Of a stretch of DNA of 53,496 nucleotides, positions 1 to 53,496 are shown one piece after another. Below the pieces are notes generated by a model. That model had not been told where the DNA came from and searched no databases. It saw nothing but the letters and a program-made list of their open reading frames with translations. Source of the stretch: an uncultured Alphaproteobacteria bacterium (GTDB lineage Bacteria; Pseudomonadota; Alphaproteobacteria; RF32; CAG-239); assembly GCA_944392325.1 (NCBI GenBank), contig CALXWI010000003.1, forward strand, positions 1 through 53,496. Direction: 5' to 3'. Positions within the stretch are counted from its first letter, which is position 1, and each line of letters opens with the position of its first letter. The position numbers and the translations under genes are program-made.

Positions 1-134
1 ACAATCTCTCGGTGGAAGCCGTTGAGTTTGGCTAAAATCTCCTCAAGGTATTGTTGTACGCTCGGGCCGTCAAGCTGCCTTTGCCAGCCAAGCAAGTTGG
101 TGCCGTCGTATTCTATGGTGAGTTTGTAGCGCAT
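1..134 (-). CDS. truA: tRNA pseudouridine(38-40) synthase TruA, N-terminal part (runs off window start)
   Basis: Manual translation of reverse strand from ATG at 134: [32 protein letters not shown], the typical TruA N-terminal motif; not in ORF track. Confidence 0.9.
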
Positions 135-159
135 ATATTTATTTATCCTCTCAAAAAAA

Positions 160-186
160 ATAAGGGGCTTAATTCCTGCCCCTTAA
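160..186 (-). terminator. Intrinsic terminator after oxidoreductase gene
   Basis: TAAGGGGC...GCCCCTTA hairpin adjacent to an A-run (T-run on minus strand). Confidence 0.6.
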
Positions 187-214
187 ACTAAACCATTTGT
201 GGGTTTATGCAAGT

Positions 215-1240
215 TTATTCTGCAGCAAAAGCCATTTTTTCTGCCACAGAATTAGTAAAACCCAGCTTGGACTGAATCTCCCACAGTACACGTAAAGCTG
301 CAAGGGCGTTCTCACCGCTGATGCGCGGGGTGGCCTTGCCGTTAACACAAGCAATAAAGTGGTTTAATTCTGCCTGCAAAGGTTGGTTGGTCGGAATAAA
401 TAACTGCTCGACACTGCCTTTTAAGCCATAGTTCATCCACTCGGGGATTTCCTCCTGATTAACGTAGGGCATACGTCCCTGAGAGTGAACGTTGATGCTT
501 TGGTTGATGAAGTCCATATCAATATAGTTGGTGTCAGTGGTTACCGTTAAAGTTCTGACACGGGCTTGGGTAATGCGGCTGGCGGTTAAGTTGGCGGTAA
601 CCCCGTTTTCAAACTCAAGCAAAGCAGTAATATAGTCCTTGCCGGAGGCGTGGTCCGGAGTGCGTACCGCAGCAGCCTGAACAGTCTTAACCTTGTCTTT
701 AACCAAAGACAAAACAACTTCAACATCGTGAATCATCAAGTCCATAGCAACATCAACATCGGTAATGCGGCCAGATGCGGCTGACATACGCTGTGCCGTA
801 AGGGAGCGAATCATCCCCGTGTTGTTCAAGATTTTGTGCATTTGTTCAACCGCCGGATTAAACTGCTCAATATGGCCGACCAACAAAGTAACATTATTGG
901 CCTTGGCAGCGTTAATCAACCTTTGGCAGCCTTCCTCAGTAGTGGCTAACGGTTTTTCCATCAAGCAATGGATGCCCTTGTTTAAGAAAAATTCACCAAC
1001 ATCAGCGTGGGTGACTGAAGTGGTTACGACACTAACCGCATCAACCTCGGCGGCAACTTCATCCAGTGATGAAAAAGCCTTAATTCCAAACATTTCAGCC
1101 GCTTTTTGTGCTGCCTCCGGAAAAATGTCATACACGCCGACCAAATCAACGCCCTGTAATGTTTTATACGTCTTCAAATGGTTTTTACCCATAACGCCGG
1201 CGCCGATAACCGCAACTTTGATATTACTCATAGAAAGCAT
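215..1240 (-). CDS. Gfo/Idh/MocA family NAD-dependent oxidoreductase (UDP-GlcNAc 3-dehydrogenase-like)
   Basis: GAGVMG Rossmann motif, EKP motif, GHIEQFNP and DLMIHD motifs. Confidence 0.88.
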   Translation of the reverse strand: MLSMSNIKVAVIGAGVMGKNHLKTYKTLQGVDLVGVYDIFPEAAQKAAEMFGIKAFSSLDEVAAEVDAVSVVTTSVTHADVGEFFLNKGIHCLMEKPLATTEEGCQRLINAAKANNVTLLVGHIEQFNPAVEQMHKILNNTGMIRSLTAQRMSAASGRITDVDVAMDLMIHDVEVVLSLVKDKVKTVQAAAVRTPDHASGKDYITALLEFENGVTANLTASRITQARVRTLTVTTDTNYIDMDFINQSINVHSQGRMPYVNQEEIPEWMNYGLKGSVEQLFIPTNQPLQAELNHFIACVNGKATPRISGENALAALRVLWEIQSKLGFTNSVAEKMAFAAE

Positions 1241-1326
1241 TCCTCATTGATGTTACAAAGTAATCTGAGCGTCTTATAGCATATTAGGTGGGGGATGGTA
1301 ACTAATAAATTGTTACAAATTATTTC

Positions 1327-1825
1327 AAAAACACGTATTTTGGGCACCTAATACAGATTTTTATAAAATTGCTAAGTCATGTACCAGCACGTACCTTCGC
1401 CGTCTAGGCTCGCGGTGGTCGCGGTTGCTCCCTTGCTTGCCAAGAAGTTCCGAAGATTTTGCAGATACAAAAGCAACGTTGGTTGCTTTTGTTCTTAGCA
1501 ATCCTGTCGCAATTTTCTAAAAATCTTATTATCTGCCGCAAACTCCGTGTTTTTGGTAAAAGTTCGTATAACGGGTTATTAATACAGAAATTGCGGGTCG
1601 AAAGTGTCCTCACGTACCTCTTTAGCTCAGGAATCTAGGCTTGCTGTGGTCGCGGTTGCTCCCTTGCTCGCCAAGATTTTCTGAGATGTTACAGATGAAA
1701 AAGCAACGTCAGTTGCTTTTTCTCTTAGCCATTGCTAAAATTTTTCTCGCCCTTGACGCCTACAAATCGACTCACCATCTAAATTTTTTACAAAAACACG
1801 TATTTTGGGCACCTAATACGGAGAT
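1327..1825 (+). repeat. Cluster of GTAC-apex palindromic repeats: unit 1327-1554, chimeric unit 1558-1789, partial unit 1792-1825; both full units carry a ~110-bp nested insert
   Basis: Paired arms AAAAACACG/CGTGTTTTT, TAATA/TATTA, AAAATTGC/GCAATTTT; 1566-1736 nearly identical to 45061-45231; 1326-1354 repeated at 1791-1819. Confidence 0.85.
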
Positions 1826-1921
1826 TAATTTGGTTTGTAACAAGGGTATAAGTTCGCGGTTGACGTTTGGGTGGGCTTTGTGTTATCGTCCTAGCATCTA
1901 GATTAAATGCCGGAGACGGAT

Positions 1922-3772
1922 ATGCTGAGAAAATTTTGTTTGTGGGGAGCTTTGCTGTTGGCGGGGTGTACCGCTACGCCTGAAAAATCAACGGATGCGG
2001 TTGAAAATGCCGGTGTCGGCGGGGCTCATTGTGTGTTGATGACTTCCGTGCCGGAAGAGGTGGACGGAAAGCTTAATACCTATGATGCTATGGCGCGGGC
2101 TGCAAAGTATAATGCTAAGCCGGTCAGCGAAAATATGAAACAGAAAATTTTTAGCGCGAATCCGAATTTGTCCCCTAAAGATATTATTGACAATGTATTA
2201 AACAATCCGGCACAAGGCAGTGAGCTCTACAACGGTATCAGGGTGTTGGATTATGCCATTATGTATGCCGGTGCTTATTTGGCGGACTCGCAACAGCAAG
2301 CTGATGATTTGATTTTGCAGCGTTCGGCTCAGAGTTTGGCCGTGGCTGCAGTAAAAGTACAGGGCGATGTGTGGATTGCTAATCGCAAAATCAGAGAAAT
2401 CAACCGTATGCTTGACCAGCAAAACAAAGATTTGTTGGCTTTTGAGGCTTATTATCGGACGGTTGGTAAGCTCAGCGAAGAAGAGCAGTCGTATCGGAGC
2501 TCTTTGGATGTGGCTATCCGCAAGCTTAAAGAAACCAGAGAATCGTTGATTGCATCAACTCTTGAATATCGTAAGTTGGTGAAAGATAAGTCCGAAAGTT
2601 TGGAGTTGGACGGACGGCGTTTCTATGAACTTGACCATTTTGAGGCATCTTTAAGTGAAGAATTGTTTGAACAAGCCGCTTTGGCAGGGCGACCGGAGTT
2701 TAAGTCAGCTAAGGCTCAATCAAAAGGGTATAGTTTTGCATCTATTAATCGCTATTTGGCGTACCATTATGATGAAGTTGAGCGTTTGAAACTCAATGGC
2801 TATAAAGCAAACAATGAGCTATATGCCAATGCGTTAGAAAAACAGGCGGCAAGAGCTGCCAGCAGTTTGATTGATGCTATTGTTGTGCTTAGAACGCAGA
2901 CTAAGCCGGAAGATACGTTTGCTCAGCAAGATAAAGTGTTAGATGAATTGGCTGCCGCTATTATGATTCAGAATCGTCTGGCGTTTGAGGCTGTGGGGAC
3001 GGCTACTTTGGATTATGAATTGGTACTTAGCAAAATCAAAACCCTGAAAAAAGAGATTAATCTGCTCAAAAACCGCAGCTTGAACTATGCGCAAAAAGAG
3101 CAGTTGTTGGACAAGAAAATCCAATTGCTGAATTTGGAGATTTTGGAAGCGAGAGTTGTAGCAGACCGTGCTGCGGCAGTGGTTGGTTTGTATTTTTATG
3201 CCGGATATGCCCCGTTTGAATGCCAGCTGTTGAACCAGCGTCCGGCTTATATTGCCAAAGTGCTCAAAGAAGGATTGAATACTGACAGAGTGAAAATGTT
3301 AGCAAAATCTTGGCAGGAAAAAACTCCGGTTGGTAGTAATGTTCCGGAAATTGAAAAATGGGCAATCGGTGAAAATTGGCTCGAAGATGTGCTGGAAAAC
3401 AAAGTAACTGAGAAAAAGCCGGTGGTAGTGCCGGATCAGAGAATTAGTCCTGCTAAGCCTAAAACAAAAGCTGATGCAGAGCCACAGAAGTTGGTTCAGC
3501 CGGAAGGGGATTATACTCCTTATACCAATCCGGAGTTTAATAAACGCAAGGTAATGCAGTTGGGGTCTTATGTGGAGCCAAAAAATGCGGACTTGGATTG
3601 GAATATTTTGAGCAATTTGTATCCAGAACTTAAAAAGTATAAGCCCAAAACCGAAAAAAGCTATGTTAATGGGGTGCTATATTATCGTTTGTTGATTAAG
3701 TCTCCGTCTGGTGGGTTTATGGCTTTATGCAACAAGCTGCGGCAAGACAGAGTACAATGCTTGTTGAAATAA
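1922..3772 (+). CDS. Lipoprotein with TolC-like helical region and C-terminal SPOR domain
   Basis: Lipobox LLLAGC; YDAMARAAKYN resembles the N-terminal motif of a TolC-like subfamily; C-terminal VMQLGSY...YYRL...LCNKLR...CL is SPOR-like. Confidence 0.6.
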   Translation: MLRKFCLWGALLLAGCTATPEKSTDAVENAGVGGAHCVLMTSVPEEVDGKLNTYDAMARAAKYNAKPVSENMKQKIFSANPNLSPKDIIDNVLNNPAQGSELYNGIRVLDYAIMYAGAYLADSQQQADDLILQRSAQSLAVAAVKVQGDVWIANRKIREINRMLDQQNKDLLAFEAYYRTVGKLSEEEQSYRSSLDVAIRKLKETRESLIASTLEYRKLVKDKSESLELDGRRFYELDHFEASLSEELFEQAALAGRPEFKSAKAQSKGYSFASINRYLAYHYDEVERLKLNGYKANNELYANALEKQAARAASSLIDAIVVLRTQTKPEDTFAQQDKVLDELAAAIMIQNRLAFEAVGTATLDYELVLSKIKTLKKEINLLKNRSLNYAQKEQLLDKKIQLLNLEILEARVVADRAAAVVGLYFYAGYAPFECQLLNQRPAYIAKVLKEGLNTDRVKMLAKSWQEKTPVGSNVPEIEKWAIGENWLEDVLENKVTEKKPVVVPDQRISPAKPKTKADAEPQKLVQPEGDYTPYTNPEFNKRKVMQLGSYVEPKNADLDWNILSNLYPELKKYKPKTEKSYVNGVLYYRLLIKSPSGGFMALCNKLRQDRVQCLLK

Positions 3773-3837
3773 AAGGTTTGTCAAAAAGCTTTTTTTGGTG
3801 TAGGATATAAAGGTATTGTTAAATTACGGTTGCGCCT

Positions 3838-4959
3838 ATGTCTGAGGATAAAGAACAAACATTATATGAGTGGCATGCAGTATCGCGCTTGAAAAATGAA
3901 GCGCGAGAGGTGGAGCCTGCCTTGGAACAAAACTCCAAAACTCCAGAAATAGATTTAGTGCCAGAGCAGGCGAAAGAAACGGAGATATCGGAGGAAAAAA
4001 AAGAGCTGCTTCCTGAAATGGATTTTAAAGAGCAAAAACTTGATGAAACGGATTTCCATGGGGCAGCCTTGGCCGGAAGCAATTTTGCCGGAGCTTCGTT
4101 AAAAAATGCTGACTTAAGCGGGGCGGATTTGTCCGGAGCAAACTTGAGCGGGGCAGATTTGTCCGGGGCTAATTTGAGCGGAGCCGTGCTGCGCGGAACC
4201 AATTTTACCGGTGCTTGTTTGAACGGGGTAAAGCTGACAGAAGCTGATTTGGATGGGGCTATTTTGCTCAATTTGCGCATTGATGAGCTCGGCCTGCAAG
4301 AGTTGCAAGAGCTGATTGAGTATTTGGCTAAGTATTTTCCGCATAAGCTGAACTTGGCTAAGATGAATTTGACCTTGTTGGACTTGAAGCGCATTGATTT
4401 GAAAAATCTTAATCTGCGAGGGGTGGATTTTACCGGTGTGGATTTTACCGGTGTTAATATTATTGGCTTGAATTTGAGTGAGTGCATTATTACTCCACAG
4501 CAGATTGCGCAGGCAATGGGACGCAATCCCACGCGTGATGAGATGATGCAGCTGTTGATGCCACGCAAAAAAGAAGGCGGAAAAGAATGGTCAGGTATTG
4601 ATTGGGAGTCTTTTTTTCGTGGTGGTGAAGATTATAGTATTTGGGATGCTACCAAAGATAAAGGTATTACCATTGAGCAGATTTTGAAAACCGGTAAAAA
4701 AGTGTTTAGAAAAGAAGCCGGAAAGCCTAAACTCAAAGACGAGCAGATTGTAGAACAAGTGAAAACCGAGCAAAAGAACAAAGATTTTGAGCGGACCGAG
4801 AAAATTCGTGAAAGTATTGAAAAGAATCGTCAGGCAGTGTTGGAGGCCAGAAAAGAGCGCCAAAAAGAAGCCGCTGATGAGAAGAGTAATGATGAACGCA
4901 AACCACAAAAAGAGTTGGATATATCGTTGATTAATGCCGGCAGAGGACGTGAGTTTTAA
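3838..4959 (+). CDS. Pentapeptide repeat protein with charged C-terminal coiled coil
   Basis: Tandem A(D/N)LSG and VDFTG pentapeptides; 15-bp periodic DNA at ~4108-4185. Confidence 0.88.
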   Translation: MSEDKEQTLYEWHAVSRLKNEAREVEPALEQNSKTPEIDLVPEQAKETEISEEKKELLPEMDFKEQKLDETDFHGAALAGSNFAGASLKNADLSGADLSGANLSGADLSGANLSGAVLRGTNFTGACLNGVKLTEADLDGAILLNLRIDELGLQELQELIEYLAKYFPHKLNLAKMNLTLLDLKRIDLKNLNLRGVDFTGVDFTGVNIIGLNLSECIITPQQIAQAMGRNPTRDEMMQLLMPRKKEGGKEWSGIDWESFFRGGEDYSIWDATKDKGITIEQILKTGKKVFRKEAGKPKLKDEQIVEQVKTEQKNKDFERTEKIRESIEKNRQAVLEARKERQKEAADEKSNDERKPQKELDISLINAGRGREF

Positions 4960-5675
4960 GCTCCGAGGCGGCGGGCAAATTCAGCCTCAGAATCAGCAGA
5001 AAGATAAGGGTTGCACTTTTTTTCTTCCCCGAGGGTGAAAGGACCGGCGGGGAGGCCTTGTTGCAGTCGGTTTTGAGCCAAGCGAAGATAGGCTAAAACA
5101 TCGGGACTGTTGTGGCTGAAGTATAAAGCTTCTTGCGCACCGTGCAGGGTGTATTCATGCCCAGGGTAAAAAAGAGTATCATCCGGAAGAGCTTTGATTT
5201 TTTGTACCGAATGCCACATTTGGCTGATGTTGCCCTCAAATAAACCGCCGACACAGAGGTTGAACAGCATATCGCCGGTAAAAAGGGCTTTGTCTTGGGC
5301 AAAGTACCATAAAATATGGCCGATGGTGTGTCCGTCAACGCTGATGATTTGGGCTTGAGAATCGCCTAAGCGGAAAGTGTCGCCGTCACTGAGGGCGATA
5401 TCTAGCCCCGGAATGCGGTGTGCGTCTGCACTATGGCCGACTACTTGGGCGTGGTAGAGCTGTTTGAGCTCAAGGTTGCTGTCGGTGTGGTCAAAGTGAT
5501 GATGGGTGTTAAGAATATAAGACGGTCGGGTATTGAGCTCTTGGCAGCGCTTGATAATCGGAGCGGCTTCAGAGGGGTCGATGATGGCGGAAATGCGGCT
5601 TGCCTCATCAATCAAAAGGTAAGCGTAGTTATCCATAATGCCGGCGCGGCACAAGATGGTTTCAATTTGCAGCAT
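4956..5675 (-). CDS. gloB: Hydroxyacylglutathione hydrolase (glyoxalase II)
   Basis: DNYAY, THHHFDH metallo-beta-lactamase motif, GHT, GHEYT, EKKCNPYL. Confidence 0.9.
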   Translation of the reverse strand: MLQIETILCRAGIMDNYAYLLIDEASRISAIIDPSEAAPIIKRCQELNTRPSYILNTHHHFDHTDSNLELKQLYHAQVVGHSADAHRIPGLDIALSDGDTFRLGDSQAQIISVDGHTIGHILWYFAQDKALFTGDMLFNLCVGGLFEGNISQMWHSVQKIKALPDDTLFYPGHEYTLHGAQEALYFSHNSPDVLAYLRLAQNRLQQGLPAGPFTLGEEKKCNPYLSADSEAEFARRLGA

Positions 5676-7360
5676 TAAAGGTAATCCTCCGGTCTAACCT
5701 CATCAATTTGTTCAGGAGAGATGTATTGTTCAGCATATTCCATATAAACCTCATTGGTGATGAATACGCGATATAAATCAGGATCAATATGGCCGCTGTT
5801 TTTCATCTCTTTCATAATGGAGAGGACTTCGCTTAGCTTTTTAGGTTCTTTATAAGGGCGGTCATTGGAAGTTAGAGCCTCGAAAATATCAGCAATAGCC
5901 ATAATCTTGGCCGGTATGGACATTTGGTCGCCGGTGAGGCCGTTGGGGTAGCCTTTGCCATCAATACGTTCGTGATGGGCGCCGGCGTATTCAACCACAT
6001 TGGACAGCTCTTTGGGGAAATGAATGGCTTTGAGCATATCAATCGTAACAACGATATGTTCGTTGATTTTTTCTCTTTCTTCCTTATTAATCGTACCTTT
6101 GCGAACTTCTAAGTTATAGAGCTCGCCGTGATTGTAGCCCTTGCTTAAGTGGTCTTCGCGGTTTTGGAGCAGGCTTTCATAACTGGGGTTGCGGTATAAA
6201 TCCATGTCTTTGATGTTGTCGCGCTCTGCCCATGACAAGCCTTTGGTGCGGTCAAAATAACGTATAAATTGGATTTGGCTTAACTCCTCAAGACGTTTGA
6301 TATCAGCATCACTTAATGGGGTATCGCCGGTGTTACAACGCGCAATAAAGTCAAAGTCTTCTTCTAAGTGTTTAACTTTATTTACAAATTCGGCTTGCAA
6401 AGATTCTTTGTCTTGCTCCGGTGCAGCAAGGCGCTTTTTGAGGTATTCGATATGGGCGTCGCGACGCAAAATCTCAAAACGACTGCGGATTTCGTGAATG
6501 CGGTTGTAAATGGTTTCTAGCTTGGTGGCTTTGTCAACAATATATTCCGGAGTGGTGACTTTGCCGCAATCGTGCAGCCATGAGGCGATGTTGAGTGCGT
6601 ACCAGTCATCGCGGCTCATTTCAAAGTTTTTGAGAGGTCCGCTGTCTTGTTGGACAGCGGCGGTGGTCAGCATACGGGCGATAACCGGTACTCTTTGGCA
6701 ATGGGCTCCGGTATATGGTGATTTAGCGTCAATAGCTCGAGCTAAAACCTCAATAAAAGATTCCAGAAGTTGGTTGTAGGCGCCTTTAAGACGGCGGTTC
6801 TCAATCGTGATACCAATGAGCGCGCAGATAGACTGTAATGTGCGTTGCATATCTTGGGTGAAAGAGATGGTTTTGCCGCTTTCATCTTTGGCATTGATGA
6901 ATTGGATTATACAAATGGTTTCACCTCGGCGGTTGACTATCGGCAGAGTTAGGCCGGAAACCGACATATAGTTGTATTCGTTATCAATCTCTTGAAACAG
7001 AGAGTTGTCGTAGCGGTTGTCACCGTAGATGTTGGCGGTGTTGATGATTTCGTGATTGAGGGCGGAGCTTTCAACTAATGATTTGTTCTTTTTGTTTTTG
7101 AGGTCGGGAAGATAAATACTGGGATAAAGTGAGAGGTTGTCGCTGCCGATTTTATGCAACCCGATGCTGGTGATGCGGCTGAGCTCTAAGGACATAAAGT
7201 CATCGTTGTTGACGGAGTAGAGAAAGCAGCCGTCGGCACGGCACAGAGATTGTGCAAACTCCAGTACCCTTTTGAGTGCCGTATTGTAGTCTTTTTCTGA
7301 GAGAATCGTGTTGTTTAATTCAAGCAGATTGGACAAGATTGAACCATTGATTTCAGCCAC
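5675..7360 (-). CDS. GAF + HD-GYP c-di-GMP phosphodiesterase
   Basis: N-terminal GAF-like region; LHDCGK, HHERIDGKGYP, ADIFEALT..RPYK motifs. Confidence 0.9.
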   Translation of the reverse strand: MAEINGSILSNLLELNNTILSEKDYNTALKRVLEFAQSLCRADGCFLYSVNNDDFMSLELSRITSIGLHKIGSDNLSLYPSIYLPDLKNKKNKSLVESSALNHEIINTANIYGDNRYDNSLFQEIDNEYNYMSVSGLTLPIVNRRGETICIIQFINAKDESGKTISFTQDMQRTLQSICALIGITIENRRLKGAYNQLLESFIEVLARAIDAKSPYTGAHCQRVPVIARMLTTAAVQQDSGPLKNFEMSRDDWYALNIASWLHDCGKVTTPEYIVDKATKLETIYNRIHEIRSRFEILRRDAHIEYLKKRLAAPEQDKESLQAEFVNKVKHLEEDFDFIARCNTGDTPLSDADIKRLEELSQIQFIRYFDRTKGLSWAERDNIKDMDLYRNPSYESLLQNREDHLSKGYNHGELYNLEVRKGTINKEEREKINEHIVVTIDMLKAIHFPKELSNVVEYAGAHHERIDGKGYPNGLTGDQMSIPAKIMAIADIFEALTSNDRPYKEPKKLSEVLSIMKEMKNSGHIDPDLYRVFITNEVYMEYAEQYISPEQIDEVRPEDYL

Positions 7361-7488
7361 TGCAGTATTCCCATCTTAATTAAAACTAGGGATATTATGG
7401 CAATATATTGTTAATTTTTGATAAAAAAGCTGAAATATCTTGCTTGCAGTTTTTTTTGTTTTCAGCTAATATGGCGCTTGGTGTTAAA

Positions 7489-9750
7489 ATGGAAAACTTG
7501 TATAACAAAAGAATTAAGGCTCGCAAAGGGGCAAAGTGGCTCAAAGTAGTATGGATCATACTTTGTGTGATGCTATATTTTTGGGTGGCTAATTTGTTGG
7601 TGCTGTTGGCCTGCCAATATGCCGAGTTTGGTTTTACGACCAAAAATACACGGCGAGTGTATCACTTCTTGGGAAAAGTAAGGGAAGAGCCGTGGTTGGT
7701 GTTTAAGGCTTATTGGATGTGGCTGAAAATATTTTTCAGCGCGGAGAGCTATAAGTGGACGAGTTTTATTCCGTGGTTATCACCCTTGGTGTTTGGCTGG
7801 TTTGTGTTTGTGAGCTATGTGAAGGCCAAAAATCCGTTTAATCCGTTAGGTAAAAAATATAATCATTGGGCAGAACCTGAAGAAGTTCGCAAAATGTCGA
7901 TTGTGGGCGGAAATTTGATGTCGCTTGGTATGTTTGGTGGCAGAAGATTGCGCTTGAACCATACGGCTTCGGTGTTTGTATGGGGGGCATCGGCTCAGGG
8001 TAAAACCTCAACCGTGGCTATTCCCTCCATTTTGGAAAGCAATGATGCCAGCGTGGTAGCGGTTGATACTAAAGGTGATTTAGCTAAGTATACGTCTGGT
8101 CACAGAGCCGGATTGGGACGGGTATTCTGCTTTGATTGGAATAAATCCGAAGATAAAGATAACGGGGTGTTTTTTGCCAGATGGAATCCGCTATCGGAAA
8201 AAGATATGCCGGCTAAAAGTGAAGAGAGAAAAGCTTATTTGCGGCGGTTGGCTGAGCATTTGCTGCCCGAAAAAGGAGACGCTTATTGGCTCAACTTGTC
8301 AAATATGGCGGTGGAGGCTGTGCTTAGTTTCTATGTGGCGAAGTTTGAACGTGCTTGCGCTAATGATTATTTGTTGACTCAATTGCTGGAAAATGGAAGC
8401 TTTTCGGAAGAAGATGAAGGCTTGTTGCTGCGCTATTATGCTCTGATGAACCCCAAATATGCCGAGGCTGCGGTTGAAAATGTGAAAAATAAAACCATGA
8501 CCGCGCAGAACTATATGCCGGTTGGAAGCTGGAACGGAATTTCAGAAAGCTGGCAGGGCAAAGAGCTTTGCTTGCCGATGGTTACGGATTGTTTGTTGCA
8601 GAAGTATTTGGAAACCAGAGATACTCATCCTGATGATGTGTGGGCAGATATTTGTACCGAATATAAAGAAGAGGCGGTATTCTTTGGTTATGGTGCCAAT
8701 ATTGTGGAGATGTTTGAACAGATTTTGGCATGCAAGCGTAAAGTGCGTAACTTGTTGTTTGCGGAGCTGTTAGAACCTTTGGAAATATTCCAAAAACAAT
8801 CTATTCGTGAGAGAACGGCATCAAGTGATTTTGCTTTGAAATATGCACGAGGTATGCGTGATGAAATTAATGGTGAGTGGCAGATATCAACCGTGTATAT
8901 GACAGCAGATACCAAAGAGGCGGCGTTTATGACGCGTTTAATGCTCGATATGTTGATTGAGCGTAATTTGGAAAAACACCGTTCATCGGCGCGCAATACT
9001 CTGTTGGTGGTGATTGATGATATGGAGATGATGCCGCGTTTTAGCTCTCTGCGACGCGGAGTGGCTCAAGGTAAATCTGCCAATATGGCTTTTTTGTTGT
9101 TGACTGACAGCTTGAAAAAACTGGGAAATGCTTACTCTAAGGAAGAATTGGAAGAGATTACGGCTAGTGCAACTTGTAAACTGATTTTTGCTAATAATAA
9201 TATTGAGCTCAGCAAGCAATTCAGAGAGCTGGCGGTGTATGGGGCAAAGTCGGTGCAGTTGCCGGCAGAGGCAGCAGACAGGTTGCAAAAAGTTAAAAAC
9301 GGGTTGAATGATGCTTATTTTTATCGGCGCATTGCCGATGAGCTGTTGAAGCAGAAAAACAGCAAAGACATTACCCGCGGGCAGCATGTGTTGTTGGTGG
9401 AAGGCTTTTACAATCTGCCGGTAAAAGCTGATGTAAAAACCTTTGAAGTTGATGCCAAGTTTAATATTTTGGCGGCTAAGGCGCCTTGTGAGCGGCTGGA
9501 TAATGATTTGGTGCAGAAACGCAATCGCCAGGATATTGATGTGCCGACGATTGATGAAGTGTTGGACGGTTTGAACAAAGCCAAAACTGCAGAATATAAA
9601 GATGATGAGGCGGAGGTAAAATCCGCTGTCGAAGATGACGCTTCGGAAGTTGAGCCGGAAGAGACTGTTGTTGATGATGAATGGTGGATGGATGATAAGG
9701 CTTTTGAACTTGATGAAACGAAGCTCAAAAATCCGTTTGAGGAAAAATAG
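7489..9750 (+). CDS. VirD4/TraG-like type IV coupling protein (start placed at MENLY)
   Basis: Two N-terminal TM segments, Walker A GASAQGKT, SVVAVDTKGDL, RWNPL, degenerate Walker B LLVVIDD, acidic tail. Confidence 0.78.
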   Translation: MENLYNKRIKARKGAKWLKVVWIILCVMLYFWVANLLVLLACQYAEFGFTTKNTRRVYHFLGKVREEPWLVFKAYWMWLKIFFSAESYKWTSFIPWLSPLVFGWFVFVSYVKAKNPFNPLGKKYNHWAEPEEVRKMSIVGGNLMSLGMFGGRRLRLNHTASVFVWGASAQGKTSTVAIPSILESNDASVVAVDTKGDLAKYTSGHRAGLGRVFCFDWNKSEDKDNGVFFARWNPLSEKDMPAKSEERKAYLRRLAEHLLPEKGDAYWLNLSNMAVEAVLSFYVAKFERACANDYLLTQLLENGSFSEEDEGLLLRYYALMNPKYAEAAVENVKNKTMTAQNYMPVGSWNGISESWQGKELCLPMVTDCLLQKYLETRDTHPDDVWADICTEYKEEAVFFGYGANIVEMFEQILACKRKVRNLLFAELLEPLEIFQKQSIRERTASSDFALKYARGMRDEINGEWQISTVYMTADTKEAAFMTRLMLDMLIERNLEKHRSSARNTLLVVIDDMEMMPRFSSLRRGVAQGKSANMAFLLLTDSLKKLGNAYSKEELEEITASATCKLIFANNNIELSKQFRELAVYGAKSVQLPAEAADRLQKVKNGLNDAYFYRRIADELLKQKNSKDITRGQHVLLVEGFYNLPVKADVKTFEVDAKFNILAAKAPCERLDNDLVQKRNRQDIDVPTIDEVLDGLNKAKTAEYKDDEAEVKSAVEDDASEVEPEETVVDDEWWMDDKAFELDETKLKNPFEEK

Positions 9751-9753
9751 GTT

Positions 9754-11058
9754 ATGGAAGAGACTCTGTTTTCAAGCAAAATAAAACGCCCATTGGCAGA
9801 CAGGCTGCGCCCGCAGACTTTGGCCGAGGTGGTGGGGCAGGATCAGGTTATCGGTGATAATGCTCCGTTGGGGCGTATGGTGAAGTCAGGCAAGGTGACA
9901 TCGTTTATTTTATGGGGGCCTCCGGGGTGTGGTAAGACTACTATTGCCCGCTTGATTGCCGAGCATACCAATTTATATTTTGAGCAGATTTCGGCGGTGT
10001 TCTCCGGCGTGGCTGATTTGAAGCGTGTGTTCCAATATGCGCAGGAGCGGCGGGCGAATCAGGGTAAGGGGACGCTGTTGTTTGTGGATGAAATTCATCG
10101 TTTTAACAAGTCGCAGCAGGACGGGTTTTTGCCCTATGTGGAGGACGGCACCATTATTTTGGTGGGTGCAACAACCGAGAATCCGTCGTTTGAGCTGAAT
10201 GCGGCGTTGTTATCACGCTGTCAGGTGTTTGTGCTCAACCGCTTGAATGAGCCGGAGTTTGAGGTTTTATTGGAGCGAGCTGAAAAAGAAATGGGCAAAA
10301 CGCTCCCGATTGATGATGAGGCTCGTACTTTTATTAAGACTATTGCTGATGGCGATGGGCGCTATATTTTGAACTTGGCAGAGAGTATTTGGAACTATGC
10401 TCAGCCGAATGAAATATTTGACAAAGACAGTATTTTGAAGATTATTCGCTCGCGGGCGCCAATATATGACAAGGGGCGCGACGGGCATTATAACCTGATT
10501 TCGGCGGTGCATAAATCTTTGCGAGGGTCTGATGTGGATGCGGCCTTATATTGGGTGGCGCGGATGATAGAATCCGGTGAAGACCCCAAGTATTTATTGC
10601 GGCGGATGACGCGTTTTGCGGTAGAAGATGTGTCTTTGGCAGACCCCAATGCCGTGGTGCAAGCGATTGCCTGTTGGGATTTATATGACCGTTTGGGTTC
10701 GCCGGAAGGGGATTTGGCAATATTTCAGCTAGCGGCTTATTTGGCGACGGCGCCTAAATCAGTCGGGGTATACAAAGCAATGTATGCGGCCAAAGATGCG
10801 GCGCGGCGCACAGGGTCATTAATGCCGCCGAAAAACATTCTCAATGCGCCGACCAAGCTCATGAAGCAATTAGGTTACAGTGAAGGTTATGAGTATGACC
10901 CCGACTGTGAAGACGGTTTTTCGGGTGCCAATTATTTTCCGGAAGGAATGTCTCGCCTCAAGTTATATCATCCGGTGGACAGGGGCTTTGAGCGGGAAGT
11001 GAAAAAGAGGGTGGAGTATTTTGAGAGGCTCCGTGCCGAGCGCCAAAAACGTGTATAG
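9754..11058 (+). CDS. rarA: Replication-associated recombination protein A (AAA+ ATPase)
   Basis: RPLADRLRP, GPPGCGKTT, DEIHRFNK, GATTENPSF, SAVHKSLRGSD. Confidence 0.95.
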   Translation: MEETLFSSKIKRPLADRLRPQTLAEVVGQDQVIGDNAPLGRMVKSGKVTSFILWGPPGCGKTTIARLIAEHTNLYFEQISAVFSGVADLKRVFQYAQERRANQGKGTLLFVDEIHRFNKSQQDGFLPYVEDGTIILVGATTENPSFELNAALLSRCQVFVLNRLNEPEFEVLLERAEKEMGKTLPIDDEARTFIKTIADGDGRYILNLAESIWNYAQPNEIFDKDSILKIIRSRAPIYDKGRDGHYNLISAVHKSLRGSDVDAALYWVARMIESGEDPKYLLRRMTRFAVEDVSLADPNAVVQAIACWDLYDRLGSPEGDLAIFQLAAYLATAPKSVGVYKAMYAAKDAARRTGSLMPPKNILNAPTKLMKQLGYSEGYEYDPDCEDGFSGANYFPEGMSRLKLYHPVDRGFEREVKKRVEYFERLRAERQKRV

Positions 11059-11374
11059 CACACCATCTAGAGCGATTTTTTCCGGTCAGAAAAATGCTCA
11101 TGTACCTCTTTGTACACTCCGCTTTTTCTGCCGTTAAAATCACTCTATCTGGTGCACTCTCCACGTTTTTACAAAACGCGTATGATGGTCGATTAGTGCG
11201 CTTTTTCTGCCGTTAAAATCACTCTATCTGGTGCACTCTCCACGTTTTTACAAAACGCGTATAACGGTCATCTAATACAGAAACTGCGTGTAAAATGTTC
11301 GGTTACGTACTTTTTTGTACGCGCCCTCACATTTTCACTGGTTTCCTATTATATGACTCGTTCTCCGCGTTTTT
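11045..11374 (+). repeat. Three tandem GTAC-apex palindromic units (11045-11170, deleted/chimeric 11173-11249, 11252-11374)
   Basis: Apices TGTAC-CTCTTT-GTACA and CGTAC-TTTTTT-GTACG; units joined by TTTTTACAAAA; 11120-11183 duplicated at 11199-11262. Confidence 0.88.
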
Positions 11375-11404
11375 ACAAAACGCGGATGGCGGGGCAGAAT
11401 ATTT

Positions 11405-11534
11405 AAGCTGGCGCAGCTTGACCCGGTCGGTTCGCGGTTGAGAGATTGGGGCAAAGAAGGCGCGACCTGAGGTAGCTCGATCCCATCAGTTAGTTGTTGA
11501 GGGATTGGGGATAAGGAGGCGCGATGCTTAGATT
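11405..11534 (+). repeat. Second repeat family: two degenerate ~62-bp tandem units, with another copy at 53204-53276
   Basis: Shared GCAGCTTGACCC..TCGGT....GGT.G.GAGATTGGG.CA.AGAAG.CGCG pattern. Confidence 0.7.
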
Positions 11535-11557
11535 GTACCGGCGGATGGTTCAGGGGT

Positions 11558-11661
11558 TCCGCCCCTGAAGATTTAGGGGCGGACAGGTGGGGTGTGATTT
11601 GTTTAATATGTTTGTGAATCTCTCACCCACCCCAGCCCTCCCTATACAACAGGGAGGGAGT
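11558..11661. repeat. Inverted pair of CCCTCCC-loop-GGGAGGG REP-like hairpins
   Basis: TCCGCCCCT-N8-AGGGGCGGA-CAGGTGGGGTG facing CACCCACCCCAG-CCCTCCCT-N7-AGGGAGGG. Confidence 0.55.
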
Positions 11662-11663
11662 GG

Positions 11664-11693
11664 AAAAGGCTCAGGAGAAATCCTGAGCCTTTT
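11664..11693. terminator. Bidirectional intrinsic terminator
   Basis: AAAAGGCTCAGGA-GAAA-TCCTGAGCCTTTT perfect hairpin. Confidence 0.8.
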
Positions 11694-11739
11694 GGTCAGG
11701 TTGAAAATTCTCATTTCGTGATTATTGCCTATTTGTATA

Positions 11740-11768
11740 TTGATTTTTAAGGTTTGTTATGTTAGAAT
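11740..11768 (+). promoter_or_regulatory. Sigma70-type promoter for leader RNA and Cys-rich gene
   Basis: TTGATT-N17-TAGAAT with extended -10 TG, 8 nt before the first leader hairpin. Confidence 0.6.
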
Positions 11769-11776
11769 GTTTTTAA

Positions 11777-12015
11777 CTGATGAGAGGTTCATCAGCCAGG
11801 GTTTGAACGCCCTTTTGATACGAGTCGTTTTAGCATAACGACTTAAAATAATATGCTGGTATTCGCACATTAACTTGACTGCGGGTGCCAGCGAATAAGG
11901 CTCCGCCAAATAAGCTGGGGCTGTTCGTATCAACAGTCGTTCAACGCCCGTTTTCCTCTTCTTTGGGAAGAGGAAAACGTTCTTTTTTAACAACAAAAAA
12001 GAAAAGGTGTGTGCT
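11777..12015 (+). ncRNA. Structured 5' leader RNA, divergent copy of the motif at 17565-17752 and 38955-39190
   Basis: P1 CTGATGA/TCATCAG; P2 with loop TTGAAC; P3 TTGATACGA/TCGTATCAA; CAGT then CGTTCAA (complement of P2 loop); terminator 11949-11988. Confidence 0.7.
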
Positions 12016-12618
12016 ATGACTAAATTTCAATTTTTATTTATCGGGACAAGTTTGTCCTTTATTCCTTTAACCGTAAATGCTCAATGTGTGGCAACGCAGG
12101 ATTGTGCGACTTTGGGTTATACTGAAACCTCTTGCAACGGCGGCAAAGGCGTCAAATGCCCCTTTGGCAACAAATGGGCGTGTTTTAATACAGATACCTG
12201 TGAAGCTAATGGATTTAAATTTTCTTGTGTGGGGAGCGGTTTTGTTTCCGGTATTGGAGACAGTTGTGGTAATAAATATAAAAAATGTACTTGTTCAACT
12301 GATTATTTATGGGATGATACGAAAGGGTGTATTACGGATCCGTGTGCGGGCTATATTACTTGTGAATATGGGTGTCGGGGAGATGATGTCTGTGGTAATA
12401 AATGTAAAGTTTGTTTGAGTAAAATATGTGATAAAGTTTATACAGGATGTACTTGTATTCAGTATGGTTCTAATGGTACGGGGTATAAAGCCGTTTGTTA
12501 TTATCAACAAGGGGGAAGACAATATTCTACAACAATAATAACGACTACATATTTAGGTGAATGTCAAAGATATGCTTCTTCGGCGGAACGACAGGAGACA
12601 AATTGTCGATATGAATGA
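12016..12618 (+). CDS. Cys-rich secreted protein, paralog of 39191-39946 (shared N-terminal modules)
   Basis: Signal peptide ending VNA-QC; CATLGYTETSCNGGKGVKCPFGNKW shared with paralog; many Cys; AAGGTG SD before ATG 12016. Confidence 0.8.
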   Translation: MTKFQFLFIGTSLSFIPLTVNAQCVATQDCATLGYTETSCNGGKGVKCPFGNKWACFNTDTCEANGFKFSCVGSGFVSGIGDSCGNKYKKCTCSTDYLWDDTKGCITDPCAGYITCEYGCRGDDVCGNKCKVCLSKICDKVYTGCTCIQYGSNGTGYKAVCYYQQGGRQYSTTIITTTYLGECQRYASSAERQETNCRYE

Positions 12619-12650
12619 TTTTTGTTTTTGATTCTTTATGAATAATAGTA

Positions 12651-12686
12651 AAAAATGGGACTGCAAGAGAGGCAGTTCCATTTTTT
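12651..12686 (+). terminator. Intrinsic terminator after Cys-rich gene
   Basis: AAAAATGGGACTGC...GCAGTTCCATTTTTT hairpin. Confidence 0.65.
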
Positions 12687-12793
12687 ACCGGGGATGATAA
12701 TTGGTTCAGGGAAAGAAAATAAGGGCTTGCGAATCAGAGCGCGATTGAGTACAATAAACCCTAATGTTTTGATTATAGAAAAGAGAGGCGGCC

Positions 12794-13729
12794 GTGAGCG
12801 GAGTGGAGTTGGTTGAAGTTAAGTCCCAAGATGACGGAATGCGTTTGAACCGCTGGTTTTTGAAGTATTATCCGGGGTTGAGCCTCGGCCGGTTGAATAA
12901 GTTATTGCGGACCAAACAGATTAAAGTCGACGGGCAGCGCGCCGAAGCCGCTTTGAAACTGGCTGCCGGTCAAGAGGTGCGGGTGCCGCCTTTGGATAAA
13001 GAAAAAGAATCCGCCGCACCTAAAAAAGATTTTGTTTCCGCCAAAGATGCCGCATGGCTCCAGTCATTGGTGATTTTTAAAGATAAAAATATTGTGGCAC
13101 TGAACAAACCATCAGGCTTGGCCGTACAGGGCGGTACCAATACCACACGTCATGTGGATGGAATGTTGGAGGCCTTAAAGTTTGAGGAGGCAGAAAAGCC
13201 TAAGTTGGTGCATAGAATCGATAAAGATACCAGCGGTTTGTTGATTTTGGCTCGGAACCGCAAATATGCCGAGCTGTTGACCAAGGCTTTTCGTGAGCAC
13301 CAGTTGCCCAAAACTTATTTGGCTTTGTGCTATGGCGTGCCGGCTCAAAATGAGGGTGAAATTAAAGCCAAACTTTTGAAAGTCGGTGAAAAAGTGCAGG
13401 TCTCGCCAGAGGGCAAAGAGGCCGTGACTTTATACCGCGTGGTTGATAAAGTCGGAGATAAATTTTGCTTGATTGAGGCCTCGCCTTTGTCCGGCAGAAC
13501 CCACCAAATCAGAGTGCATTTGGAGCATATCGGTTGTCCGATTGTGGGGGATGATAAATATTTTGGCGCTCAACGCTTGAAGTCAAATGCTTTTGCCGAT
13601 AAATTGTATCTGCATGCATATAAAATTAACTTGTCTGCTTTATATAATAAAAAAACCGAACTTAAGGCGGCTTTGCCGGACTATTTTAGGGAAAGTCTGG
13701 CCGCAGTCGGAATCGATTTTAAGGAGTAA
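12794..13729 (+). CDS. rluC: RluA/RluC family 23S rRNA pseudouridine synthase with S4 domain
   Basis: S4 domain, NKPSGLAVQGG, HRIDKDTSG, GRTHQIRVH, PIVGD, LYLHA. Confidence 0.88.
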   Translation: MSGVELVEVKSQDDGMRLNRWFLKYYPGLSLGRLNKLLRTKQIKVDGQRAEAALKLAAGQEVRVPPLDKEKESAAPKKDFVSAKDAAWLQSLVIFKDKNIVALNKPSGLAVQGGTNTTRHVDGMLEALKFEEAEKPKLVHRIDKDTSGLLILARNRKYAELLTKAFREHQLPKTYLALCYGVPAQNEGEIKAKLLKVGEKVQVSPEGKEAVTLYRVVDKVGDKFCLIEASPLSGRTHQIRVHLEHIGCPIVGDDKYFGAQRLKSNAFADKLYLHAYKINLSALYNKKTELKAALPDYFRESLAAVGIDFKE

Positions 13730-13735
13730 GTCACG

Positions 13736-16009
13736 ATGCATTTTGTTAAACTGGTAATGAAAATAATTATCGTTGTGCTGCTGATTGTGGTTGTCGGCGG
13801 GTTTATTTTTATCAGAAATTTTGATTTGAACAAATATAAGCCTTATATTTCGGAGCTGGTGTATGAGCAGACCGGCCGAACTTTGGAGATTAATGGTGAG
13901 GCAAAGTTGGCGCTGAGCTTTATTCCGACTTTGGTGCTGAATGATGTGTCGTTGTCTAATGCTGAGTGGGGCGCTTATCCGCAGATGGTCAGTGTTGGCA
14001 GTTTGGAGGTTAAACTTTCGGTCTTGCCGTTGCTCAAACGCAAGGTAGAAATTGATAATATTACCATTATTAATCCGGTGATTAATTTGGAGATTGCCGA
14101 AAACGGTGAGCAAAACTGGAATATGATGCCCAAGGCTAAAGTTGACCCCAAAACCGCGGCGCTGTTGAAAGATCAGGCGGTGGCTACCGGTTTGGTTGAT
14201 GCCAAAACCGCCGATAAAGCCGTTGATGCTTTGAGTGAAAATCCGCAGATGTTGGCGCTGGCCGGTTTTGCTGCCAAAAATGTGCTGATTGAAAATGGCG
14301 TGTTTAACTTTGATGACCGCCAGAGCGGCAGTGCTTTGAATGTGGAAATCAGTAAATTTGCTATGTCTGTTCCGAGTTTTGATGCCAATGTCAGCGCTGA
14401 GTTTGATGTGTTGGTTAATGGGCAGCGCATTAAAGGCAACACGGTGCTGGGTTCGGTTAATACCTTTTTGAATGGCAAGGTGCCTTTCCCCGTTGAGCTG
14501 AATGCGGAGGCTTATGGTGCGAAGTTGACGGCTGACGGCGTGGTTGCCAATATAATGGAGAATCCGGAGTATGCCTTTAAGGCGACAGCGTATAATCCGC
14601 AGGGCAATATGGGCGCACCGGAGATTGAGTTTGCCGGTAATGTCAGCGGTATTCCAACCAGAATCGGGGTGGATATTACCAGCTTGAATGTAAACGGAAA
14701 CCTGATGAACGGTACTTTGTTGGTGCAGCTGGCTAACCAGATTCCGTATATTGATGCCAGATTGAACAGTGATAAAATTGATGTTGAAAGCTTGATGCCG
14801 CAGACCAAAACCGCATGGCAAATGCCGTCTTTGGTGAGTGAGGCGCAGGCTGCGGCTTTTGTGCCGAATGATAAAATCCCCTATGAGGTGTTGAAACAGG
14901 TTAATGCTTATGCCGAGCTGAATGTTAAGTCTTTGGTGGTCAACCCGCAAGTCACGCTTGAAAATGTGGTGTTGAATGCCGTTTTGATGGACGGGGTGTT
15001 GGACTTGAAACCTTCAAGCTTTAATATCGGCGGCGGTAAGGTTGATGTGTCAGCCAATGTTAATGCCGCAACGCAGAATATTCAGCTTAATGCGGTTAGC
15101 CAAGGAGTGATTGTGCAGCAGTTGTATGCTCCGTTGCAGGCTTCAAACAACGGTAAGTTCGGCATTGTCAGCGGGGGTAATGTTGATGTTGATGTGAAGT
15201 TGACAACCAAAGGGGCAACTTATCGCCAAGTGGTTGAAAACGCCAATGGTCAACTGATTGTGATTGCTGATAAGTCGGTCGTACGCCCCGGAGATTTGGG
15301 CTTGTTGAGTGGCAACTTTATTACCCAATTATTGAAAACCTTGCGAATCGATACTTCTAAAAAGGTGGATATGGATATGAATTGTGCCGTTGTCAGAGCT
15401 GATATCAAAAACGGAGTGGCAGACTTTCCTAAGGGAATCGCCTTTAGCTCTAAGCCGCTGAATGTGGTTAGCAATGGTAAGCTCAATCTGAAGAATGATG
15501 CTTTGGACTTTACGGTACGTCCGTATTCGGGGCAGATTGTTGATGCCAATTTGGCGCAGGCTTTGTCATCATTCATCAAAATCAAAGGAACGGTGGAATC
15601 GCCCAAAATCGTGCTTGATGACCAGCAGGCTATTAAGGCTTTGGTCGGGGTGGCGGCTACCGGCGGAACATCTTACCTTGGTTCGCAGTTGTTGCTTGAT
15701 GCCGACCCGTCGCCTTGCTATACGGCGTTGAAGGGAACGAGCTATCAATCTCGTTTTCCGGCTCCGAAAGGAATGGCTAAAGTGTCGCAAGATATCTATC
15801 AGGGGGCTAATGATGCCGTTAATGATAGTATAAACGCGGCGCAGACTGCGGTCAAAGATGGGACCAAAGCGGCTCGAACTGTGGTTGATGACGCCGCTAA
15901 CGGCAGCGTTGATGCGGCTAAGGCGGCTGCCAAAGATGTTGAAAAATCAGTGCGGGATTTGCGTGATGCCGCCAAAGGTTTTTTGAACTCGTTGAAGAAG
16001 GCTGAGTAA
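13736..16009 (+). CDS. AsmA family protein
   Basis: N-terminal TM anchor, DLNKYKPYI...TGR, LEIAENGEQNW; C-terminal AsmA-like NCAVVR...G segment. Confidence 0.85.
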   Translation: MHFVKLVMKIIIVVLLIVVVGGFIFIRNFDLNKYKPYISELVYEQTGRTLEINGEAKLALSFIPTLVLNDVSLSNAEWGAYPQMVSVGSLEVKLSVLPLLKRKVEIDNITIINPVINLEIAENGEQNWNMMPKAKVDPKTAALLKDQAVATGLVDAKTADKAVDALSENPQMLALAGFAAKNVLIENGVFNFDDRQSGSALNVEISKFAMSVPSFDANVSAEFDVLVNGQRIKGNTVLGSVNTFLNGKVPFPVELNAEAYGAKLTADGVVANIMENPEYAFKATAYNPQGNMGAPEIEFAGNVSGIPTRIGVDITSLNVNGNLMNGTLLVQLANQIPYIDARLNSDKIDVESLMPQTKTAWQMPSLVSEAQAAAFVPNDKIPYEVLKQVNAYAELNVKSLVVNPQVTLENVVLNAVLMDGVLDLKPSSFNIGGGKVDVSANVNAATQNIQLNAVSQGVIVQQLYAPLQASNNGKFGIVSGGNVDVDVKLTTKGATYRQVVENANGQLIVIADKSVVRPGDLGLLSGNFITQLLKTLRIDTSKKVDMDMNCAVVRADIKNGVADFPKGIAFSSKPLNVVSNGKLNLKNDALDFTVRPYSGQIVDANLAQALSSFIKIKGTVESPKIVLDDQQAIKALVGVAATGGTSYLGSQLLLDADPSPCYTALKGTSYQSRFPAPKGMAKVSQDIYQGANDAVNDSINAAQTAVKDGTKAARTVVDDAANGSVDAAKAAAKDVEKSVRDLRDAAKGFLNSLKKAE

Positions 16010-16522
16010 ATGACTTCAATGTTGCAAAAGTTGGAGCAGGGGCAGGCTGAGCTTGCCCCTCGCCGTGCTGAAGCCGAGGCGGATTTGTTGCGCTTTGCGG
16101 TTACGGATGTTTTGTTGTTTTGGAGCAACCAAGAATCACTCCATAAACTGCAGGCGGAATTGTGGCAGCCGGTTTTGGACTGGGTAGCCGACAAGTGCGG
16201 TGTGCCTCCTAAAGTAACAACAGGATTAGACGTGCCGGAGCAAGACCCGCGTTTGGTGCAGGCCTTGCAGCAGAGTTTGGCGCAGATGAGCCTGAAAAAG
16301 CTATCGGCAATGTTAGCCGCAGCTTTAGAAATGCGTTCAGTGTTGTTGGCGTGGGCGTTGGTGGAGCGTCGTATTAGTGCTGAGGAGGCTTATCAGGCCG
16401 CTTGGCTGGAGGAAATTTGGCAGGCAGAAAGATGGGGGGCTGACGAGGCGGCTGAAGCCAAGCGTCAGGATTATCACCGCAATTTGACCGAAGTTGAAAC
16501 TTTTTTGAATATGGCGGCTTGA
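16010..16522 (+). CDS. ATP12 chaperone family protein (C-terminal part only)
   Basis: LRFAVTDVLLF, QAELWQPVLDW, LEEIWQAERWGADEAA motifs; adjacent to rluC/AsmA as usual in alphaproteobacteria. Confidence 0.8.
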   Translation: MTSMLQKLEQGQAELAPRRAEAEADLLRFAVTDVLLFWSNQESLHKLQAELWQPVLDWVADKCGVPPKVTTGLDVPEQDPRLVQALQQSLAQMSLKKLSAMLAAALEMRSVLLAWALVERRISAEEAYQAAWLEEIWQAERWGADEAAEAKRQDYHRNLTEVETFLNMAA

Positions 16523-16813
16523 GTGGAAAAAGAGGTTTATATTAAAATCAAAGGCCGTGTGCAAGGCATCGGTTTTCGCTGGTGGGCGGTCAAAACCGCT
16601 GAGGAAATCGGCGGAATTTCAGGTTGGGTTCGCAATGTGGAAGACGGCTCGGTTGAGATAATGATGTCCGGAGAGGAAGACAAGCTTGACCAAATGTTGT
16701 TAGCCTGTCACAAAGGGCCGCCTTTATCCCGAGTTGATGATGTATCTTTTATAGTGGGGCGTTGGAGCTCTTTTTTGCCGGAAGTTGTAAAAGGGGTTTT
16801 TAAACGCGCCTAG
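16523..16813 (+). CDS. acyP: Acylphosphatase
   Basis: GRVQGIGFR and GWVRNVEDGSVE signature. Confidence 0.92.
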   Translation: MEKEVYIKIKGRVQGIGFRWWAVKTAEEIGGISGWVRNVEDGSVEIMMSGEEDKLDQMLLACHKGPPLSRVDDVSFIVGRWSSFLPEVVKGVFKRA

Positions 16814-17215
16814 AAAACGGTGTATAATGGTCGATTTGGGCGTTGGCTGCAGGATGAAAGTGTCCTCACCTACTTCTTTGTAGGCTCCGGTACTTTCACC
16901 TTTGCCGCCTACAAATCGACTCATTCTCCACCGTTTTTACAAAATTGTGTATAATGGTTATCTAATACGGAAACTGCATGTAAAATGTTCGGTTACGTAC
17001 CTTTTTTGTACGCTCCCTCACATTTTCATTGGTTTCCTATTATATGACTCATTCTCCACCGTTTTTACAAAATTATGTATAATGGTCGATTTGGGCGTTG
17101 GCTGCAGGATGAAAGTGTCCTCACCTACTTCTTTGTAGGCTCCGGTACTTTCACCTTTGCCGCCTACAAATCGACTCATTCTCCACCGTTTTTGCAAAAT
17201 TGTGTATAATGGTCG
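16814..17215 (+). repeat. Tandem array of GTAC/GTAG-apex palindromes (16814-16938, 16941-17066, 17069-17193, stub to 17215)
   Basis: ~127-bp period; units 1 and 3 identical internally; apices CCTAC-N6-GTAGG and CGTAC-N7-GTACG. Confidence 0.9.
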
Positions 17216-17318
17216 CCTTAAAACTTTTTTCTTATTATTAACCTCATATATCGAAATTTTTAATTATGCGCATTGGTTGATTATGTGCATTGGGTAATTG
17301 TGGTTTGGTGGGGTGTGG

Positions 17319-17564
17319 TTAGCGTTTTATATGTTGGGTGATTTTGATGTCAATATCGCAATCAAGTGAATGGAGGTAGCTATAAAGTGTATCAAGTGAT
17401 ATGTTCTTGATGGCATTGCTATATTCCATTTTGAAGATTTTGTGCGGAGATAGGCAAGGGTTTTCTTGGGAGATTTGCTCATAACAACGGCCGCAAGCTA
17501 CTCGGCAATCTATAAGTTTGCGGCGGAGGTTTTTATAAAATTTTTGGCTGGTTGCATTTTTCAT
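17319..17564 (-). CDS. Small XRE/Cro-like helix-turn-helix protein
   Basis: LRRKLIDCR...YEQISQE..LSPHKIFKME...NISLDTLYSYLHSLDCDIDIKI pattern; AGGAG SD. Confidence 0.65.
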   Translation of the reverse strand: MKNATSQKFYKNLRRKLIDCRVACGRCYEQISQENPCLSPHKIFKMEYSNAIKNISLDTLYSYLHSLDCDIDIKITQHIKR

Positions 17565-17752
17565 TATTATTAGCTCCTGATGTTTTTTTAGCTATAAAAA
17601 AACCGTCCAAGCAGGTTAAACAAGGACGGGGAGCTCAAAAACTGCTAAACGACAGTCGCCGTTATTCAACATATTACCGGCACTCCCCGAAAGGGGAGAA
17701 AATTTCGTTTAGAGGTGTTTTTGAGGCACCGCGGCCGGTCCTTCCGACTGCA
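17565..17752 (-). ncRNA. Structured 5' leader RNA upstream of HTH gene
   Basis: Reverse complement aligns with 38955-39190 (GCAGTCGG..CCGGCCGCGGTGCCTCAAAAACACC ... GGAGTGCCGGTAA ... GAATAACGGCGACTG ... CAGTTTTTGAGCTCC) with compensatory changes; terminator CCGTCC/GGACGG + U-run. Confidence 0.8.
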
Positions 17753-17810
17753 GGTATAAGTTAACATAATATCTATGATTGATGCAAGAGTTTTTTGTTT
17801 TTAAAATGCC

Positions 17811-17837
17811 AAAACCGAGGTGATGGCCTCGGTTTTT
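17811..17837. terminator. Bidirectional intrinsic terminator
   Basis: AAAACCGAGG-TGATGG-CCTCGGTTTT. Confidence 0.7.
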
Positions 17838-18432
17838 ATGACATACTCAAAACTCTTTTTAACTGGTCTGAGTTTTTGGTGATTATCTCCTGAAAGCGCT
17901 CATCTTTTAAGATGTTAGTGTTCAGGAGCAAAATGCTCTCAAATAATAGGCGGATAGAATTTTCTTCCTGTCTGATACGCTCGGTATCCATGGTGACGGA
18001 GTAGAGGTATTCAAGGATTAATTCCTCATTGTCGCCTTGTTCATAAATATTTTCGGTTGTTAGCTGGGAATTGTTTTTGTGGTTTAATTCCCAATCTAAA
18101 TATATATGCACGGACGGGTTTAAATCAACCATATTGTCCAGCATATAATGCAGGTGAAACAGAGAAAACTCCTTCCACTCTTGATGGAGAGGGGTTTCGG
18201 CACATAATTGTTCCAGCTGTTTGAACACACGATTGGAACAATCACTACATTCAGTTTTACTGCAACTGCAGCAGGCCGCGAACATCTTAAAGATGTTATT
18301 TGAAAATAGCAAATCTAATAAAATCTTGGCTATTTTCAAATTGTCAGTCTTTTGTTCGTAGCAAAAAACTTCTTCCTCCTCCGGTATTATGGTTGAGATA
18401 ATATCGCAGAGGCAGTCCCTAATTTGCTTCAT
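17836..18432 (-). CDS. Hypothetical protein with Cys cluster (CCSCSKTECSDC)
   Basis: 198-aa ORF, AT-rich; no recognised family. Confidence 0.6.
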   Translation of the reverse strand: MKQIRDCLCDIISTIIPEEEEVFCYEQKTDNLKIAKILLDLLFSNNIFKMFAACCSCSKTECSDCSNRVFKQLEQLCAETPLHQEWKEFSLFHLHYMLDNMVDLNPSVHIYLDWELNHKNNSQLTTENIYEQGDNEELILEYLYSVTMDTERIRQEENSIRLLFESILLLNTNILKDERFQEIITKNSDQLKRVLSMS

Positions 18433-18570
18433 AATATATCATAATTATAGTTTTCCAGTAAGGCAATTTACTATAATGGACAAAATTTGTCAAGCAAAAA
18501 AATTAACACTTGATTAAAAAAAATGCAGAAAGTATAAATATAGTAAAATTTATTATTAATTATAAGCATT

Positions 18571-18813
18571 ATGATTACAAAGGTTAAAGTTATTATGGGG
18601 ATTGAGTTGCTTGGTTTTGTGCTGCTTTGGGGCGGTGGAATCTGGGTAATGATTGGGGTTGCTCTGATGCTTGCGGCTTTTTTGTTGCTGCTGCGGCGGT
18701 ATCTGAAAGTCTGGAAAAAAGGAAAATATACCTATTACAACGGGCTGGGGCGAATCAATAATTATGAGGAAGAAGAACATCAAAAAGGCTGGAGGAGATA
18801 TTGGCCTTTTTAA
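18571..18813 (+). CDS. Small membrane protein, hypothetical
   Basis: 80-aa ORF with hydrophobic hairpin and basic tail, followed by terminator. Confidence 0.55.
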   Translation: MITKVKVIMGIELLGFVLLWGGGIWVMIGVALMLAAFLLLLRRYLKVWKKGKYTYYNGLGRINNYEEEEHQKGWRRYWPF

Positions 18814-18824
18814 GCAAAAAAAAA

Positions 18825-18854
18825 CAAAGGCTTGAGTCTAAACTCAAGCCTTTG
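18825..18854. terminator. Terminator between convergent genes
   Basis: CAAAGGCTTGAGT-CTAA-ACTCAAGCCTTTG. Confidence 0.75.
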
Positions 18855-18857
18855 GGT

Positions 18858-20252
18858 TTATTTGATTAAGGTTTTGAACTCTTGCTGCTTGCGGTGGAGC
18901 ATTTCCCCATTGGGGCCTGATAAGGGTTGAAACTTGCGGGCAATGGTGTATTGCGGCAAAAGACGTTTGACCTCGTTGATATCTTGGTTCCAGACCGTGG
19001 GACGGAGGCGGATTTTTTTGCCTTGTCCGGCTGAGACTTTGGCAGTGATTTCGCCGCTGTCGGCGTCTTCAAACTCGGTGAGGCTCAGCCGCAGGTTGTT
19101 GAGGCTGTGGGGTTGCAAAAACGCTATACTTTCGCCGCTGTCAATGTAGTTGCGGATTTCAAAAATGGCGTCATCTCCCTGCCATTCAACGATTGAACCG
19201 GCAAAGAGCCAATCCCCGAGGGTGCGAGTGTATTCATAATTTTGGCTGATGTTGGTCAGCTTGCCATCGTGAAAACCAAGGCAGTAGCCGCGGTTTTGCA
19301 GGGTGTCAAGCTCGGGCATATAGCGCGTATAGTCCCAAGTGTCGGGCGAAGAATACCAGTCATCAATGGCTTGGCGATAAGTGCGGGCAACAATGCCGGC
19401 GTAGTATTCGGTCTTGTTGCGGCCCTCAACTTTGAGCGAATCCATCCCAATACCGAGCAAATCCGGCAGTCTGGGCAAAAGGCACATATCTTTGGAGTTG
19501 AGCATATAGCCGCCGTGCTCGTCTTCCATAACCTCATAATATTCTCCGGGGCGGAACTCCTCCTCAAGCAAAAACTCAAACGAATCTTTGTTGTGTTCAT
19601 CAATAGTGAGCTCTTTGATGCTGCCGTCTTTGAGCCTAAGGTGCAGCTTGTAGTGCCAGCGGCAGCAGTGGGCGCATTTGCCCTGATTGGCGCTGCGGTC
19701 GGCCAGATAATTGGATATCAGGCAGCGGCCGGAATAAGACATACACATAGCCCCGTGCATAAAGCATTCAAGCAAAATGTCAGGGCATTGCTCGCGAATC
19801 TCCTTCATTTCGGCAAAGGTGACCTCGCGCCCAAGGACGCAGAGCTTAGCCCCTTGCTGCTGCCAAAACTTGACCGCCTGAGCCGAGCAGATGTTGGCCT
19901 GTGTGGAAACAAACAGGTTGAGCTCGGGGGCGTGCTCCTTAACAAACATAAAAACTCCGGGGTCGGCAATCAAAACTCCGTCAGGCTTGAGCTGGCGCAG
20001 GGTCTCAACAAAAGTGGGGAGCTTGGCAACATCACGATTGTGCATAAACAGATTGAGTGTCAAATAAATCTTTTTGCCGTGGCGGTGTACAAACTCTATG
20101 CCTTCACGGAGTTCTTCCATACTGAATTTGGATTGAGCGCGGAGGCACATATCAGGTGTGCCGGCATAGACAGCATCTGCGCCGTACAAAATTGCGGTTT
20201 TGAGCTTGACTAATGAGCCTGCCGGCAATAAAAGTTCAGCTTTATCTAACAT
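18858..20252 (-). CDS. U32 family protein (TrhP/YegQ-like tRNA hydroxylase)
   Basis: ELLLPAGS, YGADAVY, HGAMCMSYSGRCLIS, NQGKCAHCCRW, SLKVEGR. Confidence 0.88.
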   Translation of the reverse strand: MLDKAELLLPAGSLVKLKTAILYGADAVYAGTPDMCLRAQSKFSMEELREGIEFVHRHGKKIYLTLNLFMHNRDVAKLPTFVETLRQLKPDGVLIADPGVFMFVKEHAPELNLFVSTQANICSAQAVKFWQQQGAKLCVLGREVTFAEMKEIREQCPDILLECFMHGAMCMSYSGRCLISNYLADRSANQGKCAHCCRWHYKLHLRLKDGSIKELTIDEHNKDSFEFLLEEEFRPGEYYEVMEDEHGGYMLNSKDMCLLPRLPDLLGIGMDSLKVEGRNKTEYYAGIVARTYRQAIDDWYSSPDTWDYTRYMPELDTLQNRGYCLGFHDGKLTNISQNYEYTRTLGDWLFAGSIVEWQGDDAIFEIRNYIDSGESIAFLQPHSLNNLRLSLTEFEDADSGEITAKVSAGQGKKIRLRPTVWNQDINEVKRLLPQYTIARKFQPLSGPNGEMLHRKQQEFKTLIK

Positions 20253-20255
20253 AAT

Positions 20256-21029
20256 TTATTCCTTAACGGTAATGTTTTGGGCATAGACATTGAGCTCGCC
20301 CAAAGGTGTGGAGTCAATATGAATCCGGCTGATGAACGGCAATTTGCTTTGCTCATCTTCCAGAATCCAAAAATATATCGGTCGATCAGAGGTGATTTGC
20401 CATAAAAGGTCGTCGCCGGTGTTGTCGAGCTTGTCAATATAGAGCGAGCATTTGTGCGCCGTGCCGCTGAACGGAGAATACTCGTTGGCGTTGACGGGCT
20501 CATCGCCTTCATCCTTAAAAATCACCGCAAAGCGGCGCTTGCCGTCAAAAACCTCCATACGAGAATCGCAAAAACGGACCTCGTTGTATTGTTTGGCCAT
20601 CTCGGCAAAGACGGTTTGCAAATCAGTAGTGCCGTCGTTTTTGGGGTCTTGGGTGATTTCAACCTTTTTGCTTTTGTCGTTCTTGCTGCTGAGGCGGTAG
20701 ACGGGAACTCCTTCATCATTATAAATCAGCTCTTTGGTGCGGCGGTTGGTGCGGGTTTGCGAGGCATATTTGTAAACCTCGGTTTGCAACTCGCCGTCGG
20801 GGTTGATTTTGCCGGAAGTCAGGTAATGTGCAGTAAACGGGTAAATGGCATCAAAAAAACCGTTGGTTTGGACTACCGACTGCGCTTTGTAATGCGATTT
20901 ATCAAGCGTATATTCAAAACTGGTACGGCTGGCGTCAAATGGGCCAATGTGCACGATAAAGTCGTGTTTGATGCCCGAAGCCTGTGCCGTGCCGCACAAA
21001 AACAGCAAAAAAAGTATCTTTTTAAACAT
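20256..21029 (-). CDS. Exported DUF3108-like protein
   Basis: Signal peptide; VFDGKRRF motif typical of DUF3108. Confidence 0.65.
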   Translation of the reverse strand: MFKKILFLLFLCGTAQASGIKHDFIVHIGPFDASRTSFEYTLDKSHYKAQSVVQTNGFFDAIYPFTAHYLTSGKINPDGELQTEVYKYASQTRTNRRTKELIYNDEGVPVYRLSSKNDKSKKVEITQDPKNDGTTDLQTVFAEMAKQYNEVRFCDSRMEVFDGKRRFAVIFKDEGDEPVNANEYSPFSGTAHKCSLYIDKLDNTGDDLLWQITSDRPIYFWILEDEQSKLPFISRIHIDSTPLGELNVYAQNITVKE

Positions 21030-21100
21030 GGCTCTTAGTCTTTCTTTAAATCTTTTGCGAGCATACTATCATAAATTTTTTTAATTTAAAGGGTTTTAAA

Positions 21101-22015
21101 ATGGTAAAAAAAGTTTTGGTACTCAAAGGCGGTTTTTCGGCCGAAAGAGAGGTTAGCTTGGTGAGCGCTGATGGCGTGGAGCAGGCCTTGCGTAAGTTGG
21201 GGTATGAGGTTGTGGCACATGACTGGAAAACCCCTGATGCTTTGTTGAAAGTAATTAAGGAGTTTAAGCCCGATGTGGTGTTTAATGCTTTGCACGGAAA
21301 TTGGGGCGAAGACGGCGAGATTCAGGGATTTTTAGATGTGTTGCAAATCCCTTATACGCACTCGGGTTTGCGGGCGTCGTTGCTCGGAATGGACAAGAGC
21401 CTGACCAAAATCATTGCCGAGCAAAACGGGGTGCCGGTGGCTCAAGGGGAGAAAATGACCTTTGCGCAGTTTAAGGCCAAAGGGACTAAGCTTGATTTTC
21501 CCTATGTGATGAAACCGGCGGCAGACGGCTCCAGCGTGGGGGTATTTATTATCCATAACCAAGCCGATTTAGCGCAAGTCAACTATGATGACGAGCGGGA
21601 GATTTTGATTGAAAAATATATTGCCGGACAAGAGCTCACCGTGGCAGTACTGGACGGCAAAGCTTTGGCCGTGACCGAGTTGTGTGCCGCCAATGAGTTT
21701 TATGACTATCAAGCCAAATATACCGCCGGTATGACCGTACACAAGTTGCCGGCAGATATTCCTTCTGAAGTTGCCAAGCAAGCCATGCGCTATGCCGAAG
21801 TTATTCACCAGGCTTTAGGCTGCAGGGCGGTATCACGTTCTGATTTTCGCTACAACCCTCAAGACGGGGTGGTCTTTTTGGAGGTTAATACGAATCCGGG
21901 GTTGACCCCGCTTTCTTTAGTCCCTGAGCAAGCGCGTTTTTGTGGTATAGGGTATGAGGGGTTGTGTGAGAAGTTGCTTGCATCTGCCTCCTTTCGGTGT
22001 ATAATGGGCGATTAG
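21101..22015 (+). CDS. ddl: D-alanine--D-alanine ligase
   Basis: GGFSAEREVSL, LHGNWGEDG, GSSVG, EVNTNPG. Confidence 0.95.
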   Translation: MVKKVLVLKGGFSAEREVSLVSADGVEQALRKLGYEVVAHDWKTPDALLKVIKEFKPDVVFNALHGNWGEDGEIQGFLDVLQIPYTHSGLRASLLGMDKSLTKIIAEQNGVPVAQGEKMTFAQFKAKGTKLDFPYVMKPAADGSSVGVFIIHNQADLAQVNYDDEREILIEKYIAGQELTVAVLDGKALAVTELCAANEFYDYQAKYTAGMTVHKLPADIPSEVAKQAMRYAEVIHQALGCRAVSRSDFRYNPQDGVVFLEVNTNPGLTPLSLVPEQARFCGIGYEGLCEKLLASASFRCIMGD

Positions 22016-22230
22016 GGCGTTGTCGGCGGCCTCGAAAAATTCACGTACTTTTTTTGTACGCTAAAATTTTTCTCGTCCTTGACGCCTACTACTCGCCTCA
22101 TTCTCCACCGAAAGGACTTTCGGTGTATAATGGGCAACTAATACAGAAACTGCGTGCTTTAGGTGTATAATGGGTAACTAATACAGAAACTGCGTGTTTT
22201 AGGTGTATAATGGGCAACTAATACAGAAAA
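21990..22230 (+). repeat. GTAC-apex palindrome (21990-22115) overlapping ddl 3' end, then three 40-bp tandem left-arm copies (22122, 22162, 22202)
   Basis: CCTTTCGGTG...CACCGAAAGG termini with CGTAC-T7-GTACG apex; GGTGTATAATGGG(C/T)AACTAATACAGAAA at 40-bp period. Confidence 0.9.
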
Positions 22231-22238
22231 GTGTATAG

Positions 22239-23186
22239 ATGGATAAAACTAATTTAGTAATTGTTATCGGCGGGCCTACCGCTTCCGGAAAATCGCAGCT
22301 CGCGATGGATGTGGCTTTATCCCTCGGCGGTGCCGTGGTTAATGCCGATGCAATGCAGATGTATAAAAATACTCCGATTATTTCAGCTTGTCCGACGCCT
22401 GAGGACAAAGCCATGGTCGAACACTGCTTGTATGAAGTTTGGGATGCCGCCCAAAACGGATCGGTGGTGGAGTGGCTCGAGCTGGCTAATGCCGAAATCC
22501 GCCGCTTGTGGGCGGAGGGAAAAGTCCCCGTTGTGGTGGGCGGAACCGGAATGTATATTGACAACCTGATTAACGGTGTGACCCCAATCCCTGAGACGGC
22601 TGCCGAGGTTAAGCGCAAAGTTCAGCAGATGTTGGCCGAGCAAGGAGTAAATGCATTGCATAATTTGTTGGCCGAATTGGACCCGCTTACGGCTCAGCGA
22701 CTCAGCCCTAATGATACAACCAGAGTTCGCCGCGCCTTGGAGGTGTTTTATGATACGGGGAAACCGTTAAGCAAGTGGTACCAAATCCCGATGGTTAAAA
22801 AACTGCCGGAGGCTCGGTTTGAGGTTATACGCATTATTCCTCATAAAGATGAACTTGATGAACGCTGCTTTATTCGCTTTGATAAAATGATGCAGCAAGG
22901 AGCTTTAGCCGAAGTTGAGGCCTTGGCTAAACGCAACTTGAGCCCTAAACTGCCGGCGATGCGTGCGCTCGGTGTGCCGGAGCTGTTGGAATATGTGGCG
23001 GGCAAAATATCTTTAGACGAGGCCGTGGCTTTGGGCAAACTCCATACCCGACAATATGCCAAACGCCAACGTACTTGGTTTAATAATAAACTAAATCAGG
23101 GGCAGGTGTTGCCATGCTGCTATAATAAAAATAATTTGGTAGTAAAAAATTTACTTAATTGTGTTAATAAGGGTGTTAAAAAGTAA
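22239..23186 (+). CDS. miaA: tRNA dimethylallyltransferase
   Basis: GPTASGKS, NADAMQMY, VGGTGMY, TRQYAKRQRTW. Confidence 0.95.
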   Translation: MDKTNLVIVIGGPTASGKSQLAMDVALSLGGAVVNADAMQMYKNTPIISACPTPEDKAMVEHCLYEVWDAAQNGSVVEWLELANAEIRRLWAEGKVPVVVGGTGMYIDNLINGVTPIPETAAEVKRKVQQMLAEQGVNALHNLLAELDPLTAQRLSPNDTTRVRRALEVFYDTGKPLSKWYQIPMVKKLPEARFEVIRIIPHKDELDERCFIRFDKMMQQGALAEVEALAKRNLSPKLPAMRALGVPELLEYVAGKISLDEAVALGKLHTRQYAKRQRTWFNNKLNQGQVLPCCYNKNNLVVKNLLNCVNKGVKK

Positions 23187-23253
23187 CTATATTGAGTTGC
23201 ACTGCAGTTAATAAGGTTATAAAAAGAAATAAATTTTAGGTTAAAGACTTTAA

Positions 23254-24310
<1,057 letters not shown>

Positions 24311-24312
<2 letters not shown>

Positions 24313-24438
24313 AAAATGTGTATAATGGTCATCTAATACGGAAACTGCGAATAAATCGCTCAGTCATGTACCTTTTTGTACACTCCGTTCGCGATTTTTC
24401 TGGTTTCCTATTATATGACTCGTTCTCCGCAGTTTTTT
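24311..24438 (+). repeat. Single GTAC-apex palindrome directly after mreB stop
   Basis: GTATAATGGTCATCTAATACGGAAAC ... TGTAC-N6-GTACA ... GGTTTCCTATTATATGACTCGTTCTCC; outer arms shared with 11252 and 16941 units. Confidence 0.88.
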
Positions 24439-24637
24439 ACAAAACTGGTTATTGGGACGGAAAATGTTTGTTCTTGAAAATCTTGGTAATTTAATGGCAA
24501 ATAGGGGCGAATAAGGGTAATTTTGTAGTTGATTATAATAATATTTTGAGGATAAAATGGCGGCAGAGGTTGCGGAGGCAAAATCGTGCCGTTTTTTGTG
24601 CCTTTTTTACAGATGTTCAATATGAAGCGAGATAGCT

Positions 24638-25528
24638 ATGAAACGCAGAAGAGTTTTGTTTATGCAGTTGAGCCATATTAGGTTGCTGGTCAAGAAGTTT
24701 GCGCTGGTAATCTTGTTCTTGTTGGCGTTTGTTTTGATGTTGCTTAATAAAACTGATACCATATTGATTGATAAAACTTCGTCGGTGGCTACAAGTGTGT
24801 TTAGCCCGGTTATTGATGTCTTGATTTTGCCGGCACGTGGAATCGCCGAAGTTTATGATTATTTTAAGGATATGCGCTTGGCTTATCAGGAAAATAAGCT
24901 ATTGAAGGCTGAGAATCGACAATTGCGGATTATCAGCGAAAAAGCCCGCGCTTTAGAAATTGAGAATCGTTTGCTGGCAAAGCTCCTTAATTATACTCGT
25001 CCTAATGAAGAGGAAATGGTAACGGTGCGCGTGGTGGCTGAAGAAGGGGACGCGTTCTCCCATTCGTTGATTGCTTATACCGGTGAAAATACAACTGTCA
25101 AAAAAGACCAAATCGTGATTACAGATCGCGGTGTGGTGGGCAGAGTTGATACCGTGGGCGCGATGTATAGCAAAATTTTGATGATTACCGATATTAACTC
25201 GCGAATCCCGGTTATGCTGGAAAAAAATCGTGTCAGAGGAATTTTGGCGGGTGACAATAATCGCAAACCTAAGCTTGAATTTACGCCTATTGGCTCGGTG
25301 ATTAATGTCGGCGATCGTATTATTACATCAGGCGTGGCGGGAACTTTTCCGGCTGGATTGCCGGTGGGTGTGGTAAGTGAGATTACCAAGCGTGATATCA
25401 GAGTTACGCCGTTGGCTGATTTTGATAGTATTGAATATGTTAAAATTGTATCTTATGCTGATGTAGAAGAGCCTGAAACCGAGGTGGTTAATGCAGCTAA
25501 TCCTGAGGCGGAGGTTGCTGATGAATGA
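24638..25528 (+). CDS. mreC: Rod shape-determining protein MreC
   Basis: TM, coiled coil ENKLLKAENRQL, GVVGRV, ITSGVAGTFPAGLPVG; operon position. Confidence 0.93.
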   Translation: MKRRRVLFMQLSHIRLLVKKFALVILFLLAFVLMLLNKTDTILIDKTSSVATSVFSPVIDVLILPARGIAEVYDYFKDMRLAYQENKLLKAENRQLRIISEKARALEIENRLLAKLLNYTRPNEEEMVTVRVVAEEGDAFSHSLIAYTGENTTVKKDQIVITDRGVVGRVDTVGAMYSKILMITDINSRIPVMLEKNRVRGILAGDNNRKPKLEFTPIGSVINVGDRIITSGVAGTFPAGLPVGVVSEITKRDIRVTPLADFDSIEYVKIVSYADVEEPETEVVNAANPEAEVADE

Positions 25529-26039
25529 TGCTTGGGATGAAAGTTTAAAGGCTTATTTTTTGCGTACATTGCCACTGCTTTGTTCAATTATTTTGGTGAT
25601 GATGTCGTATATGCCTTTTAATATTTTATTGCCGACCAGTATTCATCCGGCGATGGGGGTGATTTGTGTATATTATTGGATGTTGCATCGTCCGGATGTA
25701 TTCAACTTGTTCTCGGTGTTTTGCTTGGGGTTGGTTGAGGATTTGATTACGGCAGCACCTTTGGGGTCAAACTTGTTCCAGTTATTGGTGTTGTATGTGC
25801 TTATCAGCAATTTGCTAAAATATTTTAATGGTAAACCTTTTGAGGTTATGTGGGTCGGGTTTTTGCCGGCGGCTTTCTTGTCGATGTTTGCCAGATGGTT
25901 CGTGGTGTCGGTCTATTATGGGCAATTTTTGCCTCTGGGGATGTTAGGTTTTTCAGTGTTGATTACGGTGGCCGCTTATCCGATTATATCATTAGTGAAT
26001 GTTTTGGTGCAGAACAAGTTTATGGCAGATGAGGTCTAA
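25521..26039 (+). CDS. mreD: Rod shape-determining protein MreD
   Basis: Polytopic membrane protein, YYW..RPD, GLVEDL; between mreC and mrdA. Confidence 0.88.
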   Translation: MNDAWDESLKAYFLRTLPLLCSIILVMMSYMPFNILLPTSIHPAMGVICVYYWMLHRPDVFNLFSVFCLGLVEDLITAAPLGSNLFQLLVLYVLISNLLKYFNGKPFEVMWVGFLPAAFLSMFARWFVVSVYYGQFLPLGMLGFSVLITVAAYPIISLVNVLVQNKFMADEV

Positions 26040-26042
26040 AAT

Positions 26043-27869
26043 ATGAATCGCGATAATGATAAAGGTAAAGTTCTGCTCAAGCGCTCTTTGATTATGGCCG
26101 GCGTTAAGGCTTTTTTGCTTTTGTGCTTAATTGGGCGATTGTATTATTTGCAAGTGTATCAGGCTGATAAGTTTAAAACAATGGCCGATGAAAACCGTAT
26201 TTCTACCCGGTTGCTTATTCCGCAGCGAGGGATTATTTATGACCGCAATGATGTGGTGCTGGCTACTAATGAACAGAACTTTCAGGCCTTGATTGTGGCT
26301 GAGCAGACTACCGATGTGCAGAGCACTTTGGATGCTTTCAAAAAGATTATGCCGTTGAGTGAGGCTGAGGAAGAACGGATTAAGCGTGATTTGAAACGCA
26401 ATAAAAGCTTTGTGCCGATTAAGGTTAAAGATAATTTGACTTGGGAGCAAGTATCAGAAATTCAACTTAATGCGCCGGAGCTGCCGGGGATTATTATTGA
26501 TGAGGGCTTAAACCGCTATTATCCTTATGGTGAAAAAATGGCACAGGTGATTGGCTATGTGGCGGCGGTGTCTGAAAAAGATGTGAAAGATGACCCCTTG
26601 CTTGAGGTGCCGGGGTTCAAAATCGGAAAATCAGGCTTAGAGAAGTTTTTGGAGCATCGGTTACGTGGAAAAGGTGGTATTTTGAAACTGGAAGTTAATG
26701 CCTATGGTCGCGTAATGAAAGAGATTGAAGAGACCGAAGGTGTGGCCGGTGAACCCATACACTTAACCTTAGATGCCAGATTGCAGGAGAAAGCTTATGA
26801 GGCTTTTGGTGATGAAAGCGGTGCCGCAGTTTTGTTGGATGTGCATTCGGGGGAAATTTTGGCATTTGTTTCAACTCCGGCATTTGACCCTAATGCTTTT
26901 TCCCGCGGGTTGACCCATGATGAATGGCAGGCCTTGGTTGAAAATGAGAAATCGCCTTTGACTAATAAGGCTATTCAAGGACAATATTCTCCGGGGTCGG
27001 TGTTTAAGCCTCTGGTGGCGTTGGCCGGTTTGGAATCCAAAATGATTAAAGAAGATACACGTTTCTTTTGTGCCGGAAAAATGTTGTTGGGTGACCACCC
27101 ATTCCACTGTTGGAAAAGAGCAGGTCATGGATATTTGAATCTTGAAGAATCTTTGATGCATTCTTGTGATATTTATTTTTATGAAACGGCAATGCGGGTC
27201 GGAATTGATAAAATTGCTGATTTGGCCAGACGTTTTGGTTTAGGTAAAACCGTTAATATTGGTTTGGAGCACGAAAAAGCCGGATTGATTCCTGACAAAG
27301 AGTGGAAGTTGCGGCGTTTTGGCGAGCCGTGGCAGATGGGAGAAAGCTTGATTTCGGGAATTGGGCAAGGTTATATTTTGGTTACGCCGTTGCAGTTGGC
27401 TACTATGACTGCGCGCTTGGTGAATGGAGGTTATGAAGTCACGCCGACTTTCTTCCCCGTGGATGAAAAGGCATTTCGGGATATCAAAAAAATTGAGGTG
27501 TCGCCTAGGTATTTGAATATTGTTAAACAGGGAATGTTTGACGTGGTTAATATTCCGGGAGGAACGGCTTGGGGATCGCGTTTTGATTATAACGGAATGA
27601 AAATGGCGGGCAAAACCGGCTCCGTACAAGTGCGACGAATCTCCTTAAAAGAGCGGCAGACCGGCGTGATTAAGCAAAAAGATTTGCCGTGGAAGTACCG
27701 CGATCATGCGATATTTATCGGTTATGCTCCGGCAGATAACCCCAAATATGCCGTGGCGGTGTTGGTAGAGCACGGCGGCGGTGGATCGTCGGTGGCGGCG
27801 CCGATTGCCAGTAAAATTTTGAAAGAGAGTTTGATTTTGGATCCGGTGAAAAGCCGTCCGCATTTTTAG
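26043..27869 (+). CDS. mrdA: Penicillin-binding protein 2
   Basis: RGIIYDRN, SVFK (SxxK), SCD, KTG motifs. Confidence 0.95.
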   Translation: MNRDNDKGKVLLKRSLIMAGVKAFLLLCLIGRLYYLQVYQADKFKTMADENRISTRLLIPQRGIIYDRNDVVLATNEQNFQALIVAEQTTDVQSTLDAFKKIMPLSEAEEERIKRDLKRNKSFVPIKVKDNLTWEQVSEIQLNAPELPGIIIDEGLNRYYPYGEKMAQVIGYVAAVSEKDVKDDPLLEVPGFKIGKSGLEKFLEHRLRGKGGILKLEVNAYGRVMKEIEETEGVAGEPIHLTLDARLQEKAYEAFGDESGAAVLLDVHSGEILAFVSTPAFDPNAFSRGLTHDEWQALVENEKSPLTNKAIQGQYSPGSVFKPLVALAGLESKMIKEDTRFFCAGKMLLGDHPFHCWKRAGHGYLNLEESLMHSCDIYFYETAMRVGIDKIADLARRFGLGKTVNIGLEHEKAGLIPDKEWKLRRFGEPWQMGESLISGIGQGYILVTPLQLATMTARLVNGGYEVTPTFFPVDEKAFRDIKKIEVSPRYLNIVKQGMFDVVNIPGGTAWGSRFDYNGMKMAGKTGSVQVRRISLKERQTGVIKQKDLPWKYRDHAIFIGYAPADNPKYAVAVLVEHGGGGSSVAAPIASKILKESLILDPVKSRPHF

Positions 27870-27878
27870 AGGTGGGTA

Positions 27879-29018
27879 ATGTATAAGCCTTATGAAACGA
27901 CATTTAGAGGTCAGCGGATGACCATTAAAGAAAAGCTGATGAATATTAGCTTTTGGTATGTCTTTTTTATTTGTTTATTGGCGGCTATCGGAGTAACTAT
28001 GCTGTATTCGGCGGCAAACGGGCACTGGCAGCCGTGGGCGATTAATCAGCTGTTGCGCTTTGGGGTGGGACTTGGCGTGATGATATTTTTTGCGCTGATT
28101 GATATCAGAATTATTTTGCGATATTCATATTTATTTTATTTTTTTACATTGATTTTGTTGTTGGTGGTTGAGGTTACCGGACATATCGGAATGGGAGCGC
28201 AACGTTGGATTAATTTTGGCTTTTTTAAGCTGCAGCCGTCAGAACTGATGAAAATTGCTCTGGTGTTGGTGTTAGCGCGTTATTTTCACTCAACGCAATT
28301 GCAAACCATAGAATCGACTAGTGGAATGATTAAGCCGGCATTGTTGGCTTTAATACCGGCGGGGTTGATTATTGTGCAACCGGATTTGGGTACCGGTTTG
28401 ATGCTGATTATGACGACAACGGCAATATTTTTTGCGGTCGGAGTGCAGATGTGGAAGTTTGTGGCGGTTGGAATTACCGGTATTATATTGGCGCCGATTG
28501 CATGGCATTTTTTGCATGATTACCAAAAAGACCGAGTGTTGACTTTTTTGAATCCTGAGCGTGACCCATTGGGAGCGGGGTATCATATTATCCAATCCAA
28601 GATTGCGTTGGGTTCGGGAGGAGTATTCGGTAAAGGGTTCTTGAAAGGGACACAGACGCACCTTAACTTTTTGCCGGAGAAACATACCGACTTTATTTTC
28701 ACGATGTTGTCGGAAGAGTTGGGTATGATTGGTGCCGTATGTGTAATTTTGATTAATTTTTGCATTATTGCTTATGGATATTCTTTTGCGTTTAAGAGTA
28801 GTAGCTATTTTGGCAAGCTAGTGGCTATTGGCCTAACAACCAACTATTTCTTATATGTGTTTATTAATACGGCGATGGTGTTGGGGCTGATTCCGGTAGT
28901 GGGAATTCCTTTGCCGCTTATATCTTACGGGGGAACGGTAATGCTCTCGGTTATGGCCAGTTTTGGGATTTTGCTCTCTGTACATATTAACCGCGATGTG
29001 ACGGTGGGTAAAGAATAA
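27879..29018 (+). CDS. rodA: Rod shape-determining protein RodA
   Basis: GAQRW, QPSELMK, QPDLGT, PEKHTDFIF, PLISYGG. Confidence 0.95.
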   Translation: MYKPYETTFRGQRMTIKEKLMNISFWYVFFICLLAAIGVTMLYSAANGHWQPWAINQLLRFGVGLGVMIFFALIDIRIILRYSYLFYFFTLILLLVVEVTGHIGMGAQRWINFGFFKLQPSELMKIALVLVLARYFHSTQLQTIESTSGMIKPALLALIPAGLIIVQPDLGTGLMLIMTTTAIFFAVGVQMWKFVAVGITGIILAPIAWHFLHDYQKDRVLTFLNPERDPLGAGYHIIQSKIALGSGGVFGKGFLKGTQTHLNFLPEKHTDFIFTMLSEELGMIGAVCVILINFCIIAYGYSFAFKSSSYFGKLVAIGLTTNYFLYVFINTAMVLGLIPVVGIPLPLISYGGTVMLSVMASFGILLSVHINRDVTVGKE

Positions 29019-29029
29019 GCCAATAAAGT

Positions 29030-29061
29030 AAAAGCTCTTCGAGGTTGTTGAAGAGCTTTTT
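29030..29061 (+). terminator. Terminator of mre operon
   Basis: AAAAGCTCTTC...GAAGAGCTTTTT; second hairpin AGTACCGCCG/CGGCGGTACT at 29077-29106 for the convergent gene. Confidence 0.7.
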
Positions 29062-29107
29062 TGTTGGATTATTGGAGTACCGCCGTCGGTGACGGTCGGC
29101 GGTACTT

Positions 29108-30217
29108 TCAATCAATTTTAGATATCAGGTATTCAATATCTTTGCGGTCAAGCTCGTCCTCGGCATTGGAGTAAGAGAGAATACGCTCGATGACTTTATG
29201 CGAGAAGGTTTGGCTGTTAGAATTCTTCATATCAAAACGGATGTCTTTGATGACTTTTAAGGCGCTGAATACTGCAGGAAATAGGTTCTTGGGAATGAAG
29301 GCCTTGCGCAAAAGGTTGCGGATGACAAAGTCTACTTGAGTATTAAACAAAATTTTGCGGACTTCGGTTATCGGTGTGTTGGACAAGTAAACAATTGAGT
29401 ACTCAAAAAACTTGAGGTCACCCATACAGATAGCGCGGACAACCAAAGACGGGGTCAGCTTGTTGGAGCTGTAAAGCTCATGGACAAGCTCTTCAATTTG
29501 TTTATCGGAGCTGTATTCGGCCGAGACTTTTAAGGTGGCTTTTTCTTTGACTTCTTCAATAATATCAGAGGCGATATCTGCCGGAAGGTTATGGGTCAAA
29601 ATTAAACGCTTTTGCAGTTCTTCTGATAAATGTTGGATTAAGCGAGAGATAACCGTGACCGGAAGTTCTGAACGATAAACCAGACAGCGTTTGACATTTT
29701 CGCTGGAAGAGTATTTATCCAAGATGTTTTGGTAAGTCTTTTCATAGATGTTGGCGGAGTTGTTGGAAATTAGTGTAATCACAACATCTTCGGAGCATTT
29801 GTCGACAATATAGGCCGAGACGTCGTTGGATAAGTTGCGGCGTTGGGCTACGGCTTTTTGCTTGTCGATGTTTTGGGCATTAAGAATGCCGATTAAGTCA
29901 GAATCTTTAAGGTCTTCGTAGTATTTGATAAACGGAATCGAAACGCTGTTTTCGTCATGGATGAGTTTGTTGACGATGTCGTTTGGAATATTGCGGCTCT
30001 TTTTTAAGCATTCAGCAAGGATTTGGCGGACGCTGATTTCAACATCTTCAACCATAATGCGGAAGATGTCTTCAGCAAGTTTGCGTTCTCCTAAAGAGAT
30101 GTTGGGCATATTGTACAGAGTAGAAAGCTTTTGTGCCGTAGAGATTTTGTTTTCAGCAGAACGGCTGACCGAAAGCTTGATGACGTCTTCTCTGGATAGT
30201 TGCTTGTTATTCTGCAT
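29108..30217 (-). CDS. DUF2336 domain protein
   Basis: ERKLAEDIFRIMVED..VRQILAE, AVAQR, GDLKFFE..L pattern of alphaproteobacterial DUF2336. Confidence 0.8.
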   Translation of the reverse strand: MQNNKQLSREDVIKLSVSRSAENKISTAQKLSTLYNMPNISLGERKLAEDIFRIMVEDVEISVRQILAECLKKSRNIPNDIVNKLIHDENSVSIPFIKYYEDLKDSDLIGILNAQNIDKQKAVAQRRNLSNDVSAYIVDKCSEDVVITLISNNSANIYEKTYQNILDKYSSSENVKRCLVYRSELPVTVISRLIQHLSEELQKRLILTHNLPADIASDIIEEVKEKATLKVSAEYSSDKQIEELVHELYSSNKLTPSLVVRAICMGDLKFFEYSIVYLSNTPITEVRKILFNTQVDFVIRNLLRKAFIPKNLFPAVFSALKVIKDIRFDMKNSNSQTFSHKVIERILSYSNAEDELDRKDIEYLISKID

Positions 30218-30279
30218 GGTTTTTGATTCCGTTTGTTTGACCTACTTTCTATAATATACTATTATGTGATAAATTTTCA

Positions 30280-31194
30280 TTAATTTTTTGTTACATTTAC
30301 GGAAGGCTGTGAGTCTTTGGGGAGGTTTGGGGTAAAATGGGCGTAGCGGTCGATATCTTCCAGGCGATAAAAAGTGATGGTATAGTCCAGTAATCCGGCA
30401 AAGTTAGGCAGGGCTGAGGCAAAAATCAAATACGGGGATAAAAAACGGCCGCTCAAAGTTTGGTTACGTTGACGGAGGTTGCGGCGTGCATTACGGAACT
30501 CTTGATAATCAATTGAAGAGTTGAGCTTTAAGGCAAAGTCGGTCATGGAAGATTGCAATGAAGGGTAGATTTTGATGCGGTAGGAATCGTCTTGAGTTTC
30601 ATCACGGGGTTTTAAACCATCATTGCTGTACCAGTTCAAACTGCGGTAGAGGTTGTTGCTTAAGGGCAAGAAATAGGCTTCGCCCCAGTTGGTATTGATG
30701 GCGGCAGTTGCCAGCAGAATCGATGGTGGGATGATGTCAATTTTGTTTTGGAGCTCGTTTAAAATCAGCTCGTATTTTTGTGGAGCCGATAAGCGGGTGA
30801 AGATATCGTATTTGTCGGCAAGGTGCTCAATGAGGTTAATATCAGAGGCATCAAGCTGATTTTGTTGATATTTGTGGAGGAGGTAGTCAGCCACCAGACG
30901 CTCTTTGGCGATATCTTGATTGGTTTGCAAGGCCAAAGGCAAAAGCAGCATCAGAAAAAATTTGTGGCGCTGCTCGGGAGATTTGATGGTGGTAAAATCT
31001 TGAGGGAAGTCTTGGATAAATACGCGGGGATAAGCGTAATCAGGCGGAAGAAGGTAATTGGTGTAAGCAAGGGTTTTGAACTCTTGCTCAATGGCAAAAG
31101 AGCTTTGAGGCTTGGCAGAGGCCGAGAATCCGCTCTTGGGGCAGATGATGAAAAAAGTTGCCAAAAGGGCGGATATCAGGGGGCTAAGCTTCAT
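30280..31194 (-). CDS. Bax-like glucosaminidase-domain protein (exported; catalytic motif degenerate)
   Basis: KFF..LLP, IDIIPPSILLATAAINTNWG, NNLY, LNS...Y.EFR..R. Confidence 0.7.
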   Translation of the reverse strand: MKLSPLISALLATFFIICPKSGFSASAKPQSSFAIEQEFKTLAYTNYLLPPDYAYPRVFIQDFPQDFTTIKSPEQRHKFFLMLLLPLALQTNQDIAKERLVADYLLHKYQQNQLDASDINLIEHLADKYDIFTRLSAPQKYELILNELQNKIDIIPPSILLATAAINTNWGEAYFLPLSNNLYRSLNWYSNDGLKPRDETQDDSYRIKIYPSLQSSMTDFALKLNSSIDYQEFRNARRNLRQRNQTLSGRFLSPYLIFASALPNFAGLLDYTITFYRLEDIDRYAHFTPNLPKDSQPSVNVTKN

Positions 31195-31723
31195 AATTTT
31201 CAACGGATTTGATTTCGGGGATATAAGTTTTGAGGACTTTTTCAACTCCTTCTTTCAGCGTTATCATGGCATAGGGGCAGCCGGCGCAGTTGCCTTGCAA
31301 CTCAACGTAGACAATGCCGTTTTCGTATTTGCGGAAGGCAATGTCGCCGCCATCTTGTTTGACTGCAGGACGAATGCGAGCATTGAGCAAACCAATGACT
31401 TTGGCGATAGTCTCACTGTCATCAGCGGGAGCGTTGGTGTTGACCAGAGCATCGGTTCCGGTAGCTAAAAAGTCCATTATCTCAGCCAAAATCTGGGGCT
31501 TGAGATCATCCCACGAGGCTGATGAATCCTTGGTGACGGAAACCATATCAGTAGTGATGAAAACTGAGGAGATGCCGCCAAGGTCAAAAATTTGCTCAGC
31601 TAAAGGGGATTTGCGCAAGGTTTTGGCATCGCTGAACTCGGCTTTGCCCTGAGAGGTGAGCGGAGCATCAGGAAAAAAGTTGAGGACGTTGGCGTCCGGA
31701 GTGGTTTGAGTTTCAATAAGCAT
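31184..31723 (-). CDS. NifU/NFU1 family Fe-S cluster carrier
   Basis: IETQTTPDANVLNF, IRPAVKQDGGDI, GNCAGCP, TLKEGVE. Confidence 0.92.
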   Translation of the reverse strand: MLIETQTTPDANVLNFFPDAPLTSQGKAEFSDAKTLRKSPLAEQIFDLGGISSVFITTDMVSVTKDSSASWDDLKPQILAEIMDFLATGTDALVNTNAPADDSETIAKVIGLLNARIRPAVKQDGGDIAFRKYENGIVYVELQGNCAGCPYAMITLKEGVEKVLKTYIPEIKSVENYEA

Positions 31724-31725
31724 AG

Positions 31726-32760
31726 TTATTTGGTGTCCTTGTTGTGAGGGGTGTTGAGCAGGCTGTCAATTTTATAGATAGTATTTTGCGCCTTGAGCAG
31801 ATAAGCGTTGAGGTAGCTCAAATGGTTGGGGGCAAAGGAGCTGTTGAGTTCACCATTGCGGACAATGGTGGGGGAAAGCTCTGCGGCATTACGCAGGGCA
31901 TTGAGCAAGATGGTCCAGTCCTCATAGGCTCCGCGTTCGACAATGATTTGTTGATAATCTTTGCCGAGAGCCTTCAAAAACAGGAAAAATCCGTAAGCTT
32001 GTCCTTGATTGTAATAAAACACGTTGTCAGCTTGAGTATCAAACCAGTCGGTATTGTGTTCGCGAATCTGGGTGCTGAGAGATTTTTCGGCTTGGCCTAA
32101 ACCAAGAGCAATTTTGTGAAGAAAGTACTGCAAGTCTTCAGCCGAGCGATAAAATATCAGCCCGCGGTTGAGGAGTGCCTCGTTATACTTAATCAGATAG
32201 CGGCGTGCCTTGCGGTATTGTTTGGTGGAAGAAGGTGCCGGTCGGAGCTTGTTGTCCGGAGAAAACATCCAAACGGTGCCGGGGTAGTTGAGTAACTCGG
32301 CAGCCTTGAGCAAGTAGTTGGGGGTAGTATCGTCTTTTATTGGCGGAGTAAGGCGATGAGCCATAGCGTTGATGCCAATTTGCTGCGACTTGATAATCCC
32401 TTGTTGGAAAGAGGGCATATTGTCCAGAAAATAAGAAGGGTAGAAAAACGGCAGATTGGCAGTCCAGAGTTTGTCGTTGACCTCCCGATTGATAAGAAAA
32501 GAGCTTAGCTCAACTGCGGCGGATTGCTCCGGATGGGCAAGTTCGATTTCGTATTCGGTATTGGTGTCGATATGATGAATGATATATCCGCCCAAGGGGT
32601 AGTAGAGCAAGAACACTAAAAGAATGGCAATGGTTAAAAGATGCCACCAGGATTGCAGAAAAAGCGCCAGACTGCGGGTGGGTTTCCATTGAGCCAAGCG
32701 GGAGCGACGTAAGCGCTCGCTTAAAGTATGCAGCAGGTTATGCAGAGATTGTTTATCCAT
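31726..32760 (-). CDS. DUF2333 family protein
   Basis: WTANLPFFYP..FLDNMPSFQQGI, QADNVFY...G motifs. Confidence 0.75.
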   Translation of the reverse strand: MDKQSLHNLLHTLSERLRRSRLAQWKPTRSLALFLQSWWHLLTIAILLVFLLYYPLGGYIIHHIDTNTEYEIELAHPEQSAAVELSSFLINREVNDKLWTANLPFFYPSYFLDNMPSFQQGIIKSQQIGINAMAHRLTPPIKDDTTPNYLLKAAELLNYPGTVWMFSPDNKLRPAPSSTKQYRKARRYLIKYNEALLNRGLIFYRSAEDLQYFLHKIALGLGQAEKSLSTQIREHNTDWFDTQADNVFYYNQGQAYGFFLFLKALGKDYQQIIVERGAYEDWTILLNALRNAAELSPTIVRNGELNSSFAPNHLSYLNAYLLKAQNTIYKIDSLLNTPHNKDTK

Positions 32761-34336
32761 GTTGTTTGCCTTTGTTGGGAAGAAAATGTTTGATGTCTTG
32801 CCAATTTAGTATACCGGTTAGTTTAGCCATAATTGCAAAACTTGCAACACCCAAAATGCAAATCAGCCCTAAAATTCCGGTCTTGAACCAAAAAGATGAT
32901 TGCATCCAATTGGTAAATAAGCTATCAGCACCGCGGAGGCTGAAGTATAGCACAACACCCATAACCAAGCTGGAAAAGGTGATTTTGACCAGCTTGATGG
33001 CTAAAGCGCGCTCAAAGCTCCAATAACCACGCTTTTTTAAGCCATAAATATATTGACCGGCAGAGATAACGGCAGCAATCGAGGTGGAGGCGGCAACGCC
33101 AACATGGCCGAGAGGCTTAATTAAAAGCAGAGCAAAGACGACGTTGCTGATGAGGGCGACAATGCTGTATTTGACCGGAGTTTTGGTGTCACCGCGGGCA
33201 AAAAAGTTGGGGGTGAGGGCTTTGGCCAAAACATATACCGGAAGCCCGAAAGAATAGGCAATGACCGCGAGGGCCGTCATCTCGGTCTCATAGCTACCGA
33301 AACGTCCGCGTTCAAATAAAATATTGACCATTGGGGCGGACAAAACAATCAGGGCGACAGCAGAGGGAATCGAAAACAAGGCACCGTATTCAACCGCGCG
33401 GTTTTGGGTGTGAGCGGCCTCAGTTAAGGCTCCGCTTTTGATACTTTTGGATAAAATCGGCAGCAGAGCTACGCTGATGGCGGCGCCGATAACCCCTAAG
33501 GGGAGCTGCTGCAGGCGGTTGGCGTAATAAAGCCACGAGATGGCACCGGTACCGACAAAGGAAACCAAAATAGTGTCTATCATCATATTAATTTGATAAA
33601 CACCGGCGCCTAAAACTCCGGGGCCAATGCGGCGGAAAAGGGTGCGGATATCGGCGTTTTTGAGCAGTTGAAACAGCTTGAAATCCAGATGAAGGCGAAC
33701 CCCTAAACGGCGCAGAAACCACCAGAGCCAAGCAATCTCAACCACGCCGGCAAGGCAGACGCTCCATGATAAGTTGAGAACCGGAGAATCCCAAAAAGGA
33801 ACTGAGACAAAAACCGCACCGGTCATCATTAAATTGAGGATGATGGGGGCGGCGGCCGGAGCGGCAAATTTGTTGTGGGCATTAAGAATGCCGGACTGAA
33901 AAGACACTACCGAGACAAATAATAAAAATGGAAAAGTAATGCGTGAGAGCTCGGTCGCCAGAGCAATTTTGGCGGGGTCGTTGATGAAACCGGGGGCCAT
34001 TAAGCGGACAAGGTCATCCATAAAAACCTCAACCACAAACACAAATATCACCAGTACAATGCTTAAGACCGAGATGGCGCGGGAGGCAAAAGCAGAGGCG
34101 GCGTCCTCCCCTTCGGAGACCATCTTTTGGGAGAGAATCGGTACAAAGGCTGAGGTAAAAGCCCCCTCTGCAAAAAGGCTGCGGAACAGGTTGGGGAGTT
34201 TGAAGGCCACGAAAAACGCGTCGGCGACCATACCGGCTCCTAAAAACTTGGCCAGAACCATATCACGGACGAATCCGGTGATGCGGCTGAGAAGAGTGAA
34301 TCCGCCAAAGGTGGCTACCGATTTGAAAAGTGACAT
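32753..34336 (-). CDS. murJ: Lipid II flippase MurJ (start placed at MSLFKS)
   Basis: SRITGFVRD, AFKLPNLFR..FAEGAF, YANRLQQLPLG, DTKTPV. Confidence 0.95.
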   Translation of the reverse strand: MSLFKSVATFGGFTLLSRITGFVRDMVLAKFLGAGMVADAFFVAFKLPNLFRSLFAEGAFTSAFVPILSQKMVSEGEDAASAFASRAISVLSIVLVIFVFVVEVFMDDLVRLMAPGFINDPAKIALATELSRITFPFLLFVSVVSFQSGILNAHNKFAAPAAAPIILNLMMTGAVFVSVPFWDSPVLNLSWSVCLAGVVEIAWLWWFLRRLGVRLHLDFKLFQLLKNADIRTLFRRIGPGVLGAGVYQINMMIDTILVSFVGTGAISWLYYANRLQQLPLGVIGAAISVALLPILSKSIKSGALTEAAHTQNRAVEYGALFSIPSAVALIVLSAPMVNILFERGRFGSYETEMTALAVIAYSFGLPVYVLAKALTPNFFARGDTKTPVKYSIVALISNVVFALLLIKPLGHVGVAASTSIAAVISAGQYIYGLKKRGYWSFERALAIKLVKITFSSLVMGVVLYFSLRGADSLFTNWMQSSFWFKTGILGLICILGVASFAIMAKLTGILNWQDIKHFLPNKGKQHG

Positions 34337-34550
34337 AAGAATTTTTCCGTTAATTGGTAAGTTTTGTTGTTTTATTAAGTATTCTTTATAAAATTGAGCA
34401 TATAATATCTTAAAAATAAATACAATAGGCTTAAAAAAGTGCAAATTTTTTGCTTATTTGATGTTTTTTATAGTTGACAAAGATAATTTTAGTTGCGATA
34501 ATAGACAAAAGAAGAGATAGCAATAACAAAAAAAATTCAGGAGATAAGTT

Positions 34551-34916
34551 ATGTCAGTGCTTAATAAGAAAAATACTGCCGAGGTATTTAAGGAAGGGGA
34601 CAGAAAAGCCTTCTTTATGAAAGGCGGCGCAAGTATTATTGCTTCAGCCTCAGTCAAGGAAGCTGATGCGCAGAAGTCTTTGATTGCTAATAAAGTTTTG
34701 GCAGCAGGTGGTAAAAGCTGGAGTGGTGAGTTGAAGTCAGCTCAGGCTGACAAGTCGCTCTATGCTAATAAAGCTATGGCTCAGGCCAAGTATTTGGGCG
34801 GCAATAAAATGTCAGAAGTTTCAGCTGAATTGGCTGCCAGAGTGGTTGAGGCTGCGGAGAAAGAAGCTGCTTTGCAGAATGTGGTTTTGAAGCAAAAAGC
34901 CGGTGCTGAAAGATAG
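34551..34916 (+). CDS. Hypothetical Ala/Lys-rich protein with internal duplication
   Basis: AGGAG SD; repeats ADAQKSLIANK / AQADKSLYANK; own terminator at 34969-35001. Confidence 0.75.
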   Translation: MSVLNKKNTAEVFKEGDRKAFFMKGGASIIASASVKEADAQKSLIANKVLAAGGKSWSGELKSAQADKSLYANKAMAQAKYLGGNKMSEVSAELAARVVEAAEKEAALQNVVLKQKAGAER

Positions 34917-35060
34917 TGGCATTTTTATTATTAAAAGTTATTGATTAGGGCATAACTTAAATAAAATTAAGCGGGCAGGAGTGAAATCCTGCTCGTTTTT
35001 TATGCAAAAAAAACAAGCGTCCGGCTGTTTGATGAGCGGGGCGCTTGTGTGGCAAAAGTC

Positions 35061-35231
35061 TCAGGAGTGTTTGAGCTCGTGAGGAGGGGCGTTGCGGGCG
35101 GTCTTGAGTTCATAGAGAATCGAGGCCCAAACGATGGTGTAAATGACGCCTAACCATGCTTTCCACCAGATTAAAAAGGCACAGAAAGCAACCAATACGG
35201 CAATCCAAAATAAAATGTAAAACTGTTTCAT
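35061..35231 (-). CDS. Small membrane protein (56 aa), not in ORF track
   Basis: MKQFYILFWIAVLVAFCAFLIWWKAWLGVIYTIVWASILYELK...; ATGA overlap with upstream small ORF. Confidence 0.6.
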   Translation of the reverse strand: MKQFYILFWIAVLVAFCAFLIWWKAWLGVIYTIVWASILYELKTARNAPPHELKHS

Positions 35232-35338
35232 AAGCGTTTGTTTTTATGGTTATGACAACGTTTTTTTTGAAAATAGTGGCATTTGGCCCAGATTAGCGCG
35301 ATGCCGACAACTAAGATTAAGAAAATAATATATCCCAT
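35228..35338 (-). CDS. Small single-TM protein (36 aa), not in ORF track
   Basis: MGYIIFLILVVGIALIWAKCHYFQKKRCHNHKNKRL*; stop overlaps next start. Confidence 0.5.
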   Translation of the reverse strand: MGYIIFLILVVGIALIWAKCHYFQKKRCHNHKNKRL

Positions 35339-35417
35339 AATATGAAAAAATTATATGTTTATGGGATGGAGTTTACATCTTTTTGGACAAAAATGCAAGA
35401 GAAATTTAGCGGTAAAA

Positions 35418-36071
35418 TTAATTGCTCTGGGTGCTGAAAGAGGCAATCTCAGCACGGAGGTCTTCTAAGCCGAGGTTTTTCTCGGAGCTGGTGGCGATAA
35501 TCTCCGGATAAGCGGCAGCGTGGTTCTTGAGCTCTTGGTGGAGTTTTTGCTCAAAGGAGGAAAGCTGATTGGTGCTGATTTTATCAATCTTGGTTAAAAC
35601 AAGTTGGTAGGTTACGGCCGCCTTGTCTAACATTTCCATAACCTCGGTATCAACTTTTTTAAGTCCGTGGCGGGAATCTATCAGCAGAAAAACACGCTGC
35701 AAATTGACCCTGCCGCGGAGGTAGTCAAAAATAAGCTGCTGCCATTGTTTGACCATGGATTCCGGTGCCTCGGCATAGCCGTAACCGGGGAGGTCTACCA
35801 AGTGGAGCTTATCATTAAGGTTAAAATAGTTGAGCTGTTGAGTGCGCCCCGGAGTATTGGAGGTCTTGGCAAGTTTTTTTTGATTAAAAAGGGCATTAAT
35901 AATGCTCGATTTGCCAACATTGGAACGGCCGGCAAAGGCGACCTCGGGTAAATCAGTCAACGGAAGTTGCGACAGTTTGGCCACGCTCAGCACAAAGCTA
36001 ACCGGTTGGCGAAAAAGCTCATTGCCGGCTTGGCGGCGGGCGAGGGCTAAACTGTCGGCTTCTGTTGGCAT
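35418..36071 (-). CDS. engB: Ribosome biogenesis GTPase YihA/EngB
   Basis: GRSNVGKSS, TPGRT, DLPGYG, TKID. Confidence 0.95.
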   Translation of the reverse strand: MPTEADSLALARRQAGNELFRQPVSFVLSVAKLSQLPLTDLPEVAFAGRSNVGKSSIINALFNQKKLAKTSNTPGRTQQLNYFNLNDKLHLVDLPGYGYAEAPESMVKQWQQLIFDYLRGRVNLQRVFLLIDSRHGLKKVDTEVMEMLDKAAVTYQLVLTKIDKISTNQLSSFEQKLHQELKNHAAAYPEIIATSSEKNLGLEDLRAEIASFSTQSN

Positions 36072-36072
36072 A

Positions 36073-37740
36073 TTAGACTCCGTGTTTTCTCATAATTGCT
36101 TTTTGTTGAATGATGGAGAGAATGTTGCTTAAGGTCCAGTAGATGACTAAACCGGAAGCAAAATGACCCAGCATAAACATAAAAATCAGCGGCAAAAGGG
36201 CAAACATACGCGCTTGGTCTTTGTTGGTGGGCGCCGGATTGAGCTTTTGCTGAATATACATGGTGATACCCATAATTATCGGCCAAACACCAATATCAAG
36301 CAAGCCGGGAATCGGCAGATGGGTGATGACGGATAAGGTCAAGGGGTCTGGGGCTGAGAGGTCTTTTATCCAGCCGATGAACGGAGCATGGCGAATCTCA
36401 ATGGCGATATTCAAAACTTTATACAGCGAGAAGAATACCGGAATTTGGATTAACAATGGCAAGCAACCGGCCGCAGGGTTGATTTTTTCCTTACGGTAGA
36501 GTTCCATAGTTTCTTGCTGGAGTTTCATTTTATCATCGCCGTAGCGTTCCTGCAGGGTTTGCAGTTTGGGCTGCAGTTTCTTCATCTTCGACATACTCTC
36601 ATAAGACTTGCCGGCAATTGGGTACATAGCCAATCTCAGCAAGGCGGCAAATAGCAGAATTGCCCAGCCCATATTGCCAATGAGGTTATAGAGAAAATCA
36701 AGAATATAGAAAAACGGTTTGGTAAGGAAGTAGTACCAGCCAAAGTCAACGGCTAAGTCAAACTTGGGAATACCAAGCTTTTTGGCGTAGCGATCCAAAA
36801 GTTTGATTTCTTTGGCGCCGGCAAAAAAGCGGAGGTCGTTGCTGCCAATGCCACCGGCCGGAATGGTAGCGGCTTGGCCAAGGTAGTCAACCTGATAAGT
36901 GTTGCCGTCAAGGTTGCGGACTTTGATGTTGCCGGTTTGGGAATTGTTTAAGATAAAGGCGCTAAACCAATAGCGGTCGGAAAAACCAGTCCAGCCGCCG
37001 GTGGTGGTGAAGTCTTGGCTCTCACCTTGGTCGAGGTCTTTGTATTTGACCTCGTGCAGGGTGTCATCCATTACACCGCTGATGCCCTCATGGACAACGC
37101 TAGCCGAGCTGTTGCTCAAATCGGGCGTACGGGCAATCATCCCATAAGGATAGAGGGTGATGTTGCGGCCGGAGTTGTTCTCAACATTATCGCTGATTTT
37201 GAACATATAATTATCATCAACCGAGATAATGCGGACAAAGCGCAGTCCTTGTCCGTTGTCCCATTCAAGCGTGATGGGAGACTCAGGAGTGAGTTCAGAG
37301 CCTTTGAGGTTCCAGATAGTATTAGAATTAGGGAGTTTGAGCTTGGGGTCATTACTGAGCCAGCCAAACTCGGCATAATAAGGGTGAGCAGTTTGGCTTG
37401 GGCTTAAGAGTTCAACATCGGGGCTGTCAGAAGACAGGGTTTGTTTGTATTTATCAAGCAAGATGTCATCAAAACGGGCGCCTTTGAGGCTGATGGAGCC
37501 GCTGATGGAACTGTTGCTAAGCTTAACTCTGGGGGTTTTAGCTAAAGCTTGAGTGCTGTCTAAGGGTTGAGCGGGAGTTTGCTCATGGGCAGCAAGCGGT
37601 GCTGATTGGATGCTCTCAGGTGCAGTCAACGGAGCTTCAGGCTGAGTGGCCGGAAACAAATAGCCGCTGATGATGACAATGGCAACAGAAAGGATTATTG
37701 CCCAAATCAGGCCTTTAGGATTGTTATTTTCTTCTTCCAT
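36073..37740 (-). CDS. yidC: Membrane protein insertase YidC
   Basis: VDFGW, GCLPLLIQIPVFF, WIKDLSAPDP, GLVIYW. Confidence 0.96.
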   Translation of the reverse strand: MEEENNNPKGLIWAIILSVAIVIISGYLFPATQPEAPLTAPESIQSAPLAAHEQTPAQPLDSTQALAKTPRVKLSNSSISGSISLKGARFDDILLDKYKQTLSSDSPDVELLSPSQTAHPYYAEFGWLSNDPKLKLPNSNTIWNLKGSELTPESPITLEWDNGQGLRFVRIISVDDNYMFKISDNVENNSGRNITLYPYGMIARTPDLSNSSASVVHEGISGVMDDTLHEVKYKDLDQGESQDFTTTGGWTGFSDRYWFSAFILNNSQTGNIKVRNLDGNTYQVDYLGQAATIPAGGIGSNDLRFFAGAKEIKLLDRYAKKLGIPKFDLAVDFGWYYFLTKPFFYILDFLYNLIGNMGWAILLFAALLRLAMYPIAGKSYESMSKMKKLQPKLQTLQERYGDDKMKLQQETMELYRKEKINPAAGCLPLLIQIPVFFSLYKVLNIAIEIRHAPFIGWIKDLSAPDPLTLSVITHLPIPGLLDIGVWPIIMGITMYIQQKLNPAPTNKDQARMFALLPLIFMFMLGHFASGLVIYWTLSNILSIIQQKAIMRKHGV

Positions 37741-37830
37741 GAGTACTCCAGTTCATAAAAAATATTATTATATAGGCTAATATTATGTAATCTACTTTTG
37801 GCGGAAAGGCAAGTGAAACTTTGCCCCTGT

Positions 37831-38079
37831 TTAAGCCTTGGGTGGTTGGTGATGCTCTTTGGGCGGGACTGGATCGTAGCCTGAGCCTCCCAATGGGTGG
37901 CAGCGCAGTAGGCGGCGAATGCCCAGATATAAGCCTTTGCATAGACCGTGGGTGCGGATGGCCTCAATCATATATTGGGAGCAAGTGGGCCGGAAGCGGC
38001 ATACTCCGGGGAACAAAGGGGAAATAAATTTTTGGTAAAATCTAATGCTGAGAATCAGCAGGCGGGACAGCGGGTTCAT
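37831..38079 (-). CDS. yidD: Membrane protein insertion efficiency factor YidD
   Basis: [25 protein letters not shown]. Confidence 0.95.
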
Positions 38080-38443
38080 TAGCGGTGTCTTCTTGCGGGC
38101 GAAAAGTTTTGGTTAGTTTTTTGACGGCATAGAGCGCATCTTTGCGGAGCTCATCAAAAGGGCAGCCGGCGGTAGAATAGCGGCCAATCAAAACATAAGT
38201 AAAGCCATCAAGGGCATAATGAGGGAAAATCTCGCGGACAATGGCTCGTAAACGGCGGCGAGCGAGGTTGCGGATGTGGGCTTTACCAAGCTTTTTGGTA
38301 GTGGTGTAGCCAACATAAGTGACTAAATCTTGAGCAGATTTGTTTTGAGCCGCCAATATAGTGACGTTGCGGGTTGTAATCCGCTGTCCTTTAGAGGCGG
38401 CTCTGACAAAATCTTTACGTTTTTTTAGAGTGCAAATTTCCAT
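38042..38443 (-). CDS. rnpA: Ribonuclease P protein component
   Basis: [30 protein letters not shown]; between rpmH and yidD. Confidence 0.93.
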
Positions 38444-38455
38444 TGCCAAACAGCT

Positions 38456-38590
38456 TTAGGCGGAAAGTTTAGCACGTCCTCTGGCGCGACGGGCGGCCAA
38501 AACTTTGCGGCCGTTTTTAGTAGCCATACGAGCACGAAAACCATGACGGCGGGCTCTTACCAATTTACTTGGTTGATAAGTACGTTTCAT
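38456..38590 (-). CDS. rpmH: 50S ribosomal protein L34 (not in ORF track)
   Basis: Manual translation [44 protein letters not shown]. Confidence 0.97.
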
Positions 38591-38919
38591 AACATTTCTC
38601 CGGTTAAATGGGAGGCCTAAGGCCTCGGTTATTATTATATTTATTTAAGTCTGCCAAAGGGCAGGCCTCGGAACGTTATGAGGTATATAGTTTTTTTTAT
38701 CTTTTGTCAACAAAAAACTGTGGAGAATGGCCAATTGGGGTGTCAACTGCTTTAGTCGCTGCCGCTTCTTTGCAGGTTAACAAACCTTCGCCTGTCGGCG
38801 AAAAACAATACACCGGATTGTTTTTCTATTCCAGCTCTACTAAGAGAGAGGACGCTGTGACTTGTTCCTTTTTTTCCTTATATTGAAAATCCAAAATTCG
38901 TGATTACATCAAAAACAGC

Positions 38920-38948
38920 TTGCGAAAGTTCTCTTATTGTGGTATTCT
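38920..38948 (+). promoter_or_regulatory. Sigma70-type promoter for leader RNA and Cys-rich gene
   Basis: TTGCGA-N17-TATTCT with extended -10 TG, 6 nt before leader P1. Confidence 0.6.
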
Positions 38949-38954
38949 GTTGAG

Positions 38955-39190
38955 GCAGTTGGGAAAACCGGCTGTGGTGTCTCAATAACACCAACAAGCG
39001 AAGTATCCACTATGGTGTGGAGTGCTGGTAAATAAGGATATTGCCTCTAACTTTGGGGTTACTGCCTTTGAGGTTTGCGATATGACGAATAACAGCGACT
39101 GCCTTGCTTGTGCAGTTATTGAGCTCCTCACCGCCTTAGTTTTCATAGCTAAAGCGGTGTTGTTTTAACAAAAAACGATGGAGCTTAGTT
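38955..39190 (+). ncRNA. Structured 5' leader RNA upstream of Cys-rich gene
   Basis: P1 38955-38975; P2 GGTGT-CTCAATA-ACACC; P3 ACAAGCGA/TTGCTTGT; GTTATTGAG complement of P2 loop; AGCTCC complementary to SD GGAGCT; terminator 39129-39166. Confidence 0.8.
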
Positions 39191-39946
39191 ATGAAAATTA
39201 AATTTTTACTCTTAGGGACTTCTCTGTCCTTTTTACCAACCTTATCTTTTGCTCAATGCGTAGAGACAACAAATTGTGAAACTCTAGGTTATACTGAAAT
39301 AACTTGTAACGGTGGCAAAGGTGTGAAGTGCCCGTTTGGAAACAAGTGGTTTTGTTTTGAAACCGAAGATGAATTTAAAACAAGACTCTGTCCTGAATTG
39401 GGCTTTACATTAGATTGTTCCGGAGAAAATCAAACCGGCAGTAGTTATAGTTGCAACGGAAAATATAATTATTGTAATTGTGCTGATGGTTATTATTGGA
39501 AAGAGGGGAAATGTGAGCGAACTAAACTGGGACAGAGTGGTGTGGTCGGAGATTTGTATTATTGCAATGGTGTTGTTGTTGGAGTAAAGGCGCCAGGGAT
39601 GGATTTTTATATCGCTATGAAAGATTTGGGGAATATGAATTGGGAGGGGGCTGTCAATAGCTGTCAAAGTTACATCTTTTGCAATATCTGTGATAAGTTA
39701 AATGGAGCTTTGCCGACTAAGGCTCAATTGTTAACAATGTATAATAATAAGGTTTCTTTGAACAGTTTATTGTTAAGAAATGGTGGCATGGAATTGACAG
39801 AATCCTATTATCGGTCGAATACCCTCAGTAGCTCTTATGGTTATCACTATATTGTGAGTATGTCTGATGGTGATGTGAAAGACAACTATCTTGGCAATGA
39901 TGATCGTGGCTATTACTCTGTTCGGCCGGTATTGATGGTTTATTAG
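39191..39946 (+). CDS. Cys-rich secreted protein with C-terminal DUF1566/C-type-lectin-like domain
   Basis: Signal peptide; N-terminus shared with 12016 protein; C-terminal MNW..A...C...LPT..QL...YY.S.T...YSVRPV. Confidence 0.8.
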   Translation: MKIKFLLLGTSLSFLPTLSFAQCVETTNCETLGYTEITCNGGKGVKCPFGNKWFCFETEDEFKTRLCPELGFTLDCSGENQTGSSYSCNGKYNYCNCADGYYWKEGKCERTKLGQSGVVGDLYYCNGVVVGVKAPGMDFYIAMKDLGNMNWEGAVNSCQSYIFCNICDKLNGALPTKAQLLTMYNNKVSLNSLLLRNGGMELTESYYRSNTLSSSYGYHYIVSMSDGDVKDNYLGNDDRGYYSVRPVLMVY

Positions 39947-39958
39947 CGAGAAGAAAAG

Positions 39959-39988
39959 ACAAAGCTCTCCTTTCGGAGAGCTTTGTTT
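39959..39988. terminator. Terminator between convergent genes
   Basis: ACAAAGCTCTCC-TTTC-GGAGAGCTTTGT. Confidence 0.75.
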
Positions 39989-40003
39989 GGCTTGAAGTAA
40001 TGA

Positions 40004-40723
40004 TTAACGGCGGTCGCCAAACAGGCGCAGCAAAGCCAAAAACATATTGATAAAGTCAAGGTATAATTCCAAGGCTCCGGCAATGGCTTTGCGGGTCAAG
40101 GTGTCGCCATCATCATAGCTCATATAAATTTGGCGAATTTTTTGAGTGTCATAAGCCGTCAAGGCTGTAAAGGCAATTACGGCCAAAATGGAAATGGCAT
40201 AAGACAGCCCAGGGCTTGCCAAAAAGATATTAACGATGGAGGCGATGACGATACCCCATACGCCCATTATCATAAATGAACCCATTGAAGTTAAGTCTTT
40301 CTTGGTGGTGTAGCCATAAATACTCATGGAGCCAAACATGGCCGCCGTAATCAAGAAAATGCGGGCAACGCTGGCACCGGTATAGGCCAATAAAGTTGGG
40401 GTTAAAGATAAGCCCATAACGGCGGAAAAGCCCCAGAATACCATTTGGATTTGCTGGGTGGTGCCACGGTTAAGAACCCAACTAAAGGCAAAAACCATAA
40501 TCAGTGGGGCAAACAAAATCAGCCAGCCGAGAGCTGACATACTTACTTGGCCGGCAGCATTAACGCTGAAAAAAATGCGAATCAGCGGTGTGTTGAGGCA
40601 CAAAAAGGCGGCCAAAGCCGTAACGGCCAGACCTCCGGCCATAAAGTTGTAGACCTTGAGCATATAGTCCTTTAGGCCTTCATCCACAATGGTTTGGGCT
40701 TGGGTCTTGGTGGTTTCAAACAT
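40004..40723 (-). CDS. Bax inhibitor-1/YccA family membrane protein
   Basis: VYNFMA.GL, YGYTTKKDL, TAYDTQKI, LYLDFINMF. Confidence 0.92.
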   Translation of the reverse strand: MFETTKTQAQTIVDEGLKDYMLKVYNFMAGGLAVTALAAFLCLNTPLIRIFFSVNAAGQVSMSALGWLILFAPLIMVFAFSWVLNRGTTQQIQMVFWGFSAVMGLSLTPTLLAYTGASVARIFLITAAMFGSMSIYGYTTKKDLTSMGSFMIMGVWGIVIASIVNIFLASPGLSYAISILAVIAFTALTAYDTQKIRQIYMSYDDGDTLTRKAIAGALELYLDFINMFLALLRLFGDRR

Positions 40724-40806
40724 TATTAAAATCTCCTTTTATAGTAGCAACTAAGAATAATATAGGGGGCATCGAGGCAAAAATCAATACCATATTTGGA
40801 GGGTGT

Positions 40807-41517
40807 TTATTCATAAAGATAGAGGTCTTTGCCATGGAGCTTGAGCCAGGTTTCGCCTTCGGCATAAGTTGGGCAAAGCTCTGATACGCAATGCCAAAAA
40901 CGCGATGAATGGTCGGCATGGCTAAGGTGGGCAACCTCGTGTGCCATCAGATAATCAATTACAAATTCAGGGGCTAAAGCTATGCGCCAATTGTAGTTGA
41001 GGTGGCTAAGTGATGAGCAACTGCCCCAGCGGGATTTGGTGTCTTTGATTGTGACGCCGTTGATGCTGACGCCTAACTTCTTGGCGTATTTTTTGGAGCG
41101 GCGCAAAAACTCGCTTTGGGCCTTTTTTTTGATAAAATCTTTGACGCGGCGGTGCAAAAACTCTGCTTCACCTGAAACCAGCAAGGTGTTGCCTTCAAGT
41201 TTGGCACCGAGCCGGCGTTCGGGGGCATGGACAATGGTAACCTCTTTGCCGAAAAGGGGAATGGTTTCGCCATTTTCAAAAAGTTTGTGCTCGGGAATCC
41301 GGCTCAAGGCCTCTTTTATCCAGAGGCGATGCTCTTCCACAAACTGAATGGCTCGCTTTTGCGAGCAATAGCGCGGGATGCTTAAAACCGGAACCCGCTC
41401 TTTGGAATCTATGCGCAGGGTAAGCTTTTTGGCTCGCGGGTTTTTGACTACCCGCAGCTCAAAGTCAAAGGCTTGTGCTATGTTATAAGTCTTCCCAGTC
41501 AACAAGGTAATTTTCAT
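40807..41517 (-). CDS. YgjP-like M48/SprT family metallopeptidase (start placed at MKITLL)
   Basis: KSRWGSCS, APEFVIDYLMAHEVAHL, HSSRFW. Confidence 0.88.
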   Translation of the reverse strand: MKITLLTGKTYNIAQAFDFELRVVKNPRAKKLTLRIDSKERVPVLSIPRYCSQKRAIQFVEEHRLWIKEALSRIPEHKLFENGETIPLFGKEVTIVHAPERRLGAKLEGNTLLVSGEAEFLHRRVKDFIKKKAQSEFLRRSKKYAKKLGVSINGVTIKDTKSRWGSCSSLSHLNYNWRIALAPEFVIDYLMAHEVAHLSHADHSSRFWHCVSELCPTYAEGETWLKLHGKDLYLYE

Positions 41518-41992
41518 AATCTTGGATTCCACTTTCTGATACAATATTGCGTCCGCGCAAGGACATTTGGGCTTCATGCACGCTCTCGGCTCGACCCGAT
41601 ACCAGCGGGTGCCACGGGGGCAAGTCGTACCCGTTGTCAAGCAGCCAATAGGCGCAGGTCTTGGGCAGCCAACGCGGTTTTTCCCTGATGGCGGCGAGGT
41701 CAATGTCGCGGCAGTCAGGAACCTTTTGAAAACGATGCGGATAGATTTTGCAGAGGCAGCTATGGCAGTCTAAAAAGCGGCAATGGGTGTTGGTAAACTT
41801 GATTTTGCCTTTAATCTCAAGTTTATTAAGGCAGCATTTGCCGCAGCCGTCGCAGAGGAGCTCCCATTCGGTTTTGCTCATTTCGGCGAGGTTTTTTTTC
41901 TTCCAGAACTCGGGCTCAACCGTGGCGTATTGCTTAAAGCGGTCTTCAGGGTTGTAGTCCGGCTCAAGGGTGTAATTAGTATTTTGGCTCAT
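41483..41992 (-). CDS. YcgN family cysteine cluster protein (UPF0260)
   Basis: EWELLCDGCGKCCL, PDC, WLPKTCAY, WHPLVSG. Confidence 0.9.
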   Translation of the reverse strand: MSQNTNYTLEPDYNPEDRFKQYATVEPEFWKKKNLAEMSKTEWELLCDGCGKCCLNKLEIKGKIKFTNTHCRFLDCHSCLCKIYPHRFQKVPDCRDIDLAAIREKPRWLPKTCAYWLLDNGYDLPPWHPLVSGRAESVHEAQMSLRGRNIVSESGIQDYENYLVDWEDL

Positions 41993-42372
41993 TAGAGGTC
42001 GTCCCAGTCAACAATATGGTCTTCGTAGTCTTCAGCTTTGACGAGGTCTTCAGAAATGCAGCGCCCTTTGATGTTGGTCGGTTTGGCCAAGGGGCGACCT
42101 TCAAGCAGGCGACGATAAGCGCACGAATCCGGCATCCAACTGATTTTATCTACGTTGTCAGGGGTGAGCTTGAGGCAGGCCGGAACAACCTCGCAGCGGC
42201 GGTCATATATGCGGCAGGAGCAGGTGTCAGTGTCAAAGTAGCGGCAGACGATATCGGTGTAGTAGATTTCGTCGGTATCTTCGTCTTGGAGTTTAAGCAG
42301 GCAGCATTTGCCGCAGTGGGTGCAGACGGCTTCCCATTCTTCAGCGGTGTAATCTTGCAATTTTTTGGTCAA
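41992..42372 (-). CDS. Second YcgN family cysteine cluster protein (likely TTG start)
   Basis: EEWEAVCTHCGKCCL, WMPDSCAY; AGAGGT SD before TTG at 42372. Confidence 0.85.
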   Translation of the reverse strand: MTKKLQDYTAEEWEAVCTHCGKCCLLKLQDEDTDEIYYTDIVCRYFDTDTCSCRIYDRRCEVVPACLKLTPDNVDKISWMPDSCAYRRLLEGRPLAKPTNIKGRCISEDLVKAEDYEDHIVDWDDL

Positions 42373-42446
42373 AGCGGTACCTCTTTTTAAGCTTTTTGTA
42401 ATTAAACGCGAATATAATAACACAAAATATTTAAGGAGAAACAAAA

Positions 42447-42857
42447 ATGTTTAAATGGCTGGCAAATATGATTGTAAAAACGCCGGTGCAAGGCACTTGC
42501 TCGTGTTGCGAGGGGCAGAAAGAGCGCTTGCGGCAAATGCAAAAGGCAATTTTAGAAGATGAAAAAGGCGAATCGGCAGAAGGGTGCCACTGCCAAAACG
42601 GCGGTGAGTGCCACTGTGGTGGAGATTGTCATTGCCATGACGGCGGGGAGTGCCATTGCCAAAACGGTGGTGAGTGCCATTGCGGTGGTGATTGTCACTG
42701 CCATAATAAAGAATCGGCAGCCGAAATACCTGATTATAGCGGAATGACGTCGTTTGCGTCAGCCGGATATTCGCTGGAGTGCCGTTTTGATGAGGCCGCC
42801 AAGCAGTACAAGCGCTCGGCAAAGTATGTTCCAGCCGGTAGTGATGAGAATCGATAG
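42447..42857 (+). CDS. Cys/His-rich metallothionein-like protein
   Basis: AAGGAG SD; CSCC plus six CHC motifs; 66-bp internal duplication 42585/42651. Confidence 0.7.
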   Translation: MFKWLANMIVKTPVQGTCSCCEGQKERLRQMQKAILEDEKGESAEGCHCQNGGECHCGGDCHCHDGGECHCQNGGECHCGGDCHCHNKESAAEIPDYSGMTSFASAGYSLECRFDEAAKQYKRSAKYVPAGSDENR

Positions 42858-42932
42858 CAATAGCGCTGCGGTATAGATAAACATCACCGCAAAAACCAAT
42901 AGGTAGTTGCCAATTTCACGCAGCTTGGTCAT
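42759..42932 (-). CDS. Small hydrophobic protein (57 aa) after dnaB, not in ORF track
   Basis: MTKLREIGNYLLVFAVMFIYTAALLLSILITTGWNILCRALVLLGGLIKTALQRISG*; starts 3 nt after dnaB stop. Confidence 0.45.
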   Translation of the reverse strand: MTKLREIGNYLLVFAVMFIYTAALLLSILITTGWNILCRALVLLGGLIKTALQRISG

Positions 42933-42935
42933 AGC

Positions 42936-44411
42936 TTAACCGATTTGGTCGGGGAGGTTTTCTTCCCGTACGAGGTTGCCAAACTGAGTGAATTCGCCGT
43001 TCCAGAAGAGTTGAACCGTACCGGTCGGGCCGTGACGTTGTTTACCGATGATAACCTCACCAATGTTTTCGGTCTGGCGGATGCGGGTCTCCCATTCTTC
43101 AAGGCGGTTTTGGAAGTGCTCCGGTGTTTCTCCTCCGCGCTGTTTGGGCTCCTCGTTTTTAATATAATAGTTTTCACGGAAGACGAACATTACAATATCC
43201 GCATCTTGCTCAATAGAGCCGGATTCTCTCAAGTCTGACATAATCGGGCGTTTGTCATCACGCTGTTCAACACCACGGCTCAGCTGAGATAAGGCAATAA
43301 CCGGAATGTTGAGTTCTTTGGCGAGCATCTTTAATCCACGAGAGATTTCAGACAATTCTTGTACGCGGTTGCCTTCAGAGCGCTTGCTGCCGCTACCGTT
43401 AATCAGTTGGATATAGTCAATGACAATTAATCCCAATCCTTTGTTGCGCTTGAGGCGGCGGGCGCGGGTGCGGATGGTGTTGATGTTGACACCGGGGGAG
43501 TCATCAATGTAGAGCGGAATGTTTTCAAGCTCGCGGACGCCGGCAGCAATGCGGATAAACTCAGATTCATCCAACTCACCGGTACGCATTTTGTGGCTGG
43601 GAGTTTGGGTGACGGTGGATAAAATACGGCTGGCCAGCTGGTCGGCTGACATTTCCAGAGAAAAGAAAGCAACTCCACGGTTGCGCTCGTCAACATCTTT
43701 AGCATGGCTCATATATTCGGCAACATTATAAGCAATGTTGGTGGCTAAAGCGGTTTTACCCATGGCCGGACGTCCGGCGAGAATAATTAAGTCGGAGTTA
43801 TTAAGTCCGCCGGTCTTGTTATCTAAGGCATCAAGGCCGGTAGGAATACCCGAAAGTTTGCCTTCTTTTTGGTAGGCTTTTTCTATTAAGCCTAAGGAGG
43901 TGGTCAAGGCATCGCCAAAAGAAACAAATCCGCCTTGGATATCGCCTTGGTTGGAAAGCTCAAACAAACGACGTTCGGCTTGCTCTATTTGGGTATTGGC
44001 ATCAGAGTCAATGTCTTCCTTCATGGCCTCATTGACAATCTCGTAGCCGGTGGCAATTAGCTCGCGGCGGAGGTATTTGTCATAAATAAACTGCCCGTAG
44101 TATTCAACATTAGTCAGAGGGGAGGCGCTGTCAGCTAGTTTTAATAGGTATTTGTGTCCGCCGACTTCACTTAAGGTTCCTTCTTGTTCAAAGTAGTTTT
44201 TTAAGGTAATGACATCAGCAACATGTCCACGCTGGATGAGCTTGGAAATGATTTCAAAAATTTTGACGTGTATCGAATCGGCAAAGTGAAAAGGCCGCAA
44301 ATATTCAGAAACCTTTTCAAAGGCTTTGTTGTTAACCAAAATGGCGCCGAGCAAGGCTTGTTCGGCTTCAAGGTTTTGCGGCAAAACAGCCGGATCAATA
44401 TTATTATCCAT
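42936..44411 (-). CDS. dnaB: Replicative DNA helicase
   Basis: EAEQALLG, GRPAMGKT, FSLEMS, DYIQL, LSQLSR, DLRESGSIEQDAD. Confidence 0.97.
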   Translation of the reverse strand: MDNNIDPAVLPQNLEAEQALLGAILVNNKAFEKVSEYLRPFHFADSIHVKIFEIISKLIQRGHVADVITLKNYFEQEGTLSEVGGHKYLLKLADSASPLTNVEYYGQFIYDKYLRRELIATGYEIVNEAMKEDIDSDANTQIEQAERRLFELSNQGDIQGGFVSFGDALTTSLGLIEKAYQKEGKLSGIPTGLDALDNKTGGLNNSDLIILAGRPAMGKTALATNIAYNVAEYMSHAKDVDERNRGVAFFSLEMSADQLASRILSTVTQTPSHKMRTGELDESEFIRIAAGVRELENIPLYIDDSPGVNINTIRTRARRLKRNKGLGLIVIDYIQLINGSGSKRSEGNRVQELSEISRGLKMLAKELNIPVIALSQLSRGVEQRDDKRPIMSDLRESGSIEQDADIVMFVFRENYYIKNEEPKQRGGETPEHFQNRLEEWETRIRQTENIGEVIIGKQRHGPTGTVQLFWNGEFTQFGNLVREENLPDQIG

Positions 44412-44569
44412 CAATAGAAATCCTTTATATGTGTTGTTTAGTGTTATAGCCTAATTTAGCTTAAATACAAGAGGATTCTGTTTTGCTCTCTTTCCCCTTG
44501 GGGATTATGGGGATAAAAAAATCCCGCCTTCTAAAAAAGGCGGGTAAAAGGAGAAGACTTTGCTAAAAA

Positions 44570-44845
44570 CTAAGCTTTAGCAATCTGTTTTTTAATTTTT
44601 TGAGCTTCCGGAGTCAATTTAGAATTAGAAGTAGACTCCAAATAAGCGTCCAAGCCACCATTGTGCTCAATAGAGCGCAAAGTCTTAGAGCAAACCTTAA
44701 GCTTAAATACTTTACCCAGTTTTTCACTCAACAGTGAAACAACCTGCAAATTCGGCAAAAAGCGACGGCGTGTTTTATTATTAGCGTGGCTAACATTATT
44801 ACCGCTCATAACGCCAGTGCCGCTGATATCACATTTTTTAGACAT
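44570..44845 (-). CDS. rpmB: 50S ribosomal protein L28
   Basis: GNNVSHANNKTRRRFLPNL, GGLDAYL. Confidence 0.97.
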   Translation of the reverse strand: MSKKCDISGTGVMSGNNVSHANNKTRRRFLPNLQVVSLLSEKLGKVFKLKVCSKTLRSIEHNGGLDAYLESTSNSKLTPEAQKIKKQIAKA

Positions 44846-44924
44846 AGCAAATTATCCTTATAAATCCTCAACAAAATATAAACTTGTTGCCTTTTAATAG
44901 CGTTTGTATTTATAAAAGTCAAGA

Positions 44925-45313
44925 AAAAAATTCATCTGGAGGTCGATTTGGGCGTTATCTGCGGGTCTCGAAAAATTCACCTACCTTTTTGTAGGCTAAA
45001 ATTTTTCTCGCCATTGATGCCTACAAATCGACTCACCAGCTAAATTTTTTACAAAAATGCGTATAACGGGTTATTAATACAGGAATTGCGGGTCGAAAGT
45101 GTCCTCACGTACCTTTTTAGCTCAGGAATCTAGGCTTGCTGTGGTCGCGGTTGCTTCCTTGCTCGCCAAGATTTTCTGAGATGTTACAGATGAAAAAGCA
45201 ACATCAGTTGCTTTTTCCCTTAGCCATTGCTGTGGTACTTTCGCCCTTATTTCTTATTACTAACCTCGTTCTCCGCATTTTTTTATAAGCGTAGAGGTCG
45301 ATTGGGGCGTTAT
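44925..45313 (+). repeat. Palindromic repeat cluster: unit 44925-45050, unit 45053-45284 with nested insert (~45117-45228), stub 45289-45313
   Basis: CCTAC-N6-GTAGG apex; TTTTTTACAAAAA junction; near identity to 1566-1789 segments. Confidence 0.88.
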
Positions 45314-45363
45314 ATGTTGGAATATAAAATAAAAAAGCCATCTGTTTAAGATGGCTTATATTA

Positions 45364-45440
45364 TGGCGTACCCGGAGGGATTTGAACCCACGACCCTCGG
45401 CGTCGGAGGCCGATACTCTATCCAACTGAGCTACGGGTAC
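45364..45440 (-). tRNA. tRNA-Arg(CCG)
   Basis: GTACCCGTAGCTCAGTTGGATAGAG...TCGGC-CTCCGAC-GCCGA...GGTTCAAATCC...CGGGTACGCCA; cloverleaf, encoded CCA; hairpin terminator 45331-45357. Confidence 0.95.
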
Positions 45441-45570
45441 ATCAATATAACTTCACATCTTTTAGCCCATTTTGTTGCAAGACTCAAGCAAAAATTACAT
45501 ATTGTATGAAAATTTATGTTTCTGCTTCAAATAAACTTGAGGAGGCTTTTATATATAGAAAAAATAATAC

Positions 45571-45622
45571 TTGACAATAAGTATACGTATATATTATAAT
45601 ACATATTATTAACGATATGTAT
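45571..45622 (+). promoter_or_regulatory. Consensus promoter with overlapping inverted-repeat operator candidate
   Basis: TTGACA-N18-TATAAT; ATACATAT-N8-ATATGTAT at 45599-45622; TATACGTATA palindrome in spacer. Confidence 0.7.
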
Positions 45623-45632
45623 GGAGCTGAAA

Positions 45633-46136
45633 ATGTATTGGGGTTTATTTTGTGGGTTAGGGGTATTATTCTTAGCTAAAGCAGCTTGGGCTAATCCGGC
45701 TTGTGTGGTATGTACGGTGGCTATTGGCGCATCGTTAGAGTTGGCGCGGGCCTTAGGGATTAGTGATGAAGTGGTGGGCCTGTGGGCCGGCGCTTTGTTT
45801 GCGCTGTTGGGATATTGGCTGATTTTGTGGTTTGAGCGGAAAGGCTGGCGTTTTGCCGGAAGAGATTGGGTGTTGATGGCGTTGTCTTTGGCCTCAATCG
45901 GGTTTATGTATATGGGAGAGCTGGAATATTCGCCTCAAATCATCGGATGTTTTTATATAGATAGTTTTTTGTTGGCGGCCTTGGCGGGTGCGGCGTTATA
46001 TGTGGTATCGCAAAAGTTATATGCTTATATGAAGGCGGCCAACGGCGGGCATGCTCATTTTCCGTTTGAAAAAGTGGCGTTGCCTTTGGTAATGCTGGCC
46101 GGAGCCAGCTGGTGGGTAAATTTATATACTTTTTAG
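45633..46136 (+). CDS. Membrane protein with N-terminal CxxC (CVVC) after signal-like peptide (alternative start 45621)
   Basis: AWANPACVVCTVAIG, four further TM helices, HAHFPFEKV; GGAG SD before ATG 45633. Confidence 0.75.
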   Translation: MYWGLFCGLGVLFLAKAAWANPACVVCTVAIGASLELARALGISDEVVGLWAGALFALLGYWLILWFERKGWRFAGRDWVLMALSLASIGFMYMGELEYSPQIIGCFYIDSFLLAALAGAALYVVSQKLYAYMKAANGGHAHFPFEKVALPLVMLAGASWWVNLYTF

Positions 46137-46148
46137 GAGGAGGTTATT

Positions 46149-46718
46149 ATGAAAAAAATTGAAAACGTGAAGGAACTGGTAGAAAAAATTGATGCTACCA
46201 AGAAAGTCAACCCTAAAGATTTGTCTTCTGACCAAGATTTGACCATTGCTTTGATGAACCTAATCAGCATTGAGGAGCACTTGGTGTTCTCGGGGGCAAA
46301 AACCGGCAAGACCTCTTTTTATGACTTGATTGAGGGAATCAGAGAAACCCGCAAAACCCTTATGCAGAAGGTGATTCCGTCTTATGAGGGGGAGGTTTGG
46401 TGCATATCTAAGCACTTGCTGGCCTCATCTATGCGTTTGATTGAGGTGGGGACAAAGCAGCAGTCTTTGGGGCATAAGGAAGAAGCTTATAAACTCTTTG
46501 ACCAAGCTTATGAACTTTATTGTCTGTTTTGGGGCTTAAATATGAATATGCTGAATGTGGACGACGTAAAATGGATTGCCGATAAGCCGGAAGATATTAA
46601 AAAGCTTTCCGCTAAAGTGGAGGCGGCAACTACGGTCAAGGCTGAGCCCAAAGCCGAGGGTAAATTGGCTAAAATGAAGGCTTTTGTCCGCAAGGCTGTG
46701 GATTGCTGTATTGAATAG
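46149..46718 (+). CDS. Hypothetical cytoplasmic protein with C-terminal CC
   Basis: AGGAGG SD; NLISIEEH, EVWCISKHLL, ends VDCCIE. Confidence 0.8.
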   Translation: MKKIENVKELVEKIDATKKVNPKDLSSDQDLTIALMNLISIEEHLVFSGAKTGKTSFYDLIEGIRETRKTLMQKVIPSYEGEVWCISKHLLASSMRLIEVGTKQQSLGHKEEAYKLFDQAYELYCLFWGLNMNMLNVDDVKWIADKPEDIKKLSAKVEAATTVKAEPKAEGKLAKMKAFVRKAVDCCIE

Positions 46719-46727
46719 GAGGCAAAA

Positions 46728-47084
46728 ATGCGGAGATTATGCTATTTGTGGGTGGCGATGCTGTGTTTGCTCGGTGCTTGTGGAGAGAAAAAAACGGAAG
46801 TTGATGATTTGCAGCCGGATAAGGTATATTTCTTTTATTCCAACGGGTGTCCGCATTGCCATAGTGCGCTGGAATATATTAACCAAAAATACCCGAAGCT
46901 TAGTTTATCAATGGTGAATGTTGAAAATGCCGGAGGCTATGAATTGTTGGTTAAATGTGCCCGCAAGTTTAAGCTTGGAAGGCAAATCGGGACGCCGCTG
47001 TTGTGTATGGGTGACAATTATTTGATGGGGTGGGCGCCCGAATATGAGGCAAAGTTTGACAGCTATGTGAAACCTTATCTTTAA
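46728..47084 (+). CDS. Thioredoxin/glutaredoxin-like lipoprotein
   Basis: Lipobox LLGAC; FYSNGCPHC active site; GTP cis-Pro motif. Confidence 0.85.
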   Translation: MRRLCYLWVAMLCLLGACGEKKTEVDDLQPDKVYFFYSNGCPHCHSALEYINQKYPKLSLSMVNVENAGGYELLVKCARKFKLGRQIGTPLLCMGDNYLMGWAPEYEAKFDSYVKPYL

Positions 47085-47093
47085 ACAAAAGCC

Positions 47094-47131
47094 AAAAAAA
47101 CGCTCCGGTTGAGAACTGAGAGCGTTTTTTT
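47094..47131 (+). terminator. Intrinsic terminator
   Basis: AAAAAAACGCTC...GAGCGTTTTTTT. Confidence 0.7.
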
Positions 47132-47169
47132 GTTGCGATAAATATTACAATTCTGCTATATATAGTTTT

Positions 47170-47835
47170 ATGCAGGAGAGGAGCAAGCCGATGGATGAGA
47201 TTTTGCCTGATGAAATAATGAAAAAAGCCGTGAAAGGGATTAGCTATTTGTCCCATCCTTTGCGGTTGCGGATTTTGGAGTTTTTGGATGTAAACGGGGC
47301 GGCTTCGGTTTCTGAAATTACCAAGGCGGTGCGAGAGGAGCAGGTGATTGTATCTCAGAGCCTAAAAAAACTGCGAGATGCTCATTTGGTGAAGACTACA
47401 CGGCGCGGTATTTTTATTTTTTATGCGATTTGTGAGGAGTATCCGGCAAGTATTTTTGTGTGTATGCGCAAGTTGTTTGGCTATATGACCGATAATTTTT
47501 ATTTTTTGCAGGAAGGTTATAAGGCTTTGTTGCCGCATGATTATACTTTGATGGTGGCGAATCGAATCAAGCTCTTTGCCAATTATGAAAAAATGCGGAT
47601 TCTGGATTATTTGCTGGTGTTTGGGGAGAGCAAAGTCGGCGATATTGTTAAAGGTATTGGCAGCGAGCAGCTAAAGGTTTCACAAAACCTGAAACGCTTG
47701 AAAGATGATGGCTTTGTTACCAACCGCAAAGACGGTCGCTTTGTGTATTATACGATTACGTCCGGTGTGCACAAAACGGCTTTGCAATGTATTCACCATC
47801 GTTTTGATAAATTAGCTGATAAAAATGATTTTTAG
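47170..47835 (+). CDS. Tandem double-domain ArsR/SmtB family regulator (start may be 47191)
   Basis: Two wHTH repeats: HPLRLRIL...VSQSLKKL...RRG and EKMRIL...VSQNLKRL...KDGRFVYY. Confidence 0.85.
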   Translation: MQERSKPMDEILPDEIMKKAVKGISYLSHPLRLRILEFLDVNGAASVSEITKAVREEQVIVSQSLKKLRDAHLVKTTRRGIFIFYAICEEYPASIFVCMRKLFGYMTDNFYFLQEGYKALLPHDYTLMVANRIKLFANYEKMRILDYLLVFGESKVGDIVKGIGSEQLKVSQNLKRLKDDGFVTNRKDGRFVYYTITSGVHKTALQCIHHRFDKLADKNDF

Positions 47836-48302
47836 GCAGTTAAATCAGCCAGGCTGAAGTTTAAGGCTTGGTGCAAGTCTGCCAGCGAGACCTCAACCTG
47901 AAAGCCGATTTTGCCGGCGCTGAAAATTATGGTGTCAAAGTTTTGGGCGCTGAGGTCAATAACGGTGGGGAAGTTTTTTTTCATTCCCAGAGGAGAGCAG
48001 CCGCCGTGGACATAGCCGGTTAAGGGCAGGAGCTCTTTGCTCTTGAGCATTTCGATGGATTTTTCTTTGACGGCGGAGGCGGCTTTTTTGAGGTCAAGTT
48101 CGGCTCCGGAGGGAATCACGAAAACATAGTTCTTTTTTGACTTGGCTACCGTAACCAGAGTTTTGAAAACCTGTGCAGGGTCGCGGTTCAATATTTGGGC
48201 AACCTCAACTCCGCTCAAGGCTTGCGGCGCAGGGTAAGTGTAGTGGCGGTAAGGAATACGGAGCTTGTCAAGCATACGCATAACGTTGGTTTTGTCTTCC
48301 AT
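47832..48302 (-). CDS. ybaK: Cys-tRNA(Pro) deacylase
   Basis: KTNVMR.L, VFKTLV, TGYVHGGCSPLG, SAGKIG. Confidence 0.93.
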   Translation of the reverse strand: MEDKTNVMRMLDKLRIPYRHYTYPAPQALSGVEVAQILNRDPAQVFKTLVTVAKSKKNYVFVIPSGAELDLKKAASAVKEKSIEMLKSKELLPLTGYVHGGCSPLGMKKNFPTVIDLSAQNFDTIIFSAGKIGFQVEVSLADLHQALNFSLADLTA

Positions 48303-48366
48303 TGTATGAATCCATAGTAGTTAAGAGTGTTATCAATCTAGAGAGAGTTTGAGTGGCTGTCAACTA

Positions 48367-48801
48367 TTATATAAAAGGCATAGACAATGCCAAATAACGT
48401 ACAAATTTGCCTAAAAACATGGCACTAACGGTGATTAGCAAGTTGGCGCGGATAAAGCCTAAGGCAAGAGCCAGAGGGTCGCCGATGATTGGCATAAAGC
48501 AAAAAAAGGCTATCCATGCGCTTTGATGCCGGAGTTTGTGTTGATAACGGGTGAGTGTGTCTGCGGAGATATGCAGGTATTTATGCGCCCATTCGATTTT
48601 GCCCAGCCGTCCGATGAAGTAGTTGGTCATACCGCCCAGAGTATTGCCGATAGAGGCTGTCCAGAGGCAAAGCCAAGGGTTTAAGCCCAGACTGAGCAGG
48701 CCGATGAAAGTCGCCTCAGAGCCAAAAGGGAGAATTGTGGCGGCCAAAAAGCTGTTGGCAAACAACAAGCAGAGGCTATATAAGCTAATATCTTCAACCA
48801 T
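48367..48801 (-). CDS. YqaA/DedA family membrane protein
   Basis: FLAATILPFGSE, GNTLGG, PIIGDPL, GKFVRY. Confidence 0.88.
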   Translation of the reverse strand: MVEDISLYSLCLLFANSFLAATILPFGSEATFIGLLSLGLNPWLCLWTASIGNTLGGMTNYFIGRLGKIEWAHKYLHISADTLTRYQHKLRHQSAWIAFFCFMPIIGDPLALALGFIRANLLITVSAMFLGKFVRYLALSMPFI

Positions 48802-49777
48802 GGCGGAATGGGAGCAAGCTGCGGCAGGTTTCACTTAAGCGAGCCAAGAACCAAGAACACAAGATTATGGTCAAAATTCCCAAGCCAAGATTGAGCCATA
48901 GCGGGAGCCAGAGCTCACGCCATAAATGGCTGTAAGAGCTCAGTGTATAGGCCATAAAAATATAAATCAGCAAAGTGTGGCGGCCGATGAGGCTCAGAAA
49001 AGCTGACGGGTGGGATAAGGTGATGCGGGTCAAGGTGATACCAATAATTGCGGCGGAAATAAACTGGGCGGAGCGGATGATTATGCCAAAGTCACCCCAA
49101 AAGGTGCCGGCGTAATTGTATTTGTTATAGAGGTCTAGGTACCAAGTCGGAGTGATAAAAGTAAAACTGATGCTGAACAGTATAATCAGCAGGTTATAAA
49201 AAATGAGCTTAAAGCGTGAAAAGTAGTTTACCGCGGTGCGGAGCTCGGTATCAGAAACGGCAGAGCCCAAAACAAACAGCGGCCAATAGCTCAAGGTGCG
49301 GGAAATATTGAAGGCTGAAATATCATACGGAAGGTAACCAACCCCAAGCCCTAAGACAAAAAATGAGCACAAAACCGGAAGTTTGGCGCGGCGGAGTAGT
49401 AATGATGTTAGCGGCTGCATTAAACGCCAAAAAATAAGGCTTTCAATATACCACATATAAGACGGGGGATTATGCAAAAGCCCACCAATAGTGCAATCAG
49501 GATTTTCGGGGTTGAACACAAGCCCGTAGAGCAAATATATAACCGTCAGTAGAGCGATGCTCTTGAGGTCAAAACGGCGGCTAAAGTAACCCGAGATGAA
49601 CACAAATAACGGAATATGAAATAAATATAAATAAGCCAAAAGTTGGTTGGAAGGGGGAATGGTATGCATAAAATTCCCTAAAAATACGCATAGAATCAAA
49701 ATGCCTTTAAGGGTGTCAAAGGCTTGGTTGCGTCCTTTGATGCGGAAAGGGTTGGATGAGGCAAAAAAGTTAATCAT
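48794..49777 (-). CDS. Acyltransferase-3 family membrane protein
   Basis: R...FDTLKG, FHIPLFVFISGYF, WYI, IGRHTL.IY. Confidence 0.85.
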   Translation of the reverse strand: MINFFASSNPFRIKGRNQAFDTLKGILILCVFLGNFMHTIPPSNQLLAYLYLFHIPLFVFISGYFSRRFDLKSIALLTVIYLLYGLVFNPENPDCTIGGLLHNPPSYMWYIESLIFWRLMQPLTSLLLRRAKLPVLCSFFVLGLGVGYLPYDISAFNISRTLSYWPLFVLGSAVSDTELRTAVNYFSRFKLIFYNLLIILFSISFTFITPTWYLDLYNKYNYAGTFWGDFGIIIRSAQFISAAIIGITLTRITLSHPSAFLSLIGRHTLLIYIFMAYTLSSYSHLWRELWLPLWLNLGLGILTIILCSWFLARLSETCRSLLPFRHG

Positions 49778-50243
49778 GAGCTTGGCGGTTGAGGGTAATA
49801 AGGCGTTTGAGCATATCTTGCAAGATGATTTGGAGCTCGTCCTCGTTTAAGCTTTCGGCAATTTGGCCGCAGTCAGGAGCGCAATAGCGGTTTTTGGTAT
49901 AAAGCGTGCCGTAAAAACAGTAGACGTTAGTGCGAATCTTGTCCAGATGTTGGAGCATTTTTTGCTCGTCTTCAGGATTAGTGAAGGCTTGGCGGATTTG
50001 TTGCTTGATTTCATCTATCAGGCAATTGTTGGTCTCCCAGGCGGCGCGGCGCATATCAGCATAGCTTTGCGGGTTGTCTTGATGCGCGTAGTCGCAGCAA
50101 CGCTCGGTAATGGCGGTGACCTCATCGTTTATGGCTTGGCTGACTTGGCCTGGGGTGAGAGGTGCCGCGGCAAAAGTTGCGGCCGGCCACGCAAAAGCCG
50201 TAAACAATATGCCTAATGTAAGCCGAAGTGAGGTCATGGTCAA
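49770..50243 (-). CDS. Hypothetical exported protein
   Basis: Signal peptide, Cys pairs, overlaps acyltransferase start. Confidence 0.65.
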   Translation of the reverse strand: MTMTSLRLTLGILFTAFAWPAATFAAAPLTPGQVSQAINDEVTAITERCCDYAHQDNPQSYADMRRAAWETNNCLIDEIKQQIRQAFTNPEDEQKMLQHLDKIRTNVYCFYGTLYTKNRYCAPDCGQIAESLNEDELQIILQDMLKRLITLNRQAHD

Positions 50244-50360
50244 AAATCTCCGCAGAGTTATGTATGCAATGATTAAATATTAGACTGATTGTGTGTTGAT
50301 GGCAAGGGTTTGTTGTTGCTTAATCACGGAAAAGTGCTACACTCCGCAAAGGAGAATAAT

Positions 50361-51032
50361 ATGCGTGAACAACTGGAATCTATGGCGGAGGAAAAATACC
50401 GCCTTTTTGCGGAATCATTATTGCCGCCGAAAACCAAAATGCTGGGCATTAGGCTACCTAAGCTGCGCGCCTTGGCTAAGCAAATGGCAAAGCAGCAAAG
50501 GTTTGACTGGCAAGCCCCGCAAGATGCTTTTATGGAAGAAAAAATGCTGGAAGGCATGATTATTGGTTATGCCGATTTGAGTTTTGAGGAGCGTTGCCGG
50601 CGGGTAAAGCGCTTTGTGCCAAAAATTGATAATTGGTCGGTTTGTGACAGTGTGTGTGTATCCCTCAAATCATGGGTTAAGCAGGATAAAGCCAAAGTGT
50701 GGAAGCTCTTAGAGCTGTTTTTGCAGAGCCATAAAACTTATAAGCTACGGTTTGCCGTGGTGATGATGCTGGATTTTTTTGTGGATGATGAGTACCTGCC
50801 CCAAGTCTTGGCGCGGCTTGATGCCGTCAAACATAATGATTATTATGTGAAAATGGCGGTTGCGTGGGCGGTTTCTGTCTGTTTTGCTAAATATCCGGCT
50901 GAGACTATGCAATATCTGCTTAGCTGCTCGCTAGATGATGATACGTTTAATAAGGCTTTGCAAAAGATTGTGGAATCATACCGTGTGGCTCCGGAGCTGA
51001 AACTAAAAATCAAAGCCATGAAACGGAAGTAA
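50361..51032 (+). CDS. DNA alkylation repair protein (AlkD-like)
   Basis: GIRLPKLR, IDNWSVCD, YYVKMAVAW; AAGGAG SD before ATG 50361. Confidence 0.88.
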   Translation: MREQLESMAEEKYRLFAESLLPPKTKMLGIRLPKLRALAKQMAKQQRFDWQAPQDAFMEEKMLEGMIIGYADLSFEERCRRVKRFVPKIDNWSVCDSVCVSLKSWVKQDKAKVWKLLELFLQSHKTYKLRFAVVMMLDFFVDDEYLPQVLARLDAVKHNDYYVKMAVAWAVSVCFAKYPAETMQYLLSCSLDDDTFNKALQKIVESYRVAPELKLKIKAMKRK

Positions 51033-51065
51033 AAAAATCCCCGCTGTGTGAGCGGGGATTTTTTT
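51031..51065. terminator. Bidirectional intrinsic terminator
   Basis: AAAAAAATCCCCGCT-GTGTG-AGCGGGGATTTTTTT. Confidence 0.85.
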
Positions 51066-51411
51066 AAGCGGCTTTCCCGTAGGCGTTGTTGCTATTCTCG
51101 CTAGGTAAGCAGCAGAGATAAATATTATAGAGCGGGATTAAACACCACCAACCAGGTTTGTTGATGTCATGCATACGGCGGATGGTTAAGCATACTCCAG
51201 GGCACAAAACAGCCAAAGAATACAAAGTGCTTAAAATATATAAGGTTGTAACCGAGGCGATGATTGAAACAATCAGGCTGCAGATGAAGTTAAACAAAAC
51301 AAAATACCAAAACTTGGAGCGAGTAACGCGACCATTGTAGGTAAGGTATTCGTTTTTGAGTACGGAAATAAAGTATTCATTAAACATAGTTTTGATTTTG
51401 TTCATATCCAT
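51064..51411 (-). CDS. DUF805 family membrane protein
   Basis: GRVTRSKFW, IRRMHDINKPGW, N.YG. Confidence 0.9.
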   Translation of the reverse strand: MDMNKIKTMFNEYFISVLKNEYLTYNGRVTRSKFWYFVLFNFICSLIVSIIASVTTLYILSTLYSLAVLCPGVCLTIRRMHDINKPGWWCLIPLYNIYLCCLPSENSNNAYGKAA

Positions 51412-51503
51412 AGTTGTTTGTCTCCCATGATGTTAGTTATGAATATATCCTAATATGGTTTAGAAACTAATTGCAAATGCAAAATTGAGGATGTGCATAT
51501 ATC

Positions 51504-52886
51504 TTAATGCCAAGGGAGCTCGGTTTGGTGATGGGTATAAAGGTATTTGCTCCCAAGTTGGTGGATGGCATAGTGATAGCCAAAAAACAGTACGGTTGAG
51601 GCTCCGACCCAAGCGATAGGACTAGCCCAACAGATGCCGATAAACCCAAAGTGCGAGGCTAAATAAATGGCCGCAAAGGAGCGCATGCCTAGCTCAACAA
51701 TGCTCGAAATTAATGGCATTGTCGGCTTGCCTAAGCCTTGCAAAGCGTTGCGGTAGATGAATATTTGCCCCAAGAAAAAGTAAAACAAAATGCTGATGTT
51801 TAAGTAAGACAAGGCAATCTGGCGGACTTGGTCGTGCCCTTCTCTGGTGAAGATGTCAATAATTGAACCACCGATGCTGAATATCATCAAAGCCAAAACC
51901 AGACTAATACCTAAAGAAATAAACGAGCAATTGATAACACCGCGGCGGATGCGGCCAATCATACCGGCACCATAGTTTTGAGCAGTGTAGGTGGCTAAAG
52001 CAATTCCGAATGAAACCATTGGCTGAGCGGCTAGCTGCTCTACCCGCATAGCGGAGGTAAAGGCGGCAATCGTGATGGGGCCGAAGGTGTTGCAGACGCT
52101 TTGGATTATCATACTGCTTAATGCTAAAATGGAAAACTGCAGGGTCATCGGAAAGGCTATGGCCAGATGCTCTTTGTAAAATTCCCAGTCAAAGCGGTGG
52201 TCTTCTGGGTGAGGAATGAGAATCGAAAATTTGCGTTTTATCCACCAAATACAGCAAGCCGATGATATGGTTAAGGAAATAATGGTGCCAAGGGCGGAAC
52301 CTCTGACATCCATGCCGCAAAAACCAATCAAAAAGTAGTTGAGCGCGATGTTGATTAAAGACGTGAAAATCAAAAAATATAACGGAGTACGGCTGTCTCC
52401 CAATGCACGCAGGAAACCTGACAGCAAGTTATAAAGCACAAACATTATCAAGCCGCCGCAGATAATCACAATAAAATTATAAGCGTCTTGCATAATTTCT
52501 TCCGGTACGTTCATTAAGCGGAGCAGGGGCGGCATGACTAAAATAAAGGCTAGGCTGCTGATGATGGTGAAGCTTAAGCTAATAATGGTTGAAGTGGCAA
52601 CCGAGCGGCGCATGCCTTTATAATCTCCGGCACCGAAACGTTGAGCGGTGATGACGGTCAAGCCACTGGTAAAACCGATGATGATGGCTAACAGCAAAAA
52701 GAAAATCGGGCCGGTAGCACCTACTGCCGCCAGAGCATTTACCCCCAGCAAGCGGCCGACGATAATAATGTCAGAAATACTGTAAAGCTGCTGGAAGATG
52801 TTGCCTATCAGAAGAGGAATTGTGAATTGGATAATTAATTTAGTCGGGTTGCCCGAAGTCATATTTTGAATCATACGAATCACCAT
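51504..52886 (-). CDS. MATE family efflux transporter
   Basis: PLLIGNIFQQLY...D, ALAAVG, GDSRTPL, QNYGAG. Confidence 0.93.
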   Translation of the reverse strand: MVIRMIQNMTSGNPTKLIIQFTIPLLIGNIFQQLYSISDIIIVGRLLGVNALAAVGATGPIFFLLLAIIIGFTSGLTVITAQRFGAGDYKGMRRSVATSTIISLSFTIISSLAFILVMPPLLRLMNVPEEIMQDAYNFIVIICGGLIMFVLYNLLSGFLRALGDSRTPLYFLIFTSLINIALNYFLIGFCGMDVRGSALGTIISLTISSACCIWWIKRKFSILIPHPEDHRFDWEFYKEHLAIAFPMTLQFSILALSSMIIQSVCNTFGPITIAAFTSAMRVEQLAAQPMVSFGIALATYTAQNYGAGMIGRIRRGVINCSFISLGISLVLALMIFSIGGSIIDIFTREGHDQVRQIALSYLNISILFYFFLGQIFIYRNALQGLGKPTMPLISSIVELGMRSFAAIYLASHFGFIGICWASPIAWVGASTVLFFGYHYAIHQLGSKYLYTHHQTELPWH

Positions 52887-52950
52887 ATATTTTTTTATTC
52901 GGGAGGTATATATACATATTAAATTATTAATTTACAACTAAATTTTAATT

Positions 52951-53141
52951 GAGTTTGCAAAACCCTTATCATACTAGCAGATTTGCTCCTTATGTACTAT
53001 TTTGTGTACACCGCGTCGCAAATCTGCGGCGTATGGGGAGTTTGCTATTTGGGTGTCATGCTTGCAATTTTTTCGCTCGTGTACTTGTTCTTGTACACGT
53101 CGCTCAAAAATCCCTGCGCAGCACGCCTAAATATCAAACTC
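52951..53141 (+). repeat. Branched double hairpin with two GTAC-N8-GTAC apices
   Basis: Outer GAGTTTG/CAAACTC; arm 1 GCAGATTTGC/GCAAATCTGC; arm 2 TATTTGGGTG/CGCCTAAATA. Confidence 0.75.
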
Positions 53142-53157
53142 TTGGATTCCATATTTG

Positions 53158-53188
53158 AAAGGCTCGTCGTAATAATGAGCCTTTTTTT
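53158..53188 (+). terminator. Intrinsic terminator-like hairpin
   Basis: AAAGGCTC...GAGCCTTTTTTT. Confidence 0.6.
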
Positions 53189-53203
53189 GCAAATGGGCGC
53201 CGG

Positions 53204-53276
53204 AAGCTGGGGCAGCTTGACCCCATCGGTCACCGGTAGCGAGATTGGGACAGAGAAGTCGCGTTGCTCAGATGGT
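53204..53276 (+). repeat. Copy of second repeat family (cf. 11405-11534)
   Basis: AAGCTGG.GCAGCTTGACCC...GAGATTGGG.CAGAGAAG.CGCG.TGCT.AGAT. Confidence 0.7.
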
Positions 53277-53496
53277 GCTTGTGTAAAGTTCGATATCTCC
53301 TTATTAAGTCTATGGTTAAGCCCTTCTAAAAAATATCCAACACAGGATGAAATCCTGTGCCTCCGGCTCATGCCGGAGCTTGCGGGGCAAGATGGCGGCA
53401 AAGGCTGAAAATTGGGCTATATAATTAAATATGGCAAATTTTGTCTAGCAATTTTTAGAGAGGCAAGTTTTAGAAAAGGAAGGGGGATGAGGGGCA

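Follow-up and report, generated by a model that had tools for sequence, protein, structure and literature searches.

Riboswitches and attenuators that act by termination combine an anti-antiterminator, an antiterminator and a terminator, and some of them also mask the Shine-Dalgarno (SD) sequence. A second group, the riboswitches SAM-II, preQ1-II and fluoride, is of the H-type pseudoknot kind. Two further cases serve for comparison. The c4 RNA of phage P1 regulates expression of the antirepressor Ant (PMC8201110). In a survey of human microbiomes, Fremin & Bhatt 2021 (PMC8040213) listed 15 unnamed candidate structures that lie no more than 25 bp in front of HTH_XRE genes.

The window analysed here was the first 53,496 nucleotides of contig CALXWI010000003.1, from an uncultured alphaproteobacterium whose 1.53-Mb genome (83 contigs, GC 43.7%) contained 20 full-length copies of a leader RNA and one contig-end fragment, as found by nhmmer. 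The leader at 38955-39190 (+) was one of the 20. The RNA is about 120-170 nt long and has five helices, P1-P5, and a hairpin-loop pseudoknot; P3 (38994-39001 paired with 39104-39111) encloses P4 and P5. Downstream of this sensor, in 5' to 3' order, are an invariant AGCUCC, a terminator-like hairpin and its U-tract, then a U/A hairpin, and finally the SD, followed by the ATG start codon of the cargo gene at 39191 (Table 1). The internal loop of P5 is conserved and A/U-rich (..AAAUAAG / CGAAUAA..), and copy 1 carries an additional inserted hairpin of 49 nt. The segment CAGTTATTGAGCTCC at 39113-39127 reads CAGU-UAUUGAG-CUCC as RNA. Within it, GTTATTGAG (39115-39123) is perfectly complementary to 38981-38989, and AGCTCC (39122-39127) to GGAGCT (39180-39185). 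The leader had a folding z of -4.3, and none of 200 dinucleotide shuffles folded as well.

Table 1. Positions of the leader features, the cargo genes and the second copy in the window.
Feature	Position	Strand	Basis or remark
Putative sigma-70-type promoter, copy 1	38920-38948	+	TTGCGA-17-TATTCT; ends 6 nt 5' of the RNA start; from sequence
P1 hairpin, arms GCAGUUGG / CCGGCUGU	38955-38975	+	Fold; 8/8 pairs double-changed somewhere in 82 copies
P2 hairpin GGUGU-CUCAAUA-ACACC (DNA arms GGTGT/ACACC)	38976-38992	+	Fold, covariation
Key, the P2 loop CUCAAUA (CTCAATA)	38981-38987	+	Fold, covariation
P3 5' arm ACAAGCGA	38994-39001	+	Columns covary 7/7 (20 copies), 8/8 (82 copies)
P4 hairpin UCCAC-UAUGGU-GUGGA	39006-39021	+	Fold, covariation; median hairpin energy -6.7 kcal/mol across copies
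X strand of AT helix, UGGUGUGGAGU (P4 3' arm + GU)	39013-39023	+	Complementary to 39123-39133
P5 GCUG/CAGC	39024-39096	+	Alignments; 4/4 pairs covary (82 copies)
P6 5' strand ACUG	39098-39101	+	Pairs with 39113-39116; 99.4% of cells paired, two double-changed columns
P3 3' arm UUGCUUGU	39104-39111	+	Fold, covariation
P6 3' strand CAGU	39113-39116	+	82-copy alignment
Lock UAUUGAG, pseudoknot partner of the P2 loop	39117-39123	+	100% paired in 20 genome copies
Anti-SD AGCUCC	39122-39127	+	Invariant among 20 genome copies
Y strand of AT helix, GCUCCUCACCG (anti-SD + start of terminator 5' arm)	39123-39133	+	Complementarity, covariation
Terminator-like hairpin CACCGC...GCGGUG, then UUGUUUU	39129-39166	+	Folds; hairpin itself 39129-39159
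U/A hairpin UUGUUUU-loop-AAAACGA	39160-39178	+	MFE fold; places SD beside anti-SD
Shine-Dalgarno GGAGCU	39180-39185	+	Sequence; anti-SD/SD comparison
Cargo of copy 1, 251-aa Cys-rich secreted protein	39191-39946	+	Signal peptide MKIKFLLLGTSLSF..AQC; one of about 18 genome paralogues
Copy 2 sensor domain, P1 to AGCUCC	17630-17751	-	Key CUCAAAA, lock UUUUGAG; P4 3' CGGGGAG complementary to CUCCCCG
Copy 2 expression platform	17573-17629	-	Terminator-like hairpin CCGUCC..GGACGG, U-tract, SD AGGAGCU
Copy 2 cargo, 81-aa protein	17319-17564	-	Clusters with small XRE-like HTH cargo proteins of other genomes

Mechanistically the RNA would belong with the attenuators and riboswitch-like leaders; as a family it had no match in Rfam 15. 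At gathering thresholds the only match in the whole window was a tRNA, and in 38800-39300 at E≤10 only chance-level snoRNA and lncRNA models appeared (E = 6.6 and 8.1). The C4, c4-2 and c4-a1b1 models were included, so that the view of the sequence-only reading that this is not a named Rfam family stands. As in the terminating riboswitches, there is a covarying sensor in the 5' leader, a sensor strand (here the P4 3' arm) that can pair with the 5' arm of a terminator-like hairpin, an anti-SD element and, as in some riboswitches, units arranged in tandem. The differences are that the strand that would switch lies in the middle of the sensor, in P4, and not in its closing helix, that one CUCC would serve as both anti-SD and antiterminator, and that up to about 25 units occur per 1.6-Mb genome. 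The resemblance to SAM-II, preQ1-II and fluoride is that a hairpin loop pairs with a strand just 5' of the expression platform in an A-U-rich helix, whereas here the pseudoknot is part of a larger five-helix domain, the SD lies outside it, and no Rfam model matched.

With c4 and P4 CI the leader shares its origin in front of the operon that it would control, loops with matched downstream complements in the same transcript, compensatory differences between variants that could define specificity, and one distant member in a prophage by a Bro-N-like gene. However, there is one key/lock pair and not two, the C4 covariance models gave no hit, the lock lies directly against the anti-SD and leaves the ribosome binding site uncovered (39117-39123 is 57 nt upstream of the SD at 39180-39185), and most copies are chromosomal and beside housekeeping genes. 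The analogy to c4 and CI drawn from the sequence alone is thus retained as a functional likeness only. The candidates of Fremin & Bhatt share the HTH_XRE association seen in most genera here; the available text of that paper describes no mechanism, pseudoknot or switch for them. The full-text literature search found no description of the leader, which the supplementary tables of PMC8040213 might list.

The current analysis suggests, with a probability that we would put at about 0.6, that these leaders form a new family of cis-acting RNAs that act as riboswitch-like attenuator switches, with genes for Cys-rich secreted proteins and XRE regulators under their control. The existence of the structured RNA family as such is close to certain. 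Among the 20 genome copies 95.3% of the cells pair and all seven P3 columns covary. In a set of 82 diverse copies from about ten genera, 95.7% of the cells form a standard pair, whereas shuffles reach 72.5% and slid controls 32-46%. Of the 42 pairs, 36 are double-changed, every helix covaries, and none of 500 shuffles scored as high. The 82-copy alignment was fitted to a model that held P1-P5, so the pairing counts for these helices lean towards the structure, and the shuffle statistics overstate significance because kin are not independent. The pseudoknot and P6 were absent from the structure of that model. RNAalifold recovered the key/lock pairing, P3, P4 and P5 independently. It also proposed an extension of P5, AGU:ACU, which is paired in 92% of cells and nearly invariant; 38-43 of 500 shuffles reached the observed values, and the extension is not supported.

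The second copy in the window lies on the opposite strand and illustrates the same pattern. Between the two, a key/lock A-U pair has become U-A, and double changes affect one pair of P5 and three of P3, in line with the compensatory change that had been claimed. The earlier reading had counted three copies in 53 kb, but BLAST, two pattern searches, nhmmer and a covariance model all returned two in the window, at 38955-39190 (+) and 17751-17560 (-); the candidate sites for a third, 6111-6125 and 35065-35079, proved to be chance matches with 3 mismatches within unrelated sequence. The elements that this reading had described were borne out in the sequence and in the fold: P1, P2 with its loop CTCAATA and a domain closed by P3. 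The proposed complementarity of loop and anti-loop is exact in copy 1 and covaries across copies, as does the pairing of AGCTCC with GGAGCT (AGCUCC:GGAGCU versus AACUCC:GGAGUU).

The 7-bp key/lock helix is fully paired in the 20 genome copies, with 3 covarying columns, and is 96.1% paired in the 82 copies, with 5 of 7 columns covarying. A hairpin loop thus pairs with a downstream single strand and covaries with it, as in an H-type pseudoknot. The loop/anti-loop pair had been taken for the toggle of a switch. Its role appears instead to be structural, as a pseudoknot that can persist in either state of the RNA. The P4 3' strand has a conserved, covarying alternative partner. A further short helix, P6, encloses the P3 3' arm alone with linkers of 0-3 nt. 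Its changes are U-A to C-G in 5 rows, G-C to A-U in 1 row, and A-U to C-G in a distant member from another family (G175). On steric and geometric grounds, we infer that P6 and the 8-bp P3 are mutually incompatible.

The alternative partner of the P4 3' strand lies in the expression platform. GGNGGAGU, which is the P4 3' arm and the next two nucleotides, GU, is complementary to GCUCC and to the 3-7 nt with which the terminator 5' arm begins. The resulting duplex is called the AT helix. In copy 1 the X strand forms a duplex of -15.4 kcal/mol with 39123-39133 that includes one U.U mismatch; copy 1 is one of 5 of the 82 copies in which the helix consists of 4 bp, the U.U mismatch and 3 bp. A scan anchored on GGAG:CUCC found at least 6 contiguous pairs in 68 of 82 copies, with a median of 8 for self and 4 for non-self combinations; eight copies of genus g10 were mis-anchored in the script and carry GGAGGA(UG):(CA)UCCUCC. 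Covariation was scored on a MAFFT alignment unfitted to any structure. Of the eight pairs between columns 93-100 and 228-235, seven are each formed in 74-82 of 82 rows, and the remaining one in every one of the 76 rows that have letters there. The central pair occurs as six pair types (U-A 29, C-G 18, G-C 12, A-U 8, U.G 7 and G.U 3, with 5 unpaired), with 41 cells double-changed. The observed score was reached in 0 of 500 shuffles, and slid controls were 37-56% paired. Covariation extends even to neighbouring units of one tandem array.

The median energy of the AT duplex is -15.9 kcal/mol versus -6.7 for the P4 hairpin, the AT duplex being the stronger in 82 of 82 copies; with a shuffled downstream tail the duplex averages -10.9 kcal/mol. 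The downstream hairpin begins 0-3 nt after AGCUCC in most copies, and AT extends 3-7 nt into it. AT therefore competes for strands with three helices, namely P4 (for its 3' arm), the basal part of the terminator stem (for 3-7 nt of the 5' arm) and anti-SD:SD, and is mutually exclusive with each, as are the antiterminator and terminator of an attenuator. The best reading of these alignments is that the P4 3' strand, and not the key/lock helix, would be the toggle. RNAalifold had also proposed an extended nested helix between the P2 5' arm and CUCC. On our reading of the alignment, its apparent covariation with the first nucleotide after CUCC is confined to this genome and breaks down in other genera, and the helix was discarded in favour of AT.

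The signals that flank the sensor are likewise conserved. The putative promoter of copy 1 matches 8 of 12 consensus positions and was for that reason missed by a simple scanner; a -35/-10-like pair stands at an equal distance in 76 of the 80 copies with enough upstream sequence. Of the 82 copies, 78 have a hairpin with an energy of -7 kcal/mol or better and, behind it, a 9-nt stretch with 6 or more T. The proposal that a terminator lies between the anti-SD and the SD is supported by a GC-rich hairpin, then TTGTTTT, and by the homologues, and that of a promoter by the pair kept in homologues, but a stricter simple consensus scanner called neither element at either window copy. Promoter and terminator are consequently treated as putative, from their conservation among homologues. 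An SD and start codon follow in 75 of 82 copies, always in the same orientation. In 66 of these 75 the anti-SD is fully paired with the SD over 6 bp, which would constitute a masking helix, with position 2 occurring as G-C in 56, A-U in 8, G.U in 5 and C-G in 2. The SD is preceded by both a UUGUUU and an AAACA tract, also in 66 of 75 copies.

These elements can be assembled into a working model. Each unit would have its own promoter, with the transcript beginning at P1. The sensor, of about 120 nt, consists of P1, P2, a three-way junction in which P3 closes P4 and P5, and the pseudoknot between the key and the lock, which lies just 3' of P3; its junctions and loops are nearly invariant. The expression platform begins with the AGCUCC anti-SD. 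Next come a GC-rich hairpin, its UUUUGUUUU tract and an A-tract able to pair with the U-tract, and last the SD. In the OFF state P3 and P4 would be closed, the terminator hairpin would form, and AGCUCC would mask the SD in any read-through RNA. In the ON state the P4 3' strand would leave P4 and form AT with GCUCC and the first 3-7 nt of the terminator 5' arm, which would undercut the terminator and free the SD. The 4-bp P6 (ACUG:CAGU) would then replace P3, so that P6, the pseudoknot and AT would lie on one continuous 3' strand. A small molecule, an ion or a protein bound at the conserved junctions might act as the trigger. What the sequences show is the helices, their covariation and the shared strands that make them exclusive; that termination and translation respond in this way, and in this direction, is what we infer from the arrangement.

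The family is widespread. A first covariance model, made from the 20 genome copies, recovered 20/20 and matched 21 of 41 relatives (20/24 in the same family and 0/16 in the other families sampled). Across the order it gave 612 matches in 89 of 151 sampled genomes and in 16 of 20 genera; by genus, the genomes with a match numbered 0/19 in g11, 8/8 in g7 and 9/9 in g8. The second model, made from the 82 diverse copies, was applied to 150 other sampled genomes of the class and added three families: one with two strong matches (G234) and two with weak ones (G216 and G175). On inspection the weak matches keep the key/lock, P3, P5-loop and AT features. The AT, key/lock and P6 complementarity is also present in the homologues from G234 and G175. 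Five match-less genomes of the same family were still negative with the second model. If the attenuator reading holds, this would be a large uncharacterised class of regulatory RNA, with hundreds of copies in most genera of one small-genome family of uncultured Alphaproteobacteria, each copy gating a gene for either a secreted Cys-rich protein or an XRE regulator. The switch would be legible in the sequence, as P4 versus AT versus terminator together with SD masking, and the identity of the effector would reveal the signal for a whole regulon in organisms that have never been grown.

A different reading is that the unit is a gene for a trans-acting small RNA of the phage-immunity type, like P1/P7 c4 or P4 CI, and that the terminated RNA of about 170-190 nt is the product. 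The sequence-only reading had likewise predicted a terminated default transcript, of ~170-210 nt, and possible pairing in trans between copies with matching keys. The key loop, or the P3 3' arm displayed by P6, would pair with transcripts that carry a matching lock or P3 arm and so define specificity classes or locus feedback. Several observations speak for it: 1) every unit has a putative promoter and terminator of its own, 2) some units of tandem arrays are followed by no ORF (the arrays comprise four units in G083 and two each in L027 and L037), and these fit an RNA gene as well as a leader, 3) a few key classes, CUCAAAA, CUGAAAA, CUAAACA and CUAGAAA, recur across genera, 4) P3 differs among otherwise identical copies, and 5) the distant G175 member lies in a Mu-like prophage, upstream of a Bro-N-like gene; this gene, GemA and Mor flank it at one end and DUF3164 at the other. 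In P1 it is the antirepressor Ant that c4 controls.

However, key and lock always share one transcript and match there (20/20), the lock adjoins the anti-SD with no overlap of the ribosome binding site, and none of the C4 families matched even at E≤10. The key variants are consistent, in our reading, with a structural constraint, namely that one G-C pair is required in an A-U helix. The cassettes of RNA and XRE gene in this bacterial family sit among housekeeping genes and not in prophages. None was found in phage or plasmid records, where a blastn search in 'distant' mode with the leader gave no match, nor did the G175 prophage copy match phages in the same mode; viral contigs gave 0 matches to one degenerate pattern, which would miss divergent members. 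A gene for a trans-acting RNA is therefore considered unlikely.

Alternatively, the leader could be a constitutive structured 5' UTR with no regulated switch, which would set a fixed low level of read-through and translation or stabilise the mRNA, AT being a by-product of GGAG- and CUCC-like elements. The P3+P4 fold is the thermodynamic ground state in 11 of 11 modelled leaders: with nested pairs only, it is favoured over the AT state by 1.3-21 kcal/mol, whether the leader is taken to the decision point or in full, so that the AT state would need kinetics or an effector, and no effector is known. Moreover, P2, P4, the terminator and the SD all contain G- or C-rich arms (GGNGG/CCNCC), from which a degree of cross-complementarity is to be expected, as the mean of the tail-shuffled controls illustrates. 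What weighs against a by-product is that AT covaries by position, with six pair types at its central pair and a score that no shuffle reached, and that its register is kept in distant families and between tandem-array neighbours. In addition, about 80 non-helical positions are nearly invariant despite the divergence of the paralogous proteins, which exceeds the need of a passive UTR. We hold a fixed UTR to be less likely still than a trans-acting RNA.

The cargo genes bear on the nature of the effector. In this genome 18 of the 20 copies precede Cys-rich secreted paralogues. Of the other two, one stands before a longer protein that shares their signal peptide, and the second, copy 2 of the window, before the 81-aa XRE-like protein. 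The Cys-rich cargo protein belongs to no Pfam family; leads from a protein atlas were hypothetical proteins and an Lcl_C-bearing cluster at 0.91. Pfam likewise gave no match for the 81-aa protein, whose relatives match HTH_3 or HTH_31, as do the tested members of the HTH cargo clusters. Outside this genus an XRE-type HTH protein of 70-120 aa is the commonest cargo. In the 82-copy set, 33 copies precede small proteins of one XRE-type HTH cluster and 4 a second HTH cluster; fifteen copies and 17 short loci of G000 have Cys-rich family cargo, three have proteins of 49-54 aa, one has a pilin-like protein, and several have no ORF. In G083, four promoter-RNA-terminator units stand ahead of one XRE gene.

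These cargo types point to no metabolite, the associations being regulatory and cell-surface, and a protein effector is conceivable, either the small XRE cargo itself, in autoregulation, or another RNA-binding protein on the GGAG-rich P4 strand or the P5 loop. The prevalence of XRE-type cargo and the non-metabolic character of the associations favour such an effector, but HTH_3 and HTH_31 domains are DNA binders and only one of the 20 copies in this genome has XRE-like cargo, which makes this version quite improbable.

P3 evolves far faster than the other parts of the RNA. The 20 genome copies have 19 distinct P3 arms. Copies that are identical at 80/80 other aligned positions share 4/7 or 1/7 P3 positions, and in 29 pairs of copies at least 95% identical elsewhere the mean P3 identity is 47%. 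Fast divergence of P3 also occurs within one tandem array. Variation is concentrated in the long-range helices (P3, key/lock and P5), while the local hairpins and loops are uniform. One explanation is short-tract gene conversion that spares helices with distant arms; the other is selection for arms that are unable to cross-pair between copies. The comparison of P3 with the rest of the RNA is a natural experiment on the evolution of long-range helices in a multigene family.

A more speculative proposal, and a very improbable one, is that the P3 arms, and perhaps the key classes, are addresses for a positive feedback of each locus through its own RNA, and thus for heritable, DNA-independent on/off switching. 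In the alternative fold the loop of the P6 hairpin would expose the P3 3' arm. Terminated RNA, abundant at a given locus, could use it to pair in trans with the P3 5' arm of nascent transcripts of that locus and of no other, blocking closure of the sensor and favouring the AT read-through state. If true, each of about 20 loci, members of the Cys-rich family and XRE regulators, would be switched individually. Reading the copies as a repeat or mobile element was ruled out by their fixed orientation to the cargo genes, their promoter and their covariation.

A search for sequencing runs containing 38850-39650 of the window returned no RNA run and five runs of DNA or unknown type, at 0.20-0.27 of the sampled words. 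Leader-peptide attenuation was also considered: the ORFs inside the leader (39022-39168 on the + strand and 38982-39146 on the - strand) run across the fast-varying compensated helices.

Leader copies that are identical elsewhere were found to be unlike at most positions of P3, the long-range helix that closes P4 and P5. The comparison took in all copies in the source genome, where 19 distinct P3 arms occurred among the 20 full-length copies; P3 was also unlike between the units of a single tandem array (locus L092). The variation of the leader is gathered in its long-range helices.

Complete promoter-RNA-terminator units were repeated in tandem at three loci, each array being followed by one XRE gene, and the inner units had no ORF.

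In the source genome, the genes behind the leader include a family of about 18 Cys-rich secreted proteins (208-331 aa), each preceded by a leader copy of its own. The paralogues share the sequence pattern MKIKFLLLGTSLS..AQCVATQDCETLGYTETSCNGGKGVKCPFGNKWAC.. and none matched a Pfam family; the protein atlas gave as leads only hypothetical proteins and a cluster bearing Lcl_C. Leader units elsewhere precede different genes: those in genome G022 (L035, L067 and L077) encode proteins of 49-54 aa with a KFKWENI motif, also with no Pfam family, and the one in G016 (L033) encodes a pilin-like protein of 218 aa that matches N_methyl weakly and is Cys-rich at its C-terminus.

The surroundings of the leader units in the window were housekeeping genes, with the tRNA, YidC and Bax1-I genes as ordinary neighbours. 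A 198-aa Cys-rich ORF lacking a signal peptide (17836-18432, minus strand) immediately precedes the second leader copy and closes with its own terminator-like hairpin (about 17835-17810).

Features of the leader units and their neighbourhood
Feature	Sequence	Position	Strand
P3 arms, copy 1	window	38994-39001/39104-39111	
P3 arms, copy 2	window	17712-17705/17652-17645	
Cys-rich paralogue	window	39191-39946	
Cys-rich paralogues	source genome	contigs C13, C14, C16-C20, C22, C24, C31, C32, C44, C45, C64, C74	
tRNA (64.7 bits)	window	45367-45440	-
YidC	window	36073-37740	-
Bax1-I family membrane protein	window	40004-40723	-
Tandem array, four units	L092 (genome G083)	149-1023	
Tandem array, two units	L027	1293-1626	
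Tandem array, two units	L037	1501-1842	
Terminator-loop insert	L027	from about 1627	
Terminator-loop insert	L028	downstream of 1501	-
Terminator-loop insert, in part	L034		

A distant homologue of the RNA was located within the early region of a Mu-like prophage (L089 1-3190, genome G175), where the gene order was DUF3164, the RNA, a 186-aa Bro-N-like/HTH protein whose Pfam score was below the cut-off, GemA and Mor.

The terminator loop of the leader was also seen to hold an insert of ~125 nt, flanked by GCCUGCC and GGCAGGC-UUUUGUUU. Its near-identity across two genomes is suggestive of a small element, mobile or repeated, landing in the terminator hairpin.
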